Part shown: one piece after another, positions 1 to 64,000 of the stretch
Position numbering within the stretch: the first letter of the stretch is position 1
How the letters are laid out: each line of letters starts with the position of its first letter
Assembly: GCA_001794215.1 (NCBI GenBank)
Contig: MGJK01000015.1
Location: forward strand, 23,684 to 87,683
Length of the DNA stretch: 64,000 bases
Source of the DNA: Candidatus Yanofskybacteria bacterium RIFCSPHIGHO2_01_FULL_44_24
Lineage (GTDB): Bacteria; Patescibacteriota; Minisyncoccia; 2-02-FULL-40-12; GWA2-44-9
Direction of reading: 5' to 3'
Program-made: the position numbers and the translations under genes
The notes under the pieces: generated by a model
What the model was told of the DNA's origin: nothing
Database searches by the model: none
What the model saw: only the letters and a program-made list of their open reading frames with translations

Positions 1-333
1 TCAGGCCGATTGGTAAACTTCCAGAGCGCAACGGTTGCTAAGGATGCCAAGAGGCAACCCCACTGGAAACGATCGAACTCCACGCCTAGTTCGTTCTTGC
101 GATGGAGTGACCACATCAGAACCCCGAGCACGAACCAAATTTCGATTGCGCCCAGAAGCTGTCCAATGTTGCCAAGCCACGTAGGATTCGATGTCTCCCA
201 GTAAGCAAAGTAGCCGATCGTGATAGCAATTGCGGCTATCATCCAACCAGCTGGTGACGATTTGATTCGTCCCAAGTAGATCAGATAGCAGTATCGGATG
301 GTGGCGACCGTAAGAGTTAGGCCCGCCAACCAT
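1..333 (-). CDS. N-terminal part of a gene running off the window edge; hypothetical protein (frame uncertain, since an alternative minus frame reads like a membrane protein with no stops)
   Basis: ORF track 1..333(-); no recognisable motifs; an overlapping stop-free minus frame is hydrophobic. Confidence 0.25.
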   Translation of the reverse strand: MVGGPNSYGRHHPILLSDLLGTNQIVTSWLDDSRNCYHDRLLCLLGDIESYVAWQHWTASGRNRNLVRARGSDVVTPSQERTRRGVRSFPVGLPLGILSNRCALEVYQSA

Positions 334-535
334 GATGCGAGTTCTCTCACGATGCCCCCCCCAATCTCCAGTTGTAAACTCAAAACTATTTTAAACTATA
401 CCACAAAAAGTGGTATAAAGTCAAGTGCTACGGGACTTGGATTCCCTTCGATAAACTAAGGGTGAACCCGTCTTAAGATATAATGTATCCCTTCGGTTTG
501 AAACCTCAGGGACAAATATGAAGACAGGGAAAAAT

Positions 536-570
536 GTACGTCGAAACAGTGCTCGTTTCGACGCGATTTT
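536..570 (-). terminator. Intrinsic terminator downstream of tRNA-Gln
   Basis: Hairpin cgtcgaaac-agtgct-cgtttcgacg, followed on the minus strand by TACATTTTTCC. Confidence 0.5.
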
Positions 571-586
571 TACGCTTAAAAATCGG

Positions 587-657
587 CTGCGGGACTTGGA
601 TTCGAACCAAGATACTGGGCTTCAAAGGCCCATGTCCTACCATTAGACGATCCCGCA
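587..657 (-). tRNA. tRNA-Gln (anticodon UUG)
   Basis: Reverse complement folds as a cloverleaf: 7-bp acceptor TGCGGGA/TCCCGCA, D arm GTCT..GGAC, anticodon stem TGGGC/GCCCA with loop CTTTGAA (anticodon TTG), T arm CTTGG-TTCGAAT-CCAAG, discriminator G; followed on the minus strand by hairpin CGTCGAAAC..GTTTCGACG plus a T-run. Confidence 0.85.
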
Positions 658-868
658 AAGAAAATAACAATCCTTGTTTGCGGGTAGTCCTGAGGCTAAC
701 TGGCCGTAGGGCGATCCCGCAATACTACGAAATTATACCTTTAAGTCCGCCCGATTTCAAAATAGTTCTCCCCGGCCTTACGGCCGGGGTATTCGCCTAA
801 GGGCTAATAGAATTCTGATCAAATTTTTTAGCTTTTATGACTTATATCATCTCGGATATTCTGCTATA

Positions 869-1420
869 ATGCTCCTAATGAAGAATGGCCTGATCCGAGA
901 TGGGGCGATAATAATCCTGAGCATCCTTGTTGCCGTTATCCTCGCAAAAACAGGAGCTCTTGAAAGTCTGATCACGTCGACCCGAGAGCTGAGGCTCATC
1001 GGAAGCTTTATCGCCGGAATATTATTTGTTTCCGTTTTTACCGTTGCTCCGGCGACTGTAGCTCTTGGAGAAATAGCTCAGTCAAATTCAGTTTTTGTAG
1101 TGGCTATTTTAGGCGGATTGGGCGCATTGGCGGGAGACTGGATCATTTTCCGTTTTATAAAAGATAAAGTTTCAGAAGATCTAACGGGTCTTCTGAAACT
1201 GGCTAAGCCGGGTAAGCTGACGACCCTTGGAAAAACTAAAGGCCTGCGGTGGCTGATACCTCTGATAGGGGCTCTGATAATTGCCTCTCCCCTGCCGGAC
1301 GAAATAGGGATAGCAATGCTCGGCTTATCTAAAATGAAAAATTCCGTATTTATTCTTCTGTCATTTATTCTGAATTCGGCCGGTATCTTAGTGATTGGGC
1401 TTGTTGCAAAAGCAGTTTAA
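869..1420 (+). CDS. Hypothetical polytopic membrane protein
   Basis: 183-aa ORF with several hydrophobic helices; no catalytic motif recognised. Confidence 0.5.
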   Translation: MLLMKNGLIRDGAIIILSILVAVILAKTGALESLITSTRELRLIGSFIAGILFVSVFTVAPATVALGEIAQSNSVFVVAILGGLGALAGDWIIFRFIKDKVSEDLTGLLKLAKPGKLTTLGKTKGLRWLIPLIGALIIASPLPDEIGIAMLGLSKMKNSVFILLSFILNSAGILVIGLVAKAV

Positions 1421-1459
1421 GAAAGCCCGATTATGTTCCAATAATGAGCATAAAGATCA

Positions 1460-2422
1460 ATGTTAATAGACAATGTAACAATCAGGGTAAAGGCTGGGGA
1501 CGGCGGAAGAGGCGGGGTAGCTTTCAATAAGAACAAAATGGCTCTTGGTCCGGTTGGCGGAAACGGCGGACACGGAGGTAATATTTATTTTGAAGGAGTT
1601 TCGGATTTAAACGCCCTTTCCCAGTTCAGAAACAAGAAAGAGATAAAAACCGATGACGGCGAGAACGGTCGGGGTGATTTCGTCGATGGCCGGGACGGAG
1701 CGGACATGATAATCAAAATTCCTATCGGTACGATGATCACTAAGTTAGAGACGGCGGAGGTCATCGATATCGTTAAAGTAGGAGAGAAAATACTTATCGC
1801 CAAGGGCGGGTATCCCGGAAAGGGCAATTTTCATTACCGATCGTCGACGAATACCAGGCCCAAGCAATTCGGTCCGGGTACGCCTGGGCAAGCGTTTACG
1901 GTTAAGCTGGAACTAAAACTTATAGCCGATGTCGGCCTTATCGGTTTGCCCAATGCCGGTAAGACGAGCTTGCTCAACGAACTGACCGGCACCAAGAGCA
2001 AGGTGGCCAATTACGCCTTCACAACCCTGGAACCAAATCTCGGGGTCTATTATGAATTGATTTTAGCCGATATTCCCGGACTCATAGAGGGCGCCTCAGA
2101 AGGCAAAGGTTTGGGTATTAAATTTCTTCAGCATATAGAAAGAACCCAAACATTGTTCCATCTCGTTTCGGCTGAATCGGAAACTCCCGGGGCCGACTAT
2201 AAGATTGTCAGAAAAGAGCTGAAGAAGTACGGTCCAGAGCTGCATAAGAAAAAGGAGTACCTCTTTCTTAGCAAGTATGACTCGGTTAGTGACAAAGAAT
2301 TAAAGAAAAAACTGTCAGTCCTGAAGAAGCTTAACAAAAGCGTCATTCCCCTATCCATCCATGACGAAGAAAGTCTCAAGAAAGTCCAAGCGGTACTAAA
2401 CAAAATCAAGGAAGAAAAGTAG
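1460..2422 (+). CDS. obg: GTPase Obg/CgtA (short form)
   Basis: N-terminal glycine-rich Obg fold (GDGGRGGVAF, GGNGGHGGNIYF) followed by a G-domain (GLIGLPNAGKTSLL, DIPGLIEGA). Confidence 0.9.
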   Translation: MLIDNVTIRVKAGDGGRGGVAFNKNKMALGPVGGNGGHGGNIYFEGVSDLNALSQFRNKKEIKTDDGENGRGDFVDGRDGADMIIKIPIGTMITKLETAEVIDIVKVGEKILIAKGGYPGKGNFHYRSSTNTRPKQFGPGTPGQAFTVKLELKLIADVGLIGLPNAGKTSLLNELTGTKSKVANYAFTTLEPNLGVYYELILADIPGLIEGASEGKGLGIKFLQHIERTQTLFHLVSAESETPGADYKIVRKELKKYGPELHKKKEYLFLSKYDSVSDKELKKKLSVLKKLNKSVIPLSIHDEESLKKVQAVLNKIKEEK

Positions 2423-2425
2423 AAT

Positions 2426-2716
2426 ATGATAATGAAAAAGTATATTTACATCTCCTGTTTTATAGTTTTAGGCCTTATCCTCCAGCAATTTATCCATACG
2501 ATTGTTGAGATATGGTATATTGAGCTACTGACGATCAACTTCGATGCATACGGATTCGGCTGGTCGTGGGATACTTGGTTCCTTGTCCATCATATTGGAA
2601 GCGTTATTCTGTTGATCGCCGGCATCTTAACCGGTTATTTCGGCGGCAGATATTTTTGGCCTAAACTATACGACGAGAATGGCAAAGTTCGTTTTCCGAA
2701 GCCCTGGAGGATCTGA
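2426..2716 (+). CDS. Small hypothetical membrane protein
   Basis: 96-aa ORF with two predicted TM helices, immediately downstream of obg. Confidence 0.35.
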   Translation: MIMKKYIYISCFIVLGLILQQFIHTIVEIWYIELLTINFDAYGFGWSWDTWFLVHHIGSVILLIAGILTGYFGGRYFWPKLYDENGKVRFPKPWRI

Positions 2717-2761
2717 TAGATAGCCAATCTAAAACCTAATAGTTAAGTGTGATTTTAAACT

Positions 2762-3556
2762 ATGAATATCTTTTTAAAACTTTTTGCCCTTCTGTATACT
2801 TATTACGTACATAGACTCGAGAAGAAGATCGGATACAGGGTTATATTCACTAAGATTCCGGGTACTTGGATCAACGGTTTAATGACATTAAACATGGAAA
2901 GATCTTGGGCCAGGCAGGGAATTAAGGCTTGGGGCGTCAATTACTGGACAATAGGCTCTTTAACTGAAGAGGGTATTTCTTCAAGATATGACCGCAACCA
3001 AAAACAATACCAGTCGTGGCTGGGAGCATATTTGGTGAAATTTAAAGAAGGCAGGAAGTTCACGCTCCAAGACCATTTTAATCTGGCGGTGGCCGATCAG
3101 AAAAACTGGTTAGAAGATTTTCATGACCCGCATCCGTTTATAGAAATGCCGGCCGAGAATGTAGCAAAATCCGAACCGATAAAGATAGGGGAATATTCGG
3201 GTACCTTGTATGAGTTTGGCTGGGGACCGTCGCATAGTGATGTAGGGAAGAACGTGAGCAATCTTCAGAACAAGATTTTGATGGCCCTTACGGGTTCTAT
3301 GTTTGACGAGTATAACAAACGACTGCATTTAAAAGGAAGTAATTTTATCCCCAAAGATATTCGGACCGACTATGAGACGGTGATTTTAAAAGGATATATA
3401 GCGGTCGTTGAGCTTGAAAAGAACGTAAAGGTCGTTTTGTACGGGAATGGAGCGGAACTTCTTGACCGATACAGCAACGAAGCCAAAGACTACACGCCCT
3501 TATTGAAAGAAGATATACTGATGGCATTTAAGGCGGTGGTGATAAATAAAACTTAG
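2762..3556 (+). CDS. Hypothetical protein
   Basis: 264-aa ORF in the local coding frame; no recognisable motifs. Confidence 0.45.
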   Translation: MNIFLKLFALLYTYYVHRLEKKIGYRVIFTKIPGTWINGLMTLNMERSWARQGIKAWGVNYWTIGSLTEEGISSRYDRNQKQYQSWLGAYLVKFKEGRKFTLQDHFNLAVADQKNWLEDFHDPHPFIEMPAENVAKSEPIKIGEYSGTLYEFGWGPSHSDVGKNVSNLQNKILMALTGSMFDEYNKRLHLKGSNFIPKDIRTDYETVILKGYIAVVELEKNVKVVLYGNGAELLDRYSNEAKDYTPLLKEDILMAFKAVVINKT

Positions 3557-3558
3557 TA

Positions 3559-4344
3559 ATGAGAATTACGCTTGCCACTTATAATATTCTGCATGGATAT
3601 CATGCCGATTTAATTTTAAAGAACCTGGCTATTTTAGTTGAAAAAAGCGCAAATATAATTTGTATTCAAGAAGCAGACCCTCCGTTTAAAAATTTACTGA
3701 ATGATTTTGTAAGAAATAAAAAATGGCAGGTTATATATTTTTACGATACGAAAGGCTGTAATTTAGCCATCGCTTGGAACCCGGAGTTTCTTCGATTTCA
3801 AGGCTCTGAAAATATTTTACTTCCAATGCCGAGAAAACCGTCCCTAGCTCAGCGCATCATTATCGGTTCCATCGAGAAGTTACAGCGCGGTGCATTATCG
3901 GCCAGTTTTTTAGCGAGCGACAAAGTAATTCGCGTAACTAATGCTCACTTGGCCTGGGAAGGGGGAATAAAGCACACATTACTCCAGCTCGGGCATCTGA
4001 AGTGGCAACTTAATAAACGGCAAAATGACCATGAGGTTTTAGCCGGAGATTTTAATACTTTTGCGCCCAGTATTCTGCGGAAGATTAAGCAAAGGAAAGT
4101 GGAAGAAGTTCTGGGAGAGTGCTGGACGAATCAATTTCCTAATATTTTCTGGACTTGCGATACCTCATATGTTGCTCCTCAAGATGGAGTTACGCCCTAT
4201 GCTAATTTTTTGCGTTCACTCGGAATAAAAATGCGTTCTCGCCTAGATTATATTTTCACACTCAACCTCAATGCTGTTTCTGGGGAGATGTTGGATCTGC
4301 CGGGCTCTGATCACCGGCCGGTAATAGGAATTTTTGAGATATAA
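3559..4344 (+). CDS. Endonuclease/exonuclease/phosphatase (EEP) family protein
   Basis: EEP hallmarks: N-terminal TYNILHG, IQEAD, GDFNTF, C-terminal GSDHRPV. Confidence 0.8.
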   Translation: MRITLATYNILHGYHADLILKNLAILVEKSANIICIQEADPPFKNLLNDFVRNKKWQVIYFYDTKGCNLAIAWNPEFLRFQGSENILLPMPRKPSLAQRIIIGSIEKLQRGALSASFLASDKVIRVTNAHLAWEGGIKHTLLQLGHLKWQLNKRQNDHEVLAGDFNTFAPSILRKIKQRKVEEVLGECWTNQFPNIFWTCDTSYVAPQDGVTPYANFLRSLGIKMRSRLDYIFTLNLNAVSGEMLDLPGSDHRPVIGIFEI

Positions 4345-4345
4345 A

Positions 4346-4372
4346 AAACCGGTTGCTTCATGCAACCGGTAT
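4346..4372. terminator. Bidirectional intrinsic terminator between convergent genes
   Basis: Perfect hairpin aaccggttgc-ttca-tgcaaccggt, flanked by an A-run on + and a T-run on the minus strand. Confidence 0.6.
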
Positions 4373-4387
4373 AGTATACTCCGATTC

Positions 4388-5764
4388 TTATTTGTTTCTG
4401 GCGACCACTTTGGGCTGGGTTACTTCGTGGAAACCGAATTTTCCGTGCTCCCGGCCCATGCCCGAGCCTTTGTATCCGCCGAAAGGATTCCATGGCGTGG
4501 TGTAATTAGTTCCATTTATACTGACCATGCCCGACTGAATCTGCCTGGCTACCCTTGTAGCCCTCTTTTTGTTGGCCGTATAGACATACGCTCCAAGACC
4601 GTACGAAGTGTCGTTAGCTAACCTGACCGCCTCATCTTCATTACCGAAACGCAATATGGGGAGTACCGGTCCGAAAACCTCCTGTTTCCAAACAAGCATG
4701 TCAGGCGTTACATCGGTTAAAACGGTTGGTTGGTGGAACGCTCCGCCCATTTTTTTCTCAAGCGAATCTCCGCCGGTAACCGCTTTTGCTCCGCAAACTT
4801 TGGCATCTCGAACCTGTCTGACCAGTAAATCAAGCTGTCGCTTAGAGACTAACGGTCCAAGCTCGGTAGTTTCGTATTCAGCCATTCCGATTCTTCGAGC
4901 CGAAAAGGCGTTAGCAATTTTCTCAACCACTTCATTGAAAACATCTCTATGAACAATGAGCCTCTTCAAGCCGTCGCAATATTGACCGGCATTAGCTAAT
5001 CTGAATTCACAGACACTATTTACGGCAGAATCGATATCCGCGTCATCAAAGATAATTCCCGGAGCGGAACCGCCCAATTCCATAACCGCCCTTATAAATT
5101 TATCGGCCGCTGTCTTGTAAAGAGTTTTACCGGTTTTACAGCTTCCAACGAAGTGAATCAGGTTGATATCTTCATTCACGAGCATACGTCCGACATCCCC
5201 TCCGCCGTAAACTTCGGCAAAAACTTCAAATGACGGCAAGCACTTATGCATAACAGCCTCGATAAACTGACCACTTAAGGGACATTCTTCAGAATGCTTC
5301 AGGATTACTGCGTTTCCGACAATCAAACTCTGGAAAGTGCTCCAGGCAAAATTAAGGAATGGGTAATTCCAGGGAATAATAACACCGGCCACGCCCAGAG
5401 GTTCTCGGAATACCTGATGAATTTCCGTCTCGCTTTCAAAAGTTGTTTCGGGACCCAAGTACTTTTCGGCATTATCAAGGTACCAATTCATAAAATCAAG
5501 CGTCCCGTCATAATCAGCCAGGGCTTCCCTTAAAGGCATGCCCATTTCCTGGGATTCCAAGAGGGCAAATTCTGACTTGAGTTTAGCAAATGCGTCAGTA
5601 ACCCGGCGTAAAATCTTTACCCGCTTTCCCAGACTTAGGTCGGCCCATTCTTTCTGCCCCCTTGAGAGCAACATAACCCTGCCCATAATTTCATCACGAG
5701 TTGAGATTCTAACCTCGCCCAAAACTTGATAATTTGACGGATTGACGGACTTCAGCGTTGCCAT
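4388..5764 (-). CDS. NAD(P)-dependent aldehyde dehydrogenase family protein
   Basis: 458 aa; ALDH fold motifs (ELGGSAP glutamate-box region, GQYCDGLKR catalytic Cys region, PWNYPF). Confidence 0.9.
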   Translation of the reverse strand: MATLKSVNPSNYQVLGEVRISTRDEIMGRVMLLSRGQKEWADLSLGKRVKILRRVTDAFAKLKSEFALLESQEMGMPLREALADYDGTLDFMNWYLDNAEKYLGPETTFESETEIHQVFREPLGVAGVIIPWNYPFLNFAWSTFQSLIVGNAVILKHSEECPLSGQFIEAVMHKCLPSFEVFAEVYGGGDVGRMLVNEDINLIHFVGSCKTGKTLYKTAADKFIRAVMELGGSAPGIIFDDADIDSAVNSVCEFRLANAGQYCDGLKRLIVHRDVFNEVVEKIANAFSARRIGMAEYETTELGPLVSKRQLDLLVRQVRDAKVCGAKAVTGGDSLEKKMGGAFHQPTVLTDVTPDMLVWKQEVFGPVLPILRFGNEDEAVRLANDTSYGLGAYVYTANKKRATRVARQIQSGMVSINGTNYTTPWNPFGGYKGSGMGREHGKFGFHEVTQPKVVARNK

Positions 5765-5871
5765 GGTTGAGACTCTTTTTCAGAGAACTGACGAGAGTTT
5801 ATACTGATAGTAAAAATCAGTCAAGCCGGCCGAAAAAGGTTCCTTAAGAGCCATATATGAACTCGCATCCG

Positions 5872-5900
5872 TAACAAAAAAACCGACCCCCAAGGTCGGT
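5872..5900 (-). terminator. Intrinsic terminator for the saccharopine-DH-family gene
   Basis: Hairpin AACCGAC-ccccaag-GTCGGTT, followed on the minus strand by T7. Confidence 0.6.
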
Positions 5901-5910
5901 TGATTCAAGT

Positions 5911-7002
5911 TCAGTCGAGTCGGGTCTCGACAATAGACATGTTGCGCTTTTTCAGTTCGGCAAAAAATGGCTGAATCGGTACGGCGACTTCCGGCGGCAT
6001 AACTCCGCGCTCTGTGATAGCGCCTTCGGCTATCATCTGAGCGACGATAGACGGCGGACAACCGGTATTAATGTCCCCGGCGCTGGCCCACCATTCAGGT
6101 TTTGACTGAGCATGGCAATCTACCACCAAATTGTCGACTGTTACCCGCGATACTTCATAATCTTGGGGCGGTTGCTTGGGAGAAGTCATTAATTTTTGAA
6201 AGTCGGCCAAAACCCAGCCTGTCTTGTAGCGCCTCATGATTTCTTCGACAAAGTCGGGTTCAAAACTAACTTTAAAGTCGCAGAATTTAACCCCTTGTCT
6301 TTTAAAGCTCAAGGGCAAAGTTGCGATTTCGCTGTGGCGCGTCCAGAGAGTCCAGATTTTGCCGATCGGTTCAGGGAATTCAGTTAATTCCCATCCTGTA
6401 CGCGGAGAAATCTGTTGGAACTTTCCATTGCGGAAAATCCACGGCCGCAAAGTCAGTTCTTCCGTAATTGTCTGGGCAGAATAAGAAAACCATAAATCTT
6501 TACTGGCATTGCCGCTCAAATCTATATTGCCGACTCTAATTTTTATTGAGCGAGCCCTTCCCAGCTTGCTGATGGCGTAAGCGGCCTGTATGTTTGTAAT
6601 TCCCGGAGAACAGCCCATGCCGATCACGGCCGTCAGTCCGGCCCTTCTAAAATGTTTATGCAGCTTTAGCTGTTTACGGGTAAAAGAAAACAATCCGCCC
6701 AGATCAACATAGTGCGTACCGCTAATCAGAGCCGCATTCATAACCGACAAATTAAAATTATGCTGAAGACAGTTAATTACCGCGTTTTGCCCCGACAATG
6801 CATCAATCAAACTTCCAAGAACATTAGCATCAAGGAATCGAGCTGTTACGCGCGGATTATTGAATGATTCGGCCAGTGATAGCGCTGCCGATTCCCTGTA
6901 ATCAGCAATGACGATGCGGTTGTCTTTGTGGGATTCGAATAAATCATGGACGACTATTTTTCCGATCGTACCAGCTCCGCCGAGAACAACAAAATGCCGC
7001 AT
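5911..7002 (-). CDS. Saccharopine dehydrogenase NADP-binding family oxidoreductase (lysine or polyamine pathway type)
   Basis: N-terminal Rossmann VVLGGAGTIG, followed by a Sacchrp_dh-like middle region (HYVDLGG). Confidence 0.7.
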   Translation of the reverse strand: MRHFVVLGGAGTIGKIVVHDLFESHKDNRIVIADYRESAALSLAESFNNPRVTARFLDANVLGSLIDALSGQNAVINCLQHNFNLSVMNAALISGTHYVDLGGLFSFTRKQLKLHKHFRRAGLTAVIGMGCSPGITNIQAAYAISKLGRARSIKIRVGNIDLSGNASKDLWFSYSAQTITEELTLRPWIFRNGKFQQISPRTGWELTEFPEPIGKIWTLWTRHSEIATLPLSFKRQGVKFCDFKVSFEPDFVEEIMRRYKTGWVLADFQKLMTSPKQPPQDYEVSRVTVDNLVVDCHAQSKPEWWASAGDINTGCPPSIVAQMIAEGAITERGVMPPEVAVPIQPFFAELKKRNMSIVETRLD

Positions 7003-7185
7003 AAAAGCTCCTTCTACCTCGCTTTTTAAAAGTTCTATCCTATGCTTATCACCTTTAGTAATTTAGATCAAGAAATATTATTTTTTACAGAAGTATTTTG
7101 GTTAAGTCAAGGCCTTGACGCCCCCTTTCCATTTGCCATTATAAAGCCATCTAAGTCGCTCTTTTAAATCAAAAGGAGTCCGATC

Positions 7186-8628
7186 ATGGCTAACGGAAGG
7201 AACGGGAACGCAAATCCGGCCAGCTTGCTTCAGAAAGTCGGTAAAATACCGCGCAGAGTTAGGGAAGACTGCTATGCCTGTACTACTGTGATTGACCCGA
7301 ATCTGGCCTGGTTAGACGGCAAAGATTCCCGAATAACCGTTTTTGAAGGGGGCAAACGCCGATCTTTAATTGATGCTTCCGGCGGAGTAAGCACTAAAAA
7401 TCTTGGTTATGGCAATGAAGGAGTCAGAAGGGTTATTCGGCAACTTCTCCGGGATCAAAGGGAAGTTTTCGGATATCCTCACCACGATATGGAGAATGAC
7501 TATGCCTTAAACCTTGCCTGGCTATTAAGCGAGCTGGCACCGCTCAAGGTGGATAAAGAAGTAGTGTTTGCCAATTCTGGCACTGAAGGAATCGAAGCGG
7601 CAATTAAGCTTTGCTATAACGCCAGAGCTAAGTCTTCTGGCCAAAACAGACGTCGCAAAGACTTTGTCGCCTGTTACGGCGCCTTTCACGGCCGCACATT
7701 GGGCTCCTTGTCTCTTACCTGTTCAAAGCCAATCCAGCGGGAGAATTATCCGACCAACGCTTTTACCAATTCCCACATTCATTTTCCCGCCAGACATCCT
7801 TTTTTTGTCTATGATGATTGGGGCGATATTCAATACATTGATTACACGCCGAATGAATATATTGAAGAAGTAAAGCGTGCTTGCCGCAAGGGTCAGATTG
7901 ATATTGATTCTGTTAATGCCGTGGTCTTTGAACTGATCCAGGGCGAAGGCGGAGTCAATGTTGCTTCAAAAGAGGCATTGCAGGATCTGGTGAAGTTTTT
8001 TAAGGATAACGGTGTCTTTGTTGTCATCGACGAAATCCAGACCGGTTTGGGACGGACCGGCAAACTTTTTGCCTTGGAGCATTTTAATATTGATCCCGAC
8101 GTGATCGTGCTTTCCAAGTCTCTGGCTCATGGTTTTCCCTTCAGTGCCGTTGTGTATGATGCGAATATGGGCTGGACGGAAAAGGGCCAGCAGTCTTCTA
8201 CTTTCGCCGGGTCCCCTATGGGATCAGCTATCGGATTGGAAGTGATTTCTCAATTGCTATCAAACGGCTTGCTTCCGCGAGCCTATGATCTTGGCGAGAG
8301 AATACTCGGCCCGGCTTTGCGAACGATAGCCCAGGATTATTCAGAAGTCGTTCATAACGTAAGAGGCATCGGCTTGATGCATGGAATTGAATTCTGGAAT
8401 CCGCATACCAGGAAACCGGCTTCTCAATTCAGAAACGAAGTTATTATCCAGGCCAGGAAAAGGGGGGTTCTCTTTCTTGATGCTGGTATCTCGGCGATTC
8501 GGATTACTCCTCCACTGACAATCGGCAGCGATAGCGAAAATAAATCAGGCAATGAATTAGGCACTATCATTGATGTCTTAACTGAGAGTATCCAGGCATC
8601 AAGAAGAAAAATGAAGCGCATTCAGTAA
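7186..8628 (+). CDS. Class-III PLP-dependent aminotransferase with an N-terminal extension of about 60 aa
   Basis: NSGTEGIEAAIKL, DEIQTGLGRTGKLFA, the PLP-Lys region SKSLAHG, and the family-typical C-terminal fold. Confidence 0.85.
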   Translation: MANGRNGNANPASLLQKVGKIPRRVREDCYACTTVIDPNLAWLDGKDSRITVFEGGKRRSLIDASGGVSTKNLGYGNEGVRRVIRQLLRDQREVFGYPHHDMENDYALNLAWLLSELAPLKVDKEVVFANSGTEGIEAAIKLCYNARAKSSGQNRRRKDFVACYGAFHGRTLGSLSLTCSKPIQRENYPTNAFTNSHIHFPARHPFFVYDDWGDIQYIDYTPNEYIEEVKRACRKGQIDIDSVNAVVFELIQGEGGVNVASKEALQDLVKFFKDNGVFVVIDEIQTGLGRTGKLFALEHFNIDPDVIVLSKSLAHGFPFSAVVYDANMGWTEKGQQSSTFAGSPMGSAIGLEVISQLLSNGLLPRAYDLGERILGPALRTIAQDYSEVVHNVRGIGLMHGIEFWNPHTRKPASQFRNEVIIQARKRGVLFLDAGISAIRITPPLTIGSDSENKSGNELGTIIDVLTESIQASRRKMKRIQ

Positions 8629-8641
8629 ATTGCCACACTAA

Positions 8642-8668
8642 CTGCACAATCGTGCAGTTTTTATGTTT
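8642..8668 (+). terminator. Intrinsic terminator (aminotransferase)
   Basis: ctgcacaatcgtgcag plus TTTTTATGTTTT. Confidence 0.55.
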
Positions 8669-8684
8669 TGCAAGCCGTCTGTAA

Positions 8685-8706
8685 CAAAAAACTGCCCGGA
8701 GGCAGT
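8685..8706 (-). terminator. Intrinsic terminator (cytochrome c7 gene)
   Basis: Minus strand: ACTGCC-TCCGG-GCAGT followed by T6. Confidence 0.55.
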
Positions 8707-8707
8707 G

Positions 8708-9052
8708 CTACTTTTTATGACACTTTGCGCAGTTACCCTTGGTCTCGAATGATTTGCCTTGGGCGACATGGCAAGTCGCGCAGGAAGTCTTGTCTTTCTC
8801 AGCCGGTTTGTGCATGCCTGCTTTGTAATTCAGCGGCGCCTTAGAGTCTTTGGGGAAAACTTTGTCGTGGCAGGTATCACACTTCTTTTCCCTGTTGGCA
8901 TGCTGGGCATGAGGGAACTTGACGTCTCCCATCTTGGCTTTGAATACGATCTCAGCCGGAGGTTTGTCGGGAGTGCTTGTCTGAGCCGCTGTCCGGAAAA
9001 CAAACGCTGAAACGAACATCAGAGAGAATAGAACGATTGCATATTTCCTCAT
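8708..9052 (-). CDS. Triheme cytochrome c7 (PpcA-like), with signal peptide
   Basis: Three CXXCH motifs (CDTCHD, CATCHV, CAKCHK); the mature part aligns by eye with Geobacter PpcA (…VKFPH.QH…CHKK). Confidence 0.8.
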   Translation of the reverse strand: MRKYAIVLFSLMFVSAFVFRTAAQTSTPDKPPAEIVFKAKMGDVKFPHAQHANREKKCDTCHDKVFPKDSKAPLNYKAGMHKPAEKDKTSCATCHVAQGKSFETKGNCAKCHKK

Positions 9053-9177
9053 GGCGGCTCCTCTTGGTGATCATGAGCCTGCACCAATAGATTATGCCGT
9101 TTCTTCAAAATCGTCAAGATTAGCAGTTGAAGGCGGAACTGTCTGTTTTTATGGGACCATGTTATGCTTAGTTTATT

Positions 9178-10437
9178 ATGAGCATTCTCAACTTAGCGAT
9201 AGAGAATCCCTGGTGGAAAAACGCCGTTATCTACGAAGTTTACGCCGATAAATTTGCCAAAAATTTCAAAGGGTTTGCCGATAAATTAGGTTACTTGAAA
9301 GATTTAGGCATAAATTGCATCTGGATTTTGCCCCACTATCCGTCTCCTATGGTAGATGACGGATATGACGTATCTGATTATATGAGCGTCCGGTCGGAGT
9401 TAGGCACATTAGGCGATTTTCGCCGGTTTGCCTCGAAAGCTCACAAGATGGGCATAAAAGTAATCGTTGATTTTGTCTTGAACCATGTTTCTATTAGCCA
9501 TCCGTGGTTCAGGGAACGGCCTGAGTTTTTTATCAGATCGAAAACGGCAAAAGAATTTAAGCAGGCGACAAACCCGTTCTCCCATATGAAATCTTCCAAC
9601 TGGATTTGGGACCCGGAGACTAAAGACTACTACTTTGCCTCCTTTTATCCTCAGCAAGCCGACCTAAACTGGGATAATCCCGAAGTTTTTAAAGCAACAA
9701 TAGAAGTTGTTGATTTTTGGATTGGGCAAGGAGTCGACGGTTTCCGTCTTGATGCCGCGCCTTTTTTGATAAAACGCGAAGGAACTGGATGCGTCAATTT
9801 ACCGGAAACTCATGCAATCATAAAAAAGATACGGACCCATGTTGAATCAAGAAATCCCCAAGTGATACTCTTGGCCGAGAGCAACGGCACCCACGAAGAG
9901 ATCAGGTCGTATTTGAACGGTCAGGAGTGCCACATGGCATTTAATTTTCATCTTATGGCAAAAATATACTTTGCCATAATGACGGAAAATCCGTCCGTAG
10001 CCAAAGAGGCGGCGAAGGTTTTGAATGATCCTCCGCCAGACTGCCAATGGGCAATATTCCTGCGCAATCATGACGATCTTACTCTTTCTCACCTTCCGGT
10101 TGAAGAACGCGACGAGCTCTTAGCTCGGCTCGATCCCAAAGCAAAGTATTTGTTCGAGGGCGGCTATGGAACATCTATGCGATTAGCAACAATTTTAAAA
10201 GGCAATAAGAATAAAATCTTAGAGGCATTCCGTCTGTTACTCAGTTTATCCGGAGCACCGGTGATATACTACGGAGACGAGATCGGAATGGAGAATTTAG
10301 AGTTAGCTGAAAAACCGGCTGACAGCCGGAAATACGTCCGCGGTGAATTTAATTGGAAAGAAGCGGAAAAACAGATCAAAGACCCGGGTTCTCTTTTGAA
10401 CGAACTGAGAACTATTATCAAAAATAGAAAAAGTTAG
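9178..10437 (+). CDS. Glycoside hydrolase family 13 (alpha-amylase / trehalose-synthase-like catalytic domain)
   Basis: DVVLNH, GVDGFRLDAAPF, the EGxxE region, and the NHD region (FLRNHDD). Confidence 0.8.
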   Translation: MSILNLAIENPWWKNAVIYEVYADKFAKNFKGFADKLGYLKDLGINCIWILPHYPSPMVDDGYDVSDYMSVRSELGTLGDFRRFASKAHKMGIKVIVDFVLNHVSISHPWFRERPEFFIRSKTAKEFKQATNPFSHMKSSNWIWDPETKDYYFASFYPQQADLNWDNPEVFKATIEVVDFWIGQGVDGFRLDAAPFLIKREGTGCVNLPETHAIIKKIRTHVESRNPQVILLAESNGTHEEIRSYLNGQECHMAFNFHLMAKIYFAIMTENPSVAKEAAKVLNDPPPDCQWAIFLRNHDDLTLSHLPVEERDELLARLDPKAKYLFEGGYGTSMRLATILKGNKNKILEAFRLLLSLSGAPVIYYGDEIGMENLELAEKPADSRKYVRGEFNWKEAEKQIKDPGSLLNELRTIIKNRKS

Positions 10438-12488
10438 GTAATCTTGTGAAATTTCGTTTCCGAAGGCCGAAGGGTGTCGGGATCGATATTATCCTTCTCG
10501 TCTTTTTCAGATAATGGAAATTCTGGAATATCTACACGAGCACCTTCCTTATCGATTACTATCGGAACTATAGTTTTATCTACACCGCTGACATCTATCA
10601 GGCCGAAATAGCGGTGAGCCGGAGTGGAAAACCGGGACAGTATTCTATACATCCTCGCAAGGATATCATTGAATATCGGCACTCCCCTATGGATAACTAT
10701 ATCCTCTTCGCCTATTTCTATGGAGCATCGGTGAATCTCGCCGTAAAGCACGCCCCGGCGCTTTAATTCCCAAAGCACATCTTTAACATTAGGATTTTCC
10801 ATAAATCCGAATTTTACTTGTACGGCTATAATGTTGAAGCCGAAATTTGTAATGGTGTACCTTTCGCCTATGCTAAACGGAGCTTTACCCTGAAGTATAG
10901 AAAGGACGATCATGTGCTTTGGTACCACTCCGTTTCTCTTCAGATAGACGCGCAGAGCAGCCGGCATGCCATCTTCGGGCGCGCTTACGGGATGAGAAGA
11001 CATGAACACAACAACACGGTCTGATTCAACGAGCCATCTTGCCCGGTCGTTCATAATGCCCTTGCTTTCTTCGAGTCGGCGCTTTAAATCTATAAGCCAA
11101 CTCATTTGGCGGGTATCTCCATAGGCGCGATGAGCCGTTCCAACCGCCTTTCTCCCCCATTGCCAGGCCCACATTACGGACAATAATACGAGGGCTACAA
11201 GAATAGGAATATAGCCTCCTTGCAGAAATTTAAGCAAACTGGATCCAAAAAAAGTTAAGTCAAAGAAAAGAAAAATCGTACAGATGGGAATTAATGCCTT
11301 GAGCGGCCATTTCCATCGGTAATTGGCCACGACGAAAAAAGCCAAGGTAGTGATTACCATCGTACCGGCTACGGCTACTCCATAAGCAGCCGCAAGGTTG
11401 CTTGAACTTTTAAAGAAGACGATCAAAATAACACACCCAAGGAATAACGCCCAGTTTATAAAGGGCATGTATATCTGGCCCCTGATATCCGGGTTCGTAT
11501 GTATCGTCTTAACTCTTGGAAAAACTCCAAGAGCCATGGCTTGATGAGTCAGTGAGTATGCGCCTGAAATTAACGCTTGACTGGCTATAACCGTGGCTAC
11601 CGTAGCTAAAATTATCATAGGAAAAAGCGCCCAATCAGGAGACAGAGCATAAAAAAGGTTACCCCCGGGAATTGGCGAGGAGCCAAGCAACATAGCTCCC
11701 TGGCCAAAATAATTCAACAGAAGAGAAGGGTAGACAAAGAAAAACCATGCATTTGTTATCGCCTTTCTCCCGAAGTGTCCCAGATCGGCATACAGCGCTT
11801 CTGCACCGGTAACACAAAGAAATACGCTGCCAAGTATCCATAAAGAACTAAGTCCATGGCTGAGGAGAAATCTAATTCCGTATGTCGGGTTAAGAGCTTG
11901 AAAAACTTCCGGATGTTTAAACAGCTGAGGCATAGCTAAGACGGCAAGAGTCACGAACCACAGTGTCATTACGGGACTGAACAAAACTCCGATTCGAGAA
12001 GTACCCCGTTTTTGCATTTTAAAAAGAAAAAACAGAATAGCAATCGTTATGGGCACCACCATATTAGATAGACCGGGCATGGCGATGCCAAGACCTTCTA
12101 TGGCCGAGACGACTGAAATAGCCGGAGTTATCATTCCGTCACCATACAGTAGCGCGGCTCCAAAGAGCACTAATAGTGTTACCCCCGCAAAAATCTTTCT
12201 TGGAATAACCCCCTGCTCCATTCTGATCAATCCAAGCAAAGCAAATATTCCGCCCTCTCCTTCGTTGTCGGCACGCAAGATAATAAAAATATATTTGAAA
12301 GCGACAATTAAAAAAAGTGACCAGAAAAACAGAGATAGGGCTCCAAAAACGTTGGACGTATTCGTTGCGACCTGATAATGACCGAAAAATATCTCTCTGA
12401 GCGCATAGAGCGGAGATGTACCTATATCTCCGAAAACGATGCCTAAGGAGAGGAAGGGCAGAGCCATGTTTGATAATCTTTTCAGCAT
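10434..12488 (-). CDS. kup: KUP/HAK/KT potassium uptake transporter
   Basis: Signature GDIGTSPLYAL near the N-terminus; 12 TM helices; cytoplasmic C-terminal domain. Confidence 0.9.
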   Translation of the reverse strand: MLKRLSNMALPFLSLGIVFGDIGTSPLYALREIFFGHYQVATNTSNVFGALSLFFWSLFLIVAFKYIFIILRADNEGEGGIFALLGLIRMEQGVIPRKIFAGVTLLVLFGAALLYGDGMITPAISVVSAIEGLGIAMPGLSNMVVPITIAILFFLFKMQKRGTSRIGVLFSPVMTLWFVTLAVLAMPQLFKHPEVFQALNPTYGIRFLLSHGLSSLWILGSVFLCVTGAEALYADLGHFGRKAITNAWFFFVYPSLLLNYFGQGAMLLGSSPIPGGNLFYALSPDWALFPMIILATVATVIASQALISGAYSLTHQAMALGVFPRVKTIHTNPDIRGQIYMPFINWALFLGCVILIVFFKSSSNLAAAYGVAVAGTMVITTLAFFVVANYRWKWPLKALIPICTIFLFFDLTFFGSSLLKFLQGGYIPILVALVLLSVMWAWQWGRKAVGTAHRAYGDTRQMSWLIDLKRRLEESKGIMNDRARWLVESDRVVVFMSSHPVSAPEDGMPAALRVYLKRNGVVPKHMIVLSILQGKAPFSIGERYTITNFGFNIIAVQVKFGFMENPNVKDVLWELKRRGVLYGEIHRCSIEIGEEDIVIHRGVPIFNDILARMYRILSRFSTPAHRYFGLIDVSGVDKTIVPIVIDKEGARVDIPEFPLSEKDEKDNIDPDTLRPSETKFHKIT

Positions 12489-12656
12489 ATAAAAGCGTTG
12501 GACTAACAGGGTCTCAAAGTATCTTCATATTATAGGATAAATCTCTTAAGATATATAGGGGAGGCAATTTCGGATAGGGCTAAAAATTTAGCTGATAAGT
12601 TAAGAATAGACGTAAAGATGATTCTTTTATAAGATCATGGTATACTGGACTTATAG

Positions 12657-13073
12657 ATGAGAAACGCCATTATTTCCATATTATTAATAAGCGCGTCGCT
12701 ATCAGCTGTTTTGGGCTTGATTGTAATGGACCACATGGGTGGGCAGGGCCATAGTGCGTGCCCCTTTGAAGCGGTGAGAATAACTGATTGTTCGCAGATT
12801 CAAAATTTCATATCTTTTATAGCTTCACATCTTAGGGCTTTGTCCAAATTTTCTTTGGCAGTTCTCACTGATGGTTTTACTAACCTGATATCTCTGCTTC
12901 TGTTGTTATCTTTGGCTATAGGAGTGCTTTTTAATAAGTCGGGGCCGCCCCGATTAAAACCACTGCTATCGGCGAACCGGCTTAGAATAGGCTTCGTTTT
13001 ACCTCAAGAAACTTTATTCACGGGCTGGTTCTCTCTCCACGAGAATAGCCCCACATTCATGGAAGGACGCTAA
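12657..13073 (+). CDS. Hypothetical membrane protein
   Basis: 138 aa, with N-terminal and internal TM helices. Confidence 0.35.
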   Translation: MRNAIISILLISASLSAVLGLIVMDHMGGQGHSACPFEAVRITDCSQIQNFISFIASHLRALSKFSLAVLTDGFTNLISLLLLLSLAIGVLFNKSGPPRLKPLLSANRLRIGFVLPQETLFTGWFSLHENSPTFMEGR

Positions 13074-13186
13074 CAATAAGTCGTTAGTCCGCCGTTGCTA
13101 AGGCTTTGGCGAGATAAGTCGAACGATTTGTTGTTTTGCGTCGTTAAACCCTGAAAAAGGGATTTTTTGTCTTTAAATTTAATTCT

Positions 13187-13687
13187 ATGAACAAAAAAGT
13201 AATCGCGGGCATCTTCGTTGGGACTCTTGTCTTAATAGGCGGGCTTATCTGGTTAGCGAAACCTGCACCGGACTCTATCGGTGGTCAGGCGGATACTACG
13301 TCAAGCTTGCTAAAAAGCGATGGTACATTCTTTGATTTTGGAACTATCTCGATGAAAGACGGGGATGTCACGAAAGAATTTATCGTAACAAATCCTACTG
13401 ATAAGGATATTCTTGTTACAACACTTGAAACATCATGTATGTGCACCAAGGCTTTTATGGTCAAACCCGACGGTACGGCTAAAGGGCCTTTCGGAATGCG
13501 GAGTATGGGCTATGCCTGGCCGATTAATGAGACAATTGTTCCGGGAGAAAGTCGTACTATTAGGGTTGTCTATGATCCGAACGCACATGGCCCCGCTGGT
13601 GTAGGTTTAATTGATAGATTCGTAATTCTCACAGAAGAGTCTGGAAGTCAGCTTCAGTTAGAAATAAAGGCGATAGTTAAGCCGTAA
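13187..13687 (+). CDS. DUF1573-like secreted/membrane-anchored protein
   Basis: Signal anchor; FDFGTI..G…F.V.N pattern; conserved CMC. Confidence 0.55.
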   Translation: MNKKVIAGIFVGTLVLIGGLIWLAKPAPDSIGGQADTTSSLLKSDGTFFDFGTISMKDGDVTKEFIVTNPTDKDILVTTLETSCMCTKAFMVKPDGTAKGPFGMRSMGYAWPINETIVPGESRTIRVVYDPNAHGPAGVGLIDRFVILTEESGSQLQLEIKAIVKP

Positions 13688-13691
13688 AACC

Positions 13692-14471
13692 ATGAAGAAA
13701 ACTATAATATTATTGATGGCTGTATTTATTGCAATTATCGGGATAGTATTACTGAAAAACAACCCAGAGACTGCATCGTTTCTGTGGGGTTTAAGCAATG
13801 AGGGCGCGTGGCTTCTGCCTCTTGTTTTAGTCTCCGCACTGCTTGACAGCGTGCATCCGTGTTCATTCTCAATTCTACTCATCACGATTGCGGTTCTGTT
13901 TGGGTTGCAAATATCCAGAAAAAGAATACTACTGGCCGGAGGCGCTTACATTTTTGGTATCTTTGCGTCTTACCTGCTGATAGGGCTTGGGATATTGCAA
14001 GTTCTGCACTTGTTTAATACGCCCCATTTTATGGGAAAGCTCGGCGCCGTCATCCTTGTCTTATTCGGTTTGCTAAATATAGTTGACTACCTATTTCCTC
14101 AATTCCCGCTGAAGCTCAGGATACCTGCAAGCGCCCACTCATCAATGAGCAGGTTAATAGACCGAGCTTCTCTGCCGGCTGCTTTCGGACTGGGCGCCTT
14201 AGTTGGTATCTGTCAGTTTCCTTGTATGGGCGGTCCGTACTTAATGGTTATTGGGTTGCTGCGCGACCAAGTTACTTATCTAAGAGGCTTAAACTACCTG
14301 TTTCTCTATAATATTATCCTTATAATCCCGCTGATCGCCGTACTGATAATCTCAGCAGACAAGATGCTGATAAATAAAATGCAGCAGTGGCAGCAGCAAA
14401 AACGTTCAACTGTAAAAATAGGAGGGGGCATTATAATGATAGCCCTCGGACTGATAATCTATCTGATATGA
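13692..14471 (+). CDS. DsbD/CcdA-family transmembrane thiol-disulfide electron transporter
   Basis: Polytopic; conserved Cys in TM1 (HPCSFS) and TM4 (CQFPCMG), like the CcdA/DsbD beta domain. Confidence 0.55.
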   Translation: MKKTIILLMAVFIAIIGIVLLKNNPETASFLWGLSNEGAWLLPLVLVSALLDSVHPCSFSILLITIAVLFGLQISRKRILLAGGAYIFGIFASYLLIGLGILQVLHLFNTPHFMGKLGAVILVLFGLLNIVDYLFPQFPLKLRIPASAHSSMSRLIDRASLPAAFGLGALVGICQFPCMGGPYLMVIGLLRDQVTYLRGLNYLFLYNIILIIPLIAVLIISADKMLINKMQQWQQQKRSTVKIGGGIIMIALGLIIYLI

Positions 14472-14866
14472 AAATAAACATATGCCCAATTTGTGTTCTT
14501 GTCGGCGGAACTTGGCTTACCCTGAGCTTTCTTGTGGCTTGGAGCTATCTGGATCCGGGACGGTTTATTATTCCGATTGCTATTTTAATGGGGGGATCCG
14601 TTGTTGGCATTGCATATCAGGGAGTCCAGAAGATTGAATGGGCGAATAAACATCCCCTGACCTGGAAATTAATGACAATTATTACAGGCATGCCGGTGTC
14701 GTATGCCCTTGTTTTCAACCTTTCAAAGAGTGTAGTTATCTTGGAATTCATATTACTTCTGCTAACAGCTTATTTCTTTTTCGTGGAATGGCAGAAAAAG
14801 CCGCGCGGATCGGGCGAAAGCCAAAAGATACGCGATATCGAAAAAAAAATGAAGCAATGTTGTTGA
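14468..14866 (+). CDS. Small membrane protein with a CPIC motif
   Basis: ATGA overlap with the upstream stop; MKINICPICVLVGG…; 4 TM helices. Confidence 0.4.
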   Translation: MKINICPICVLVGGTWLTLSFLVAWSYLDPGRFIIPIAILMGGSVVGIAYQGVQKIEWANKHPLTWKLMTIITGMPVSYALVFNLSKSVVILEFILLLLTAYFFFVEWQKKPRGSGESQKIRDIEKKMKQCC

Positions 14867-15861
14867 TGGAACATGATGATTCAATAATAAAAAAAAATAA
14901 AGAAACGGATCCGGATTTCGAACAAGATCAAATCTTGGCGGACGATACCGATCTGAATAGAATTTCTGAAGAGTTAAAACCTCAAAATAGTTTTAAGTTG
15001 CTCAGTATTAGTATTGTTGTGGCCTCAGTCATTGTAGGCAGTTCAATAATATTGGCGGGGCGTTTTAGACCTTCAGATGGGATGCTTTCAGCAAAGGCCA
15101 TAGCAAAGATAGAGCAAGCGGTAACTCCTGAAAAAGGCGTTGTCTTACCCGTTGTCTGGGGAGATCTCGGTAAGCGTCTCGTGGAAAGCGGGGTTATAGA
15201 TCAAACGAAGTTTGAGCAGCTGTATGCAGGCAGGGGCGGCATTGACGATAGTACAAAAGATTTGCTGACAGGAAGCAATAACGGAAAACTATTGATCACG
15301 AAGGGGAATGCAAATTTATTGCTCAATCTCCTTTGGGCCCTCGGACTCGGGACTAAAAATGAAATTCTTGAAAAGGGCGAAATGAGCGACCCGCGGTACG
15401 GAGGCGCTGGAAAATTTGCATCAACGGGCGGCTGGACTCTGTCTCGAGGTGCTCCTATGCAGCACTACTCGGCACATGCGCTAATACCATTGACTCCGGA
15501 ACAGCAAAAATTGGTTGACGAAGTTTCAAGAAATATCTATCGCCCTTGCTGTGGAAATTCTACTCATTTCCCAGACTGTAATCATGGTATGGCTATGCTT
15601 GGACTTCTTGAGCTGATGGCATCACAAGGGGTAAGCGAAAACGATATGTATAAAGCCGCTTTGGCAGTTAACTCTTACTGGTTCCCCGATACTTACTTGA
15701 ATATCGCTCGATATCTTGAGTCAAAAGATATTCCGTGGAGTAAATCTGATCCTAAGGGAATCCTCGGTGCAAATTTCTCAAGCTCTGCCGGTTATCAGGC
15801 CGTACTTAAACAGATTCAACCAGCGACTGGTAGCGGCGGAGGAGGTGGTTGCGGAGTATAG
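14857..15861 (+). CDS. Membrane-anchored Cys/His-rich extracytoplasmic protein
   Basis: TM anchor; PCCGNSTHFPDCNHG motif; Gly/Cys C-terminal tail. Confidence 0.45.
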   Translation: MLLMEHDDSIIKKNKETDPDFEQDQILADDTDLNRISEELKPQNSFKLLSISIVVASVIVGSSIILAGRFRPSDGMLSAKAIAKIEQAVTPEKGVVLPVVWGDLGKRLVESGVIDQTKFEQLYAGRGGIDDSTKDLLTGSNNGKLLITKGNANLLLNLLWALGLGTKNEILEKGEMSDPRYGGAGKFASTGGWTLSRGAPMQHYSAHALIPLTPEQQKLVDEVSRNIYRPCCGNSTHFPDCNHGMAMLGLLELMASQGVSENDMYKAALAVNSYWFPDTYLNIARYLESKDIPWSKSDPKGILGANFSSSAGYQAVLKQIQPATGSGGGGGCGV

Positions 15862-16106
15862 CCAAGAAATATAGTGAGATTGCCCGCTCAATAGGCTTTC
15901 AAGAAGGCGAATTATTAAGTATTATAAATTATATTAAAAATATGGAAAATTTATCACTGAAAAAATATGTTTGGAAATGTGTATTGGGTGCGGAAATAGC
16001 TTACGCGGCCTGCCTGACAGGAGGATTTCTTCCTCTTCGCAGTGTCCGTGGATTAGAATTGCACCACGCTCTATTCGAAACTATTCCCGGTTTTAACCTG
16101 GATTAA
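15849..16106 (+). CDS. Hypothetical small protein
   Basis: 85-aa ORF, translationally coupled to the upstream gene. Confidence 0.3.
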   Translation: MRSIAKKYSEIARSIGFQEGELLSIINYIKNMENLSLKKYVWKCVLGAEIAYAACLTGGFLPLRSVRGLELHHALFETIPGFNLD

Positions 16107-16213
16107 TTTTGGAAGTGTAGCGCTTGGTGCAGTATATATACTTGTACTTGCGTCGATTTTTGGAGGGTACTATGTCTGGATGCATAATCATAGCTTAGAA
16201 ACATCCTGATCTT

Positions 16214-17965
16214 ATGGAGAATCCCCGATTCAAAAAAGTGAGGCTCAAAATCCACGGCATGCACTGTGCGAGCTGTGAAGTTCTCATAGAGCGGAAACTC
16301 AAAAAAGTTGCTGGAATTGAGAAAGTTCAGGTCAGCCACGGGAACGGAAAGGCTGATATTTTATGTTCCTGCGAACTAAATTTGCGTCAGCTTAACAATC
16401 TGGTGAAGGAAGACGGCTATCGGATATCCTCCTGGGACGATCGGAACGACAGTATCTATCCGGGCGTCCATCGAAACACCGCTAAAAATTACCTGCAGAT
16501 AGGCTGGATTTTTCTTGTAATCGTTTCTCTATACTACATCCTGAAGCAATTTAATTTCCTGCCCGATTTTACCATATCCCAGCGAATGAGCTACGGTCTG
16601 ATCTTCCTGATAGGATTAGTCGCCGCATTATCCTCGTGTATTGCTATAGTCGGCGGTTTACTATTGGCGCTCGCCGGGAGATACAGTGAAGAACATCCTA
16701 ATTTGTCCGGTATTAAAAAATTCAAACCGCATATCTATTTTAACTCTGGACGCATAGCAGGATACACCGCCTTTGGCGCTATTGTAGGAGCTCTGGGATC
16801 AGTAATGACTCTCTCACCGAGGACAAATGGCTATCTCATGATCGTAGTCAGTTTAGTGATGCTCACACTCGGATTTCAGTTGCTTCATCTCTTTCCGGGG
16901 TTACGGAGATTTACTCCAAAGATGCCGAAGTTTATCAGCCACAAGATCCATGATCTCAGCACAAAAGAAGGCAAGAGAGCGTCATTCACGCTTGGTGCTT
17001 TAACATTTTTTTTGCCATGCGGGTTCACCCAGGCCTTACAACTGTATGTTTTAGCCAGCGGAGACTGGAAGATAGGAGCATTAACAATGCTGACATTCTC
17101 ATTGGGAACCCTGCCGGCACTTCTCTCGATTAGCGCTATATCAAGTTTTGCAAAGGGCGCATTCCAGCAGCACTTTTTAAGATTTGCGGGTGTATTGATT
17201 GTCCTCCTGTCGCTCTTCAATATAAACAACGGCTTAACTCTTGCGGGTTACAGCTTTGATCCGGCTTCGGCTTTTTCAACGAAGTCAGATGGTACTCCTC
17301 GATGGGATATATCCCCGGTAAAGATTGAGGACGGAAGACAGGTCATAAAAATGACCGTTAACGGATATAGCTATGAACCGAACAGGTTCATAGTCGTTAA
17401 GGACATACCAGTCGAATGGCAAATAGACGGTGCCAATGCGGCCGGATGCGGTAAAGTTATCGTCATACCGTCTTTAGGCATGAGCAAGTATCTCTCGCCT
17501 CAGGGAATCACCACGGTTACATTTACTCCGGAAAAGACAGGAGATATTCCTTTTAACTGCAGTATGGGTATGATGACGCGCGGTTCAGGATTCACCGTAA
17601 TACCCAACAAAACTGGGATTGTGGGAGCAAAAACAGAACTTAGAGCGGACCCGCAAATATCCGTATGCGATCCTGCCATTGCCAGCTGTCCCGAGGTGCA
17701 GAAACTTGCGATCGAGGTCTCGCTTGAACGAGGCGTGGTTCCCCGGTCTCTTATCGCTAAGAAAAATGTACCGATTGAACTAACTATAGACGATAAAGAC
17801 CCTCTTGGCGGTTGCATGTCCGTATGGGTCATACCCGAATACAACGTCACTATTCCTATGAATGGTACCGTGACTAAGAATGTATTCACTCCTACAGAAT
17901 CGGGAACTATAGACATAACTTGCAGTATGGGCTCGAAATTAGCCGAAATTAATGTTTTAGATTAA
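16214..17965 (+). CDS. Fusion protein: HMA metal-binding domain + DsbD_2/TauE-like permease + two C-terminal cupredoxin-like domains
   Basis: GMHCASCE HMA motif; polytopic core with SSCIAIVGG and FFLPCGFTQALQ; two repeated C-terminal domains ending FNCSMGM / ITCSMGS. Confidence 0.65.
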   Translation: MENPRFKKVRLKIHGMHCASCEVLIERKLKKVAGIEKVQVSHGNGKADILCSCELNLRQLNNLVKEDGYRISSWDDRNDSIYPGVHRNTAKNYLQIGWIFLVIVSLYYILKQFNFLPDFTISQRMSYGLIFLIGLVAALSSCIAIVGGLLLALAGRYSEEHPNLSGIKKFKPHIYFNSGRIAGYTAFGAIVGALGSVMTLSPRTNGYLMIVVSLVMLTLGFQLLHLFPGLRRFTPKMPKFISHKIHDLSTKEGKRASFTLGALTFFLPCGFTQALQLYVLASGDWKIGALTMLTFSLGTLPALLSISAISSFAKGAFQQHFLRFAGVLIVLLSLFNINNGLTLAGYSFDPASAFSTKSDGTPRWDISPVKIEDGRQVIKMTVNGYSYEPNRFIVVKDIPVEWQIDGANAAGCGKVIVIPSLGMSKYLSPQGITTVTFTPEKTGDIPFNCSMGMMTRGSGFTVIPNKTGIVGAKTELRADPQISVCDPAIASCPEVQKLAIEVSLERGVVPRSLIAKKNVPIELTIDDKDPLGGCMSVWVIPEYNVTIPMNGTVTKNVFTPTESGTIDITCSMGSKLAEINVLD

Positions 17966-17982
17966 AAATATTAAATAATACT

Positions 17983-18198
17983 ATGAAAACTACAACTCTG
18001 ACAATCCGAGGCACTCATTGTAAGGCATGCAAGACAGTTATAGAGGATTTATCTAAAGACATAAAAGGAGTAAAATCATGTCAGGTAGACTTTAAAACCG
18101 GAACGGCCATTATTGAACATGAAAATGACGCCGATTTGGATGCATTCAAAAGAGCAGTTGAAGACCTGGGTCAATATAAACTATCGACCAATTCTTAA
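17983..18198 (+). CDS. copZ: CopZ-like HMA copper chaperone
   Basis: 71 aa; GTHCKACK metal-binding loop; ferredoxin-like HMA fold. Confidence 0.75.
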   Translation: MKTTTLTIRGTHCKACKTVIEDLSKDIKGVKSCQVDFKTGTAIIEHENDADLDAFKRAVEDLGQYKLSTNS

Positions 18199-18201
18199 CC
18201 T

Positions 18202-18564
18202 ATGGATACGGACAAAATAATACTGACAATTTTAGGAGGTATCGGTATTATCTTTACCTACTGGTTTTTTCTTATGAAAAAAGACCAAGTAGTGAGCGTA
18301 AAAGACGAAATAGAAATCGTAGTCGAGGGAGGCTATTCCCCAGATTCAATCTCTATCCCAAAAGGAAAAACTTCAAGACTGATTTTTTTGAGAAGAGATC
18401 CGAGCGCCTGCCTTGAAGAAGTCGTACTCGGTGATTTTAAGATACGCAGGCAACTGCCCCTGAATCAAAAAGTAACGATCGAACTCACCCCCCAGCAAAT
18501 CGGAGAATTCAAGTACTCCTGCGGAATGGGTATGTACCACGGGAAGATTATAGTAACAAACTAA
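18202..18564 (+). CDS. Membrane-anchored cupredoxin-like copper-binding protein
   Basis: N-terminal TM; C-terminal FKYSCGMGMYHGKIIV (Cys/Met/His ligands), related to the C-terminal domains of the upstream fusion protein. Confidence 0.55.
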   Translation: MDTDKIILTILGGIGIIFTYWFFLMKKDQVVSVKDEIEIVVEGGYSPDSISIPKGKTSRLIFLRRDPSACLEEVVLGDFKIRRQLPLNQKVTIELTPQQIGEFKYSCGMGMYHGKIIVTN

Positions 18565-18566
18565 AT

Positions 18567-20801
18567 ATGCCATACACTAAAAAAATATTAGGCATAAAGG
18601 GAATGCATTGCGCTTCATGCGTTCTGACAATCGAAAAAGCACTCAAGAGGCTGGAAGGCGTACAGAGTGCTGCAGTGAATATTGCCAATGAGAAAGCTAC
18701 GGTGGAGTATGACCCGTCTAAGATTACCGATAAGGAACTATCATCGGCAGTTGCCAATGCAGGCTATAAGGCTTTGATTGATGAGGAAGTACAAACCGAA
18801 GATGAAGAAAAGAAACAAAAACAGAAAGAATTATCCGCCTTAAAGACAAAGGTTACCTGGAGTTTGATCTTCGGCGGAGCCATATTCTGGGGAAGTTTTC
18901 CCGGAATCATGGAGACTGCGCCATGGGTTCTGAAGAATTTTTGGATTCAACTTCTATTGGCAACTCCGGTCCAATTCTGGGCAGGCTGGGAATTTTATCG
19001 AGGCACGACGGTTTCTCTCCGGCACCGAACCGCGAACATGGACACCTTGGTTGCCATTGGCACAACGGTTGCCTACGGATATTCGGCCTTTGTAACGGCA
19101 TTTCCGGGTTTTGTCGAGCGTATCGGTATCGAATCTATGCCTTATTTTGACGTGGCCACCATAGTGATCGGCTTGATACTACTTGGCCGTTACTTCGAGG
19201 CGAGAGCAAAAGCCGGTACTTCGGAAGCCATTAAAAAGCTGATGGGCTTGCAGGCTAAGACGGCTCGCGTCGTACGCGGCGGGAGAGAGTCGGATATTCC
19301 GATAAACGAAGTGATCATAGACGATGTCATACGGGTCCGTCCGGGAGATAAAATTCCCGTCGATGGTATCATTGTCGACGGGGACTCATCAATTGATGAG
19401 TCAATGGTAACCGGGGAAAGTATCCCGGTAGACAAATCGCCGGGCGATTCCATCATAGGGGCGGCTATCAATAAAAGCGGGACATTTACTTTCAAAGCTA
19501 CTCGCGTCGGCTCAGAGACAATGCTTGCCCAGATCATCAAACTCGTTCAAGAAGCCCAGGGTTCTAAGGCGCCAATTCAGCGTTTGGCCGACCTTGTATC
19601 TTCTTATTTTGTTCCTGTTGTTATTATGCTGGCGATAGCCACCTTCGTCATCTGGTATGACATCGGACCGAATCCGGCATTACTTTTCGCCTTATTGAAT
19701 ACGGTTGCGGTGCTGATCATTGCCTGTCCCTGCGCCATGGGCCTTGCAACACCGACTGCCATAATGGTAGGAACGGGCAAGGGAGCGGAACACGGAATAC
19801 TTATTAAGGATGCGGAAAGTCTCGAGATTGCCCATAAAATAAAAACTATTATCTTTGATAAAACCGGCACACTTACAGAGGGAGAACCTAAAGTCACCGA
19901 TGTTATCGCCTATGAAGGATTTACGGAGCAGGATATTTTACGCTATGAGGCCAGCTTGGAAGTAGGCTCGAATCATCCTCTTGCAAAAGCCATAATCACC
20001 GAAACAGAATCAAGGAGAGCGCTTCCGTTGGAACCTATAGAAAAATTTCAGTCAGTTCCCGGCCATGGGATCAGAGCCTTAATACAAGATAAGCATGTTT
20101 TAGCTGGAAAAGAAAAATTAATTTCTGACGAGGGTATTCAAACTAAAAAAGCCAAATCTGACATAGAGAGATTGTCTAACGAGGGTAAGACGTTGAGCCT
20201 GCTTGCGGTTGACGGACAATTGGCCGGGATCATTGCTGCGGCGGATACGGTTAAGCCCTCAGCGAAAGAGGCGGTTGAAAAACTAAAAAAAGCCGGAATA
20301 GAGGTGGTTATGTTAACGGGCGACAATTTGCGTACCGGTCAAGCAATCGCTAAGCAGTTAGGGATCGCCAGAATATTGGCAGAGATTTTACCCGACCAGA
20401 AAGAAGCAGAGGTCAGAAAAATACAAGCTGAAGGAAAAACTGTTGCAATGGTTGGAGATGGGATAAACGACGCTCCGGCCTTAGCCGTTGCTGATGTGGG
20501 TATAGCAATGGGAACAGGCACCGATGTTGCAATAGAAGCGGCGGATATAACACTGATCAATAAAGACCTGCGCTCTGTTTCGGCCGCTATCATTCTTTCC
20601 AAGAAAACAATGCGAACGATAAAGCAGAACCTCTTTTGGGCTTTTGCCTACAATATAATCCTGATACCTGTGGCCATGGGTGCACTGTATCCATTTTGGG
20701 GGATTCTATTGAATCCCATATTCGCTTCCGTAGCAATGGCCACAAGCTCTATTTCGGTCGTTTCAAACTCACTTCTTCTCAAGCGCAAGCGCATAATCTA
20801 A
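18567..20801 (+). CDS. copA: Copper-translocating P1B-type ATPase
   Basis: N-terminal HMA GMHCASC; TM CPC (CPCAMGLATP); DKTGTLT; GDGINDAPAL. Confidence 0.95.
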   Translation: MPYTKKILGIKGMHCASCVLTIEKALKRLEGVQSAAVNIANEKATVEYDPSKITDKELSSAVANAGYKALIDEEVQTEDEEKKQKQKELSALKTKVTWSLIFGGAIFWGSFPGIMETAPWVLKNFWIQLLLATPVQFWAGWEFYRGTTVSLRHRTANMDTLVAIGTTVAYGYSAFVTAFPGFVERIGIESMPYFDVATIVIGLILLGRYFEARAKAGTSEAIKKLMGLQAKTARVVRGGRESDIPINEVIIDDVIRVRPGDKIPVDGIIVDGDSSIDESMVTGESIPVDKSPGDSIIGAAINKSGTFTFKATRVGSETMLAQIIKLVQEAQGSKAPIQRLADLVSSYFVPVVIMLAIATFVIWYDIGPNPALLFALLNTVAVLIIACPCAMGLATPTAIMVGTGKGAEHGILIKDAESLEIAHKIKTIIFDKTGTLTEGEPKVTDVIAYEGFTEQDILRYEASLEVGSNHPLAKAIITETESRRALPLEPIEKFQSVPGHGIRALIQDKHVLAGKEKLISDEGIQTKKAKSDIERLSNEGKTLSLLAVDGQLAGIIAAADTVKPSAKEAVEKLKKAGIEVVMLTGDNLRTGQAIAKQLGIARILAEILPDQKEAEVRKIQAEGKTVAMVGDGINDAPALAVADVGIAMGTGTDVAIEAADITLINKDLRSVSAAIILSKKTMRTIKQNLFWAFAYNIILIPVAMGALYPFWGILLNPIFASVAMATSSISVVSNSLLLKRKRII

Positions 20802-20912
20802 TAATCACCGATACCCCTGATCGTCGAGAGTGTTTTGTCTGCCAATGACCTGAAGAAAGAAAGGAATTATATACTCAAAGGTATTGCTTAGTTTAAGGGC
20901 CCAGTCTTCCAA

Positions 20913-21197
20913 ATGAAAAACGAGAAACCACCTACAACAGAAACCCCGTACTTCCCGGCGCAGGAATTGAAGGCCTGGATCGAGGAAACCTACAAGGATA
21001 GCGATACCTATGGGCAAGAACTTAAAAATGCCCATATCAGAGCTATCGAGGATAAGAATATAGAGGGTTTAAAAAAACTGTCTCGAGTTATGTTTGTCCA
21101 GATATCGCGATTGAGACAAGAGTCTAAAGAGAACTGGGAGATGACCGAAATGATTCATAGGAAGCTTGATAGGTGGTTAGAGCAAAGAGGACGGTAG
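20913..21197 (+). CDS. Hypothetical protein
   Basis: 94-aa ORF with a downstream intrinsic terminator. Confidence 0.4.
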   Translation: MKNEKPPTTETPYFPAQELKAWIEETYKDSDTYGQELKNAHIRAIEDKNIEGLKKLSRVMFVQISRLRQESKENWEMTEMIHRKLDRWLEQRGR

Positions 21198-21290
21198 CCT
21201 AATAAATTTAGACCCGGCGTTATTCTATTGACATCGCAAACTCTGTTTGTTATACTCAGAACAGTAAAGAACGGGGACGCCCGTTCTTCA

Positions 21291-21319
21291 CCCCGGCTTT
21301 GTCTGGGGGTTTCTTTTTA
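21291..21319 (+). terminator. Intrinsic terminator
   Basis: ccccggctttgtctggggg plus TTTCTTTTT, preceded by a second hairpin gaacggggacgcccgttc. Confidence 0.55.
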
Positions 21320-21338
21320 TAGTCTTTAAAAGACTATA
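21318..21338. promoter_or_regulatory. Perfect palindrome upstream of typA (candidate operator)
   Basis: tatagtcttt-aa-aagactata. Confidence 0.3.
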
Positions 21339-21542
21339 AAGCATTAAAATTATAGCGTTCAGCGGTTTTATAAAAACTTCTGTGTTTACCTGAGTTCGAG
21401 GCAAAATCGAGTATCAATTCGAGGCGTAGTTAAAGCTACGGCGAGAATTAAACGGAGATTTTAACAAAGAAATCAGTTAAACCTGGAAGGTGCGCCGTAG
21501 GCCTGTAATGACGTAGGCCAGGCTCACACAAAGTTTTAAACA

Positions 21543-23339
21543 ATGGAAATAAGAAATATAGCAATAATCGCCCATGTAGACCATGGCAAAACTACTCTGA
21601 CTGACGCCCTGATGCGCCAGACCGGATTTGCCGTCGAAGGAGCCACTATGGACTCGAACACGCTCGAAAAAGAGCGTGGCATTACGATATACGCAAAGAA
21701 CGCCTCAATTGCCTATAAGGATACCAAAATTAACATAGTCGATACGCCTGGACATGCCGATTTCGGATCGGAAGTGGAACGGGTACTGCGATCAATCGAC
21801 TCGGTACTCTTAGTCGTTGACGCTCAAGAAGGACCGATGCCGCAAACACGCTTCGTCCTCAAGAAATCTCTTGAATTAGGATTAAAGCCGATTGTGGTCA
21901 TCAACAAAATAGACAAACCGGCTGCCGATCCGGTTAAATGCGAGGAACACGTTCTCGATCTCTTTTTAGAGCTTGGCGCCAAAGATGACCAGGCTGATTT
22001 CCCTATCGTTTACACAATAGGCAGGCTCGGAATCGCCAAGAAAAAACTTTCAGACGAGTCCTCTGATCTGACTCCTCTTTTGGACACGATTCTTGAGCAT
22101 GTTCCCTGCGCTTCATCGGATGAACTGATGGATAAAACGTTGATGCTTCAGTCGTTTAACTTAGGCTATGACAACTTTTTGGGCCGTTTGGCTGTGGGGA
22201 GAATTTATCAGGGTACGGTTACCTCCGGTCAAAATGTTTTCGTCAAAAAACCCAGCGGGGACACCCGCTCAGGGAAAATAACTAAAATATTCACCTTCAG
22301 CGGTCTTGAGAAAATAGATACGGATAAGGCCACTACCGGGGATATAGTAATGATAGCCGGGTTACCGGATATTTATATAGGCGAAACGGTAACCGATAAT
22401 GAGAAAGCTTCTCCCTTACCTGCCATTGCAGTGGATGAGCCGACCATTGCTCTTAATTTTTTGGTTAATAACTCCCCCTTCGCCGGCCGGGAAGGCAAAT
22501 TCGTAACTTCAAGACAAATCAGAGAGTATTTAGAGCGCGAGCTCGAAGTTAATGTAGGACTTCATATTGATTTTGCATCAATGGATACCTTTAGAGTGCT
22601 TGGACGCGGAGAACTCCATATCGCTATACTTTTAGAAAATATGAGGCGAGCCGGTTACGAACTTCAGGTTTCCCAGCCCCAGGTAATTATCCGCGAAGAT
22701 AACGGAATTAAAACGGAACCTTTTGAAGAAGTAATCGTGGATACGCCCAAAGAATATCAAGGCACTATAATCGAGCGATTAGGCATGCGAGGATTCATAA
22801 TGAATAATATGTCCGTCAGCGACGAATTAGTAAGGCTATCTTTTGAAGGTCCGACTCGCGGACTCTTGGGCTATAGAAACCAGTTTATTATAGATACCAA
22901 GGGTGAAGGAATTATGTCTTCGCGGGTTGTAGGCTTTAAACAATACGCCGGCGATATACGCAAAAAATCTGTAGGCTCCATGATCTCTATGGCTAACGGC
23001 AAAGCCCTTGGATTCGCTCTCTGGAATCTACAAGACAGAGGGATGCTCTATGTGGGTCCCGGCATTGAAGTATATGAAGGCATGGTTATAGGCAACACCT
23101 CAAAAGGAGAAGAGATGCATGTAAACCCCACCAAGGGCAAAAAATTGACCAATATGAGGGCTTCCGGAGCTGATGAGGCCATAGACCTCATTCCGCCGGT
23201 TCCCCTCACTATAGAGCGCGGACTTGAAGTGATGGCCGAAGATGAATACCTTGAAATAACTCCCCAAAGCGTAAGACTAAGAAAGCAGTACCTTACCGAA
23301 AATGACCGATCAAAAGCCCGAAGAGCACAAAACGAGTAG
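21543..23339 (+). CDS. typA: Translational GTPase TypA/BipA
   Basis: [29 protein letters not shown]; EF-G-like domain order. Confidence 0.95.
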
Positions 23340-23355
23340 AGCATACATATGCATA

Positions 23356-23391
23356 ATGAACAACCACGGCCGTAAGACCGTGGTTGTTCAT
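23356..23391. terminator. Bidirectional terminator; perfect 14-bp inverted repeat between convergent typA and dnaX
   Basis: atgaacaaccacgg-ccgtaaga-ccgtggttgttcat. Confidence 0.55.
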
Positions 23392-23402
23392 ATGACCTTA
23401 AA

Positions 23403-24584
23403 TCACTCTGTCAGCTCTATGATCGCCAACTCAAGAGGGAGCTGTGGAATCGGAGACGATTTTATGCCTTCCCGGGCAGAAATAAAAAGATTCAAAATGG
23501 ATGCTATTTTCTTTGGTTCAAGAGATGACGATAGGGCAGCTATAAATTTTACTTCTCCATCCAGCAGATTATCTCCTACGGACGCCAGAGTAGCCGGACT
23601 TACTCTATGCAAAAGGACTTTGCGCAGATAATTTATAAAATTACCGGCAAAGTTATCCAAGTCGATGCCTGATTCATGCATCTTGCTTATAAAATTTAAG
23701 GCCGCCGTCCGGTCATTATTGACAATATAACCAAGCAGTTCGGGATGGTAGCTGAAGGGTATCAGGCCCAGTAGTTCGCCGACATCTTCGGCTGTAACTT
23801 TTTTACCCCGGCTCACAGCTTGTATTTTGGAAAGGGCAACTTCCGGGTCCCGTAAAGCTCCGTCGGAAGAAACGGCAATAGAGACCAGGGCATCGTCGTT
23901 GATACTAATCTTTTCCGTCTTGGCAATTTCTCTTAACTTACCGAGAATTTGTTCGGACGAAAGCCTCTTAAAATCAAACCTCTGAACCCGGGAAAGAACA
24001 GTGAGAGGTATCTTGTGAGCTTCCGTCGTGGCTAAAATAAAAACAACATGCGCCGGCGGTTCTTCTAATATCTTCAGCAGAGCATTGAAAGCGGCCTGAG
24101 TAAGCATATGGACCTCGTCTATTATAAAAACCTTATAACCTCCGCTCGGAGCAGCGACTCCGGCCGAATCCTTAATGTTACGGATTTCATCAATGCCCCG
24201 ATTGGAAGCGGCATCTATTTCTATCAGGTCCAATGATCTATTGGTCGTAATGGCTGTGCATGAGTCACAAGTATTATCGGGATCTCCGTTTACGTCTCTT
24301 TTCTGACAGTTTAGAGCCTTAGCCATAAGACGGGCTATGGTTGTCTTGCCGGTCCCTCGAGGTCCGGTGAATAAGTAAGCGTGACCAGTCCGCCCGCTTA
24401 AAAGAGCCCCGCACAAAGTCTGGATAACATGTTCTTGCCCCACAACTTCAGAGAATTTTTGAGGACGATATTTACGATACAGCATGATGATTTTGTCTAT
24501 GAGGAGATCTGACCTTGCGACGAATAGCCACAAAATCATCACCCCGCCCTCTAAGCGCTTATTCTTAGCTTGAGAGCCCTCCAA
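23403..24584 (-). CDS. dnaX: DNA polymerase III subunit gamma/tau (short form); the true start is probably the internal MLYRKYRPQKF near 24485
   Basis: YRKYRPQ, GPRGTGKTT Walker A, DEVHML, SRVQRF sensor. Confidence 0.9.
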   Translation of the reverse strand: MEGSQAKNKRLEGGVMILWLFVARSDLLIDKIIMLYRKYRPQKFSEVVGQEHVIQTLCGALLSGRTGHAYLFTGPRGTGKTTIARLMAKALNCQKRDVNGDPDNTCDSCTAITTNRSLDLIEIDAASNRGIDEIRNIKDSAGVAAPSGGYKVFIIDEVHMLTQAAFNALLKILEEPPAHVVFILATTEAHKIPLTVLSRVQRFDFKRLSSEQILGKLREIAKTEKISINDDALVSIAVSSDGALRDPEVALSKIQAVSRGKKVTAEDVGELLGLIPFSYHPELLGYIVNNDRTAALNFISKMHESGIDLDNFAGNFINYLRKVLLHRVSPATLASVGDNLLDGEVKFIAALSSSLEPKKIASILNLFISAREGIKSSPIPQLPLELAIIELTE

Positions 24585-24598
24585 GCACTACCATAGTG

Positions 24599-24655
24599 TT
24601 TTAATCTTTTCTCTCTATCTCTTTAATCTTTTCTCTCTATCTCTTTAATCTTTTC
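24599..24655. repeat. Tandem repeat, about 2.5 copies of the 22-bp unit ttaatcttttctctctatctct
   Basis: Direct reading; overlaps the 3' end of the GIY-YIG ORF and the dnaX upstream region. Confidence 0.8.
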
Positions 24656-24805
24656 AGATAGGTAAGCTTCATAATAGAGTAGAATGGTTTTCTGCTTTTG
24701 TTGATGCTCCTTAATCCGTCTTCTTAAATCGCCTGTATAACCAATATAGAACTTACCCTCATTAAATTTTAATACATAAACAAAATGCATAGAGGGCGGG
24801 GTCAA
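24623..24805 (-). CDS. GIY-YIG nuclease-domain small protein
   Basis: VYVLKFNEGKFYIGYTGDLRRRIKEH = GIY-YIG motif. Confidence 0.7.
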   Translation of the reverse strand: MTPPSMHFVYVLKFNEGKFYIGYTGDLRRRIKEHQQKQKTILLYYEAYLSEKIKEIERKD

Positions 24806-24826
24806 GGTTCGTCAGCCAAAAATTAT

Positions 24827-25492
24827 CTACTGCTGTGCTAATTTTTGGGACGAGCCCTTGAACACCACTATTCTAAACCCAATAAAGCTAAAAACAAGAG
24901 CAACTGCAGACCCGGCAACGCCCCCTACATTAGCCCATGCCTGCGCGCTGGTTCCGAACAGCGGTCCGACTACGTTCACCAAAAGCGAAGCAACCCCAAC
25001 GTTTACCAAACCCGACATCACAGAAACTGCAATGAATTTGGCAAACTCCGTTCCAGCATGAGCGCTCGTTCCCGAATCGAAAACCCAATATTTATTCCAG
25101 AAGTAGCTATGAAAAGCTGCTAAAGTAAAGGCTGTGCCGACAAAAACAGAATACCAAACTCCCGAAGCTATATCGGAAAAGGCTATCAACAAATTAAGCG
25201 TTCCGGCATAGACGGCAAAATTAGTAAATCCTATAGCGGCAAACCTGCCAAACTGATTGAAGAATCCCATCCATCGGCCCAGAAAATAGCCCAAGTTTAC
25301 CCCAAGAATCCAAACCACTGGAACGATCAGCATAAAAAGCTCGTTAGGAAGGTCGACTGATACGGACAGAAAATTACCCGCCATTAGAAATGGATTTAAT
25401 TTTAAGAAGTCCAGTATTTTCCAGGCTATAAAACCGGTATAAAAACCGGAGAAGATTGCTGAAAATAAATCTTTTTTCGTAAATTTGTTCAT
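24827..25492 (-). CDS. GtrA-like family membrane protein (duplicated GtrA-like halves)
   Basis: 4 or more TM helices; GtrA-like pattern in both halves. Confidence 0.5.
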   Translation of the reverse strand: MNKFTKKDLFSAIFSGFYTGFIAWKILDFLKLNPFLMAGNFLSVSVDLPNELFMLIVPVVWILGVNLGYFLGRWMGFFNQFGRFAAIGFTNFAVYAGTLNLLIAFSDIASGVWYSVFVGTAFTLAAFHSYFWNKYWVFDSGTSAHAGTEFAKFIAVSVMSGLVNVGVASLLVNVVGPLFGTSAQAWANVGGVAGSAVALVFSFIGFRIVVFKGSSQKLAQQ

Positions 25493-25494
25493 AG

Positions 25495-27861
25495 TTAAAC
25501 TTTGCCGTACTTAAGCCGGGAATTTTCTTTGATTTTCCGGGCAAATTCAGGATCAGACGGCCGCTTGGGTTCAATTTTGATATTGAACGGACGCGTCGTT
25601 TGATTATTAATTAGTAGTTTTATATAGCAATTAAAATTATCTATATTTAAAAGGTCTTGCGGGCTGAAAATCGGTTCAAATTGGTTCTTAAGATACTCGG
25701 CGTCATCGGCTCCTACTCGAAATGTGGAGATTGAACCGACATTTCCAAAAACCGCATCTCTGATCTTATCGGTCAGCTGTCTTATGAACTGATTGGCGAT
25801 CGTCAGATCCAGACGGTATTTTCTCGCCTCAGCTAAAATAGTAGCTATGCTCTCGGTCGTGAAATTCTGAAACTCATCTATGTACAGGTAGAAGTCCGCC
25901 CTCTGTTCTTCAGGAATATCGACTCTTGACAGCGAAGACATTAGGAGTTTGCCGACTATTATCATGCCGAGAAGATTGGCGTTGATATCCCCTATCCGTC
26001 CTTTTGAAAGATTGACCAGCAAGATTTTCTTCTGATCCATGACCTGTCTGAAATTAAATGCGCTCTTTGGCTGGGAAAGTATCGGCCTTAAAAATTCGTT
26101 GGCTATAAACCCGTTGATTTTAGAAGTTATATAAGGAGCCATATTGGCCAAAGCCGCTTCTCCGCCTGCTTTCTCGGCCTCTAATAGCCAAAAATCTCGG
26201 ACTATGGGATTGGTCTCTCTGGTCAGCTTATCCCGGCGGTATTTCTCATCCGTCAGAACCTTGGGAATATTAACCAAAGTCGGTATTTCAAACTGATGGT
26301 CATCCATGAGAAGAAGCATGGCGTTTCTGAAATACTGATCAAACATCGGACCCATTGTTTCCGCCAAAAAAAGCTTCTGAAATATGCCGAGCATCTCGTT
26401 TACTATAAATGTTTTCTGTTCCGGAAATTTCGGATCAAATTCGAGCATGTTAAGACCCAGGGGCTTCGCAACATCGGCCGGATCAAAAACTATAACATCA
26501 TCGATTCTTTCTTTGGGAATAAACCCTAAAATAGCTTCGATGGCCGTCCCGTGAGGATCTATAAAACAAGCACCGTCCCCGTTTACTATGTCCTGATAAA
26601 TCATATTCTCCATGAAGGTCGATTTACCGGTACCGGTCTGGCCTAAAACGTAAAGATGCCTTCGCCGGTCATTTCGAGTAATGCGTACTACGTTATCAAC
26701 ACCCCTGAAAGTATTCTTGCCCAAGATAATGCCTTCTCTCGGCAGGTTAGGGGGCGGTTCAGCCGGTTTGGCTTTTAAGAACTTGATCTTGGGAGCAAGC
26801 GTCGTGGCAATGGGAAGATGATAAAGGCTGGCTAACTCTTCGGTTGATAGAACCATCTTATGAGAATCGTCAAAAAGCCTAAAGGAAAAATTGAACAGCT
26901 GATCCTTAAGAGACAGACCCTTGACCTTAACCGCCTCCAGCGAGTTCATGTCCGGTGCGGCAAATTGAACAAAAGCTCCGTTGATTTCATTTAAAATCTG
27001 CTCGGCCCGGATCTGTTCTTTGGCTGAAACGGCTAAGCGTATGTTTACATCAAATAACGGCCGGGAAGCCTTATTCTGAATTGATTTTATAACCTCCCCC
27101 TCCATCGGAGTCATGATTACTGTTTCTTTGGGCTTTTCTTTGGCCTGTTCTTCCGGAGTCTTGGGCTTGGGAGGACTCTTGGCTCTTGAAACAGCCGTTG
27201 AGAATTTATATCCAAGCTGCATTTCTTTGGCCACTTTCTGGGCTAAATCCTTATAGGTATTGTGGGACGGCCTTATCAGTACCTGAATGGCCGCCCCCTC
27301 GCCCTCCGCTTCCAATTTGGAAAGCGCGGTCGCTAATCCTCCCAAGGGATCGGACTCTAAGTGCTGATAGGTCCTGAATGGCAGCATAAAATTGTCCTTC
27401 AGCTTCAGGTACGCGCCGGCAGCAACCCCGTTAGGGTTGAAAATGTTATAATCCTTAACTCTCTGGATTTCAGCCAAAGGAAAAACTCCATGAACTTGTT
27501 TTTCGAAAATCTGCTCATAGCTCCTTGGCACCGAAACATAGAAGTGAATCTCCTCGCCGATATGATGGACAGACATTTCCAGAGCTATATAGGGTTCTCC
27601 GTAAATAAATTTATTCCAGCCTACCGCATGCAAATTAGCGAAAGAGGAGTACAGCTGTTCCATCACCGAAATCAATTCTTTTTCATTTTTTTGCGATGAC
27701 GACTGTGAAGGGGCGTCTTTGGGAAGAGTAATTAAAAAAAGCGACATATTCAGCGCTCTTGAGATACTCCTCTTTCTCTTAAAAGTTTCATACCAGATAA
27801 AGCCCACGACAAAAAGAGCGACTAAGGAGATGAAGTAAATGATGAGAAAAAACGTGGACAC
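25495..27861 (-). CDS. Membrane-anchored P-loop ATPase of the TraG/VirD4/VirB4 (type-IV-secretion/conjugation-like) superfamily
   Basis: N-terminal TM helix; Walker A GQTGTGKST; DEFQNF (Walker B-like); size and organisation typical of T4SS ATPases. Confidence 0.6.
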   Translation of the reverse strand: MSTFFLIIYFISLVALFVVGFIWYETFKRKRSISRALNMSLFLITLPKDAPSQSSSQKNEKELISVMEQLYSSFANLHAVGWNKFIYGEPYIALEMSVHHIGEEIHFYVSVPRSYEQIFEKQVHGVFPLAEIQRVKDYNIFNPNGVAAGAYLKLKDNFMLPFRTYQHLESDPLGGLATALSKLEAEGEGAAIQVLIRPSHNTYKDLAQKVAKEMQLGYKFSTAVSRAKSPPKPKTPEEQAKEKPKETVIMTPMEGEVIKSIQNKASRPLFDVNIRLAVSAKEQIRAEQILNEINGAFVQFAAPDMNSLEAVKVKGLSLKDQLFNFSFRLFDDSHKMVLSTEELASLYHLPIATTLAPKIKFLKAKPAEPPPNLPREGIILGKNTFRGVDNVVRITRNDRRRHLYVLGQTGTGKSTFMENMIYQDIVNGDGACFIDPHGTAIEAILGFIPKERIDDVIVFDPADVAKPLGLNMLEFDPKFPEQKTFIVNEMLGIFQKLFLAETMGPMFDQYFRNAMLLLMDDHQFEIPTLVNIPKVLTDEKYRRDKLTRETNPIVRDFWLLEAEKAGGEAALANMAPYITSKINGFIANEFLRPILSQPKSAFNFRQVMDQKKILLVNLSKGRIGDINANLLGMIIVGKLLMSSLSRVDIPEEQRADFYLYIDEFQNFTTESIATILAEARKYRLDLTIANQFIRQLTDKIRDAVFGNVGSISTFRVGADDAEYLKNQFEPIFSPQDLLNIDNFNCYIKLLINNQTTRPFNIKIEPKRPSDPEFARKIKENSRLKYGKV

Positions 27862-27871
27862 AACTATGGCG

Positions 27872-28303
27872 TTAATCTATTTTATCGAGCTTCCTTTTTT
27901 CAATTAAGGCTACATAGAGCTCGTCGCACAGAATAGCGTGAAATGCGTCCATAAGGGCCGGATTGTTCTCTTTTGCCGCCTGTCTGATGCCGTCTTCAAG
28001 ATTGGTATCAAAAACCATCTTAACCAAGTCGTCAACCTTGGCTTTGAGTTCTGGATCTAAATAGCTGAGTCCGCTATCATCGGAAGATCTGGAGGCAGGA
28101 CCTGTGTTTTGATAAGCCGGCACATGCTGGCTGATTTTTTCTTCCAAAATAGACTTAAGAACTTCTTTTTCTCCGTCTTTGACCGATTCGGCCTGTCCTC
28201 CGGAAGGAATTTCTTTGTGCTCTAAAAGAGCCCTCTTCTCTTGAAGCTCTTTTTCTAAATTTGCTATATCTTGCTCGATTGAAGCTGAAGGTGTTTCTAG
28301 CAT
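27872..28303 (-). CDS. Hypothetical acidic coiled-coil protein
   Basis: 143-aa ORF co-oriented with the ATPase. Confidence 0.4.
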   Translation of the reverse strand: MLETPSASIEQDIANLEKELQEKRALLEHKEIPSGGQAESVKDGEKEVLKSILEEKISQHVPAYQNTGPASRSSDDSGLSYLDPELKAKVDDLVKMVFDTNLEDGIRQAAKENNPALMDAFHAILCDELYVALIEKRKLDKID

Positions 28304-28420
28304 GACTTAGTCATCTAAGACCTCTTAAGTATACCAGAGTTACAAATAGTTGCATCCACAGTACTCAAAAAGGCCTTTCGGCCGTTCTTGATGCTAAGTA
28401 AAGTAGGGATGGGCTGGATG

Positions 28421-28717
28421 CTACGACAATTTTTCTGACCATTTTGCTATCAGTATGTCGACTGCTTTCTGCTGTTCTTTGGCTGCTGCCGCCCACCTCT
28501 TCTCCTGCTCCCGTAAGAACAGCTCTCCTTCAAAAGCAATCTGATCTAATGTCTCTTTTTCGGCTTCCAAGGCGTCTAAAAGGCGAAAAACCATAGACTC
28601 CGGCAGTTTATCCAAATTCTCAATCAGGGAAGATTTAACCTTCCCATCCAAAGGAGAAGCGGCCAGTAGTTTGCCTATTTTGTCTGCTATTTCTTTCTGT
28701 ACTTTTTTTAGAGCCAT
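28421..28717 (-). CDS. Hypothetical protein
   Basis: 98-aa ORF. Confidence 0.4.
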   Translation of the reverse strand: MALKKVQKEIADKIGKLLAASPLDGKVKSSLIENLDKLPESMVFRLLDALEAEKETLDQIAFEGELFLREQEKRWAAAAKEQQKAVDILIAKWSEKLS

Positions 28718-28730
28718 AGTATTAAATTAA

Positions 28731-38402: not shown

Positions 38403-39797
38403 CTATTTTATCGAAGCGGTTTTTTTTAACTTTTTGATACCCTGATCGATAGCTTTTTTAACCCCTCCCATTGTTGTACTTCTTATATTCTCTACCTGCC
38501 ACGGATCTACGTTCCGATCCTCCTTCAGAACGTTCTCAATTAACTTGCTGTTAAAATTAACTTCGCCTAATTTTAACTCCACGACCATGAAAACAATGAA
38601 ATTTTTAACTAACGTACCGTAGTCGGGGACGGGATCCTTCTCAATCTTATCGAAATAGGCCACTATCTTGTCGCTATTCACATTCAACTTTTCCAAGGCT
38701 TGCCTTAATTCAACCTTAAAATCATCATAGCTGATCAGTCCATGGTACCATTTTGAAAAAATACTGTCATCGGGTTTGTGGTTTTCCAGTATAGCGCTGA
38801 CGATCGAAGCTATGACTACCCTGCCGTCGTACTCTGAATAGCCGACATAGGGTTTTAATTCCATTTTGGGATATTTCTGATGCAGCATCTGAACGCTTGC
38901 TAAGGTCGTTTCCTGTGCCGAACCCTCCCTGAATATCTGCATCAGATGAGTCCTTCTTCCTTCTATAGCGGCCCTGCTCACGAAACTGCCAGGCTGAAGA
39001 GTGTGGTTCAATTCGTGGATAAAAGCATCTACGAAAGCGTTCATCTCCGTATCCGTCTTACCGCTGAAAGATCGCGGATTAAAGAACATGGCGGGCTGCC
39101 ATTTATCGGGCAGGGGAACTTGTTCATTGGTTGCGTTTATAAGCTCGATGTCTAACTCGCGCGCGTAAGCGCTGCTCGGCGAAATGCTGTGATTTTCAAA
39201 CACCACCGACGGAAAATCGAGATGCTGAATCAAGTCCTCTCTAACCGCTCTTGAGTCATGGACCATCAGGGGACCTAATATTAAGGATCTCATATTATCC
39301 CTGAGCATGGCAATATACCGGCGAAATTGATCCGAGTCCTTCCTTATCGCATCCAAAATCGCGTGGTCAAGATCAATGTGCTTATCGGCGTATTCCTTGG
39401 GCCGTACTTTAAAAACCTGGAGTTCCTCTTCTTTATCCTTGGCCGGGTTTGCAATAAGTATATCGTCTGACAATTCATCCAACTCCTTGTTTACTTTGTT
39501 TTCGAAAGATCCAAGCCAAATAATAAATTCGGGCTCCTCTCTTTTTAACCTTTCCTCGAAAGCTTTTAGTTTCTCTTCCGTCAGCCCGTTTTCGACTACG
39601 AACTGAGGGGCAGAATTTTCTCGTTGAGAAATTTTTAGCTGGTTTGCATAGCTCTCTCTCGTCGTACCCGGACCAAAAGTAAGAAAACCGGCCAAGGCCA
39701 TAGTCATTAGTTTTGAAGAAATTTTGCGACCAAACCTCTCCCACAAGCCTTTTTCGTCGGGAGCTTCCGCTGATCCAATTTTTTCCGGAGTTTTCAT
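38403..39797 (-). CDS. Hypothetical secreted/membrane-anchored protein
   Basis: 464 aa with an N-terminal signal anchor. Confidence 0.45.
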   Translation of the reverse strand: MKTPEKIGSAEAPDEKGLWERFGRKISSKLMTMALAGFLTFGPGTTRESYANQLKISQRENSAPQFVVENGLTEEKLKAFEERLKREEPEFIIWLGSFENKVNKELDELSDDILIANPAKDKEEELQVFKVRPKEYADKHIDLDHAILDAIRKDSDQFRRYIAMLRDNMRSLILGPLMVHDSRAVREDLIQHLDFPSVVFENHSISPSSAYARELDIELINATNEQVPLPDKWQPAMFFNPRSFSGKTDTEMNAFVDAFIHELNHTLQPGSFVSRAAIEGRRTHLMQIFREGSAQETTLASVQMLHQKYPKMELKPYVGYSEYDGRVVIASIVSAILENHKPDDSIFSKWYHGLISYDDFKVELRQALEKLNVNSDKIVAYFDKIEKDPVPDYGTLVKNFIVFMVVELKLGEVNFNSKLIENVLKEDRNVDPWQVENIRSTTMGGVKKAIDQGIKKLKKTASIK

Positions 39798-39805
39798 AAC
39801 ACCGC

Positions 39806-41260
39806 TTATTCTTTCGGCCTCATTAACGGGAAAAATACCGTTTCCCTTACCGGCTTATCCATTAAGAAAGCAAAAAATCTTTCTGACATTCCGAATCCCG
39901 CCGTCGGCGGCATTCCGTATTCTAAAGCCTCAACGTAATCCTCATCCAACCTCTGAGCTTCTCTGTCTCCTTTCTCCCTGAGCTTAGTCTGCTCGTTGAA
40001 TCGGTCTAATTGATCTTGGGGATCATTCAGTTCGGAGAAACCCTTGCCCAATTCCGTACCTCCGGCTACAACCTGAAAACGCTCTACGCGGTTAGAATCT
40101 TTCGGCCATCGCTTAGCTAAGGGCTCTATATCTACGGGAGGCAAAATAAGAAATCCGGGATTTATTAAATGAGGCCGGATCTTCTTTTTAAAAATAACGT
40201 CTATCAATCGGCCTCGGCCGATATGCTTTACGGTATCAATCTCCTCTTTTTTGGCATAATCTTTCAGCTGGGATTCCTTGGCCTCGGCCAAATCTATTCC
40301 CGTATGTTTCTGAAAGGCTTCATAGTAATCGACTCTCTCCCACTTCTGCGACCAGTCTACCTCTTTGCCCTGATAATTATGCTTAAAGCTTCCGAGGGTT
40401 TCGTTGACTATGTGCTTAAATAGTTTCTCGATAACCGGCATCAGCTTCTCATAATCAGTGTAAGCCCAATACATTTCCATCTGGGTATAATCCTGAAGGT
40501 GCTCTTTATCTATACCTTCATTTCTGAAAATTCTTCCGATCTCAAAAACCTTATCATAACCTCCTACGATTAACCGCTTCAGATTCAGCTCTAAAGAGAT
40601 GCGCAGATACAAATCGATATTAAGGGCATTAAGATGCGTGGCAAACGGTTCGGCGTCCGCTCCGCCCGGTATCCTTTCCAGCACCGGCGTCTCAACTTCA
40701 AGTCCTCCCTCTTTGAGAAGAAAATTCCTAACCGCCTGCCAAAATTGGGATTTTTTAACAAAAAGTTCCCGCTCTCCCGGATTCATTATCAAATCAAGAT
40801 ATCTTTTACGCAATCTCTCTTCGACATCCTGAAGCCCATGCCATTTTTCGGGCAAAGGCAGAAGGGCTTTTGCAAGGAGAACAAGGCTATCGGCATACAA
40901 AGTCTTTTCCATCTTCTTCGTATCTCTTAACTGTCCCTTGATTTCGATAAAATCACCGATATCGATAGCATCTTCAAATTCTTTATATTTTTCTTTACCG
41001 ATGCCATCTTGTTTTATATAAACCTGAATTTTGCCCGAGCCGTCGTTCAAATCAAGAAAAGTAGAGCCCCCATGCTCTCTTTTAGCCAGAATCCTCCCGG
41101 CTAAGACTATGACCTTATTCTCTTTCCACTCTTCATAATTCTTGAGCGCATCGGCAACGGAGAACTCACGGTTAGAGTCGGCCGGATACGGATCAACGCT
41201 GGATTTACGTAATTCCTTGATTTTGTCTATTTTTGCTTTTCGTATTTCTTCTATGGCCAT
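39806..41260 (-). CDS. lysS: Lysyl-tRNA synthetase (class II)
   Basis: N-terminal OB anticodon-binding domain plus class-II catalytic motifs. Confidence 0.95.
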   Translation of the reverse strand: MAIEEIRKAKIDKIKELRKSSVDPYPADSNREFSVADALKNYEEWKENKVIVLAGRILAKREHGGSTFLDLNDGSGKIQVYIKQDGIGKEKYKEFEDAIDIGDFIEIKGQLRDTKKMEKTLYADSLVLLAKALLPLPEKWHGLQDVEERLRKRYLDLIMNPGERELFVKKSQFWQAVRNFLLKEGGLEVETPVLERIPGGADAEPFATHLNALNIDLYLRISLELNLKRLIVGGYDKVFEIGRIFRNEGIDKEHLQDYTQMEMYWAYTDYEKLMPVIEKLFKHIVNETLGSFKHNYQGKEVDWSQKWERVDYYEAFQKHTGIDLAEAKESQLKDYAKKEEIDTVKHIGRGRLIDVIFKKKIRPHLINPGFLILPPVDIEPLAKRWPKDSNRVERFQVVAGGTELGKGFSELNDPQDQLDRFNEQTKLREKGDREAQRLDEDYVEALEYGMPPTAGFGMSERFFAFLMDKPVRETVFFPLMRPKE

Positions 41261-41396
41261 AATGCTTTAATGATACCAAAAACAGCTAAAAAAGCCATGA
41301 AATAGGCTTGTTGGAGTGTCTTGACAAATAGGTATAATGTATGCTATAATGTTAAGGTAGGGTAGACATTGGGCCCCAGGGCCCGGGAGAAGAACG

Positions 41397-41729
41397 ATGA
41401 ACCTTCGCAACAAGCTCGTAGTCGATCTTTCGTCGGCCGGATCGCCCAAGCTCGCCCGTCTGGAATACCCGAATGGCTGGGTCGGCGTTGAGACGATTCC
41501 GCAGGACATCCTCAAGGACTTTCGTCCGGCCGAGGCCGAGGCAGCCTACCGGGACGACTCTCGTCGAACCGACGAGAACCTCCGCTACGTCCAGTTCGGA
41601 CAGGCCTTCAAAGCCCCGAACGAACGCGGACAGGTGATCACCAAGACGGACAAGCGCGACGGGATGTGGATCCCGGCGTGGCTCCTGAAGGCCGCCGAGG
41701 AAGACAAGGCGGCTAAGAAGGCCGTCTAA
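41397..41729 (+). CDS. Hypothetical protein encoded in a GC-rich island
   Basis: 110 aa; RBS GGGAGAAG; upstream TTGACA-N18-TATAAT; downstream hairpin/terminator; about 60% GC. Confidence 0.45.
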   Translation: MNLRNKLVVDLSSAGSPKLARLEYPNGWVGVETIPQDILKDFRPAEAEAAYRDDSRRTDENLRYVQFGQAFKAPNERGQVITKTDKRDGMWIPAWLLKAAEEDKAAKKAV

Positions 41730-41745
41730 CACGCACCGCAACTAC

Positions 41746-41797
41746 CCGGTCCCGCTTCTTAACCGAAGCGGGACCGGCGAAAGCGGTGTCTTTTTGT
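41746..41797 (+). terminator. Intrinsic terminator-like hairpin
   Basis: ccggtcccgcttc-ttaacc-gaagcgggaccgg … TCTTTTTG. Confidence 0.45.
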
Positions 41798-41813
41798 TTA
41801 AACATCGAACGGA

Positions 41814-42040
41814 GCCTTAACCCGCAATGAAGGGATTTACGGAAAATCATAACGAAGCCTTGGCTTATGAGAGGATTTGCGGAAGCTGACCAAGCTCAGA
41901 GCGAGGGTTTAGCCGATGAAGGGATTTACGGAGCTCGACCGGAACGAGTAAAAGATGAAATTTCAGCAGAAATTTACATCGTGCCCTTCATTGGCTAAAC
42001 CCGAGTAAAAGTTTATGGCGTGCCCCGAACGGGTTAGGGC
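41814..42040. repeat. Iteron-like direct repeats (17-nt motif ATGARRGGATTTRCGGA in 3 copies, plus repeated CGAGTAAAAG and TAAACCCG words) with mini-ORFs MKGFTE…
   Basis: Direct reading of 41827-41843, 41867-41883 and 41916-41932. Confidence 0.6.
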
Positions 42041-42046
42041 GGAGCG

Positions 42047-42505
42047 CTATTTCACCTCTATAATCTTATACTCCGCCGTTCCCTTGGGCGTGAGAACTTT
42101 TACCGTATCTCCTTTTTTGTGGCCGAGAAAAGCGCTTCCAAGCGGAGATTCGTTTGAGATAAAGCCTTTCAGCGGATCCGACTCTGCGGCGCCGACAATG
42201 ACAAAATGCTGAGTTCCGTTTTTTGATTCAACAGTAACGCTCGAACCGACTTCAACCATTCCCTTGCCGGTACTGCCGGTGAATATCTTCGCATTTTCTA
42301 AGGTTTCTTTGATCTCTTCGATCCGGCCCTCGTTGACGGCCTGCGCTTCCTTAGCGCTGTCGAAAGCGGCATTTTCGGATATATCTCCCTCCTCTTTGGC
42401 CTCCTTGAGGCGCCGGGCAATATCCGGTCTTAAAACATTGAGCCTTTCCTCCAGCTCATTTTTTAATTTTTCCAAACCCTCTTTACTGAAATATTGGTTG
42501 TCCAC
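42047..42505 (-). CDS. greA: Transcription elongation factor GreA
   Basis: N-terminal coiled-coil plus C-terminal FKBP-like domain. Confidence 0.9.
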   Translation of the reverse strand: MDNQYFSKEGLEKLKNELEERLNVLRPDIARRLKEAKEEGDISENAAFDSAKEAQAVNEGRIEEIKETLENAKIFTGSTGKGMVEVGSSVTVESKNGTQHFVIVGAAESDPLKGFISNESPLGSAFLGHKKGDTVKVLTPKGTAEYKIIEVK

Positions 42506-42643
42506 TATTTAAGTGTAAAGCGTCAAGCGTGAAGCGTAGAATTATATTATTATACCGCCCCTACTCTCGCTCTATAATAATTAAAAGTTAACACATCTTA
42601 CCATGATCGTATCGTACCGACAAGTTAGCTCGCATATCAACCG

Positions 42644-44608
42644 TTAATTATCCTGCGTTTTTACCTTTTCATTTTGCATCCTTTCAAAATACCATTTTAA
42701 TACATTGTTAGCCACCCGAACAGCCAAGCCTTGATTGGAGGCGGACCCCTCGATTAAAACGGTTATTGCTATCTCCGGATTCTCAAGCGGTGCAAACGAA
42801 ACAAACAAGGAATTTATTGATCGACCCTTTACCACTTCGGCCGTTCCGGTTTTGGCGGCGGCTTTAACAGGTAAGCCGTTTAAAAGCTGGGCCGTTCCCG
42901 ATACGACCGCTTCTCTCATATCGTTTTTTATTTCATCTATAAATTCGCTTCTAAAAGGCAGTCTGCCTAATATCTGGATATTCATCGTTTCCAAAACATT
43001 TTTATTTTCATCTATAATTTTATCGACTATTCTCGGCTGATAGAAAGTCCCGCCGTTTGCAATCGCTGAGGTGTAGCTATTCAGCCACAACGGCGTAATC
43101 AGCAAATCTCCCTGGCCTATCGATACATTATAGGTATCGCCTAAATACCAGTTTTCTCCCCTATTGCTTAGCTTCCAGTCTGGCGTCGGTACGAATCCGG
43201 CTTCTTCGCCGGGCAAATCAATACCCAAAACTGAGTCAGCGAAAGCCTTCCCGAGATAACCGGCTATTTTCTCAATGCCCAGACCCTTGATTTTGCCTAA
43301 CCCTCCGCCGACGGCGAAGAAATAGATATTACAGGAGTTAGCTATCGCCTTTTTTAGATTAAACGGCCCATATTCAACCCGCCAGTTACTAAAAGTGCGG
43401 GACAACTCCGGGTTGTAGGGATTTGGGACGGTCAGACTGATGCAATCCTGAATAGTATCTTTTGACGTCACCGTACCTTCTTCTAAGGCCGCAAGCCCCA
43501 TGAACGGCTTTATGGTCGACCCGGGGTTGTAAAGACCGCTTATAATTCTATTGAAAAGAGGCTTGGATGGATTTTCGAATAATCTTTTATAATCGTTGAC
43601 CGAGAGATCGTCATTAAACAGATTGTTGTCAAAACTCGGAAAACTCACTAACCCCAGCACCGCGCCGGTATTGGGATTTTGAATTACCGCCGCCGCCCTC
43701 GACAAATTCGTCTGTCTAAGAACTTCAAAGACCTCATCGTATAACTTTTTCTGAAGGCTGAAATCTATGGTGGTGATCAGGCTATTGCCTACATTCGGTT
43801 CATTGGCGGTGTTGTTGCCCGAGTCATCTTTTATAAAAAAGATATTCCCGTGTTCGCCCCTGAGATACTTCTCATACTGAGCCTCCAAACCGAGGCGTCC
43901 GATCGTATCCGTCGGGAAATAATAATCGTCCCAAAAATCATTTTTACTGACCTGGCCGGTATATCCCACGATCTGGGAAAATTTGTGGCCGTCGACATAC
44001 TGCCTTTTGGTGTTTGAGATGATATAAAATCCTCCCGGATTAAGATATTTTATGGCTAAAGCCTGATCCTTCTCTAAGCCCTTGGCGGCAAAAAACATCG
44101 ATTCTTTTTTAGAACTTTCTGCTATCAAAGCCGCCAAAGAATCTCCGGGCAAGTTCAGGATCTGGGCGACCTTTGAAATGGTTTCGCCGGTATCGTCGGC
44201 ATCCCCTTTCAATTCGCGAGAAACAACTAAAAGATCAAAGCTGGGTACATTTTTTGTCAGCGCCGCTCCGAAATGATCAAAAATAATACCTCTGGGAGGC
44301 GGGATGGCAAAATTAACGGACCGGTTTTTGAGGGCTAAATCCGAGAAATACTTGCCGTCGATAACTCCGATTTTAAAAACAAAAATAAAAACCGCTCCGA
44401 TCAACAAGGCAAAGCCGATAAATGATACCCTGAACACAGAGTCCTGGATGGGTCTTTCCATATCCGCATAGCCGCTGCCCGAGTCCATCAATGTTTCTTC
44501 GGGACCGGACAATTCTTCTTCGTCTACGGATATCCTGTATGTCTTCTTCAATTTAAGCATATATTCCGTACTTGGGTTTCGATCTTGTATATTTAAGAAG
44601 ACCGACAA
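42644..44608 (-). CDS. mrdA: Penicillin-binding protein 2 (peptidoglycan D,D-transpeptidase, elongasome)
   Basis: STIKPF (SxxK), SNC (SxN), KTGTAE (KTG); sits in the mreBCD-pbp2 gene order. Confidence 0.9.
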   Translation of the reverse strand: MSVFLNIQDRNPSTEYMLKLKKTYRISVDEEELSGPEETLMDSGSGYADMERPIQDSVFRVSFIGFALLIGAVFIFVFKIGVIDGKYFSDLALKNRSVNFAIPPPRGIIFDHFGAALTKNVPSFDLLVVSRELKGDADDTGETISKVAQILNLPGDSLAALIAESSKKESMFFAAKGLEKDQALAIKYLNPGGFYIISNTKRQYVDGHKFSQIVGYTGQVSKNDFWDDYYFPTDTIGRLGLEAQYEKYLRGEHGNIFFIKDDSGNNTANEPNVGNSLITTIDFSLQKKLYDEVFEVLRQTNLSRAAAVIQNPNTGAVLGLVSFPSFDNNLFNDDLSVNDYKRLFENPSKPLFNRIISGLYNPGSTIKPFMGLAALEEGTVTSKDTIQDCISLTVPNPYNPELSRTFSNWRVEYGPFNLKKAIANSCNIYFFAVGGGLGKIKGLGIEKIAGYLGKAFADSVLGIDLPGEEAGFVPTPDWKLSNRGENWYLGDTYNVSIGQGDLLITPLWLNSYTSAIANGGTFYQPRIVDKIIDENKNVLETMNIQILGRLPFRSEFIDEIKNDMREAVVSGTAQLLNGLPVKAAAKTGTAEVVKGRSINSLFVSFAPLENPEIAITVLIEGSASNQGLAVRVANNVLKWYFERMQNEKVKTQDN

Positions 44609-45080
44609 CGATAAACGTCTGGATCAGCACAATTATCAGTATCTTATAATTATAAAAATGAAGGCTCCGGGCGTACTCAAGCCCCTCGCCGTGAATAAAT
44701 CTTGCCGCCATAAAAGACAAAGTCTGAAAAATATAAACGAGCCCCGCTACAAGCAAAGTCTCGGGAACTAATCTAAGAATGCCGTCCTGAAAGCGGTATT
44801 GAGCCGATTTTAAACTCAAAAACTTATCCATGCCGAAATATATCAGGGCAACTCCCAAAAATGGCAGTATCAGCGTACCGGTATTAAAACCGCCGATTAA
44901 TTCAGCCGCACCGGAAAATAAAAACCCGGCCAGGAGCATGGAATTATAATCGGCCGTTACGGCAATGGCAACCAGAAGCACGGGAACAATGAGAGTTTCT
45001 TTTGTTCCCGAGAGAGGAAAAAAAACAAAATAATCTGTCAGCAGAGCAAATAAAAATAACAAAATCAGTTTGTAGTTCAT
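44553..45080 (-). CDS. mreD: Rod shape-determining protein MreD-like membrane protein
   Basis: Polytopic 175-aa protein between mreC and pbp2. Confidence 0.5.
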   Translation of the reverse strand: MNYKLILLFLFALLTDYFVFFPLSGTKETLIVPVLLVAIAVTADYNSMLLAGFLFSGAAELIGGFNTGTLILPFLGVALIYFGMDKFLSLKSAQYRFQDGILRLVPETLLVAGLVYIFQTLSFMAARFIHGEGLEYARSLHFYNYKILIIVLIQTFIVVGLLKYTRSKPKYGIYA

Positions 45081-45874
45081 CGAGATGATTTTATAACAAG
45101 TACTCGGCCCAAGTTAATACCGTCTATGGCCGGTTTCAGTTTAACCTTCTTGAATAAACTGACCGGATCAGCTTCAACATAATTAACCGTACCCAAAATC
45201 AGGGCCGGAGGCACAAGATCGCTTCCGTTGGTTACGATAACATCTCCTTCCTTAATATCGTCATCATGGTTTACAAAATCGAGGTAAATACCCTCAGATA
45301 ATCCTCCTCGAGCCATAGCTGATATATCGGATCCCAAGACTTTTACCGTTACTTTGAAATCCGGATTAGTAACTAAGCCTACTTCGGAGTAAGTCTTAAA
45401 AATTTTGCCTATCTGGCCGATAAATACTCCCGTTTCAGAAATTACAATATCTCCGGTTGAAACGTTTTCGGCTGAACCTCTATTCAATAGCATCCTATAG
45501 CCCTGTTGAGAAAAATTGGACCCAAAAACGCCTCCCTCGATAACGATAAACTCCGAGGTAAGGCCCAACCCCAAGGCCTTTTTTAGGAATTCGTTCTCTT
45601 CCCTGAAATCTTCGTGCCGAGCCAATTGATAGGTCAACTCGGTATTTTGATTTTTTAGTTCAATATTGTGGCTGATTAAATTTTTAAAATAAACCAGTTC
45701 CGAAAAAAATAATCTGACATCCGAGAGTTCGGCAACGGCAAAATTAGCCGGCCGCTTAACTGTTCCCATAATCAAGCTGCCGATCATGCCCTTGGTAAAA
45801 TAGAAATTAAAAAAAACGAGCAGCACAGCCGCCGCCATCATTCCTAAGATTAGCTTGAGGGGAGATCGGGACAA
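45077..45874 (-). CDS. mreC: Rod shape-determining protein MreC
   Basis: N-terminal TM, coiled-coil, then beta-rich domains; synteny. Confidence 0.75.
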   Translation of the reverse strand: MSRSPLKLILGMMAAAVLLVFFNFYFTKGMIGSLIMGTVKRPANFAVAELSDVRLFFSELVYFKNLISHNIELKNQNTELTYQLARHEDFREENEFLKKALGLGLTSEFIVIEGGVFGSNFSQQGYRMLLNRGSAENVSTGDIVISETGVFIGQIGKIFKTYSEVGLVTNPDFKVTVKVLGSDISAMARGGLSEGIYLDFVNHDDDIKEGDVIVTNGSDLVPPALILGTVNYVEADPVSLFKKVKLKPAIDGINLGRVLVIKSSR

Positions 45875-45876
45875 GT

Positions 45877-45938
45877 CCTAATTGATTTAATTAATCTAAT
45901 TGATCTAATTAGACTAAAATTTTAGGTTAATTATAAAT
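45877..45938. repeat. AT-rich repeated words (ctaattgat / ctaattaga) in the mreB-mreC intergenic region
   Basis: Direct reading. Confidence 0.5.
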
Positions 45939-45941
45939 TTC

Positions 45942-46991
45942 CTAAAGGTATCCTTCTCTGTTAGTCGAAACAAGTACAGACTTCAGCTGATCGACATTTT
46001 CCAAAACAAGCCCGCAGCCCCGCGCTACGGCCGTAAGAGGATCCTCGACGATTTTTACAAAAAGTTTCGTCTCCCGAGCTATGGCCTTATCGATTCCTTT
46101 CAAAAGCGCTCCTCCACCAGCTAAAAATATGTGCCTGTTTATCAGGTCGGCGGTCAGCTCAGGAGGAGTCTCCTCGATAGTATTTTTCACAGCCATGACA
46201 ATACTCCGAGTGGATCTGTGCAGAGCCTCTCTCAGTTCTTCTGAGCTGATAGTCAATTCCTTCGGCAAACCGGAAACTAAATCTCTACCTCTAACCCGGC
46301 CCTCCAATTCGTCTTCAAGTTCGTAAGCTGAACCGAGGTGCATCTTCAGCGTTTCAGCAGTGGCCTCGCCAATTAAAAGATTCTTTTCTTCTCTCATATA
46401 GCGTATCAGGTCTTCATTCAATTTATCGCCGGCGATCCTTAAAGACCGGGAAGCAATCATTCCGCCCATTGAGATAACAGCCACCTCGGTTGTGCCTCCG
46501 CCAATATCAACTATGACATTAGCCACCGCTTCCTGAACGGGCAGTCTGGCTCCTATGGCTGCCGCCATAGGCTCTTCAATCAGATAAACCTCGCGGGCTC
46601 CTGCGCTGTAAGTCGCATCTTCTACTGCCCGCTTCTCTACTTCTGTAACTCCTGAAGGTATTCCTATGACAACTCGCGGACGCGGAACCAAAGAATAGCT
46701 TTCCTGATGCACTTTATCGATAAAATACTTGAGCATCTGCTCGGTAACTTCAAAATCAGAAACTACGCCCGAAACCAGTGGACGAGAAACCATGATATGC
46801 CCGGGAGTGCGACCGACCATCGTTCGAGCCTCCGTCCCGATTGCAAGAATTTTGCCGGTTTTCTGGTTAACCGCGACAATAGATGGCTCGTTGATGACAA
46901 TCCCCTTTCCCCGAACATAAACCAAGGTATTGGCCGTACCTAAATCTATACCTATATCTTTTGACCAAAAACCGAATATTTTATTGAACAT
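45942..46991 (-). CDS. mreB: Rod shape-determining actin homologue MreB
   Basis: DLGTANT, GIVINEPS, DIGGGTT. Confidence 0.95.
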   Translation of the reverse strand: MFNKIFGFWSKDIGIDLGTANTLVYVRGKGIVINEPSIVAVNQKTGKILAIGTEARTMVGRTPGHIMVSRPLVSGVVSDFEVTEQMLKYFIDKVHQESYSLVPRPRVVIGIPSGVTEVEKRAVEDATYSAGAREVYLIEEPMAAAIGARLPVQEAVANVIVDIGGGTTEVAVISMGGMIASRSLRIAGDKLNEDLIRYMREEKNLLIGEATAETLKMHLGSAYELEDELEGRVRGRDLVSGLPKELTISSEELREALHRSTRSIVMAVKNTIEETPPELTADLINRHIFLAGGGALLKGIDKAIARETKLFVKIVEDPLTAVARGCGLVLENVDQLKSVLVSTNREGYL

Positions 46992-47094
46992 GAACGGGCA
47001 GCGAGGAGGATATTAAGTAAGACTCATAATTTGGTTATAGGATAGCAAAATCCTTATCAACAAGCAAAACACTGAAAACAAAAAAACCTCGCCT

Positions 47095-47130
47095 AAATTT
47101 GACACTACGTAATAACAATATGTCAAATTT
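47095..47130. promoter_or_regulatory. Perfect 10-bp inverted repeat carrying face-to-face TTGACA hexamers (candidate operator upstream of mreB)
   Basis: aaatttgaca-N16-tgtcaaattt. Confidence 0.3.
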
Positions 47131-47192
47131 AGACAGTTAGAACAGAGACTCCCCCGACGAAGATGATATACTTTATTCTTTAGAGCGAGGTT

Positions 47193-48440
47193 TCAAGGCA
47201 ATTGAGAAAGCAAATCCTTAAGAGACGCAAAAGCAACCTCTTTTTTATTCCTCATTTTAATTTCAACTTGGTCTTTCTCGAGAGTCCTCTTGCTTACGAC
47301 TAACCGGACAGGACAGCCTAATAAGTCCGCATCAGCAAACTTTTCCCCGGCTGTTTTATCTTGTCTGTCGTCATATAGCACATCGATCCCTTTTTTACTC
47401 AAGTCTTCGTAGATTTTATTTGCCACTTCTTGCTCCTTGCTTCTTGCTCCTTGCTCATCAAGCAAAACAAGATGCACCCTGTAGGGCGCGATCGTTTCCG
47501 GCCAGATAATCCCCCGCTCATCATTAGAAACCTCTACTGCGGTAGCCATTAACCGACCGGGGCCTATTCCGTAGGAAGCCATGATAACCGGCTTTTTGGC
47601 GCCGGCCTCATCGGTAAAATCGAGCCCGAGAGCAGAAGAAAACTTAGTACCTAACTTAAAGATATTGCCAACTTCTATAGATTTTTCTTCCGTGAAGCCG
47701 TGTCCGCATTTAGGGCACTTACTGCCCCCCTCAGCATGAATTTCTTTATTCTCGGCATAACCGCATTCAGAACAAACATAAATCAAATCTTCTCCGACAT
47801 CAGCCAAAACCTGGAACTCATCTGAATATTTTGAGAAAAGACCGCCTGAAGCCGAAGTTCTGAGGGCTTTAACGCCGACTCTTTTGAAAATTTTATCATA
47901 AGCAACGGCAACCTCTTCGTAATATCGGTCGAGATCCTCCTGATCAGCATGGAAACTGTAGAGATCCTTCATCAAAAACTCACGGCCCCTTAACAATCCC
48001 GACTTAGCCCTTTCTTCTCTTCGAAACTTAGTTTGTATCTGATAAACGGCCTTGGGTAAATCCTTATAAGAACTGATAAAATGCTGAGCCGCGGCCGTAA
48101 GCGGTTCTTCGTGAGTAAATCCAAGGCCCAATTCTTTACCCGAAGAATCTTTAAATTGATACATCACTTCTTTAGCTCCGTCCCAGCGCTCGGTGGCTGA
48201 CCATATATCTTTGTTTTGAAATACCGACATAAACAACTCCTGTCCGCCTACGGCATTCATTTCTTCGCGGATTATATTATTAATCTTATCCAAGACCCGC
48301 CATCCTAAAGGCATATATTCGTAAACTCCGGCCATTACTTTTGAAATAAACCCTCCCCTGATCAAAAATTGGGCATTCTTTGACGCCTCATCCGCCGGCG
48401 CCTCTCTTAATGTTTTTGTAAAAAGTTTTGATAGTCTCAT
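47193..48440 (-). CDS. proS: Prolyl-tRNA synthetase (short form lacking the editing domain)
   Basis: Class-II motifs; C-terminal anticodon-binding domain with a zinc-binding CxxC…CxxC. Confidence 0.9.
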   Translation of the reverse strand: MRLSKLFTKTLREAPADEASKNAQFLIRGGFISKVMAGVYEYMPLGWRVLDKINNIIREEMNAVGGQELFMSVFQNKDIWSATERWDGAKEVMYQFKDSSGKELGLGFTHEEPLTAAAQHFISSYKDLPKAVYQIQTKFRREERAKSGLLRGREFLMKDLYSFHADQEDLDRYYEEVAVAYDKIFKRVGVKALRTSASGGLFSKYSDEFQVLADVGEDLIYVCSECGYAENKEIHAEGGSKCPKCGHGFTEEKSIEVGNIFKLGTKFSSALGLDFTDEAGAKKPVIMASYGIGPGRLMATAVEVSNDERGIIWPETIAPYRVHLVLLDEQGARSKEQEVANKIYEDLSKKGIDVLYDDRQDKTAGEKFADADLLGCPVRLVVSKRTLEKDQVEIKMRNKKEVAFASLKDLLSQLP

Positions 48441-49582
48441 ATGTTTTTTTTCGGAATTTCTTTTTTTGCGCCTTCTTTCTTTCTGTTTTTCAATCTTTCG
48501 CTTTCTCCTTTGTAGGCGAGGCTAAAACTATCTTGTACCCAGTACCGAGGATGTATAGACTGATGAGGATAATAATATAAGACGTCCTGGAGCCGTATAA
48601 GAGAATTTACCGCCATATCACAGTCGCCGATGAAACTTTTTCTATCCTCATCGCGATGTAAGTCTCTCCGCTCATGCTCCTTAATGTTTTCCACCGAATC
48701 CAAATCTACTATCCTTCCGTCAAGAGTGATATTGTGCGTGGTAAGATAGCCATGAACCCATTTTTTATGATGCATACGGGCAACGTTGACAGCCATCGTG
48801 TCCACAAGCCATTCTATATACTCCTGATCAGTAAATTTATCCGGATCTAACCCTAATTCCTGAGCAACCATAGTTCTCGCATCTTCCAATAATCGTTTCT
48901 GAATCGCGGGTTTACTGAAATTAGCGTCTATATCGCTCAAGCGTGATCTGACTCCGAATGCTCTTATTTCGATAACCGGCTCATCGTTTTCTTTCAAAAC
49001 ACCTTCCTTCTGGGCTTCTTTAATAGACATCTTCCGGCCGTCTCTTCCGACTACTTCTTTAAGATCGATGACGGCAATAACCCTGTGCGTTCTTACGCCG
49101 GCCTTTAAAAATTTCTCAGAAAAATCAACATCTCTACGGATCAGCTCCTGATTAGCAATCCCAGTGGTTCCGGCCCAACGCCATATATGCCTATAAACCG
49201 AATGCCATCCAAGAGGACCCGCCCCGCCTTCATTTCTGTCAGATGGAACATACCCGATTCGACTGTACCCTATTCCCTTCATATCAATATCCCTGTATAG
49301 TCTTCCCTCTTTGTCTTTAAATATGACTCTGCCCAAAATTCCCGAACGAGTCTGGTCCTTGCTTACCTCAACAGGATAAGGATTTTCCCCTTCGTTATTC
49401 GGGGTCAGAAACATGCCTAAGCGAGATTGCTTGCCGACTTCTAATTTGAACGGGGCTTCGATCTTATTATTCACCCACGCCACTTCATTCGCCACTTCAA
49501 CTGCCGGCAACGTCTCCTTGCCTTCATTTAACTTTTCACCGCCTATTCCTGTGGGTAGTTGTCGTTCTAATTTTTCAGTCAT
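48437..49582 (-). CDS. Hypothetical protein with a protein-kinase-like fold
   Basis: HGYLTTHNITLDG…IVDLDS resembles the kinase catalytic loop HxDxxxxN plus DFG-like. Confidence 0.4.
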   Translation of the reverse strand: MTEKLERQLPTGIGGEKLNEGKETLPAVEVANEVAWVNNKIEAPFKLEVGKQSRLGMFLTPNNEGENPYPVEVSKDQTRSGILGRVIFKDKEGRLYRDIDMKGIGYSRIGYVPSDRNEGGAGPLGWHSVYRHIWRWAGTTGIANQELIRRDVDFSEKFLKAGVRTHRVIAVIDLKEVVGRDGRKMSIKEAQKEGVLKENDEPVIEIRAFGVRSRLSDIDANFSKPAIQKRLLEDARTMVAQELGLDPDKFTDQEYIEWLVDTMAVNVARMHHKKWVHGYLTTHNITLDGRIVDLDSVENIKEHERRDLHRDEDRKSFIGDCDMAVNSLIRLQDVLYYYPHQSIHPRYWVQDSFSLAYKGESERLKNRKKEGAKKEIPKKNI

Positions 49583-49597
49583 CGGATTTATATGTTA

Positions 49598-50797
49598 TTA
49601 AGTATCCTCTTCGGCCGTTATATCCTTCCCCTCTCCTAATCTTCGAAAAGATCCCTTGCCGAAAGTCTCATCTATAAGTCGGGCTAACGGCAATACTTTG
49701 CCCGTAAAAACCGCTTGAGCAAATATCACTGCGACTTCCTGCAGAGAACTGAATCTGCCGGGATTCTTAGAATAAATTTTAACTGTTAAATTATCTAATT
49801 TGAATTTCTCTTCTACGTATCCGGAGAGATGTCTTTCACCTTGGTAATCGCAGTAAAAGCTGATCGCATTTTCTAAAAATGAGGGGTCGCGGCCGGATTT
49901 TTCGTACTCATCCCACAAACGGCCCGCTTCGGGTAGTATAACTGATTGCAGATCAAGATGAAAATAGATTTTCGTAAGTTCGTTAGTTGCTTCGTCGCTC
50001 ATCTTATCTCCTCTCTCTTTAAAATTATACTCCAATCGGGCCATCATTGCCTTGCGCAAAAGCTCTGATTTCTCGAGCTCATCCCTAAGTTCGGGTTTCG
50101 ATATCAAATCATAATTTCTCACGATATGTAAGGCGGATTTCTCTATTATAGCCTCGTCTAAGCCGCTGAAGTAAAGCTGGCCCGGCTGGTTAAATTTTTC
50201 TGCGCTTCCATCGGGTTTTGTTTTTTTCACTCTTTCTATTTGTCTCATGCGTAGCCCCATCCTGCGTTCCGTCAAGAGTTCTTCGTTGCCGACTACGGCG
50301 GGCTGAAGAGTTATGTAGCCCTTGAAGTGAAGCATCTCGTGAATGACCAGATGTAAAAAGGCTATATCATCTTGAGCTTTCTTTTCTCGAATAAATATGC
50401 CCTGATTGGGTGTATGAGCAAAAGCCGCACATCTTTTAGGATTAACTGACGCCCAGGGGTCGATATTGCTTTTTTTAACCAGCATATCAAAGGTCTCTTC
50501 ATTTAATACATGAATATTCTTGGGTCCGATATCTATTTTGGGATCAACGCCTATTCGGGTAAGAAATTCGTTGGTCGTCCTGTTTGCTTTATCCACCAAA
50601 CTTGCCTGTTCGGGAGAAAGTTCGATTTCGCCTCCTTTGATGTCTTCTATGTCCTGCTTTTCAAATCGTTCAATAAAAAAATCTCTTATCTCTTCCTTAT
50701 CCTTAATCGTCATATTTTCTGAAATAACTCCGTCCACAGCCGAAAAGTGCTTAGTACTTTCGGGGTTTTTAGTTTGTGGTTCCTTCAATTCCGTCAT
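49598..50797 (-). CDS. Hypothetical HExxH zinc-metallopeptidase-like protein
   Basis: LVIHEMLHF. Confidence 0.4.
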   Translation of the reverse strand: MTELKEPQTKNPESTKHFSAVDGVISENMTIKDKEEIRDFFIERFEKQDIEDIKGGEIELSPEQASLVDKANRTTNEFLTRIGVDPKIDIGPKNIHVLNEETFDMLVKKSNIDPWASVNPKRCAAFAHTPNQGIFIREKKAQDDIAFLHLVIHEMLHFKGYITLQPAVVGNEELLTERRMGLRMRQIERVKKTKPDGSAEKFNQPGQLYFSGLDEAIIEKSALHIVRNYDLISKPELRDELEKSELLRKAMMARLEYNFKERGDKMSDEATNELTKIYFHLDLQSVILPEAGRLWDEYEKSGRDPSFLENAISFYCDYQGERHLSGYVEEKFKLDNLTVKIYSKNPGRFSSLQEVAVIFAQAVFTGKVLPLARLIDETFGKGSFRRLGEGKDITAEEDT

Positions 50798-51879
50798 AGG
50801 AATTTCGCTATGTCCTTAACCGTTACATAGACCATCAGTCCTATTAAAAGGGCGAAGCCGGCCGTATTGATCAGGGCCTCGGCCCGTTTATTAAGAGGTG
50901 AGCCTTTCAGTTTCTCGATAATCAACATTAGAGCCCTGCCTCCGTCTAAGGCTGGGAACGGAAGAATATTAAGAACGGCTAAATTCACTGAGATCATGGC
51001 TACGAATTGCATCAGAAAAGTGATGCCGACTCGGGCCGCTTGGCCGGTCAAAGTAGCAATCCCTACGGGACCCGAAACATCAGCTAAAAGCTTACCGGTA
51101 GTGAATAATGTCTTGAATAAAATTCCGTAGCCATAGATCGTATTAACGGTCATCAGATATGCGTTATAAGCGCCCCGCCAAATCGCCTCGTACCACGGAT
51201 AGTGGATCAATCCGGTCAGAGACATCTCAATTCCCATCGCTCCCTCGCCGGCCGGAGGATTCAACCTTGGCTCGAGCTCTTTAGCCAAGGTCTCATTGCC
51301 CCTCTTGACCGTTACAGTTATTGTCTTGCCCAAATTTTTCATTACAAAACCCCTCACATCGGCTGTTTCCGAAACATACGCTATATTGCCTGCCGAGTCC
51401 TCAAAACTGACTATCTCATCAAGCAACATAATGCCGGCTAAATCGGCCGGGCTATCGGGAGAAATTCTGATTATTTGGACTCGTTTATCAGTAGCTTTTT
51501 CGGCCAGAGCCGGATCAGAAATATCAACTCGTAAACCGGAAAAATTACCAAAAGTTAGGAGTACTACCGCTAACATAAAATTCATCACGACTCCGGCAAC
51601 GATAACCTTGAACCGGCTGAAGAAACTTTTGGATCCGAAGCTGTCGGGATTCTCCCTGTGCCCCCCGTCTTCTCCATAAATTTTTACAAATCCGCCGAAA
51701 GGAATCAGATTTATCGAGTAGATCGTATCTCCCTTTTTCTTTCCCCAAATCTTCGGCGGAAATCCGAATCCAAACTCTTCAACTCTCATCCCCGCTTTTC
51801 GGGCCATAACAAAATGCCCCCATTCATGGACAAGGACGAGCACACCTATAACCGCGATAAAAATTAAAAATGTGATCAA
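50794..51879 (-). CDS. rseP: RIP metalloprotease RseP (site-2 protease, M50) with PDZ domain
   Basis: HEWGHF at the N-terminus; PDZ; C-terminal LNILPFPALDGG. Confidence 0.9.
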   Translation of the reverse strand: MITFLIFIAVIGVLVLVHEWGHFVMARKAGMRVEEFGFGFPPKIWGKKKGDTIYSINLIPFGGFVKIYGEDGGHRENPDSFGSKSFFSRFKVIVAGVVMNFMLAVVLLTFGNFSGLRVDISDPALAEKATDKRVQIIRISPDSPADLAGIMLLDEIVSFEDSAGNIAYVSETADVRGFVMKNLGKTITVTVKRGNETLAKELEPRLNPPAGEGAMGIEMSLTGLIHYPWYEAIWRGAYNAYLMTVNTIYGYGILFKTLFTTGKLLADVSGPVGIATLTGQAARVGITFLMQFVAMISVNLAVLNILPFPALDGGRALMLIIEKLKGSPLNKRAEALINTAGFALLIGLMVYVTVKDIAKFL

Positions 51880-51909
51880 CAGAGTTTATAAAGTTCCGAG
51901 TTGATAAAG

Positions 51910-52254
51910 TTATAAAGTTTTTATCAGACCAGAAATCAACTTAGATATCTCCGAACATAGCATCTTAATAGTCTCAAAATCTTTGTCGTTGATATATGTT
52001 AACTTAACTGCCAAATACGCCATGGATCTTACCTCCCCGCAAGATCCCTTAGCTATGAATAAAAAGTGCCTGAATTCGTTATTGCTTCTTCTCTCAAAAC
52101 CTTCGGCGATGTTGTTACCTATACTGACCGTGGCTCTCTGTATTTGGTCTCTGAAACTATAATCCTTGCTTGCCCTAAAGAGTTTATAGATTAAAACGGT
52201 GAGCTCTTGTGATTTCTGCCAGGATATAATTTCTTCAAAACTATTAATTTTCAT
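51910..52254 (-). CDS. Four-helix-bundle protein (TIGR02436 / 23S rRNA intervening-sequence protein family)
   Basis: Signature spacing W…SIGNNIAEGF…FIAKGSCGE. Confidence 0.85.
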   Translation of the reverse strand: MKINSFEEIISWQKSQELTVLIYKLFRASKDYSFRDQIQRATVSIGNNIAEGFERRSNNEFRHFLFIAKGSCGEVRSMAYLAVKLTYINDKDFETIKMLCSEISKLISGLIKTL

Positions 52255-52289
52255 TTAAACTTTATGAACTTTATAAACTTGATGAACTT

Positions 52290-52850
52290 TTAACTGTTGA
52301 GGAGCTCCGCTTCTTTCTTTTTCGTAAGCTCGTCAAATTTTTTATTAAGATCGTCAACAATCTTTTGGATCTCCTCCTTGGCTCTATGCAGATCATCTTC
52401 GCGGGCAGTTTTAGCCCGGACTTCGGCCTGAACTTTTTTCAATACATCCTCCCTTACCTGCCTAACCTTTATTCTGGACTCTTCGACTTTCTGATGAAGA
52501 ATGCGAATAAATTCTTTGCGCCTCTCTTCTGTCAGCTGAGGCAGAGTAAGTCGAACGCCGTTTGAATCCGCAGAAGGGTTTAAACCGCTCGAACTTTCCC
52601 GTAAAGCTTTTTCAATCAAAGGTATGGCCTGCTTATCCCAAGGCTGAATAAGTATAACCCGAGGCTCAGGAGTAGTGATCGTAGCCAATTCCTTTATTTT
52701 CAATCGTGAGCCCATATATTCCACAGCCACATCCTCAACCATACTGGCGTTAGCCCGGCCGGTCCTGATGCCGGCAACTTCGCTTCGAGCATGCTCGAAA
52801 GCAGCGTTAAAATCCCCCTTCTTTTGATTAATTAAGTCTTTGTAAGTCAT
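52290..52850 (-). CDS. frr: Ribosome recycling factor
   Basis: Full-length RRF homology. Confidence 0.95.
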   Translation of the reverse strand: MTYKDLINQKKGDFNAAFEHARSEVAGIRTGRANASMVEDVAVEYMGSRLKIKELATITTPEPRVILIQPWDKQAIPLIEKALRESSSGLNPSADSNGVRLTLPQLTEERRKEFIRILHQKVEESRIKVRQVREDVLKKVQAEVRAKTAREDDLHRAKEEIQKIVDDLNKKFDELTKKKEAELLNS

Positions 52851-52876
52851 CTTTAAAATATACCACGAATTTTTTT

Positions 52877-53413
52877 AAAAAAAAGCTGGGGGGGGGTTAC
52901 CTCCAGCGTTGATTCGACCGCGGGAGGGATAGAGCTTCGCGCTCTCCCTCCCGCCCCGCGGCCACTGTCGTCTCTTTCTGTTTCTGCTCGCCCGATGATC
53001 GGCGGGTCGCCGCGCCGCTGTCCCGCGCCGCAGGCGACCCGCCCTTCTTTCTTTCTCCGATCTCCGATGGATCTTTTGTTAGAGCTTTGCCCCCGATCAG
53101 GCACTCAACCTGACCGGAGAACGGTCGTCGCTTGAGTGGCGACGGGAGGAAGCCTTGCGCACATCGGCGCTTGGCCCTTGCCTCCAGCTCTGCGATGGCC
53201 CCATCCGGGCACCACCCCTTAACCGCCCTCAACGCCCGGGGATCGCGGCCGCGTTCCGGACACCAAAGAATTAGAGATCACGGGCAGGTCCGCCTGCTTT
53301 TCGAGACAGGCGGACCTCGAGGTTGGCCATTTCGGCGTTACCCCACTGCCCCCGAAAAACCGCTTAAAAAGTAATCTTTCAGGGACAGTGTCAGCTCAAA
53401 GAACGTATATTAC
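52877..53413 (-). ncRNA. Candidate large structured ncRNA of about 535 nt (GC about 62%), bracketed by a consensus promoter and an intrinsic terminator; class unresolved (weak RNase P RNA-like words)
   Basis: Minus-strand TTGACA (53447-53442) -N16- TATAAT (53425-53420); terminator GCTGGAGG…CCAGC plus T8 at 52907-52877; no credible ORF; words GGGCAG..GGUAACGCC, GGAGGCAAGGGCCAAG and AAGGGGUGGUGCC resemble RNase P conserved regions, but the P4 strands were not found. Confidence 0.5.
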
Positions 53414-53419
53414 CCTCTC

Positions 53420-53447
53420 ATTATAGCAAATCTACAGAATCTGTCAA
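53420..53447 (-). promoter_or_regulatory. Consensus sigma70 promoter (TTGACA-N16-TATAAT) for the 535-nt RNA; the -35 is embedded in a perfect 11-bp inverted repeat (53436-53465)
   Basis: Direct reading: agaatctgtca-agccccg-ctgacagattct. Confidence 0.6.
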
Positions 53448-53506
53448 GCCCCGCTGACAGATTCTCAAAACGATGACACTCTACCGCGATCGTTATATTC
53501 TGTCAC

Positions 53507-54055
53507 TCATAGTTTAAACATTCTTCGAAGGTCTTTATCATATTCGATCTTATCAGTAGTAATCAGCCTCGTATAATGCTTCATCTGCTCTTCAAATAAA
53601 ATTTCTTTCAAAAAATTAGGCACTTTATAGGGATACGCCCAGATGCTCTTTTGAAATTCTTTAAACCCTATAACTTTCAGCATTAAACGTAGTTCGTCTC
53701 GGTATCTTCTCTTCTTTTCCGGTATATCAAAAAATATCATTCTCCACTTACCGTCCCAATTCGTATCTTGCGGAGAATTTTTATCGGTAGATAACCGAAA
53801 ATCTTTCAGTGCACAAAGAAAGGCCTCTTTTTCTCCTAAGGAAGTTAGGCGATAAATTTCTTTGTTCTTATACTGGGTTATAAATCCCCTCCTTCTCAGT
53901 CTGGAAATCGCAACATGATAAGAATTTCGTTTTTCATATCTATTGCCGTAACCGTATTTCTTGGCATATTTTGGATTAAAAAATGCGTTAACGGTTATCT
54001 CTCCGATCTCTCTAACTATCATCAGTATCATGGAACCGACAGATGATATTTGCAT
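53507..54055 (-). CDS. Hypothetical protein with an N-terminal winged-helix-like region (PaaX-like?)
   Basis: 182-aa ORF; HVAISRLRRRGFI helix; no firm family call. Confidence 0.35.
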   Translation of the reverse strand: MQISSVGSMILMIVREIGEITVNAFFNPKYAKKYGYGNRYEKRNSYHVAISRLRRRGFITQYKNKEIYRLTSLGEKEAFLCALKDFRLSTDKNSPQDTNWDGKWRMIFFDIPEKKRRYRDELRLMLKVIGFKEFQKSIWAYPYKVPNFLKEILFEEQMKHYTRLITTDKIEYDKDLRRMFKL

Positions 54056-54158
54056 GGTGACACCCTACCACGATCGTAGTATAATGCAAGCGAAGCATTT
54101 TAAAACCTTAAAGTCTCGGGTGGCCTAAGCTGGCTTGATGGTATTTTAAGAGTGGACT

Positions 54159-55046
54159 CTATAAGTTAATAAGAAAATTCTCCAGAGCTAAACGATGATT
54201 GAATTGAGGCTGAGAAATTAGATAATGAAGCTTTAATAAGTTTTTGGCGGCCTCCTTCAATTTAGAAACCGGGATATCTGAGCCGTGCTTTAGCTGGTAA
54301 TGAAGCCAATCCAGCCAAAAATTCACAAGAGCGGGATAGCTTTTTGATTCATAGGCTTTCTTTGCATAAATCATCCTCTCGAAAGTCCCCTCTTTCAGAA
54401 GTTTCTTAAAATCATCGACGGCTCTTTTGGCATCCTTGAGTTCGCCTGATTCTAAAATCTTTTCTATCCAGCCTATCCTTCCGGCCGACATCTGTATCAG
54501 AAAATCAGCATCCTCATTTTTAACTTTTTTAGATTTTATAAAATCTAAGGCCCCTTCAACGGAAGGAATGAAACGAATAAGCTGGCATCGGGACAAAATT
54601 GTTTGCGGCAGAAGCTTGGGAGTGGAAGTTACAAGTATAATAACGGAGAACGGCGGCGGCTCTTCTAAAATTTTGAGCAAGGCATTAGAAGCTTCCGGAG
54701 TAAGAGCGTGGGCGTTATCGATAACGACAAATTTATAAGGACCGAAATTCGGCTTGAGCGACAAGAACAACTTTATTTCTCGTATGTCCTCGATATATAT
54801 CTTGGCCTCACCCTCTGACAACCTCGGAAATATCATCTTAAAATCCAAATCCGAACTTCTGATCTCCTCTCGGCCATTGACGTTACGATAAAGATCAAGA
54901 GCGAATGTTTTTTTACCGATCATCTCCTGGCCCGAAAAAAGATAGGCATGAAATAAAGCACTGTGGCCGGGTGCGCTTGCACTGCTGTTTTTTAAGACAG
55001 TCTCAAAATAAGCCTTATTTTTATTGTGACCGAGAACGCTCCACAT
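54159..55046 (-). CDS. holB: DNA polymerase III delta-prime subunit
   Basis: AAA+-like; the Walker A region is degenerate; VIDNAHALT; SRCQ sensor; clamp-loader family. Confidence 0.8.
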   Translation of the reverse strand: MWSVLGHNKNKAYFETVLKNSSASAPGHSALFHAYLFSGQEMIGKKTFALDLYRNVNGREEIRSSDLDFKMIFPRLSEGEAKIYIEDIREIKLFLSLKPNFGPYKFVVIDNAHALTPEASNALLKILEEPPPFSVIILVTSTPKLLPQTILSRCQLIRFIPSVEGALDFIKSKKVKNEDADFLIQMSAGRIGWIEKILESGELKDAKRAVDDFKKLLKEGTFERMIYAKKAYESKSYPALVNFWLDWLHYQLKHGSDIPVSKLKEAAKNLLKLHYLISQPQFNHRLALENFLINL

Positions 55047-55123
55047 TGAGTTATAAAGTTAAAAGTTTTTAAAGTTCTTAAAGAAAATACCTCAAACTTT
55101 ACGAACCTTATAAACTTTACAAC

Positions 55124-56248
55124 CTACTGACTTAGTAGCTCTTCCGCAATCTTTTCATCGGCGTCGAGCCTGGCAAAAGTTTTGATCTTCTCGCCAACTA
55201 TTCTGTAATTATCCGGCTCGAGAAGAAAGCCGACCCTTTGCATTAAAACATCCCGGGTTAGGTTTCTCTCCTCGATCATCATCGCTCCGTATTTAACAAA
55301 TTCGGAAGCATTGTAAAGTTGATGGTTCGCCGAAGAATTTTCTCTTGGTACGACGATCACGGGCTTACCTAAGCAAGCTAATTCAAAAATTTGTCCTCCA
55401 GCGCGAGAAACTGTAATATCGGCGGCCGCATAGGCCATCGAGAGGGCTTCCTCTTCAAGGAAAGGAAACAGCTGATAATTTTCCTTAATTCTCAGTCCGT
55501 AAGCAGCTCCGCCTTCCTCAATAAACTTATCAGATTCTTTTTTCACTTCCTCATACTGGCCTTGCCCGCATTGGTGAATAATCTGATAGTTTTCGGTCAT
55601 TACCACGAGTGAATTCAAAACTACATCGTTGATCGCTTTCGCTCCCAAGCTTCCGCCTAAGAATAATACAGTTTTCTTGACCGGGCTTAAATTAAAAAAC
55701 CTTGAAGCGGCTTCCCGATCGGCGCCGAATAAATCTTTTCTTACCGGATTTCCAGTAAATAACGTTTCCGTCTTTGGAAAATACTGAGCCGAATCTTCGA
55801 ACGATATGAACGCTTTGCGGGCTATCCGGCCGATCAATCTGTTGGCTAAACCCGGCACAAAATCGGATTCGTGGATGAAAACTGGTATTAAGTACAGACG
55901 GGCCACCAAACAAGGAATGAGAGAGGCATAACCGCCTTTGGCGAAAACAACATTGGGCATGAACCAAAAAATATGCCACAAAGACTGGATAAGGCCTGCC
56001 GGCATTTTAAAAAAATCTATGACATTATCCAAACTCGCGTATCTCCTGAGCTTTCCGGCTATAATTCTTTTAAATGGCAGCTGAGCCGCCATAACGGCCT
56101 TACCGATGAAATCTCCGTCTCCTACGACAAGAATTTCTAAGCTTAGACCTCTTGATGAGGCGATTGTTTTAAGCGTTTTTCCGACCGCGACAAGCGGGTA
56201 AACATGCCCGCCCGAGCCCCCTCCGGCCAAAAGTATGCGATAGCTCAT
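55124..56248 (-). CDS. murG: Undecaprenyldiphospho-muramoylpentapeptide beta-N-acetylglucosaminyltransferase
   Basis: GGSGGHVYP N-terminal motif; GT28 fold. Confidence 0.9.
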   Translation of the reverse strand: MSYRILLAGGGSGGHVYPLVAVGKTLKTIASSRGLSLEILVVGDGDFIGKAVMAAQLPFKRIIAGKLRRYASLDNVIDFFKMPAGLIQSLWHIFWFMPNVVFAKGGYASLIPCLVARLYLIPVFIHESDFVPGLANRLIGRIARKAFISFEDSAQYFPKTETLFTGNPVRKDLFGADREAASRFFNLSPVKKTVLFLGGSLGAKAINDVVLNSLVVMTENYQIIHQCGQGQYEEVKKESDKFIEEGGAAYGLRIKENYQLFPFLEEEALSMAYAAADITVSRAGGQIFELACLGKPVIVVPRENSSANHQLYNASEFVKYGAMMIEERNLTRDVLMQRVGFLLEPDNYRIVGEKIKTFARLDADEKIAEELLSQ

Positions 56249-56257
56249 ATGACAATC

Positions 56258-56518
56258 TTAGCACAGTATTCCTTCTTTTTTGAGAATCAAGAGTTTCTTT
56301 TCCGACCCGCGGTTATATCCTCCGGCTTTGCCGTCTGATCTTATAACTCTGTGGCAGGGTACGGCTGAGTCGTAGTTCTTGTTTAAAATGTTTCCGACGG
56401 CCCGGTAAGCCTGCGGGTTTCCGGCAAGCCGGGCAACCTCCTTGTAGGTTAGAATTTGACCCTTGGGTATCCTCCGGACCACGCCCAAAACCGAATCTTT
56501 AAATTTAGAATTTTTCAT
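56258..56518 (-). CDS. Methylated-DNA-[protein]-cysteine S-methyltransferase DNA-binding domain protein
   Basis: PCHRVI active-site motif; HTH. Confidence 0.85.
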   Translation of the reverse strand: MKNSKFKDSVLGVVRRIPKGQILTYKEVARLAGNPQAYRAVGNILNKNYDSAVPCHRVIRSDGKAGGYNRGSEKKLLILKKEGILC

Positions 56519-57126
56519 TTATACAAGCCTTTAATGTCCCGGATCAGTTCGGGAAAATCTTCTTGATTGAAATGACCGCGACCGAGGAAGACCCTTCCAA
56601 TACTATTTTTCAAACTCTTCTGATACTTACCGAAATCCGCGAAAGGAACGACGGGATCTTCTTTGCTTTGATATATAAATATCTTACCCGCCTGCTGTTC
56701 TAATTTTTTAAGGCTCTTCGGCAAAATAAAATCAACCAGCGAATATTCGGAATCCTTATCATCGTAAGGAGCGGCGATCAGGAAAACGGCTTTCACTTTT
56801 TTCGAAAGCTTATTTTCTGAAAGGTATTTGGCCAAAAATATACCGCCCATAGAATGCCCGACCATAATTACGCCGGATTTGAAATAAGGAACGAATTTAT
56901 CAAACCATATCTTCCACTCGGAATACTTGGCATTAAAAGAGTTCGGCATGTTGGGAAGAATAACCTGAAAGTCTTTGCCGAGTTTCTTGGCGAGATTTTT
57001 TTTCCAGCCGGCCCTGTTCTGGATATAGTCATCGAAATTTATTTTCCAGCTCCTGAGGAACTTCAAATAATCCCGATAGTTATCGAAAGAATCCCCTCCA
57101 TGAATTACAATAACCTGATTTTTCAT
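56515..57126 (-). CDS. Alpha/beta hydrolase (YdeN/RBBP9-like serine hydrolase)
   Basis: GHSMGG nucleophile elbow. Confidence 0.7.
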   Translation of the reverse strand: MKNQVIVIHGGDSFDNYRDYLKFLRSWKINFDDYIQNRAGWKKNLAKKLGKDFQVILPNMPNSFNAKYSEWKIWFDKFVPYFKSGVIMVGHSMGGIFLAKYLSENKLSKKVKAVFLIAAPYDDKDSEYSLVDFILPKSLKKLEQQAGKIFIYQSKEDPVVPFADFGKYQKSLKNSIGRVFLGRGHFNQEDFPELIRDIKGLYK

Positions 57127-57128
57127 AT

Positions 57129-57455
57129 TTATCTTATCCCCGCACCTTCTTTAACTTCTGACTCGGGAATTATAAGAACCGGGCCGTCTTTGTCACTGGC
57201 CGCCAAAAGCATCCCGTTGCTTTCAAGACCCTTAAGGTTCCGGGGCTCCAAGTTTGCCACTACCACAATCTGTTTACCCACAAGAAGCTCGGGGGTATAA
57301 ATGGATCCTATACCAGCAACAATCTGCCTCTTCCCTAATTCTTCTCCTAAATCTATCTGCAGTTTGACTAACTTGTCAGAACCTTCGACCTTTTCAGCCT
57401 CGAGGATCTTGGCTACTCTTAGATCAATTTTTTTGAAATCGTCTATTGTAATCAT
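57129..57455 (-). CDS. csaA: tRNA-binding protein (CsaA/Trbp111 EMAP-like OB fold)
   Basis: DLRVAKI…; family-typical 108-aa size. Confidence 0.85.
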
Positions 57456-57493
57456 GACGTTATAATATGATAAATACTTATTTTTGAAAAGTA

Positions 57494-57515
57494 AAAGCCG
57501 AGATTAATCTCGGCT
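57494..57515 (-). terminator. Hairpin terminator after the small gene
   Basis: aagccgaga-ttaa-tctcggctt. Confidence 0.45.
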
Positions 57516-57542
57516 TGATACGATATGGTTTTAGTACGAATC

Positions 57543-57788
57543 TTAGTAATCCGCAGGCTGATCCACCTGCCAACCAGGCAGAAATGATCGGACAATATCG
57601 GGATTATACGGGCCAAACCCGTAAGATGTTCCAAAAATTCTCTTTCCCGCAAGATCAGCAATACCTCCTCCTCTTACCGAGGACAAGGGTATGCCATTCT
57701 GCTGAGCGACAGATGAATGAGAATCGTAGTTGTAGTCTATTGACCCGAATATAACTCTCTTATCCGTAACAACAAACTTGACGGTCAT
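57543..57788 (-). CDS. Hypothetical 81-aa Gly/Ser/Tyr-rich protein (standalone, with strong RBS and terminator)
   Basis: GGAGG-N5-ATG; hairpin downstream; no homology recognised. Confidence 0.45.
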   Translation of the reverse strand: MTVKFVVTDKRVIFGSIDYNYDSHSSVAQQNGIPLSSVRGGGIADLAGKRIFGTSYGFGPYNPDIVRSFLPGWQVDQPADY

Positions 57789-58009
57789 TGTTGCCTCCTT
57801 TTTATTAATGTAGCCCAGATAAGCAAAACCGGCCTATCTGGCCGGGGCGTTCTTAGAGTCTCAAAGATATTAGTCGTAACTAATGAAAACCAAAACCGCC
57901 ATGGCCAAAGAAGCCTGAAAAGAGCTCCTTTTTATAGCCATAGCTGTCACTGATTAAATTGTGATCTGGATTTAACATATTTTTATTAATGACGGATAAG
58001 AAAGCCGAG

Positions 58010-58166
58010 TCTATTCAAGCTCGGCCTTAACTTCCTGCCGTATTTTATCCTTCTCGGCGGTTCTTCGGTATTTTCCGCCTTTATCGGCAACATGGAATCC
58101 GCCCGTTTGACGGGGCAAAGGAATCCGTATTTTCTGATAGGCTTTCTTGACTCGTTTCTTCTTCAT
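58010..58166 (-). CDS. Small basic 51-aa protein (MKKKRVKKAYQKIR…)
   Basis: RBS GGAGAAAATC-ATG; flanked by hairpin gccgag-N10-ctcggc; not in the ORF track (below 60 aa). Confidence 0.3.
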
Positions 58167-58238
58167 GATTTTCTCCATTTCATTATATCATTTTTAAGGA
58201 GGGTAGTCCGACAAGTCGGACTACCCCATGTTTGAGGC

Positions 58239-58946
58239 CTACCCCTTTGCAAGCCCCATTTCTCTCACGATTTCCGGAAGCGGAATATCCGTCTCCTTGT
58301 GGAGCTGGACAGCCGCCATAAGATCCTTGAGAGAGATCGGCATCAAGGTGTTAATCACTACCGGATCGGTAATGCCTAAACCTAAGAGCAGAGCGGCGGA
58401 TGTCGATGGCCCGCCTATCAAGAACGGAGCCATCAGAGAGATGTAAAGCGGCGACCCGCCGACATCACTGGGAAGCGTGCCGAGAAAATCGGCCACCCTT
58501 TCGATGATTGCACCGCGACTCGTCTCATCGCCCATGATTACGGCATGGCACGCCGCTACCCTGACGATCAGTTCCATCTCTTCCCTTGAACCCTCGAAGA
58601 TTGTGGCATCCTTGCAGCCGAGAACTACCGTCTCGACAACAACCTTGGTTTCAGAGAGATCAGTTACGCTACCTCCGTAGCCAAGTTCGTAAACCACCAT
58701 GCTCTCAAGAGCCGCCATGAGCGGCCGCCGACAACCGCCGATGTCTCTCTTCATTCCTTGACCGTTGTCTCGCAAATTAGTTTGCCGGATCAACTTACTC
58801 ACCTCCTTTTTAAAGTTCCCTCTTTTAATGACCCGGGATCTGTCATCTACCGATTGAAAGCTCGGCAGAAAGCATGTTGTAGAACCCGCTCCGGAATTAC
58901 TGGAGCGGACCCCAATCGACCTCGACGCCAAGCTCCTTGGCGGCAA
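58239..58946 (-). CDS. Hypothetical protein (the true start is probably internal, about 58790 TTG or 58754 ATG); GC about 52%
   Basis: ORF track; AAGGAGG upstream of an internal start; no family recognised. Confidence 0.45.
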   Translation of the reverse strand: MPPRSLASRSIGVRSSNSGAGSTTCFLPSFQSVDDRSRVIKRGNFKKEVSKLIRQTNLRDNGQGMKRDIGGCRRPLMAALESMVVYELGYGGSVTDLSETKVVVETVVLGCKDATIFEGSREEMELIVRVAACHAVIMGDETSRGAIIERVADFLGTLPSDVGGSPLYISLMAPFLIGGPSTSAALLLGLGITDPVVINTLMPISLKDLMAAVQLHKETDIPLPEIVREMGLAKG

Positions 58947-59154
58947 GCTCAGTGAGTTCGCGCTTCTCCGCCTCGGAAAGCTGTTTGAGCTCCTCCGAGA
59001 AGTCTTTGAGCGCCTGCCCCGGCTTGTAGCCGAAGTAGTCGCGCAGAATTTTCATTGCTCCCGTTTTCTGGGCCATAGCGGCCTCCTGTTTCTGTTTTAA
59101 AAAGACAGTACTTTCCCGCCGATCAAAGGCCCGTCGGGTTGCCTGTTGTTTCAA
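58897..59154 (-). CDS. Hypothetical small protein (probable start MAQKTG at about 59076)
   Basis: ORF preceded by a 270-nt structured leader containing element copy A and X1. Confidence 0.35.
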   Translation of the reverse strand: MKQQATRRAFDRRESTVFLKQKQEAAMAQKTGAMKILRDYFGYKPGQALKDFSEELKQLSEAEKRELTELAAKELGVEVDWGPLQ

Positions 59155-59260
59155 AGAACAGGAGAGAAGCCTTAAAGTCCGGCTGTACAGTGGCCTTCAT
59201 CGTCACATACGGACGCCTCGCCTCATCGTACGTATTGCGCCGGTTTGCTTGTTTACTCCT

Positions 59261-59350
59261 CTCCCGCCAAAACCATCAGCTACCCTTCATGATATATCAT
59301 AAAGGGTATTGAAAACTTTGGTGGGAGTCCCGACCGACGCAAGGCCGGGA
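59261..59350. repeat. Double-hairpin element, copy A (CTCCCGCCAAAA…TTTTGGTGGGAG + TCCCGACC…GGCCGGGA)
   Basis: Direct reading; the inner segment carries a nested palindrome cccttcatgatatatcataaaggg. Confidence 0.7.
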
Positions 59351-59353
59351 CGT

Positions 59354-59407
59354 ACAGATTCTGTTGCCAGGCTCTGTAAGGCCCCGTCAGCCCAAAGCTG
59401 ACAGATT
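59354..59407. repeat. Conserved 54-nt element X1 (acagattctgttgccaggctctgtaaggccccgtcagcccaaagctgacagatt)
   Basis: Near-identical to X2 at 60800-60853; contains hairpin gtcagc-ccaaa-gctgac. Confidence 0.75.
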
Positions 59408-59423
59408 AACCGGGTCACAACGA

Positions 59424-59816
59424 TTAGAAGTGTCCGAGGTAGCCGTAGAAGTTGGCTACTTCGGCAAAGTACTCGTCAATACCGGGGATGCCATCCTCTT
59501 CAAGAGGCCGGCCTTCGGTATCAACGGTGCAACTCTCACCGACAGAATAACGGAAACGTTTTCCGGTTCCGTCGGTGCCGACGTAAAATTCGTGAGACGC
59601 GTTATGACCGACGCGCCAGAACTTAACGCCGTTGACGACGTGAGGCTTGTCAATCCACGGAGTATGCGGATTGTTGCCTTTGCCCCAATTGTACATGAGA
59701 TTCAACAGAAGAATCTCCTCCACAACAGGGTCGCCGTTAGAGTTTTCTGAAGCAACTTTTCTGAGTCGCTCCATAGCTCTTTCTTCTCGCTGTTCTTCCC
59801 GCTCTTCTTTTGTCAT
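59424..59816 (-). CDS. Hypothetical protein (130 aa; trimmed from the longer 233-aa ORF, which would span element copy B)
   Basis: ATG about 59816, 13 nt downstream of the element-B 3' arm GGTGGGAG; GC about 52%. Confidence 0.4.
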   Translation of the reverse strand: MTKEEREEQREERAMERLRKVASENSNGDPVVEEILLLNLMYNWGKGNNPHTPWIDKPHVVNGVKFWRVGHNASHEFYVGTDGTGKRFRYSVGESCTVDTEGRPLEEDGIPGIDEYFAEVANFYGYLGHF

Positions 59817-59828
59817 AGGACTGGGGAT

Positions 59829-59896
59829 TTCTCCCACCGAAGCCTCATAGACGCAGAAGTATGAGACTTCGGTGGGAGGCCGACATAAGTCGGCCG
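59829..59896. repeat. Double-hairpin element, copy B
   Basis: ctcccaccgaagcctcatagacgcagaagtatgagacttcggtgggag + ggccgacataagtcggcc. Confidence 0.75.
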
Positions 59897-60028
59897 GATT
59901 TTTACACTCAGGACGAGTAACCTGTTTTAGCAGAACAGGAACCGCAATCGGCGGGATGGATGTGAGTTGGAAGGACTCACGCTCCTTCTGTTGCCAGGCC
60001 GTCGCTCGGCCCCGCGTCGCAAGATAGA

Positions 60029-60340
60029 TCAGCCGGCAAGGCTGATCCGAAGACCCAGTAAGTCGCTCAAACGAGAAATTGCCTCGTCCGGCTTCCAACC
60101 GCAGTCCTCGAACACCAGGAAGCACGCCTCACGCAAATTGCGGGAAGTCCAGCGATATTTCACGCTGTTTCCAACAAGTTGCATGCGGCGGTCAGCCAGG
60201 GCTATCCTGCTTCTGCACGAATCACAGAACGGATTGCAAAGTCCGGCGACCTCGAACTTGACGGTTTTACCGTCAATGAGAATCCGCCGACCAGTCATCC
60301 ATCCTGCGACATGCACATACAGGCAAGTCTGCTCCATCAT
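60029..60340 (-). CDS. Hypothetical Cys-rich protein (104 aa from MMEQTC…; CNPFCDSC)
   Basis: RBS GGAGG-N4-ATG at 60340; the upstream part of the track ORF overlaps element C. Confidence 0.4.
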   Translation of the reverse strand: MMEQTCLYVHVAGWMTGRRILIDGKTVKFEVAGLCNPFCDSCRSRIALADRRMQLVGNSVKYRWTSRNLREACFLVFEDCGWKPDEAISRLSDLLGLRISLAG

Positions 60341-60442
60341 TTCACCTCCTCGATTCTGAAATTCCCCAGAATAACCAACCAGATGTGCCTTCGCACAAAA
60401 TGGCCAGTAAATTAAGGGTACATTTTTTTGAAAGAATGGGAT

Positions 60443-60513
60443 TTCTCCCACCGAAGCCTCATAGACGCAGAACTATGAGACTTCGGTGGGAGGCCGAGTC
60501 AGAGACTCAGCCG
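60443..60513. repeat. Double-hairpin element, copy C
   Basis: 49 of 50 identical to copy B over hairpin 1; hairpin 2 gccgagtc-agag-actcagc. Confidence 0.75.
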
Positions 60514-60592
60514 GTTGATTTGTTTACGCCGAAAACCATTCAGCGGATGCATTATCTGTTCCCGGGACTGCGATCACACCCCGGTGCAACCT

Positions 60593-60775
60593 TTATTTTG
60601 CACAGATAGGCAAAGTAGGGATACGAACGACCAATTCGCCATCAACCACGAAGCTGAAGAGTTCGCCGTTAATATTGACAGACCATTCATTTCCCAAAGA
60701 GCAGACACTGACTTCTACTCCGATTGCTGCCTTAAGAATCTCTTCGATAAGACTCTCTAATATATTTTTCTCCAT
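60593..60775 (-). CDS. Hypothetical 60-aa protein
   Basis: RBS GAGGAGAG; ATG at 60775, immediately downstream (on the minus strand) of X2. Confidence 0.4.
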   Translation of the reverse strand: MEKNILESLIEEILKAAIGVEVSVCSLGNEWSVNINGELFSFVVDGELVVRIPTLPICAK

Positions 60776-60799
60776 CTCTCCTCAAAGAACTCGGGACAT

Positions 60800-60853
60800 G
60801 CAGATTCTGTTGCCAGGCTCTGTAGGGCCCCGTCAGCCCAAAGCTGACAGATT
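60800..60853. repeat. Conserved 54-nt element X2
   Basis: 52 of 54 identical to X1. Confidence 0.75.
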
Positions 60854-60864
60854 GGGTCCAACTC

Positions 60865-61149
60865 CTATTTGAAGAAGTTGGCGAACCATCGCGGCTCGAG
60901 GATCACTACACCCTTTTCGGACATCGCCTCTTTCATGGCGAGAATTTCGTCCTTGAAGGCGCGCTTCACCTCATCGGCGTTCATTGATTCGACTTTGCGG
61001 TAGAATCCCTGAACGGCCACCGAGATGTTCAACGACTCCTGGGGTGTAACTCCAGGAGCGACCCATGAAAAGAGCGGTTTGCTCTTCATGAGAAGGTTGG
61101 GAGATGGTTCTACGCGAGCCACAGGGTTCCATGACACGTCCTGATACAT
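60865..61149 (-). CDS. Hypothetical protein (about 95 aa from MYQDVSW…)
   Basis: ORF track 60865..61182 uses a TTG inside element E; the ATG at about 61149 lies 23 nt after the element-E 3' arm. Confidence 0.4.
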   Translation of the reverse strand: MYQDVSWNPVARVEPSPNLLMKSKPLFSWVAPGVTPQESLNISVAVQGFYRKVESMNADEVKRAFKDEILAMKEAMSEKGVVILEPRWFANFFK

Positions 61150-61171
61150 AGATTTTGCGCTACTTCTCCGC

Positions 61172-61230
61172 TCTCCCACCAAAATCTCTTTAAAGAAACT
61201 TTGGTGGGAGGCCGAGTTTTACACTCGGCC
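61172..61230. repeat. Double-hairpin element, copy E
   Basis: ctcccaccaaaatctctttaaagaaactttggtgggag + ggccgagttttacactcggcc. Confidence 0.7.
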
Positions 61231-61374
61231 GTAGAGGTGGAAGTGAAAGACAGGGTCATAGCGAACAGCGAGCAACCGTCCGCTTCAGGCTTGTAACCCC
61301 TTCTGTCTTGCTCAAGGACAGCAGACTCACTACTCCGTCATGATCGACGGCGAGTCTGTTTTGCCGCCCTTCAC

Positions 61375-61464
61375 CCCCACCAAAACCTTGTATTCGCATG
61401 TGCGTATTTGTAACGCTATTCGCATACAAAACTTTGGTGGGGGTCCCGGCATAAGGCCGGGACT
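61375..61464. repeat. Double-hairpin element, copy D
   Basis: cccccaccaaaa…ttttggtggggg + tcccggcataaggccggga; the inner segment carries TATTCGCAYA words. Confidence 0.7.
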
Positions 61465-61471
61465 GGATGCG

Positions 61472-61861
61472 CTATAAGTAGCGCTTGAAGGCTTGGCGGG
61501 CGGCCTGCTGGCGCTGGACCCGACGCTGCTCCATCTCAACTACCGTCTGCTGGTAGCGATAGAAGCGGAGTCCGGCTTTGCGGCCGAGGGTCGCACAACG
61601 ACCACAGTGGATGTGGTCGGCCAGATCCTTGACCGAGGGCCAACGCCCGACGACCTTGCGGATGGTCGACAGGGCCGGCACCCAGGCCTCGGACTGAGCC
61701 ATCTTCGTCTGACACGGCTTGCCGGGTTTCGGCTCGCCATGACATCCGAAGGGCTTGTCCTGAGCCTTGTCGAGGGACTTCTCCGCCGCCGCTGTCACAA
61801 TCTGATCATTCATACACACCTCCAAAAATGAAAGAACTGCTGACCGAAAAACAATAATCAA
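61472..61861 (-). CDS. Hypothetical GC-rich (about 60%) zinc-ribbon-like protein
   Basis: C…C…HCGRC; Arg/Gln-rich C-terminus; composition foreign to the host. Confidence 0.4.
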   Translation of the reverse strand: MIIVFRSAVLSFLEVCMNDQIVTAAAEKSLDKAQDKPFGCHGEPKPGKPCQTKMAQSEAWVPALSTIRKVVGRWPSVKDLADHIHCGRCATLGRKAGLRFYRYQQTVVEMEQRRVQRQQAARQAFKRYL

Positions 61862-62267
61862 TGGAGCTCAAGGTATAAGCTTGTTGCCCCTTTCTGAAAC
61901 AATATGTGAAACATGCCTATTCGCACATATTGCCTCAGAAAGAGGCCGGAGCTTTGATTGTGGGGGCCGCGTTAATTATCTAGACGGCTGATACCACTAT
62001 ATGCTCAAAGCTCCACCGAGCTGAGCTCGGTCAATCCTCTAACTTTGTCTGGCCGGCAACTTTCGATGCCGATTTAACTTAACTGCCAGTATTATACTCA
62101 AATGAAATAATTTGTCAAGCCCCTCGGACAAAAAATAAAAAAATGTTCAAAGTAACGGCTTAAAGCCTTGCTTTTTTGAACATGGCAGGTGTCATGATAA
62201 CCAATAAAATAACCGTGATTGTTTTTTTACAAGAAAAAATAAACGCGATCATTTTTGTCACCCTTTC

Positions 62268-62296
62268 TTGACAAAAATTACGGTAAGGCGTATAAT
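62268..62296 (+). promoter_or_regulatory. Consensus sigma70 promoter TTGACA-N17-TATAAT
   Basis: Direct reading: 62268-62273 and 62291-62296. Confidence 0.6.
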
Positions 62297-62302
62297 AGAC
62301 AT

Positions 62303-62547
62303 GTAGCCTGAGGGCAGGCTACCCTCGACAAGAGGAACCAGCGGGAGAAACGCAGGCCTGTTCCCCGTCGACAGGAGATCGGATCTCAAGCGCGAAAAAG
62401 GGATAGGCCAAATGCCTCCTGCCAAAGGAGGTCCAACGTGGGCTCGAGATGAATTCAATTTTAAGAGCTCAAGAGAACTTTAGAAATTAGTGGTGAAGCG
62501 AGTCATGGGTTTCGGCCGTCCACCCTTTCAGGGGGATGGCCTTTTTG
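62303..62547 (+). ncRNA. Orphan structured sRNA candidate of about 245 nt (GC about 52%), between a consensus promoter and an intrinsic terminator
   Basis: Multiple hairpins (guagccug-aggg-caggcuac; gagauc-g-gaucuc; ccucc-ugccaaa-ggagg); terminator ggccgtccaccc…gggggatggcc plus T5; runs into the convergent TrmB gene, with no downstream + gene. Confidence 0.45.
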
Positions 62548-62562
62548 TTTCCCAAGAGAGAA

Positions 62563-63321
62563 TTATATCTTGCCGGAGATATTCCAAATCAAGTTGAGCA
62601 GGTTCCGGAAAGAATTTGCGATTTCTTGGTGCCTGATCATGGCACCGGAAATCTTTCCCTTCAAAGCCGCGATAGCGACAATATCATCATAGACGGTTAT
62701 GTCTACATTAAAAGGCATTTTATCCGGGGAAATATATCGAGCTTCCCGCAACATAGCGGGATCGCTTTCTTTAAATACCGGCCCCTTTGAAGATGTGTAT
62801 ATGGAGCGCGAATGAATACCCTTTTTAACCCTTTTGTCAGAATACGATTCCGAGTCTGGAGAATCAGGAAAAAGCTTAATCACATCATCAAGAGAAGTAA
62901 TACCTATGATTTTCTTTTCTTTGGCCTTTAGAAATTCCCGCTCCATCCTCATCAACCCCTCTTTTCCCTCGAAAAATCTTACTTCAGGCTTTTGATCGCC
63001 CAAACTGAAAACCGTCATAAGCTCGGGCATCAGTTTATTAAGGGTTTCTTTCTTGCCTTCCCAATCTCTCCTTTCCCGTTCAATAACAGACTCTAAGTAT
63101 TCAGGCGACTCAGCTACGAATAGCTGTTTCTTGCCTTTATTTTGAGTGCTTACTAAGCCGAGTTTTTTCAGAGATTCAACCTGGACATAAGCAGTAGGCC
63201 GGTTAATCCCGGCTTTGGCCGATATTTCAAGCATTGTGGCCGGACCAAGCTCAAGCATGGCCAAATACACCTTAGCTTCGTTGTCTGACAAACCGAGATT
63301 TTTTAGCTGGTTAACAAGCAT
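62563..63321 (-). CDS. TrmB-family transcriptional regulator
   Basis: N-terminal TrmB HTH (LGLSDNEAKVYLAMLELGPATMLEISAKAGINRPTAY) plus a C-terminal sugar-sensor-like domain. Confidence 0.8.
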   Translation of the reverse strand: MLVNQLKNLGLSDNEAKVYLAMLELGPATMLEISAKAGINRPTAYVQVESLKKLGLVSTQNKGKKQLFVAESPEYLESVIERERRDWEGKKETLNKLMPELMTVFSLGDQKPEVRFFEGKEGLMRMEREFLKAKEKKIIGITSLDDVIKLFPDSPDSESYSDKRVKKGIHSRSIYTSSKGPVFKESDPAMLREARYISPDKMPFNVDITVYDDIVAIAALKGKISGAMIRHQEIANSFRNLLNLIWNISGKI

Positions 63322-63401
63322 AGAATTTTATGGTATAATTATACTATAAATTATTGAATATGGCAAGCATAGCAGCTCGGGCCGGGCCTCCCCGAATAGC
63401 C

Positions 63402-63977
63402 CTACCCAAAGAGACGTTTTTTGACCTCAGCCCAAGAAGTAACCTTGGTATAGTGGGGCTGGTGGCTAAAAATATTAAACTGATCAAATAGGAAGCGGCA
63501 CTTAACGCTGTTAAGTTTGCTGATGACTCCTACCTCGTCGTCAATATAATGAGTTACCCCCAACTGAGCCGCCTTAACATCTTTATCTTCTGGTTCAAGG
63601 ACAAAAAAAGCGTTATCTTCATCGAAAAAGTACGGCCAAAGACCGTGTTTTTTTAGTATCCCCTGGGCGATGTGGGGAATCCGCCGGCGGGATATCAGGA
63701 AATAAGGGAAACCGGATTTCTTCACCGCAGTCAGAACGCCCCGAGCTCCCCTCATAAGAGGCGTGGTCAATGCCGTTTCAATGTTGTCGTAAAGATTTCG
63801 CTGCAATTCCCTCAGAACGAGTAAGGGAAGATGCTTAGATATAATTTCGGAGGGAGTTTGTTCCGGTAATAACTTAAAACCAAGCGCCTTGGCCAATCTT
63901 ATTTTAGGCTGAGTATTGTTAACAATGACTCCGTCCATATCAAATCCGATTATTATTTTCTCTTTTTGATCGTTCAT
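63402..63977 (-). CDS. HAD-superfamily hydrolase
   Basis: IGFDMDGVIV motif I; HAD-like spacing. Confidence 0.7.
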   Translation of the reverse strand: MNDQKEKIIIGFDMDGVIVNNTQPKIRLAKALGFKLLPEQTPSEIISKHLPLLVLRELQRNLYDNIETALTTPLMRGARGVLTAVKKSGFPYFLISRRRIPHIAQGILKKHGLWPYFFDEDNAFFVLEPEDKDVKAAQLGVTHYIDDEVGVISKLNSVKCRFLFDQFNIFSHQPHYTKVTSWAEVKKRLFG

Positions 63978-64000
63978 CTTGGGGTATTGGTTATTTTTCA

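Follow-up and report, generated by a model that had tools for sequence, protein, structure and literature searches.

The closest described counterparts of the locus analyzed here are the type A RNase P RNAs (RF00010), the large RNAs OLE, GOLLD, ROOL, HEARO and raiA, mobile gene cassettes such as integron-like arrays and 'moron'-type units, and PaaX-family repressors with their palindromic operators. GOLLD and ROOL are frequently carried on mobile elements. The RNase P RNAs of the candidate phyla radiation (CPR) can evade standard search thresholds, and 10 of 35 circular genomes required a threshold of 5 bits (PMC8172020).

The stretch of DNA analyzed as a whole (64,000 nucleotides; hereafter, the window) originates from a groundwater population of Yanofskybacteria (Patescibacteria/CPR), and its GC content is mostly 37–50%. 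On the minus strand, murG, holB and a gene with a PaaX_M domain are followed by a GC-rich intergenic stretch, hereafter the element, and then by frr, a gene of the 23S_rRNA_IVP family and rseP. Identical copies of the frr and PaaX-like proteins occur in GCA_001794475.1, GCA_000994085.1 and many JGI, ENA and Logan assemblies, and the nearest frr loci among GTDB genomes belong to Yanofskybacteria and other Paceibacteria. The element is outside all catalogued RNA families, and no known family or system fits it. We tentatively read it, with a probability of about 0.4, as a discrete, abundant, trans-acting structured RNA that would constitute one module of a palindrome-controlled family of GC-rich promoter-cargo-terminator units.

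Elsewhere in the window, the cumulative GC skew reaches its maximum at about 22800–23400, where genes on the plus strand to the left converge with genes on the minus strand to the right; dnaX lies at 23403–24584. The skew peak and the gene convergence form the pattern expected for a replication terminus.

The unit upstream of frr

A sequence-only reading of this region had proposed that a minus-strand consensus promoter and a strong intrinsic terminator bracket about 535 nt of DNA with 62% GC and no credible open reading frame. Most of this description holds. The promoter was recovered in a consensus scan with all 12 positions matched (Table 1), and it is one of five such promoters in the window, where about 0.02 would be expected by chance (128 kb). 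With transcription starting near 53413, as the promoter suggests, the predicted transcript would measure 537 nt (53413–52877) at 61.3% GC. The hairpin and T8 tract at the 3′ end are likewise present, but 'strong' overstates them: the stem consists of GCUGG (52907–52903) paired with CCAGC (52889–52885) plus two G-C pairs beyond a bulged A, and the consensus scan made no terminator call. With T8 at 52884–52877 and A7 next to it, the structure is plausible as an intrinsic terminator with a short stem.

Table 1. Coordinates of the element, its neighbors and the related units in the window
Feature	Coordinates	Strand	Remarks
Second unit, ~830 nt non-coding (34045-34873), 53% GC	34045-34908	-	12/12 promoter in a TTGTC-N10-GACAA palindrome
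Single-gene module, 110-aa orphan ORF 41397-41729, GC3 0.79	41321-41800	+	12/12 promoter, strong terminator
frr	52290-52850	-	
frr extended -10 (TGGTATATT)	52857..52865	-	6 nt before the ATG at 52850; from sequence, function inferred
Intrinsic-terminator-like hairpin (5 + 2 pairs), then U8, then A7	52877..52907	-	sequence and fold
Predicted transcript, ~537 nt, 61% GC (G 34%), non-coding	52877..53413	-	start inferred
3′ compound hairpin (14 + 5 pairs, GCGAA loop)	52916..52963	-	predicted fold
Central multi-branch domain enclosing four local helices	52990..53285	-	single-sequence prediction only
17-bp G+C hairpin, nearly perfect	53001..53043	-	predicted fold
Long-range helices closing the central domain	53276-53285 with 52990-53000; 53257-53269 with 53054-53066	-	predicted
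12-bp hairpin, loop CUCGAAAA	53286..53317	-	predicted fold
5′ hairpin, 19 pairs (5 G-U by hand pairing)	53345..53389	-	predicted fold; mean pair probability 0.98
Sigma-70 promoter TTGACA-N16-TGcTATAAT	53420..53447	-	12/12, TG ahead of -10
Inverted repeat AGAATCTGTCA-N8-TGACAGATTCT	53436..53465		arms 53455-53465 and 53436-53446; candidate operator
ACGATCG-centred site	53470..53505		downstream of the PaaX-like gene; direct repeat of upstream site 54060-54090
PaaX_M (Cas2-like domain) family regulator gene	53507-54055	-	inserted with the element between holB and frr
Small GC-rich orphan ORF array	57400-62100	-	codon periodicity clear in all seven cassette genes
~250-nt non-coding GC-rich unit 62303-62552	62268-62552	+	terminator, z -4.3, no Rfam match
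TrmB-family regulator gene	62563-63321		adjoins the divergent promoter pair

Coding tests agree with the absence of a credible reading frame. Stop codons interrupt six of six frames, GC1, GC2 and GC3 are flat, and a Pfam search of the overlapping ORFs returned no family. Period-3 power is 1.1 in the element, against 4–25 in seven GC-rich cassette genes and about 12 in frr and holB. The longest stop-free stretch spans 126 codons (53274–52897), and its translation has no homolog among 5.8 billion protein clusters. Taken with the predicted fold, these features support the interpretation of the element as non-coding and strongly self-complementary, a unit that lies between a consensus promoter and a terminator.

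Folded as the minus-strand RNA, the element has a minimum free energy of −270.3 kcal/mol, with z scores of −5.9 (tool shuffles) and −8.0 (our own dinucleotide shuffles), whereas its complement reaches −236.4 kcal/mol, so that the transcribed strand folds better by 34 kcal/mol; the native genes frr, the PaaX-like gene and holB have folding z scores near 0. Helices of high probability in this single-sequence prediction comprise the 19-pair, 12-bp, 17-bp and 14 + 5-pair hairpins, the two long-range helices and the terminator. On a sliding 240-nt window map, the element is among the few structure-rich patches of the 24–64 kb region, and z falls to −3 or below in the element, in the 34-kb unit and, without exception, in all windows between 57.4 and 61.9 kb. 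For the cassettes at 58–62 kb, which are GC-rich and code for proteins, z scores range from −2 to −8.5. Because these coding cassettes are equally negative, high self-complementarity is a general property of the GC-rich islands and not a marker of functional RNA. The long, near-perfect G+C hairpins of the element resemble terminators or palindromic spacer elements more closely than the core of a typical functional RNA. In a separate observation, positions 53013–52994, the 3′ arm of the 17-bp hairpin, are complementary at 19 of 20 positions to the mRNA of a 184-aa cassette protein (58448–58466), a match with a blastn E-value of 0.11 in one search that alone is not significant.

Immediately downstream, frr carries its own extended −10 element, and equivalent elements lie 4–9 nt ahead of the frr ATG in relatives, often right after a terminator. 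From this arrangement, the frr mRNA would be leaderless and transcribed from its own promoter. Given an extended −10 that belongs to frr itself, the element counts as an independent transcription unit rather than as the frr leader; in addition, the relatives lack the element.

Searches with blastn and nhmmer against 73 frr loci from genomes and 40 PaaX-like loci from metagenomes recovered no homolog of the element. The same programs found no match in the loci of three sister species (frr identities of 88%, 84% and 76%), in the rest of the window or in c171-homolog loci. Among phages and plasmids, blastn gave only a 39-nt chance match to Streptomyces; word scans of IMG/VR gave one 22-nt chance match and no instance of the promoter-palindrome pattern described below. 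These homolog searches were based on synteny or words and were not exhaustive. Rfam models applied to five related loci found nothing real. The copies of the element that were found all belong to the same species and carry no informative differences, and no homolog with compensatory base changes was found. The lack of homologs in these searches leaves neither covariation nor a sign of selection on the element RNA.

In relatives, holB directly adjoins frr, or other and unrelated cargo lies between them, such as orphan genes of 138 or 180 aa, a gene for a membrane protein, or a hairpin of 190 nt. It follows that the PaaX-like gene and the element are a species-specific insertion, and on these comparisons insertions recur in this clade just ahead of frr, a hot spot whose cargo differs by species. 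When the holB–frr interval is compared across five loci (L009, L012, L017, L134 and L137), the cargo is different in each species. L134 and L137 have in common a small hairpin (GAUUUnCGCAGGAAnAAAUC) upstream of frr, and the L009 contig breaks off 373 nt ahead of frr, in sequence that is GC-rich.

The element is present in about ten independent assemblies of this species. Where their length allows a comparison, they agree with the window except at the 17-bp G+C hairpin, where the sequence is gapped or of low quality. Assembly fails there (53001–53043) as an N gap in L001, as contig ends in L003, L004, L006, L125, L126 and L128, and as poly-C/poly-A junk in L124. The only strain differences are poly-G, poly-C or poly-A sequencing artefacts beyond this hairpin. 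At the end of one GCA_000994085.1 contig (L002, 1–1382), a truncated ftsA is joined in frame at 53063 to the 3′ 190 nt of the element, and the 356-aa 'FtsA' called there ends in ...PPQLFFKKIRGIF, which is read from the terminator T8A7. We rejected this fusion as a real gene: ftsA is cut at about residue 285, the join is located where the contig ends, within a purine-rich word, and the whole element is covered by a different assembly. The junction is probably an assembly chimera that has given rise to a false protein record.

Searches for known RNA families

Earlier suggestions for the element included RNase P RNA, tmRNA, OLE, GOLLD, ROOL and HEARO, and none of these has an Rfam 15 match at E ≤ 10. 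At gathering thresholds, Rfam 15 identified only tRNA-Gln in the whole window. At E ≤ 10 across 52600–53800, the sole listing was a 15.3-bit PyrR210 snoRNA, which we regard as noise given a gathering score of 59. The scan of a sister unit indicates how deep such listings reach, as it returned a 5.7-bit tmRNA 'match' (E = 6) and matches of 10–14 bits for other long models; a weak RNase P or tmRNA alignment in the element would therefore have appeared. ARAGORN found only tRNA-Gln at 585–657 and no tmRNA in the window.

The sequence-only reading had itself remarked on RNase P-like words, on missing P4 strands and on the lack of a tRNA-like 3′ end of the tmRNA kind. The words are indeed in the element, but the RNase P covariance models give them no score. 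The P4 strands are absent as described, with neither CR-I GAGGAAAGUCCGGGC nor CR-V ACAGAANCCGGCUUA found in 52877–53465 at up to three mismatches. By eye there is no tRNA-like 3′ end, and ARAGORN is negative on the element.

Sister modules and a shared palindrome

The −35 hexamer of the element promoter lies within the perfect 11-bp inverted repeat noted earlier, whose spacer we count as 8 nt instead of 7. Its right arm covers the TGACA of the −35, and the repeat includes the pattern TGTC-N10-GACA at 53442–53459. This pattern occurs 4 times in the 64 kb against 0.45 expected, and none of 100 shuffles reached 4 copies. All 4 copies overlap the −35 of a 12/12 promoter, and the fifth such promoter has a copy with one mismatch; the five promoters lie at 34908(−), 41321(+), 53447(−), 62118(−) and 62268(+). 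A palindrome on all five perfect promoters makes the putative operator a regulon-type feature. An operator on the −35 of the element is plausible, as a candidate common to five promoters and not peculiar to one, and its simplest reading is as the site of a dimeric repressor. Kinship of the repeat with the 62-nt 'X' elements of the nearby array (59346–59407 and 60792–60853) had also been proposed. Common words exist, but the alignment similarity is not significant (gapped local score 31, against 27.7 ± 2.5 for shuffled queries).

The cargo of all five palindrome promoters is GC-rich, hyper-structured and orphan, non-coding in three units and coding in two. The unit at 34045–34908 lies between a PMT-family glycosyltransferase gene and murB, ends in the terminator GCUGCCCGUGGUAACCCCACGGGCGUUUU, has a z score of −7.1, and shows neither codon periodicity nor an Rfam match. 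The module at 41321–41800 has no family match and no IMG/VR relative. The promoters at 62118(−) and 62268(+) form a divergent palindrome-embedded pair 150 nt apart, the former leading through a structured leader of about 270 nt into the small-ORF array. Within the array, ORFs are divided by 19–27-bp hairpin repeats, of which there are five copies spaced 233–718 nt apart, and the two 'X' elements are also found here. The bodies of the three non-coding units have no mutual similarity. Paralogy of the element with the 830-nt unit was considered and rejected, as only the promoter consensus aligns and the similarity of the bodies is within the null.

Proteins of the islands and cassettes matched no families in Pfam, PHROGs or PADLOC, and the AlphaFold model of the 184-aa cassette protein (pLDDT 90) found no fold match in a Foldseek search of the PDB. 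Homologs of this protein, 51–66% identical, occur at non-syntenic sites on other CPR contigs, where the gene again stands alone, is GC-rich (59% GC within a contig of 42%) and has a promoter and a terminator of its own. One segment of 681 bp, which contains a −10 element, a 5′ UTR, a homolog of the 184-aa gene and a terminator, is 100% identical in L130 (9929–10609, where it adjoins a tRNA gene) and L132 (140–820), and its flanks differ on both sides. The identity of this segment in two contexts suggests that the mini-module is mobile or multi-copy. The window proteins scanned included no integrase, transposase or reverse transcriptase.

The PaaX-like gene is associated with a different palindrome. 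It is flanked by two direct copies of a site of about 26 bp centered on ACGATCG, which are identical at 22 of 26 positions. Most of the PaaX-like homologs examined (L083–L100) have a long palindrome on ACGATCGT or a near variant, located right before the next gene (dusA- or tsaD-like) and over its −10 region. The ACGATCG-centered palindrome is probably the operator of the PaaX-like family. The inverted repeat on the −35 of the element differs from this separate site and does not have the sequence of a PaaX-type operator.

Interpretation and comparison with known systems

In the reading that we prefer, RNA polymerase would start near 53413 and halt at the hairpin and U8 tract, a dimeric DNA-binding protein on the palindrome would repress all five units jointly, and the RNA of the element would work in trans as a stable structured molecule. 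The module that carries the element would be lineage-specific and possibly horizontally mobile. That the element is a functional RNA is weakly suggested, from a single sequence. The main rival is passenger or spacer DNA: a transcribed but functionless fragment of the island family, recently acquired or decaying (a spacer, a junction or an emptied cassette), that happens to lie behind a strong module promoter. Restriction of the element to one species, with no homolog, accords with such an origin, as do its location in a hot spot where each relative has other cargo, its long perfect hairpins, which resemble those between the cassette ORFs, and the self-complementarity that extends to the coding parts of the islands. 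We nevertheless judge this origin somewhat unlikely, for a 12/12 promoter with TG and a terminator right before the frr promoter would hardly last around junk, the element has no sequence similarity to the hairpin families of the array, and the transcribed strand has the 34 kcal/mol folding advantage over its complement. Decay could instead have begun from a protein-coding cassette, leaving a pseudogene of a GC-rich orphan gene of the kind found in the 58–62 kb array. The GC-rich orphan ORFs of the sister modules and the 126-codon open stretch would fit, but by our own estimate 126 open codons are ordinary at such GC content; the translation of that stretch found no homolog, nor did the element yield a Pfam match, and codon periodicity, clear in seven of seven cassette genes, is absent from the element (1.1, with flat GC1/2/3). 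A pseudogene is thus very unlikely.

Two further identities would tie the element to familiar functions. As a cis-acting leader or attenuator, it would control frr through regulated read-through of the terminator, whose end lies on the same strand 27 nt ahead of the frr ATG. This we consider highly improbable, given an frr −10 six nt before the ATG whose position is conserved in relatives without the element, the lack of any such leader in those relatives, and a size (535 nt) and consensus promoter that would be unusual for a leader. For an RNase P RNA or tmRNA that has diverged strongly in a reduced genome, one could cite the short M1-like words in matching order and the known evasiveness of CPR RNase P RNAs (PMC8172020), but no such model appears at E ≤ 10 in listings that reach about 5–14 bits for long models, the P4 strands and a tRNA-like 3′ end are missing, ARAGORN is negative, and the locus is a species-specific insertion. 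Taken together, these results largely refute an RNase P or tmRNA identity, to which we now give next to no credence.

Extending the preferred reading of a structured trans-acting RNA to the other units leads to a more speculative and rather doubtful proposal, in which three unrelated large structured RNAs (~535, ~830 and ~250 nt) and the orphan small-protein cassettes would form a co-regulated mobile accessory regulon of a CPR episymbiont, marked by the palindrome-embedded promoter and by a genome-scale RNA self-complementarity common to its transcripts. If true, it would amount to novel classes of RNA and to a system of mobile mini-transcription units of a new kind. The element by itself, if real and functional, would add a large structured RNA class to the candidate phyla radiation, in which RNA biology has hardly been explored; would tie an RNA to a set of orphan units that are GC-rich, hyper-structured and strongly promoted and that may pass from one genome to another; and would offer, in the shared promoter-palindrome, a handle on how reduced symbionts gain accessory functions and keep them under control. 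Without a function, it becomes a cautionary case: because neighboring coding cassettes score alike, a promoter, a terminator, high GC and a very negative z are insufficient to establish a functional RNA.

Compared with type A RNase P RNA, the element is also GC-rich and structured, and its words GGGCAG..GGUAACGCC, UUAAGGGGUGGUGCC and GGAGGCAAGGGCCAAG resemble segments of M1 RNA with their 5′–3′ order kept. Unlike that RNA, it has no model match and no P4 strands, is 535 nt long, ends in a terminator hairpin, and has a P1-like pairing of its 5′ and 3′ ends that is weak and interrupted (hand pairing). With OLE, GOLLD, ROOL, HEARO and raiA it shares a length of several hundred nucleotides, a GC content far above that of the host genome, an intergenic location without coding potential and a complex multi-branch predicted fold, and it sits within an insertion, much as GOLLD and ROOL are often carried on mobile elements. 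It departs from them in having no covariance-model match (E ≤ 10), in lacking homologs and hence a definable core, and in the exceptional length and perfection of its helices.

The PaaX_M-domain gene directly upstream, flanked by ACGATCG-centered sites, recalls a PaaX-family repressor and its palindromic operator, but the −35 repeat of the element is of the TGTC-N10-GACA type, and the ACGATCG site lies 25–60 bp further upstream. Mobile gene cassettes differ from the element in two respects, since its cargo is non-coding and no integrase, transposase or reverse transcriptase is among the window proteins scanned. In other respects the likeness to such cassettes is broad: the element is self-contained, with its own promoter and terminator, lies between housekeeping genes at a hot spot and has a foreign-like composition; the palindrome at its 5′ boundary has words of the junction ('X') elements of the nearby array; and a sister module recurs with 100% identity in a second context.

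Follow-up and report, generated by a model that had tools for sequence, protein, structure and literature searches.

In the window (the whole 64-kb stretch of DNA analysed, from a Candidatus Yanofskybacteria genome), a block of small genes is interrupted at intervals by a conserved double hairpin, and this raises the question of whether the repeat acts on DNA, as a recombination site of the attC kind, or on RNA, and in the latter case on which step of gene expression. A sequence-only reading had suggested either integron-like cassettes or a switch that sequesters ribosome binding sites.

Organisation of the island

Eight small orphan ORFs on the minus strand (58000-62120) constitute a GC-elevated operon with a single promoter, which contains five double-hairpin elements and three copies of a second repeat, motif 2. 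The limits originally given for the block (58200-61900) are too narrow, as the promoter lies at 62118-62091 and the last ORF and a terminator-like hairpin at ~58178-57996. The proposed compositional step was confirmed, with a GC content of 0.49-0.63 within 58200-61900, except for one interval of 0.46 (60400-60799), against ~0.39-0.46 in the immediate flanks. Together with the orphan genes, the higher GC content points to a horizontal origin, with which a mobile system acting on DNA would likewise be consistent. ORFs of 60-235 aa had been proposed and mechanical ORFs do reach 235 aa, but the likely genes span 55-184 aa (113, 94, 60, 103, 130, 59, 184, and 55 aa), in agreement with independent gene calls. 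As anticipated, none of them has recognisable homologues in Pfam, PHROG, PADLOC, or NCBIfam.

On the sense strand, each element begins with a variable GC hairpin (P1), followed by P2 (CCCACCAAAG…UUUUGGUGGG) and often by P3 and a GUUCUUU box, and then by the next SD and start codon. The features are given below in the direction of transcription; L numbers denote related loci elsewhere.

62091..62118, minus strand: sigma-70-type promoter, perfect TTGACA-16-TATAAT (12/12 match)
61814..62084, minus strand: leader of ~270 nt upstream of g1
61886-61946, minus strand: inverted repeat in the leader, 23-nt arms
61831-61837, minus strand: GTTCTTT box in the leader, immediately 5′ of the g1 SD and ATG
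61472..61813, minus strand: g1, 113-aa orphan, first gene of the operon (independent gene call)
61373..61461, minus strand: copy E, P1 61445-61461, P2 61373-61444 (42.2 bits)
61233..61372, minus strand: E-D spacer, a "non-coding unit" with no gene called and no credible ORF
61174..61230, minus strand: copy D, P1 61210-61230, P2 61174-61209 (51.2 bits sense, 29.7 antisense)
60865..61149, minus strand: g3, 94-aa orphan ORF, homologue in L145
60792..60853, minus strand: motif 2 copy 2, …CGGGGCC-loop-AGCCUGGCAACAGAA…, then GTCCCGA-GTTCTTT and the g4 SD and ATG
60784-60790, minus strand: GTTCTTT box before g4
60593..60775, minus strand: g4, 60-aa orphan ORF (gene call)
60438..60512, minus strand: copy C, P1 60492-60512, P2 60446-60491, P3 60438-60449 (50.2 bits)
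60029..60340, minus strand: g5, 103-aa orphan ORF, homologues in L145, L149, and L100
~59986..60046, minus strand: motif 2 copy 3, diverged; L145 and L149 have a homologous region
59824..59895, minus strand: copy B, P1 59878-59895, P2 59832-59877, P3 59824-59835 (48 bits)
59424..59816, minus strand: g6, 130-aa orphan ORF, homologues in L004 (69% identical) and L148
59346..59407, minus strand: motif 2 copy 1, running straight into P1 of copy A, as in L145
59262..59351, minus strand: copy A, P1 59327-59351, P2 59262-59326 (33.1 bits)
59153-59159, minus strand: GTTCTTT box before g7
58897-59076, minus strand: g7, 59-aa orphan ORF, homologues in L145 and L149
58239..58793, minus strand: g8, 184-aa orphan ORF (gene call)
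58200-58231, minus strand: 12-bp hairpin after g8
57996..58178, minus strand: x, last ORF, 55 aa, basic, homologues in L004, L108, L145, and L149
~57996-58025, minus strand: terminator-like hairpin and T-rich tail, read from the sequence, overlapping the x stop codon; its loop is longer than the terminator scan allows

The promoter is the sole strong one on the minus strand between 57400 and 62700, a scan that detected none between the units of the island, and its sequence is kept in L145 and L149; a leader segment (61954-61995) is conserved in these two loci and in L108. No hairpin-plus-U-tract terminator was scored on the sense strand at or after any element in the window. The product of g1 is zinc-finger-like, with C24, H25, H67, C70, and C73 invariant, C34 present in at least 90%, and a basic helix at the C-terminus; its family is small (40 representatives), and fold comparison returned no match, and in particular no recombinase-like fold.

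Motif 2 had been described as a 54-nt element with two copies and a partial one. The two copies stand (59346-59407 and 60792-60853, 95% identical), but the motif is 62 nt long and the "partial" copy at 59986-59999 belongs to a diverged, full third copy, in which the g5 stop codon lies inside the upstream hairpin. The box downstream of the double hairpin has the consensus AAWGUUCUUU and lies ahead of the next unit's SD and start codon. Exact GTTCTTT occurs within 70 nt downstream of 19 of 67 copies (upstream control, 2; complement, 0), and GTTCTTT-SD without P1-P2 precedes g1 and g4 in the window. Many copies, including A, D, and E, are without P3 and the box, and the module is not uniform.

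Structure and strand specificity of the double hairpin

When the 64 kb were searched with covariance model R1, exactly five copies were recovered, all on the minus strand (61373-61444, 61172-61211, 60444-60493, 59830-59879, and 59260-59328; 33-51 bits, E 9e-10 to 4e-5), which are the five noted from the sequence alone; on the sense strand, a GC hairpin directly adjoins each of them upstream. The half-site TTYGGTGGGRG has 13 matches against 3.7 ± 2.0 expected, and the 10 real half-sites all fall within 59261-61443. P1 is a GC hairpin of 6-13 bp and of any sequence; it is stable in 38 of the 39 distinct copies, whose P1 sequences are unrelated, and P2 starts 0-1 nt after it. The outer 10 bp of P2, CCCACCAAAG/UUUUGGUGGG, are invariant and include one G·U, and the upper stem covaries and is variable in length. 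P3, in which the terminal GGG of P2 plus 1-5 nt pairs with …CCC downstream, forms in 24 of the 39 copies (26 if two GG-only pairings are counted). In copy C it is GGGA-GAAA-UCCC, and P2 and P3 together are 98% identical between B and C. Copy D is a minimal form with two G·U pairs; copy E has a compensatory change to C-G in the outer P2 pair, and L145 and L149 retain its distal P2.

The P2 helix is supported by covariation: 97.9% of its cells are paired, compared with 85.7 ± 0.9 in shuffles and at most 62.5% with a slid register, 8 of 17 pairs show double compensatory changes, and the covariation score (0.353 vs 0.115) was reached in 0 of 500 shuffles. For all five window copies the minus strand gives the more stable fold (13 vs 3 G·U pairs, ΔΔG 2.8-9 kcal/mol), and covariance model scores are typically 15-35 bits higher for sense than for antisense. 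The G·U at pair 10 is retained in 32 of 34 sequences, G·U cells total ~74, and pairing in a natural CCUGCC/GGUGGG variant is solely by wobbles. An A·C on the sense strand (G·U if antisense) is found in L005 copy 3 and in window copy A, where the 3′ arm GGCGGGAG has one. No Rfam model matches the element, ribozyme models included even at E ≤ 5. The double hairpin belongs to a novel family of structured RNA elements, specific to one strand, in CPR (Patescibacteria); the earlier description of an undescribed repeated structure organising unknown genes stands.

Arrays in other CPR lineages

Dozens of further copies were found in genomes of Saccharibacteria, Paceibacterota, Zambryskibacteria, and Yanofskybacteria and in metagenomes. 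The genome search gave five matches where ~0.5 would be expected by chance on our own estimate, four of them in named CPR MAGs, and 39 metagenome loci were kept from >119 pattern matches after true-member filters. According to the covariance model table, at least 18 further loci carry 2-5 co-oriented copies. The arrays are usually co-oriented and adjoin a TrmB-family gene, and recurrent neighbour families comprise TrmB, RNase Y, CCA-adding enzyme, PaaX-like, and ClpP. Cassette-like behaviour, which had been suspected, was evident in L004, L145, L148, and L149, which have modules g1, g3, g5, g6, g7, and x and the elements in common with the window in differing order and number; homology between the window and its relatives is interrupted where P1 begins (5′) and where P2 ends (3′).

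An ORF stop codon lies 10-40 nt upstream of P2. Genes for tRNAs or tRNA-like RNAs are present in two arrays, and a tmRNA gene in one of these; P1-P2 lies directly 3′ of the tmRNA and two tRNA-Lys genes (L037) and of the tRNA-like gene (L031); canonical terminators directly follow P1-P2 in L031, L037, and L091. A module that follows ORFs, tRNAs, and tmRNA and precedes normal terminators is therefore one of unit boundaries, not an RBS switch. Four arrays have type III hammerhead matches in the sense orientation (L037, 47 bits; L031, 40; L053, 38.5; L087, 29), all scoring under the Rfam gathering score.

Alternatives and the proposed role of the element

The element could be an attC-like single-stranded-DNA site of a non-integron cassette system, in which an unrecognised recombinase would bind folded P2 and insert or excise ORFs, tRNA, and tmRNA. 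As in integron arrays, every small, mostly promoterless, co-oriented unit carries one structured site at its 3′ end, the hairpin is conserved at its base and variable at its top, and a single array per syntenic locus lies beside conserved genes (the pair TrmB and g1). Unit content and order vary between relatives, with breaks at element edges, the tmRNA gene of L037 is missing from the same place in L031, and the GC content of the island differs. However, R′′(RYYYAAC)…R′(GTTRRRY) pairs were found on neither strand of the island, as the sequence-only reading had remarked of the GTTRRRY cores, and there is no IntI among annotated neighbours. No tyrosine recombinase was found in the scanned island and flank ORFs, the gene calls of four g1 loci, or ten annotated recurrent neighbour families, nor any serine recombinase or HUH enzyme among the scanned window ORFs and the same loci and families, and g1 is without a recombinase-like fold. 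The favoured coding-strand fold relies on many G·U pairs, one at a conserved position, that are A·C on the opposite strand, which argues against attC. Unlike integron cassettes, the units include tRNA/tmRNA genes and non-coding stretches, and 23 contigs of the same population contained no empty-site or excision variant. The exchanged blocks do not have the same boundaries in every pair: B and C have P2+P3 in common and E travels as P1+P2, a pattern more easily reconciled with homologous exchange than with a fixed crossover point. The integron interpretation is not supported, and the broader attC-like one appears unlikely, although a sequence-specific agent could act on DNA through G·T-tolerant single-stranded hairpins.

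A non-canonical terminator or attenuator after each unit would account for GC-rich P1 beginning a few nt past stop codons and tRNA/tmRNA 3′ ends, the usual place for one, but is rather improbable given that P1 and P2 have no U-tract, that the same genome uses canonical hairpin-plus-U terminators, that L031, L037, and L091 have one within ~10 nt after P1-P2, and that no promoters between units would restart transcription. Similarly improbable is a new self-cleaving ribozyme class, or another catalytic or ligand-binding RNA, cutting the polycistronic transcript at each boundary. The ~20 nucleotides invariant across CPR lineages, including the conserved G·U, the contest of P2 and P3 for the same GGG, and the hammerheads in the same arrays, a co-occurrence known for other small ribozyme classes, would suit it; yet the invariant nucleotides sit in a regular helix rather than in junctions or loops, many copies dispense with P3, and Rfam ribozyme models gave no match. 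It is also improbable that the element is a selfish miniature DNA repeat (MITE-, REP- or REPIN-like) in intergenic spaces with no function for the operon, despite its palindromic form with conserved ends, the independent movement of the P1+P2 block from flanking genes, and IS transposase genes near some loci. The five copies are confined to 2.2 kb of the 64-kb window, arrays occupy one strand in the covariance model table (a noisier regex census flagged four two-strand loci), position is fixed relative to stops, GUUCUUU boxes, and SDs, the sequence is conserved between distant CPR lineages, and no target-site duplications were seen by eye. An RBS-sequestering thermosensor or protein-binding translational switch is highly improbable. 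The 3′ arm of copy B, GGUGGGAG, does lie 16 nt upstream of the g6 ATG with no other SD, and in the L148 and L004 members of the g6 family GUUCU abuts the ATG, but in copies A-C the distance to the next start is 16-186 nt, g1, g4, g5, and g7 have their own GGAGG-type SDs, and copy E has no credible downstream ORF. Relatives contradict it, with P1-P2 after tRNA/tmRNA genes and before an intrinsic terminator with no ORF beyond.

P1-P2(-P3) most probably delimits the units within one long transcript rather than serving integron recombination. From the sequences, we give about an even chance to an RNA-level "punctuation" signal for processing or stability, the repetition of which would also favour the shuffling of modules. 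Comparable hairpins are the REP/BIME palindromes, the 3′ inverted repeats of chloroplasts and plant mitochondria, and T7 RNase III sites, which are processing signals and exonuclease barriers, not terminators, and likewise lie between cistrons or in 3′-UTRs of polycistronic RNAs. REP is dispersed genome-wide and the others have no invariant helix sequence, in contrast to copies confined to one operon with a 10-bp base kept across distant CPR lineages. Structured RNAs between cistrons also set processing points in the tRNA punctuation of mitochondrial transcripts and in ribozyme-flanked genes of prophage-like regions. The sister arrays similarly hold tRNAs, tmRNA, and hammerhead ribozymes between ORFs, but P1-P2 is neither tRNA-like nor a known ribozyme and accompanies such elements rather than replacing them. 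Promoter-early stem-loops (PeSLs) are short conserved stem-loop-containing regulatory repeats that flank small orphan ORFs and appear to mediate their modular shuffling, much as here; they were reportedly described in hyperplastic regions of T4-type phages by Arbiol, Comeau and Krisch in 2010. Unlike PeSLs, the double hairpin has no internal promoter, has two or three helices with an invariant base, and occupies a chromosomal, syntenic CPR locus rather than a phage.

In the punctuation scheme, the promoter at 62118-62091 would give rise to one RNA that spans the leader, g1, the other seven small ORFs, and all five boundaries. A purely protective hairpin needs no invariant 10-bp base, so that protection by itself leaves a sequence-specific component unexplained; a conserved trans-factor may recognise this base. 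Once the long transcript is processed endonucleolytically, with the single-stranded G|UUCUUU box or a position just 5′ of P1 as candidate cleavage places, the stacked hairpins would define and protect the RNA ends, and each unit would thereby gain separate stability and translation. Hammerhead ribozymes and tRNA/tmRNA genes of sister arrays may take part in such processing as well. The repeated 40-60 nt of conserved sequence would incidentally provide homology for recombination, which may be why cassette-like gene content is shuffled among relatives.

Structure of the element

The five copies of the element (A to E, in order of rising coordinates) that the sequence-only reading had located were recovered at the same positions by a repeat finder, as inverted-repeat elements accompanied by a second repeat of 62 nt, and by a covariance model built from other genomes' copies, which detected these five and no others in the window, each on the minus strand at 33–51 bits, in addition to many copies elsewhere. 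The half-site TTYGGTGGGRG has 13 matches in the 64 kb (3.7 ± 2.0 expected), and the ten real ones all lie within 59261–61443.

Each copy is headed by P1, a GC hairpin (for example GGCCGAG…CUCGGCC or GUCCCGGCC…GCCGGGAC), and continues into the abutting P2, a long hairpin with outer arms CYCCCACCRAAGUYU … RRYUUYGGYGGGRG and a variable distal stem; in copy E an outer U-A pair is replaced by C-G on both sides. Copies B and C additionally form P3, a small third helix (GGGA-GAAA-UCCC) to which the final GGG of P2 also contributes. Of 39 distinct copies, 38 form a stable P1 hairpin; the P1 sequences are unrelated and have a total of 350 Watson-Crick and 19 G·U pairs, and the gap between P1 and P2 is always 0–1 nt. 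P3 is present in 24 of the 39 (26 counting two that pair only GG), and its stems clearly covary (GGGUGAA/UUCACCC, GGGCAA/UUGCCC, GGGACA/UGUCCC).

In an alignment of 35 sequences, the outer ten pairs of P2 (CCCACCAAAG/UUUUGGUGGG) are essentially invariant in sequence, the tenth being G·U in 32 of 34 sequences, and the seven inner pairs covary. Paired cells amount to 97.9%, against 85.7 ± 0.9 in shuffled alignments and at most 62.5% when the register is slid. Double changes occur at eight pairs and none of 500 shuffles reaches the covariation score, so that the fold proposed from individual copies has covariation support. The sense RNA fold is better than the antisense one in all five window copies (13 versus 3 G·U pairs, ΔΔG 2.8–9 kcal/mol), and the covariance model scores sense over antisense by typically 15–35 bits. 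Because many G·U pairs become A·C on the complement, the fold is strand-specific, and it would most simply be an RNA fold in the sense transcript.

Organization of the island

The minus-strand island is compositionally distinct, as had been proposed: in 400-nt windows the GC content of 58200–61900 is 0.49–0.63, with one exception of 0.46, against ∼0.39–0.46 in the immediate flanks. Independent gene calls, taken from GCA_001795655.1 (contig MGKL01000013.1, Candidatus Yanofskybacteria), place minus-strand genes of 113, 94, 60, 103, 130, 59, 184, and ∼51–55 aa here, and the apparent lack of recognisable homology was borne out by zero matches for any of them in Pfam, PHROGs, PADLOC, and NCBIfam. 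Only two strong promoters were detected near the island, both with a perfect consensus:

62118–62091, minus strand: promoter (12/12) upstream of a ∼270-nt leader and g1, one of the island's small ORFs
62268–62296, plus strand: sigma-70 promoter (12/12), divergent and pointing away from the operon

Since the promoter scan found none within the island and no element scored as a hairpin-plus-U-tract terminator on the sense strand, the island is best read as one operon that extends from ∼62084 to a terminator-like hairpin at ∼58025–57996. Just upstream of g1 the operon leader contains an inverted repeat (61886–61946; 23-nt arms, 87% complementary, 15-nt loop) that may serve either as a leader hairpin or as an operator site for the neighbouring TrmB-family regulator.

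The divergent promoter is followed by a gene-free plus-strand stretch of ∼245 nt that ends in a hairpin and U-run (promoter and stretch together, 62268–62550). Its fold is far better than those of shuffled sequences (−100 kcal/mol, z = −4.7) and Rfam contains no match to it, which makes the stretch a candidate small RNA; at the nucleotide level it lacks conservation in L145 and L149, two of the related contig loci (designated L and a number). Pairing of its segment CUCCUGCCAAAG with the 3′ arm of P2 was considered and rejected, as the complementarity is within chance level (on a rough estimate, about two such matches are expected per window). Elsewhere in the window, ∼650 nt of GC-rich sequence (up to 0.63) at 52853–53500, between frr and a PaaX-like gene, is assigned no gene by independent callers, remains unmatched in Rfam at a cut-off as loose as E ≤ 1, carries one minus-strand GTTCTTT at 53404, and may represent a foreign insert or a further structured RNA.

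The g1 product, a small protein, has Cys and His residues that do not vary and a basic helix at its C-terminus, and a helical, zinc-finger-like structure is predicted for it with confidence (pLDDT 84.7); a structural neighbour search with the model was empty, and its relatives (33 close, ∼40 representative) are all anonymous. Its assignment as an HUH or Y1 enzyme was rejected on the basis of the fold, the lack of a match and the unconserved ‘HIH’, as relatives have F or Y in place of H69. Across a gene-free gap of 0.7–1.7 kb, g1 adjoins the TrmB gene in the window, L145/L147, and L148. It is not clearly obligatory, because BLAST detects it in only some array-bearing loci. Genes for IS-type transposases (DDE_Tnp_1; rve) are found in some populations within the TrmB-g1 interval or next to it (L135 399–1352, L145 5363–6283), which suggests that this locus is an insertion hotspot.

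The position of the element relative to genes follows a simple pattern. A co-oriented upstream ORF usually ends 10–40 nt before P2, i.e., right before P1, and an exact GTTCTTT box occurs within 70 nt downstream (median 18 nt) in 19 of 67 copies (2 in the upstream control, 0 on the complement), typically followed at once by a Shine-Dalgarno (SD) sequence and start codon. On the coding strand of the island this box precedes g1, g4, and g7; its 18 other occurrences in the window are scattered, none in a comparable SD-start context, and it is thus not a general 5′-UTR feature there. The box and SD occur without P1-P2 before g1 and g4, and P1-P2 occurs without a downstream gene, directly followed by a canonical terminator, in L031, L037, and L091; P1-P2 and P3/GUUCUUU are therefore separable.

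The second repeat, motif 2, had been described as a 54-nt element with two copies and a partial one; it is real and represents a family, the repeat being 62 nt long and present three times in the window. An invariant core, CCUGGSAACAGAA, is preceded on its 5′ side by a short stem with at least one compensatory change (GGGCC/GGCCU versus GGGCU/AGCCU) and a variable hairpin. Further copies were found in L037 (three), L145 (two), L004, L011, L031, L107, L108, and L149, all copies being on the sense strand and positioned after a unit, with one L037 copy inside a tmRNA, right after the tag reading frame. A pseudoknot in motif 2 was dropped from consideration, as most copies were no better than shuffled controls.

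Distribution and related arrays

Copies also occur beyond the window. A strict bipartite pattern gave five matches in 185,579 species genomes, against ∼0.5 expected by chance on our estimate, and four of the five are in named CPR MAGs (Paceibacterota, Zambryskibacteria, and two Saccharibacteria). In metagenomes the core pattern was found at more than 119 loci among the matches listed; once recognisable false positives had been removed (tRNA 3′ ends with a terminator behind them, a single match in coding sequence, and a GC-rich repeat resembling REP), ∼47 elements at 39 loci with a common architecture remained. P1-P2 copies of good quality are present on L076 (∼10599–10644, 57 bits) and L107 (∼12937–12979, 48 bits), and because L076 at least is of high GC (∼0.63), the family may extend beyond low-GC CPR lineages.

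The element had been taken to be undescribed, and this still holds for Rfam and the literature searched. No Rfam family, including hammerhead, twister, twister-sister, pistol, and hatchet, matched at the gathering threshold, the only matches at E ≤ 5 being spurious ones to miRNA hairpins (17–27 bits versus the 52–100 needed), and no description of the element was found.

On our reading of the covariance-model table, at least 18 further loci carry 2–5 co-oriented copies and none carries copies of opposing sense, although in a regex census, which was noisier, four loci were flagged as carrying copies on either strand. The recurrent neighbours are CPR housekeeping genes (TrmB-family regulator at 11 loci, RNase Y at 6, CCA-adding enzyme at 5, PaaX-like at 4, and ClpP at 4); the loci are chromosomal and syntenic and do not represent phage genomes. 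A phage origin was rejected on these grounds and on the outcome of two scans of viral contigs, which gave zero and then seven matches; the six examined (L129 was left out) included no real members, each being either a match in coding sequence or a tRNA 3′ end with a terminator behind it.

Two closely related arrays, L031 and L037, contain RNA genes as well as protein genes and read as follows in the sense direction:

L031: TrmB gene, consensus promoter, ∼400 nt of structured non-coding sequence, second consensus promoter, GTTCTTT leader, small ORF, type III hammerhead, P1-P2-P3, lipoprotein ORF, motif 2, tRNA-like gene, P1-P2-P3, ORF, P1-P2, ORF, P1-P2, terminator
L037: hammerhead, bona fide tmRNA (107 bits), P1-P2-P3, lipoprotein ORF, motif 2, tRNA-Lys, P1-P2-P3, ORF, tRNA-Lys, P1-P2, terminator

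The complete tmRNA gene of L037 (3183–3541, minus strand) is missing at the equivalent position of L031 (∼11190–11340, minus strand). P1-P2 follows each of the two near-identical tRNA-Lys genes of L037, whose L031 homologue is the tRNA-like gene with an 11-nt anticodon loop. Rfam searches gave type III hammerhead matches on the sense strand of four arrays, all four scoring just below the gathering score of 48.5:

L031, 11344–11396, minus strand: 40 bits (E = 3e-5), with a short stem III in the alignment
L037, 3708–3762, minus strand: 47 bits
L053, 549–602, minus strand: 38.5 bits
L087, 3803–3857, minus strand: 29 bits

Credible ORFs are lacking from the spacer between elements in the window (61233–61372, minus strand) and from two inter-element stretches of L005 (811–1279 and 1652–2340, plus strand); such stretches look highly structured, an example being a long hairpin at L005 813–897, and array units can therefore be non-coding RNAs. 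As P1-P2 follows protein genes, tRNAs, and tmRNA alike, a role in translation of the downstream gene is ruled out, and this indifference to unit type points to a general function at the boundaries of units, within a transcript whose make-up is visibly that of one designed for RNA processing.

The arrays behave in a cassette-like way, their content being reordered between related loci. The window shares its promoter, leader, g1, g3, g5, g7, x, motif 2, and individual elements with L145 and L149 in a different order:

Window: leader, g1, E, non-coding spacer, D, g3, motif 2, g4, C, g5, B, g6, motif 2, A, g7, g8, x
L145: leader, g5, E, g1, g3, motif 2, A, g7, x

L004 and L148 retain g1, an element, and g6, the other genes being absent. 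Blocks of homology stop where P1 begins (5′ edge) and where P2 ends (3′ edge). Copies B and C share 98% identity across P2 and P3 and differ in their P1 hairpins and flanking genes. Exchange boundaries vary from pair to pair, and homologous exchange at repeats therefore fits better than a fixed crossover point. No empty-site variant was found among 23 same-population contigs carrying the flanking TrmB protein, all 23 of which contain the island.

Interpretation of the element

The sequence-only reading likened the elements to integron attC sites while pointing out that GTTRRRY cores and intI were lacking, and neither turned up in the sequences scanned. A box scan of 58200–61900 found no R″ (RYYYAAC)…R′ (GTTRRRY) pair 45–150 nt apart on either strand, and single attC-type boxes occur at four positions, all outside the elements (three inside ORFs and one right after the g3 stop), on which canonical attC identity was rejected. 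No recombinase domain was detected in the scanned ORFs of the island and flanks, the gene calls of four g1-bearing loci, or ten annotated recurrent neighbour families. Whereas integrons have intI, attI, and Pc adjacent, a strong promoter is present here and a recombinase was not found; and whereas attC sites fold on the bottom strand with extrahelical bases, the coding-strand fold is favoured in all five copies and the P2 stems are nearly perfect. The resemblance thus fails in three defining features (core sites, recombinase, and bottom-strand fold), and the sole feature shared with attC is a single site at the 3′ end of each co-oriented unit. REP, REPIN, and MITE sequences are dispersed in both orientations and linked to a RAYT or transposase, but here all five copies lie on one strand within 2.2 kb of 64 kb and no target-site duplications were seen by eye.

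Known RNA- and promoter-level devices fit no better. An intrinsic terminator is a GC-rich hairpin followed by a U-tract; the elements lack the tract, and separate canonical terminators follow P1-P2 in L031, L037, and L091, which disposes of the view that they are simple terminators. The RBS-sequestering switch also put forward earlier fails on geometry and context, since a thermometer or switch pairs an SD inside the element 5–10 nt from the start codon, but the distance here is 16–186 nt (copies A–C), the downstream genes have separate SDs, and some copies have no downstream ORF. Stem-loops with flanking small ORFs recall the PeSLs of T4, which carry an early promoter within the repeat, but no promoter-like site was found in or next to any element; a T7-like or hairpin promoter was likewise rejected, promoter-like spacing being absent by scan and by eye. 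The occurrence of UCCCACCA in the 5′ arm raised the possibility of a tRNA 3′-end remnant or permuted tRNA, which was rejected as P1 stems of 6–13 bp with variable loops do not correspond to T-arms and ARAGORN detects no tRNA in the island.

The best reading is that P1-P2(-P3) acts at the RNA level as a boundary module within a long composite transcript. The invariant base of P2 would be the recognition site of a conserved factor, and the stacked hairpins would define and protect RNA ends made by processing, with candidate cut sites in the single-stranded box (between G and UUCUUU) and in the stretch just 5′ of P1; shuffling would be an incidental effect of the repeats. The boundary module would leave the invariant sequence of the P2 helix without explanation. 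We consider it quite unlikely that the element has a role at the DNA level and very unlikely that it has a catalytic one. That P1-P2 is either the recognition structure of a new, integrase-independent CPR unit-exchange system or a new catalytic RNA is likewise an unlikely proposition. If it were true, a fixed place in the chromosome, next to a TrmB-family regulator, would gather exchangeable cassettes downstream of a single strong promoter. The cassettes would comprise protein genes, tRNAs, tmRNA, ribozymes, and non-coding RNAs, and the whole would be a functional analogue of the integron made of different parts.

In kind, the element belongs with known structured intercistronic repeats in operons, such as REP/BIME, organellar 3′ inverted repeats, T7 RNase III sites, and T4 PeSLs. 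What is new is a sequence-and-structure family confined to CPR, with a three-helix grammar and single-locus arrays, the conservation of the P2 base across distant CPR lineages, and the association with hammerheads, tRNAs, and a tmRNA. The CPR (Patescibacteria) are a huge, uncultivated, and poorly understood group with tiny genomes, whose RNA biology is almost a blank, and the element provides an easily recognised conserved RNA motif, with ∼20 invariant nucleotides common to Saccharibacteria and Parcubacteria-type lineages. The locus that it marks is hypervariable, has a strong promoter, and is rich in orphan small proteins, ribozymes, and tRNAs, with even a tmRNA gene among its contents; the covariance model of P2 (R1) is a search handle for such loci. 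Should the element act on DNA or be catalytic, it would represent a new kind of cassette system or ribozyme; the arrays are in themselves a concrete, testable system for polycistronic RNA processing and accessory-gene diversification in streamlined symbionts.

Follow-up and report, generated by a model that had tools for sequence, protein, structure and literature searches.

The 64,000-nucleotide stretch of DNA analyzed here (the window) appears to hold, near one end, a real small RNA gene that forms an independent transcription unit, and the RNA family to which it belongs is previously undescribed and missing from RNA databases. The sole universally conserved coding feature of the RNA is an apparently gated ORF of 3–5 codons, and the RNA, instead of being purely non-coding, is probably a regulatory RNA that is translated. 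As to its role, we give roughly even chances to a translation-gated mini-ORF riboregulator, carried on a strongly promoted, self-terminated RNA of ∼245 nt. Conservation, synteny, element order, and the codon pattern of the mini-ORF are all evident in the compared sequences. Together with a structured leader on the opposite strand, supported by covariation, the locus adds two new conserved RNA elements to the Patescibacteria (Candidate Phyla Radiation), in which, to our knowledge, almost nothing is known of RNA-based regulation. The features are listed in Table 1.

Table 1. Features of the RNA locus and its neighborhood, with positions in the window.
Feature	Position	Strand	Basis or remark
GC-rich (51–54%) island, small orphan ORFs between paired-hairpin elements	58200..61470	-	Composition
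First gene after the leader, 113-aa conserved hypothetical protein	61472..61813	-	33 protein clusters, 57–87% identity
Leader hairpin 1b, GGCCUCUUUCUGAGG...UUUCAGAAAGGGGC	61886..61946	-	Inverted repeat I2 (caatatgtg / cacatattg)
Leader motif 1, long stem round GGG/CCC plus GCCG/CGGC hairpin	61948..62014	-	RNAalifold, 20 sequences
Second perfect promoter, TTGACA-N16-TATAAT, pointing away from the RNA promoter	62091..62118	-	Kept in related loci
Palindrome TTTTTGTCA-N7-TTGACAAAAA	62251..62276		Overlaps -35 box of RNA promoter
Sigma-70-type promoter, TTGACA-N17-TATAAT	62268..62296	+	12/12 consensus positions
P1, predicted 5′-terminal hairpin GUAGCCUG-AGGG-CAGGCUAC	62303..62322	+	Per-sequence helices
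P2, short hairpin CCUC-GACAA-GAGG	62323..62335	+	Second hairpin after P1
SD1-like box GCGGGAG (family consensus GCRGGAGG)	62341..62347	+	Putative alternative anti-SD partner
Middle hairpin domain	62355..62409	+	Predicted folds; length and sequence vary across family
Anti-SD GCCUCCU	62414..62420	+	Pairs with SD2 in full-length minimum-free-energy fold
SD2 AGGAGGU	62426..62432	+	Sequestered by anti-SD in full-length fold
Conserved mini-ORF GUG GGC UCG AGA UGA (fMet-Gly-Ser-Arg, stop)	62438..62452	+	21 family members
Variable 3′ region	62453..62513	+	60–190 nt long; weakly conserved, close relatives included
Predicted intrinsic terminator, 12-bp bulged hairpin plus U5	62514..62547	+	In minimum-free-energy fold
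TrmB-family winged-helix regulator, 252 aa	62563..63321	-	Pfam TrmB E = 5.6e-17; syntenic anchor

Promoter, Fold, and Terminator of the RNA Gene

The 64 kb contain only five perfect promoters, among them the one noted in the original prediction (TTGACA, 62268-62273; spacer, 17 nt; TATAAT, 62291-62296), and a comparable promoter stands at the equivalent position in all homologues of the RNA. From the promoter in the window we infer a transcription start near 62303; the terminator and the translation of the RNA are likewise predictions. The transcript of ∼245 nt had been described as highly structured, and the 248-nt RNA does fold at −99.7 kcal/mol compared with −78.6 ± 4.8 in shuffles (z = −4.36; 0 of 200 shuffles fold equally well). 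Its 3′ end was likewise correctly read as a hairpin plus T5 facing the TrmB regulator gene: the hairpin GGCCGTCCACCC-TTTCA-GGGGGATGGCC occupies 62514-62541, T5 follows at 62542-62546, and 16 nt separate the end of the terminator from the stop codon of the convergent gene. A simple terminator scan overlooked this hairpin because its stem is bulged, and the minimum-free-energy fold includes it. All homologues have a GC-rich hairpin and a U run at this place, adjoining the stop codon of the TrmB-like gene. The RNA has one mark of an independent bacterial sRNA gene, a predicted promoter and intrinsic terminator of its own, kept in related genomes.

No + strand gene was found between 62547 and the window end, and in all homologues, too, the RNA ends at a terminator that faces the convergent TrmB-like gene. 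A riboswitch or other cis-regulatory 5′ leader requires a same-strand gene immediately downstream, and that reading, already discounted in the original prediction, was rejected. Nor did the RNA match any known family, as first judged by eye. An Rfam 15 scan of the whole window at gathering thresholds returned only a tRNA-Gln at 587-657, ARAGORN found no tmRNA, and a permissive scan (E ≤ 10) of 61800-62620 gave only hairpin-type miRNA noise, the best match scoring 24.7 bits where the gathering score is 51. With either kind of threshold, Rfam had nothing for the RNA, the divergent leader, the adjacent island, or a 34-kb region. The candidates 6S, SRP, tmRNA, RNase P, riboswitches, raiA, ROOL, GOLLD, and HEARO were dismissed, none of them reaching a gathering-threshold score.

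Distribution of the RNA Family

The gene had been called an orphan, a description that did not survive the search of related genomes, since homologues occur in Yanofskybacteria-like, Sungbacteria-like, and Doudnabacteria-like MAGs. Queried alone in nhmmer, the RNA returned identical copies only; the homologues surfaced with a longer nhmmer query and then through a regular expression for the order of the elements. Yanofskybacteria-like Patescibacteria have no fewer than 20 distinct homologues at the equivalent position, convergent with a TrmB-like gene, and the proposal of an independent unit is borne out by the promoter, structured body, and terminator that ≥20 related sequences keep at this place. 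The conservation check suggested at the outset was equally favorable: position, promoter, element order, and terminator are kept in relatives whose TrmB proteins share only 55–77% identity. The RNA is conserved across one group of groundwater ultrasmall bacteria (Patescibacteria), and what they share is architecture, not sequence.

A composite motif (anti-SD hairpin, SD, RUG, GG, and an ORF of ≤8 codons) occurs once in the 64-kb window, and a search of both strands of ∼0.8 Mb of TrmB-gene loci gave 18 matches. Of these, 16 (the one in the window among them) are on the opposite strand from the TrmB-like gene, 70–430 nt past the gene end, and on independent metagenome contigs the motif recurs at 400–470 nt from leader motif 1. 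No ORF-length filter was used in gathering the first 15 homologues, all of which have an ORF of ≤8 codons; those from the metagenome scan were picked using a filter of ≤8 codons.

Two other ideas were dropped. Differing gene calls in L001 and L002 had suggested strain-variable cassettes, but the DNA of the two is identical. A viral origin found no protein match, two DNA pattern matches being chance occurrences inside a giant-virus gene, and the phage and plasmid records searched held no match.

Element Order and the Conserved Mini-ORF

Throughout the family the elements follow one order: 5′ hairpin, second hairpin, GCRGGAGG, CCUCCUG, GGAGG, start codon, GGN, 1–3 codons, and stop. In 17 of 18 homologues P1 is an uninterrupted helix of 6–11 bp that begins 5–9 nt past the -10 box, and its stems are complementary yet diverse (GCUGGG/CCCGGC, GCAGUCUG/CAGACUGC, AUAGCC/GGCUGU, GACUGGGU/ACCCGGUC). 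MAFFT with RNAalifold predicted zero pairs in the 5′ domain because two P1 subtypes misalign, and covariance model R1, built on one subtype, gave the other only 9–16 bits; with alignment and covariance model both falling short, support for P1 comes from the helices of the individual sequences. In the homologues a GC-rich P2 of 4–7 bp follows P1 (e.g., GGGGC/GCCCC, CUCCG/CGGAG, CCCUG/CAGGG), its positional homology between the subtypes being putative. The SD1-like box is kept after P2 in all homologues, at ∼15 to >100 nt from the anti-SD. The GGAGG of SD2 lies 4–9 nt 5′ of the conserved start codon in every one of them.

The original prediction had described an ORF-poor small RNA with a possible 13-codon mini-ORF. 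That ORF does exist (ATG 62450 to TAG 62491) but is not conserved; the conserved one is a different ORF, of 4 codons, and SD2 with its ORF of 3–5 codons is the best-conserved element of the RNA. The mini-ORF frame holds 3–5 codons in 21/21 members, a count that overstates independence, as do others like it, in that the homologues cluster phylogenetically into few clades; the other two frames run a mean of 19–20 codons before a stop. Start codons in the 21 members are AUG (17) or GUG (4), codon 2 is GGU (10), GGC (8), or GGA (3), and the stops are UAA (14), UGA (5), or UAG (2). Codon 2 is not Gly throughout: L103, which is more divergent, has mini-ORFs reading MFGA and MFSI. Generic combinations of an SD with a mini-ORF are at background in the window (10 vs. 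9.7 expected). The spacing from SD to start is not a multiple of 3, and the upstream ORF passes through the block GGAGGGUGAGAUGGG in two different frames depending on clade, which argues for a constraint on the SD plus start rather than on a long protein. What is conserved corresponds to a bar-like minigene: an SD at the proper spacing, a start codon, at most six sense codons, and a stop.

Divergent Leader, Promoter Palindromes, and the TrmB-Like Gene

The ∼400 bp upstream of the RNA promoter appear to be a second, divergent unit with a perfect promoter and a structured leader supported by covariation. RNAalifold on 20 sequences predicted 20 pairs in leader motif 1, 15 of them with compensatory double changes, and 91.3% of cells were paired compared with 41–51% when partners were slid; 0 of 500 shuffles matched the observed values. 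The GCCG/CGGC hairpin of this motif carries a near-invariant 13-nt loop, UCUAGAUAAUNANC. Hairpin 1b has, in the homologous leaders, a conserved base, CCUCUUUC...GAAAGGGG, and a variable apex.

The perfect inverted repeats reported upstream of the RNA are present, the first within the I2 arms (61886-61908 and 61924-61946; 23 nt, 87% complementary) and the second, atgttcaaa / tttgaacat, at about 62143-62184. Their suggested role as binding sites of the TrmB-like regulator did not hold up: the first is the apex of hairpin 1b, in a leader with its own perfect promoter and a strongly covarying neighbor motif. The palindromes TGTCA-N7-TTGACA over both -35 boxes are better operator candidates. TTGTC-N7-11-GACAA occurs three times in the window vs. 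0.17 expected, and 16 of 20 homologous RNA promoters have TGTC 6–10 nt 5′ of the -35 box. This feature also accompanies 32% of all TTGACA hexamers in related loci, which weakened the case for a specific TrmB operator, and the palindrome may instead be a general promoter element of the lineage.

Residues 5-142 of the TrmB-like protein, which has 411 homologues at E ≤ 1e-20, resemble the TrmB and TrmBL2 structures. Its scores against the NCBIfam TrmB models fall far under the cut-offs, so sugar sensing is not established for it.

The leader is followed by the gene for the 113-aa protein, which had no Pfam, NCBIfam, or PHROG match, and then by the island, with repeat families D1-D5 and I1-I7 and ORFs that family searches left without a match. 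Within the 64 kb, TTYGGTGGK occurs in the island only, and it is also found in the equivalent islands of related loci. An integron reading of the island was rejected, the hairpin bases being YCCCACCRAAG...CTTYGGTGGGRG rather than the R″ RYYYAAC and R′ GTTRRRY of attC; at this locus no IntI was found next to attI/Pc, its position being taken by the RNA and TrmB-like genes. The locus hints at something broader in this genome, since every perfect-consensus promoter in the 64 kb serves a GC-rich, highly structured, or orphan transcript amid AT-rich housekeeping genes.

Predicted Anti-SD Switch

As a translation-gated riboregulator the RNA would carry P1 at its 5′ terminus as a protective hairpin, and the CCUCCU of its anti-SD would have two possible partners, the upstream GCGGGAG and the AGGAGG of the 4-codon ORF. 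During synthesis the upstream box would capture the anti-SD because the real SD is not yet transcribed, leaving the mini-ORF briefly accessible; the finished RNA would then relax to a stabler form whose anti-SD lies on the real SD, closing the mini-ORF. This three-way switch and its timing come from constrained and nascent-RNA fold predictions for the window and 20 homologues. In the minimum-free-energy fold all five anti-SD bases pair with SD2 in 15/20 homologues, and in nascent or SD2-open RNA the anti-SD pairs with an upstream GGAGG-like box in ∼17/20, as it does in the window, part of this agreement being built in, as SD and anti-SD are complementary by definition. The closed form is predicted to be stabler than the open one by 3–15 kcal/mol, and for the window RNA the values are −99.7 (closed) vs. 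−93.7 (open). An anti-SD that alternates between SD2 and an upstream partner is one mark of erm/cat-type attenuators, and the predicted folds of the RNA have this property.

In most relatives the SD1-like box serves as the SD of an ORF of 20–43 codons that runs into the mini-ORF. There, this leader ORF crosses the anti-SD and ends at the mini-ORF or 1 nt before it, and translation of the two would be coupled or mutually exclusive. From the clade of the window the start codon of this ORF has been lost, though the SD1-like box is retained. The output of the RNA would be ribosome occupancy of the mini-ORF, with cis effects on the fate of the RNA itself and on the convergent TrmB-like gene; our guess is that occupancy is a likelier output than the peptide itself.

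Trans-Acting, Protein-Coding, and 3′-End Explanations

A purely non-coding, trans-acting sRNA is an explanation that we regard as unlikely. It would use CCUCCUG as a seed to occlude the SDs of targets, e.g., island genes, with its GGAGG boxes self-inhibitory and the mini-ORF incidental. Such a seed fits the near-invariance of CCUCC, the most invariant sequence of the family, and the strong promoter and intrinsic terminator make a typical sRNA layout; the divergent leader, moreover, has complementary GGAGG-like boxes in some loci (the 8-nt CCCUCCUG in L011 and L087). However, both predicted states place the anti-SD inside a stem and not in an exposed loop, and in longest exact complementarity cognate pairs of RNA and leader do no better than non-cognate pairs (means of 8.8 and 8.3 nt). 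The reading also leaves unexplained why a start codon is conserved at SD spacing, why GGN varies at the wobble position, and why a stop comes after 3–5 codons. Unrestricted duplex prediction for RNA and leader yielded global duplexes without meaning and was set aside. The start codon (A or G) tracks the CCCA(U or C) of the leader in 15/16 loci, which amounts to roughly one phylogenetic event.

The upstream ORF of the relatives raises the question of a small-protein gene (20–43 aa, e.g., MLSKSRSERP...RQEGEMGAG), of which the window copy would be a start-less, decaying or repurposed remnant. In 11 of ∼15 relatives an ORF that begins 5–11 nt past SD1 shares its stop with the mini-ORF, the mini-ORF frame has about half the upstream stop codons of the other frames (24 vs. 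44 and 46), and Ser at codon 2 or 3 varies synonymously (UCG, UCU, UCC, UCA). The encoded peptides are basic and hydrophilic, e.g., KKRR-rich. Nevertheless, we hold a protein product to be quite improbable. No AUG, GUG, or UUG follows SD1 in four members, the window among them, and these still keep P1, P2, SD1, anti-SD, SD2, and mini-ORF. Conservation as protein fails at the C-terminus (the long ORF of one clade has its stop 1 nt short of the mini-ORF start, and that of L090 uses another frame), and the peptides of different subgroups cannot be aligned. Among 5.8 billion proteins, nothing related to a 40-aa relative peptide was found, a weak point given that small ORFs are rarely called.

A main role at the 3′ end of the TrmB-like gene, by cis-antisense, transcription collision, or a terminator module that tunes its expression, seems to us very unlikely. 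Convergence is invariant, and the RNA terminator lies 10–20 nt from the TrmB-like stop codon in every homologue. On the TrmB-like strand the shared hairpin is followed by no U tract, so transcripts of that gene may read through, antisense to the RNA. This role would nonetheless leave the 5′ architecture and the mini-ORF unexplained, and many TrmB orthologues (loci L031-L075) are without the RNA. A functionless, chance pairing of promoter and terminator in spacer DNA, finally, is highly improbable; the comparative data already contradict it, given the elements kept at such protein divergence and the z-score of the fold.

Comparison With Known Systems

The favored translation-gated riboregulator resembles the ermC and cat-86 translational attenuation leaders of inducible resistance genes. 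In these, SD1 and a short leader ORF precede a hairpin in which SD2 is hidden along with its start codon, and the sequestering strand has a second partner, so that the opening of SD2 depends on ribosome position or co-transcriptional folding. Unlike those leaders, the RNA has no resistance gene, or any gene, downstream, its SD2 leading into 3–5 codons and then termination; the clade of the window lacks the leader ORF, and there is no recognizable stalling peptide motif. A full erm/cat-type attenuator was rejected, the window having no leader ORF (the relatives have one) and SD2 no full-length gene behind it. A translational-attenuation switch without a downstream gene is unusual. In a broader proposal, which we consider doubtful, the mini-ORF RNA, the divergent leader with its 13-nt loop, and the TrmB-like regulator would form a new Patescibacteria control hub heading an island of orphan genes, rich in GC and exchanged horizontally, with the 3–5-codon fMet-Gly-X(-X) ORF as a sensor of, e.g., translational or ribosome status in these host-dependent cells; if true, a gene-less translational attenuator would act here as a free-standing regulator.

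As in hok/sok mRNAs and the MS2 maturation gene, a long-range 5′ element is predicted to compete for the SD-blocking sequence, with the RNA open only while nascent and closed in its final fold. In contrast to hok/sok, the RNA has no hydrophobic toxin ORF, overlapping antisense promoter, or known 3′ processing signal. A type I toxin-antitoxin system (a hydrophobic toxin of 20–60 aa and an antisense RNA) was discarded, the ORFs here being basic and hydrophilic and no opposite-strand promoter lying inside the RNA.

RNAIII/hld, SgrS/SgrT, and SR1/SR1P are likewise independent, sRNA-like genes with their own promoter and terminator that contain a translated ORF, translation being a prediction for the family here. 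Their ORFs encode 26–43 aa with activities of their own, whereas the universal ORF of this family has only 3–5 codons and the RNA no known base-pairing target. The pentapeptide mini-gene within 23S rRNA (E-peptide) offers a 4–6-codon ORF with an SD that RNA structure normally conceals; it differs in its consensus (MRMLT-like vs. MG-x-x), in acting in macrolide resistance, and in lying inside rRNA.

Like the RNA, the phage lambda bar and other two- to five-codon minigenes have a strong SD followed by a start and a stop only a few codons apart, in a transcript that is otherwise non-coding. Minigenes act through ribosome and peptidyl-tRNA handling, not through the peptide. Those of the bar type have no gating switch and show their effect in pth-defective hosts, and the near-constant Gly at codon 2 sets the RNA family apart from them. 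If the mini-ORF is the functional unit, the family would represent a natural, conserved minigene regulator in which both states are set by three short boxes.

Conservation and Genomic Setting of the Small RNA Gene

We are highly confident that the small RNA gene of the original prediction is real, conserved, and independent. Its consensus promoter was confirmed, as were its intrinsic terminator, a 12-bp bulged hairpin plus U5 that closes the predicted fold, and its strong structure (−99.7 kcal/mol for 62300–62547 vs. −78.6 ± 4.8 for dinucleotide shuffles, z = −4.36). The convergent gene does encode a TrmB-family regulator (Pfam E = 5.6e-17), which resembles TrmB and TrmBL2 over its N-terminal 140 residues only and whose NCBIfam scores lie far under their cut-offs. 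No Rfam family matched the RNA, permissive thresholds included; it matched nothing in the phage, plasmid, and viral collections searched, and a full-text literature search found no description of it.

The gene is not the orphan it was first taken for: at least 20 distinct homologous sequences were found, each with a consensus-like promoter upstream. The loci comprised 66 TrmB-orthologue loci from species-representative genomes, the contigs of the closest TrmB orthologues, and 29 metagenome loci bearing the leader motif (motif 1, in the divergent transcript described below). Searching with the RNA alone returned identical copies and nothing else; with a longer query the entire intergenic region could be aligned in the nearest relatives, and these alignments yielded a composite pattern (CCUCC, 3–16 nt, GGAGG, 3–10 nt, RUG, GG, ORF of ≤8 codons). 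The 64-kb window contains this pattern a single time; scanning both strands of ∼0.8 Mb of loci gave 18 matches, of which 16, the window's included, lie opposite the strand of the TrmB-like gene, 70–430 nt past its end. On independent metagenome contigs it lies 400–470 nt from the leader motif. Related loci are labeled Candidatus Yanofskybacteria, Sungiibacteriota, and Doudnabacteria, among others, which places the organism in the Patescibacteria/CPR; the RNA homologues belong to a few clades.

As for the window itself, 11.4 kb is identical to contig k141_457625 of a groundwater metagenome (ENA ERZ27254752), and NCBI MAG contig MGKL01000013.1 matches it except for one 80-nt indel. Most of the window has a G+C content of 41–47% and carries housekeeping genes (MurB, LysS, GreA, PBP2, RRF, MurG).

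Features of the RNA gene and of associated elements (window coordinates)
Feature	Position	Strand	Remarks
RNA promoter	62268-62296	+	12/12 consensus positions
P1	62303-62322		Hairpin at extreme 5' end, 6-11 bp; in 17/18 sequences
P2	62323-62335		Short GC-rich hairpin
SD1	62341-62347		SD-like box GCRGGAGG; GCGGGAG in window
Middle domain	62355-62409		Variable; 15 to >100 nt in family
Anti-SD	62414-62420		CCUCCU(G)
SD2	62426-62432		GGAGG
Mini-ORF	62438-62452		GUG GGC UCG AGA UGA; in family, start 4-9 nt after SD2
3' region			Poorly conserved, 60-190 nt
Intrinsic terminator	62514-62541 (hairpin)		Adjoins stop codon of TrmB-like gene
TrmB-like gene	62563-63321	−	Convergent
Leader promoter	62118-62091	−	Perfect
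Leader motif 1	61948-62014	−	12-bp outer stem, GGG/CCC helix, GCCG/CGGC hairpin
Second leader hairpin	61886-61946		Conserved base CCUCUUUC...GAAAGGGG
113-aa protein gene	61472-61813	−	After leader; family of 33 clusters, none annotated
GC-rich island			Behind 113-aa gene; 3.6 kb, 51-54% G+C; small orphan ORFs between hairpin pairs
Two-hairpin element, 5 copies	59264-59407, 59824-59899, 60438-60513, 61172-61231, 61373-61463		Follow small ORFs of island
62-nt repeats, two	59346-59407, 60792-60853		95% identity
Predicted ORF-poor transcript	34030-34908	−	∼830 nt, 51% G+C, z = −7.4; terminator GCCCGTGG...CCACGGGCGTTTT
110-aa ORF	41397-41729	+	GC-rich; no Pfam match
Predicted GC-rich transcript	52895-53447	−	∼520 nt, z = −8.3; upstream of ribosome-recycling-factor gene; end GCUGGAGG...CCCCAGCUUUUUUUU

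A Conserved Mini-ORF and Its Upstream Region

The 5' hairpin P1 exists in many stem versions that compensate one another (GCUGGG/CCCGGC, GCAGUCUG/CAGACUGC, GUAGCCUG/CAGGCUAC, AUAGCC/GGCUGU, and GACUGGGU/ACCCGGUC). Further downstream, SD2 precedes a mini-ORF laid out across the family as a start codon, a Gly codon, one to three more codons, and a stop. Among 21 sequences the start is AUG (17) or GUG (4), codon 2 is GGU (10), GGC (8), or GGA (3), and the stop is UAA (14), UGA (5), or UAG (2). All 21 mini-ORFs span 3–5 codons, the other two frames averaging 19–20 codons to a stop, and the first 15 homologues, gathered without an ORF-length filter, all have ≤8 codons. Divergent members retain an SD and a 3–5 codon ORF (MGV in L089; MFGA and MFSI in L103), and the two L103 ORFs show that codon 2 need not always be Gly. 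Within the window, an SD followed by any mini-ORF is no more frequent than expected (10 vs. 9.7), so the evidence for the mini-ORF is its conservation across genomes, not local statistics. By this codon pattern, the mini-ORF bears a signature of translation.

In most relatives a start codon 5–11 nt after SD1, the SD-like upstream box, opens an ORF of 20–43 codons. In 11 cases this ORF shares its stop with the mini-ORF, and in three it terminates 1 nt short of the mini-ORF start (UGA-N-AUG). Upstream, the mini-ORF frame has only 24 stop codons, a depletion relative to the other two (44 and 46). The reading frame of the block GGAGGGUGAGAUGGG differs between clades and the peptides of the subgroups cannot be aligned; what is constrained is therefore SD2 with the start codon rather than the C-terminus of a protein. 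In the window and in L010, L076, and L079, no AUG, GUG, or UUG follows SD1 and all other elements are kept, so that the SD1 box of this clade can only be an RNA partner.

Predicted SD/Anti-SD Switch

Energy models predict that the anti-SD pairs with SD2 in the minimum-free-energy fold of the full-length window RNA (−99.7 kcal/mol), and with the SD1-like box, in a helix around the middle domain, when SD2 and the start codon are kept single-stranded (−93.7 kcal/mol). In the minimum-free-energy fold of the nascent RNA, ending at 62425 before SD2 exists, the anti-SD likewise pairs with the SD1-like box. The closed state, with 5/5 anti-SD bases on SD2, is the full-length minimum-free-energy fold in 15 of 20 homologues, and in ∼17 of 20 the anti-SD of the nascent or SD2-open RNA is predicted to pair with a GGAGG-like upstream box. 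Among homologues the closed state is better by 3–15 kcal/mol, despite a roughly seven-fold range of SD1 to anti-SD distances. These pairings are model predictions, and any SD and anti-SD box are bound to be complementary. As modeled, the RNA is a free-standing SD/anti-SD translational switch gating a mini-ORF.

Divergent Leader and GC-Rich Island

The DNA upstream of the RNA promoter, originally described as structured and non-coding, is indeed structured; it is a second, predicted transcription unit with its own promoter and a 5' leader that is conserved. Motif 1 of its leader has a near-invariant 13-nt hairpin loop, UCUAGAUAAUNANC, and across 20 sequences compensatory double changes were seen in 15 of the 20 predicted pairs; pairing holds in 91.3% of cells vs. 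41–51% with partners slid, and 0 of 500 shuffles match the observed measures. The caatatgtg/cacatattg repeat is present as described, and forms the apex of the second conserved leader hairpin. Between the divergent promoters, a hairpin GGCTTAAAGCC followed by TTGCTTTTTT (62158–62178; similar in L019 and L103) could halt read-through from the TrmB-like gene short of the leader promoter. In L012, a related MAG (6241–6420, +), an anti-SD/SD hairpin and the mini-ORF AUG GGC GGC UUG UAA come after a motif-1-like hairpin GCCGCCUAGUAAUAUAACGCGGC on the same transcript, with a second mini-ORF (MGGR) on the opposite strand in the usual position; leader and mini-ORF RNA modules can therefore share one transcript.

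Strong DNA matches to the 113-aa gene (nhmmer E 5e-42 to 8e-68) come from genomes with a TrmB identity of 56–60% (L013, L018–L020, L022) or 76% (L076). Such matches despite TrmB divergence, together with a variable distance between gene and leader among genomes, suggest that the island genes, this one included, are exchanged horizontally. The island's two-hairpin element consists, on the minus strand, of a GC-rich 6–7 bp hairpin and, directly after it, a long hairpin whose conserved base, YCCCACCRAAG...CTTYGGTGGGRG, is shared by islands in related genomes; no U tract follows the island hairpins. Within the 64 kb, the motif TTYGGTGGK is confined to the island. An integron-like reading was rejected, as the hairpins depart from the attC consensus and an adjacent integrase is lacking.

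A Promoter Palindrome and Further Perfect Promoters

Both the RNA and leader promoters carry TGTCA-N7-TTGACA palindromes, candidate operators kept at 16/20 RNA and 16/18 leader promoters. The inverted −35 copy (TGTCA), 7 nt upstream of TTGACA, is present at all five perfect promoters of the window and at 32% of all TTGACA hexamers in related loci (L010–L112), vs. ∼2% estimated by chance. Given this sharing, the palindrome may be a lineage-wide promoter element, not the operator of the TrmB-like protein; its distribution suggests a promoter architecture specific to the lineage or a global regulator site.

The third perfect promoter (TTGACA-N16-TATAAT, −35 at 34908, minus strand, TGTC half-site upstream) directly follows the murB stop. 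Its predicted transcript holds its own SD and mini-ORF (AUG GGG AUC CGA UAA) and has no Rfam, tRNA, or tmRNA match. The fourth (−35 at 53447, minus strand) has the palindrome AATCTGTCA-N7-TTGACAGATT; within a long GC hairpin of its transcript, 80 nt are missing from the NCBI assembly at window 53002–53095. The fifth lies between lysS and greA (region 41321–41800, +), where a leader GUUAAGGUAGGG... precedes the 110-aa ORF and a terminator. The 5' ends at 34.9 kb (GGUAAGGUAG), 41.3 kb (GUUAAGGUAG), and the 62.1-kb leader (CAGUUAAGUUA) are mutually similar. In the non-coding DNA upstream of greA (41800–42050), ATGAAGGGATTTACGGA is found twice in direct orientation and once as a partial inverted copy (CCCTTCATTGGC), and GAGTAAAAG is found twice.

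Proposed Mechanism and Comparison With Known Systems

Our overall reading, a translation-gated mini-ORF RNA with a cis output, has in our judgment an even chance of being correct. During transcription SD1 would capture the anti-SD, so that SD2 would be open for a short time until the RNA matures and closes; in relatives, a ribosome that binds at SD1 or translates the leader ORF would flip this switch too. The favored output is that ribosome occupancy would act in cis on RNA stability or the 3' end, and on the convergent TrmB-like gene. Antisense overlap of TrmB-like transcripts with the RNA is plausible because the shared hairpin lacks a U tract on that gene's strand.

The logic resembles that of erm/cat translational attenuators, although the RNA has no regulated downstream gene. 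It also resembles that of hok or MS2 maturation mRNAs, which are controlled through folding kinetics; unlike hok, the RNA has no toxin ORF or antisense RNA. Dual-function sRNAs are similarly packaged but encode peptides of ≥26 aa, whereas the sole universally conserved ORF here has just 3–5 codons, a conserved product that resembles the lambda bar minigene.
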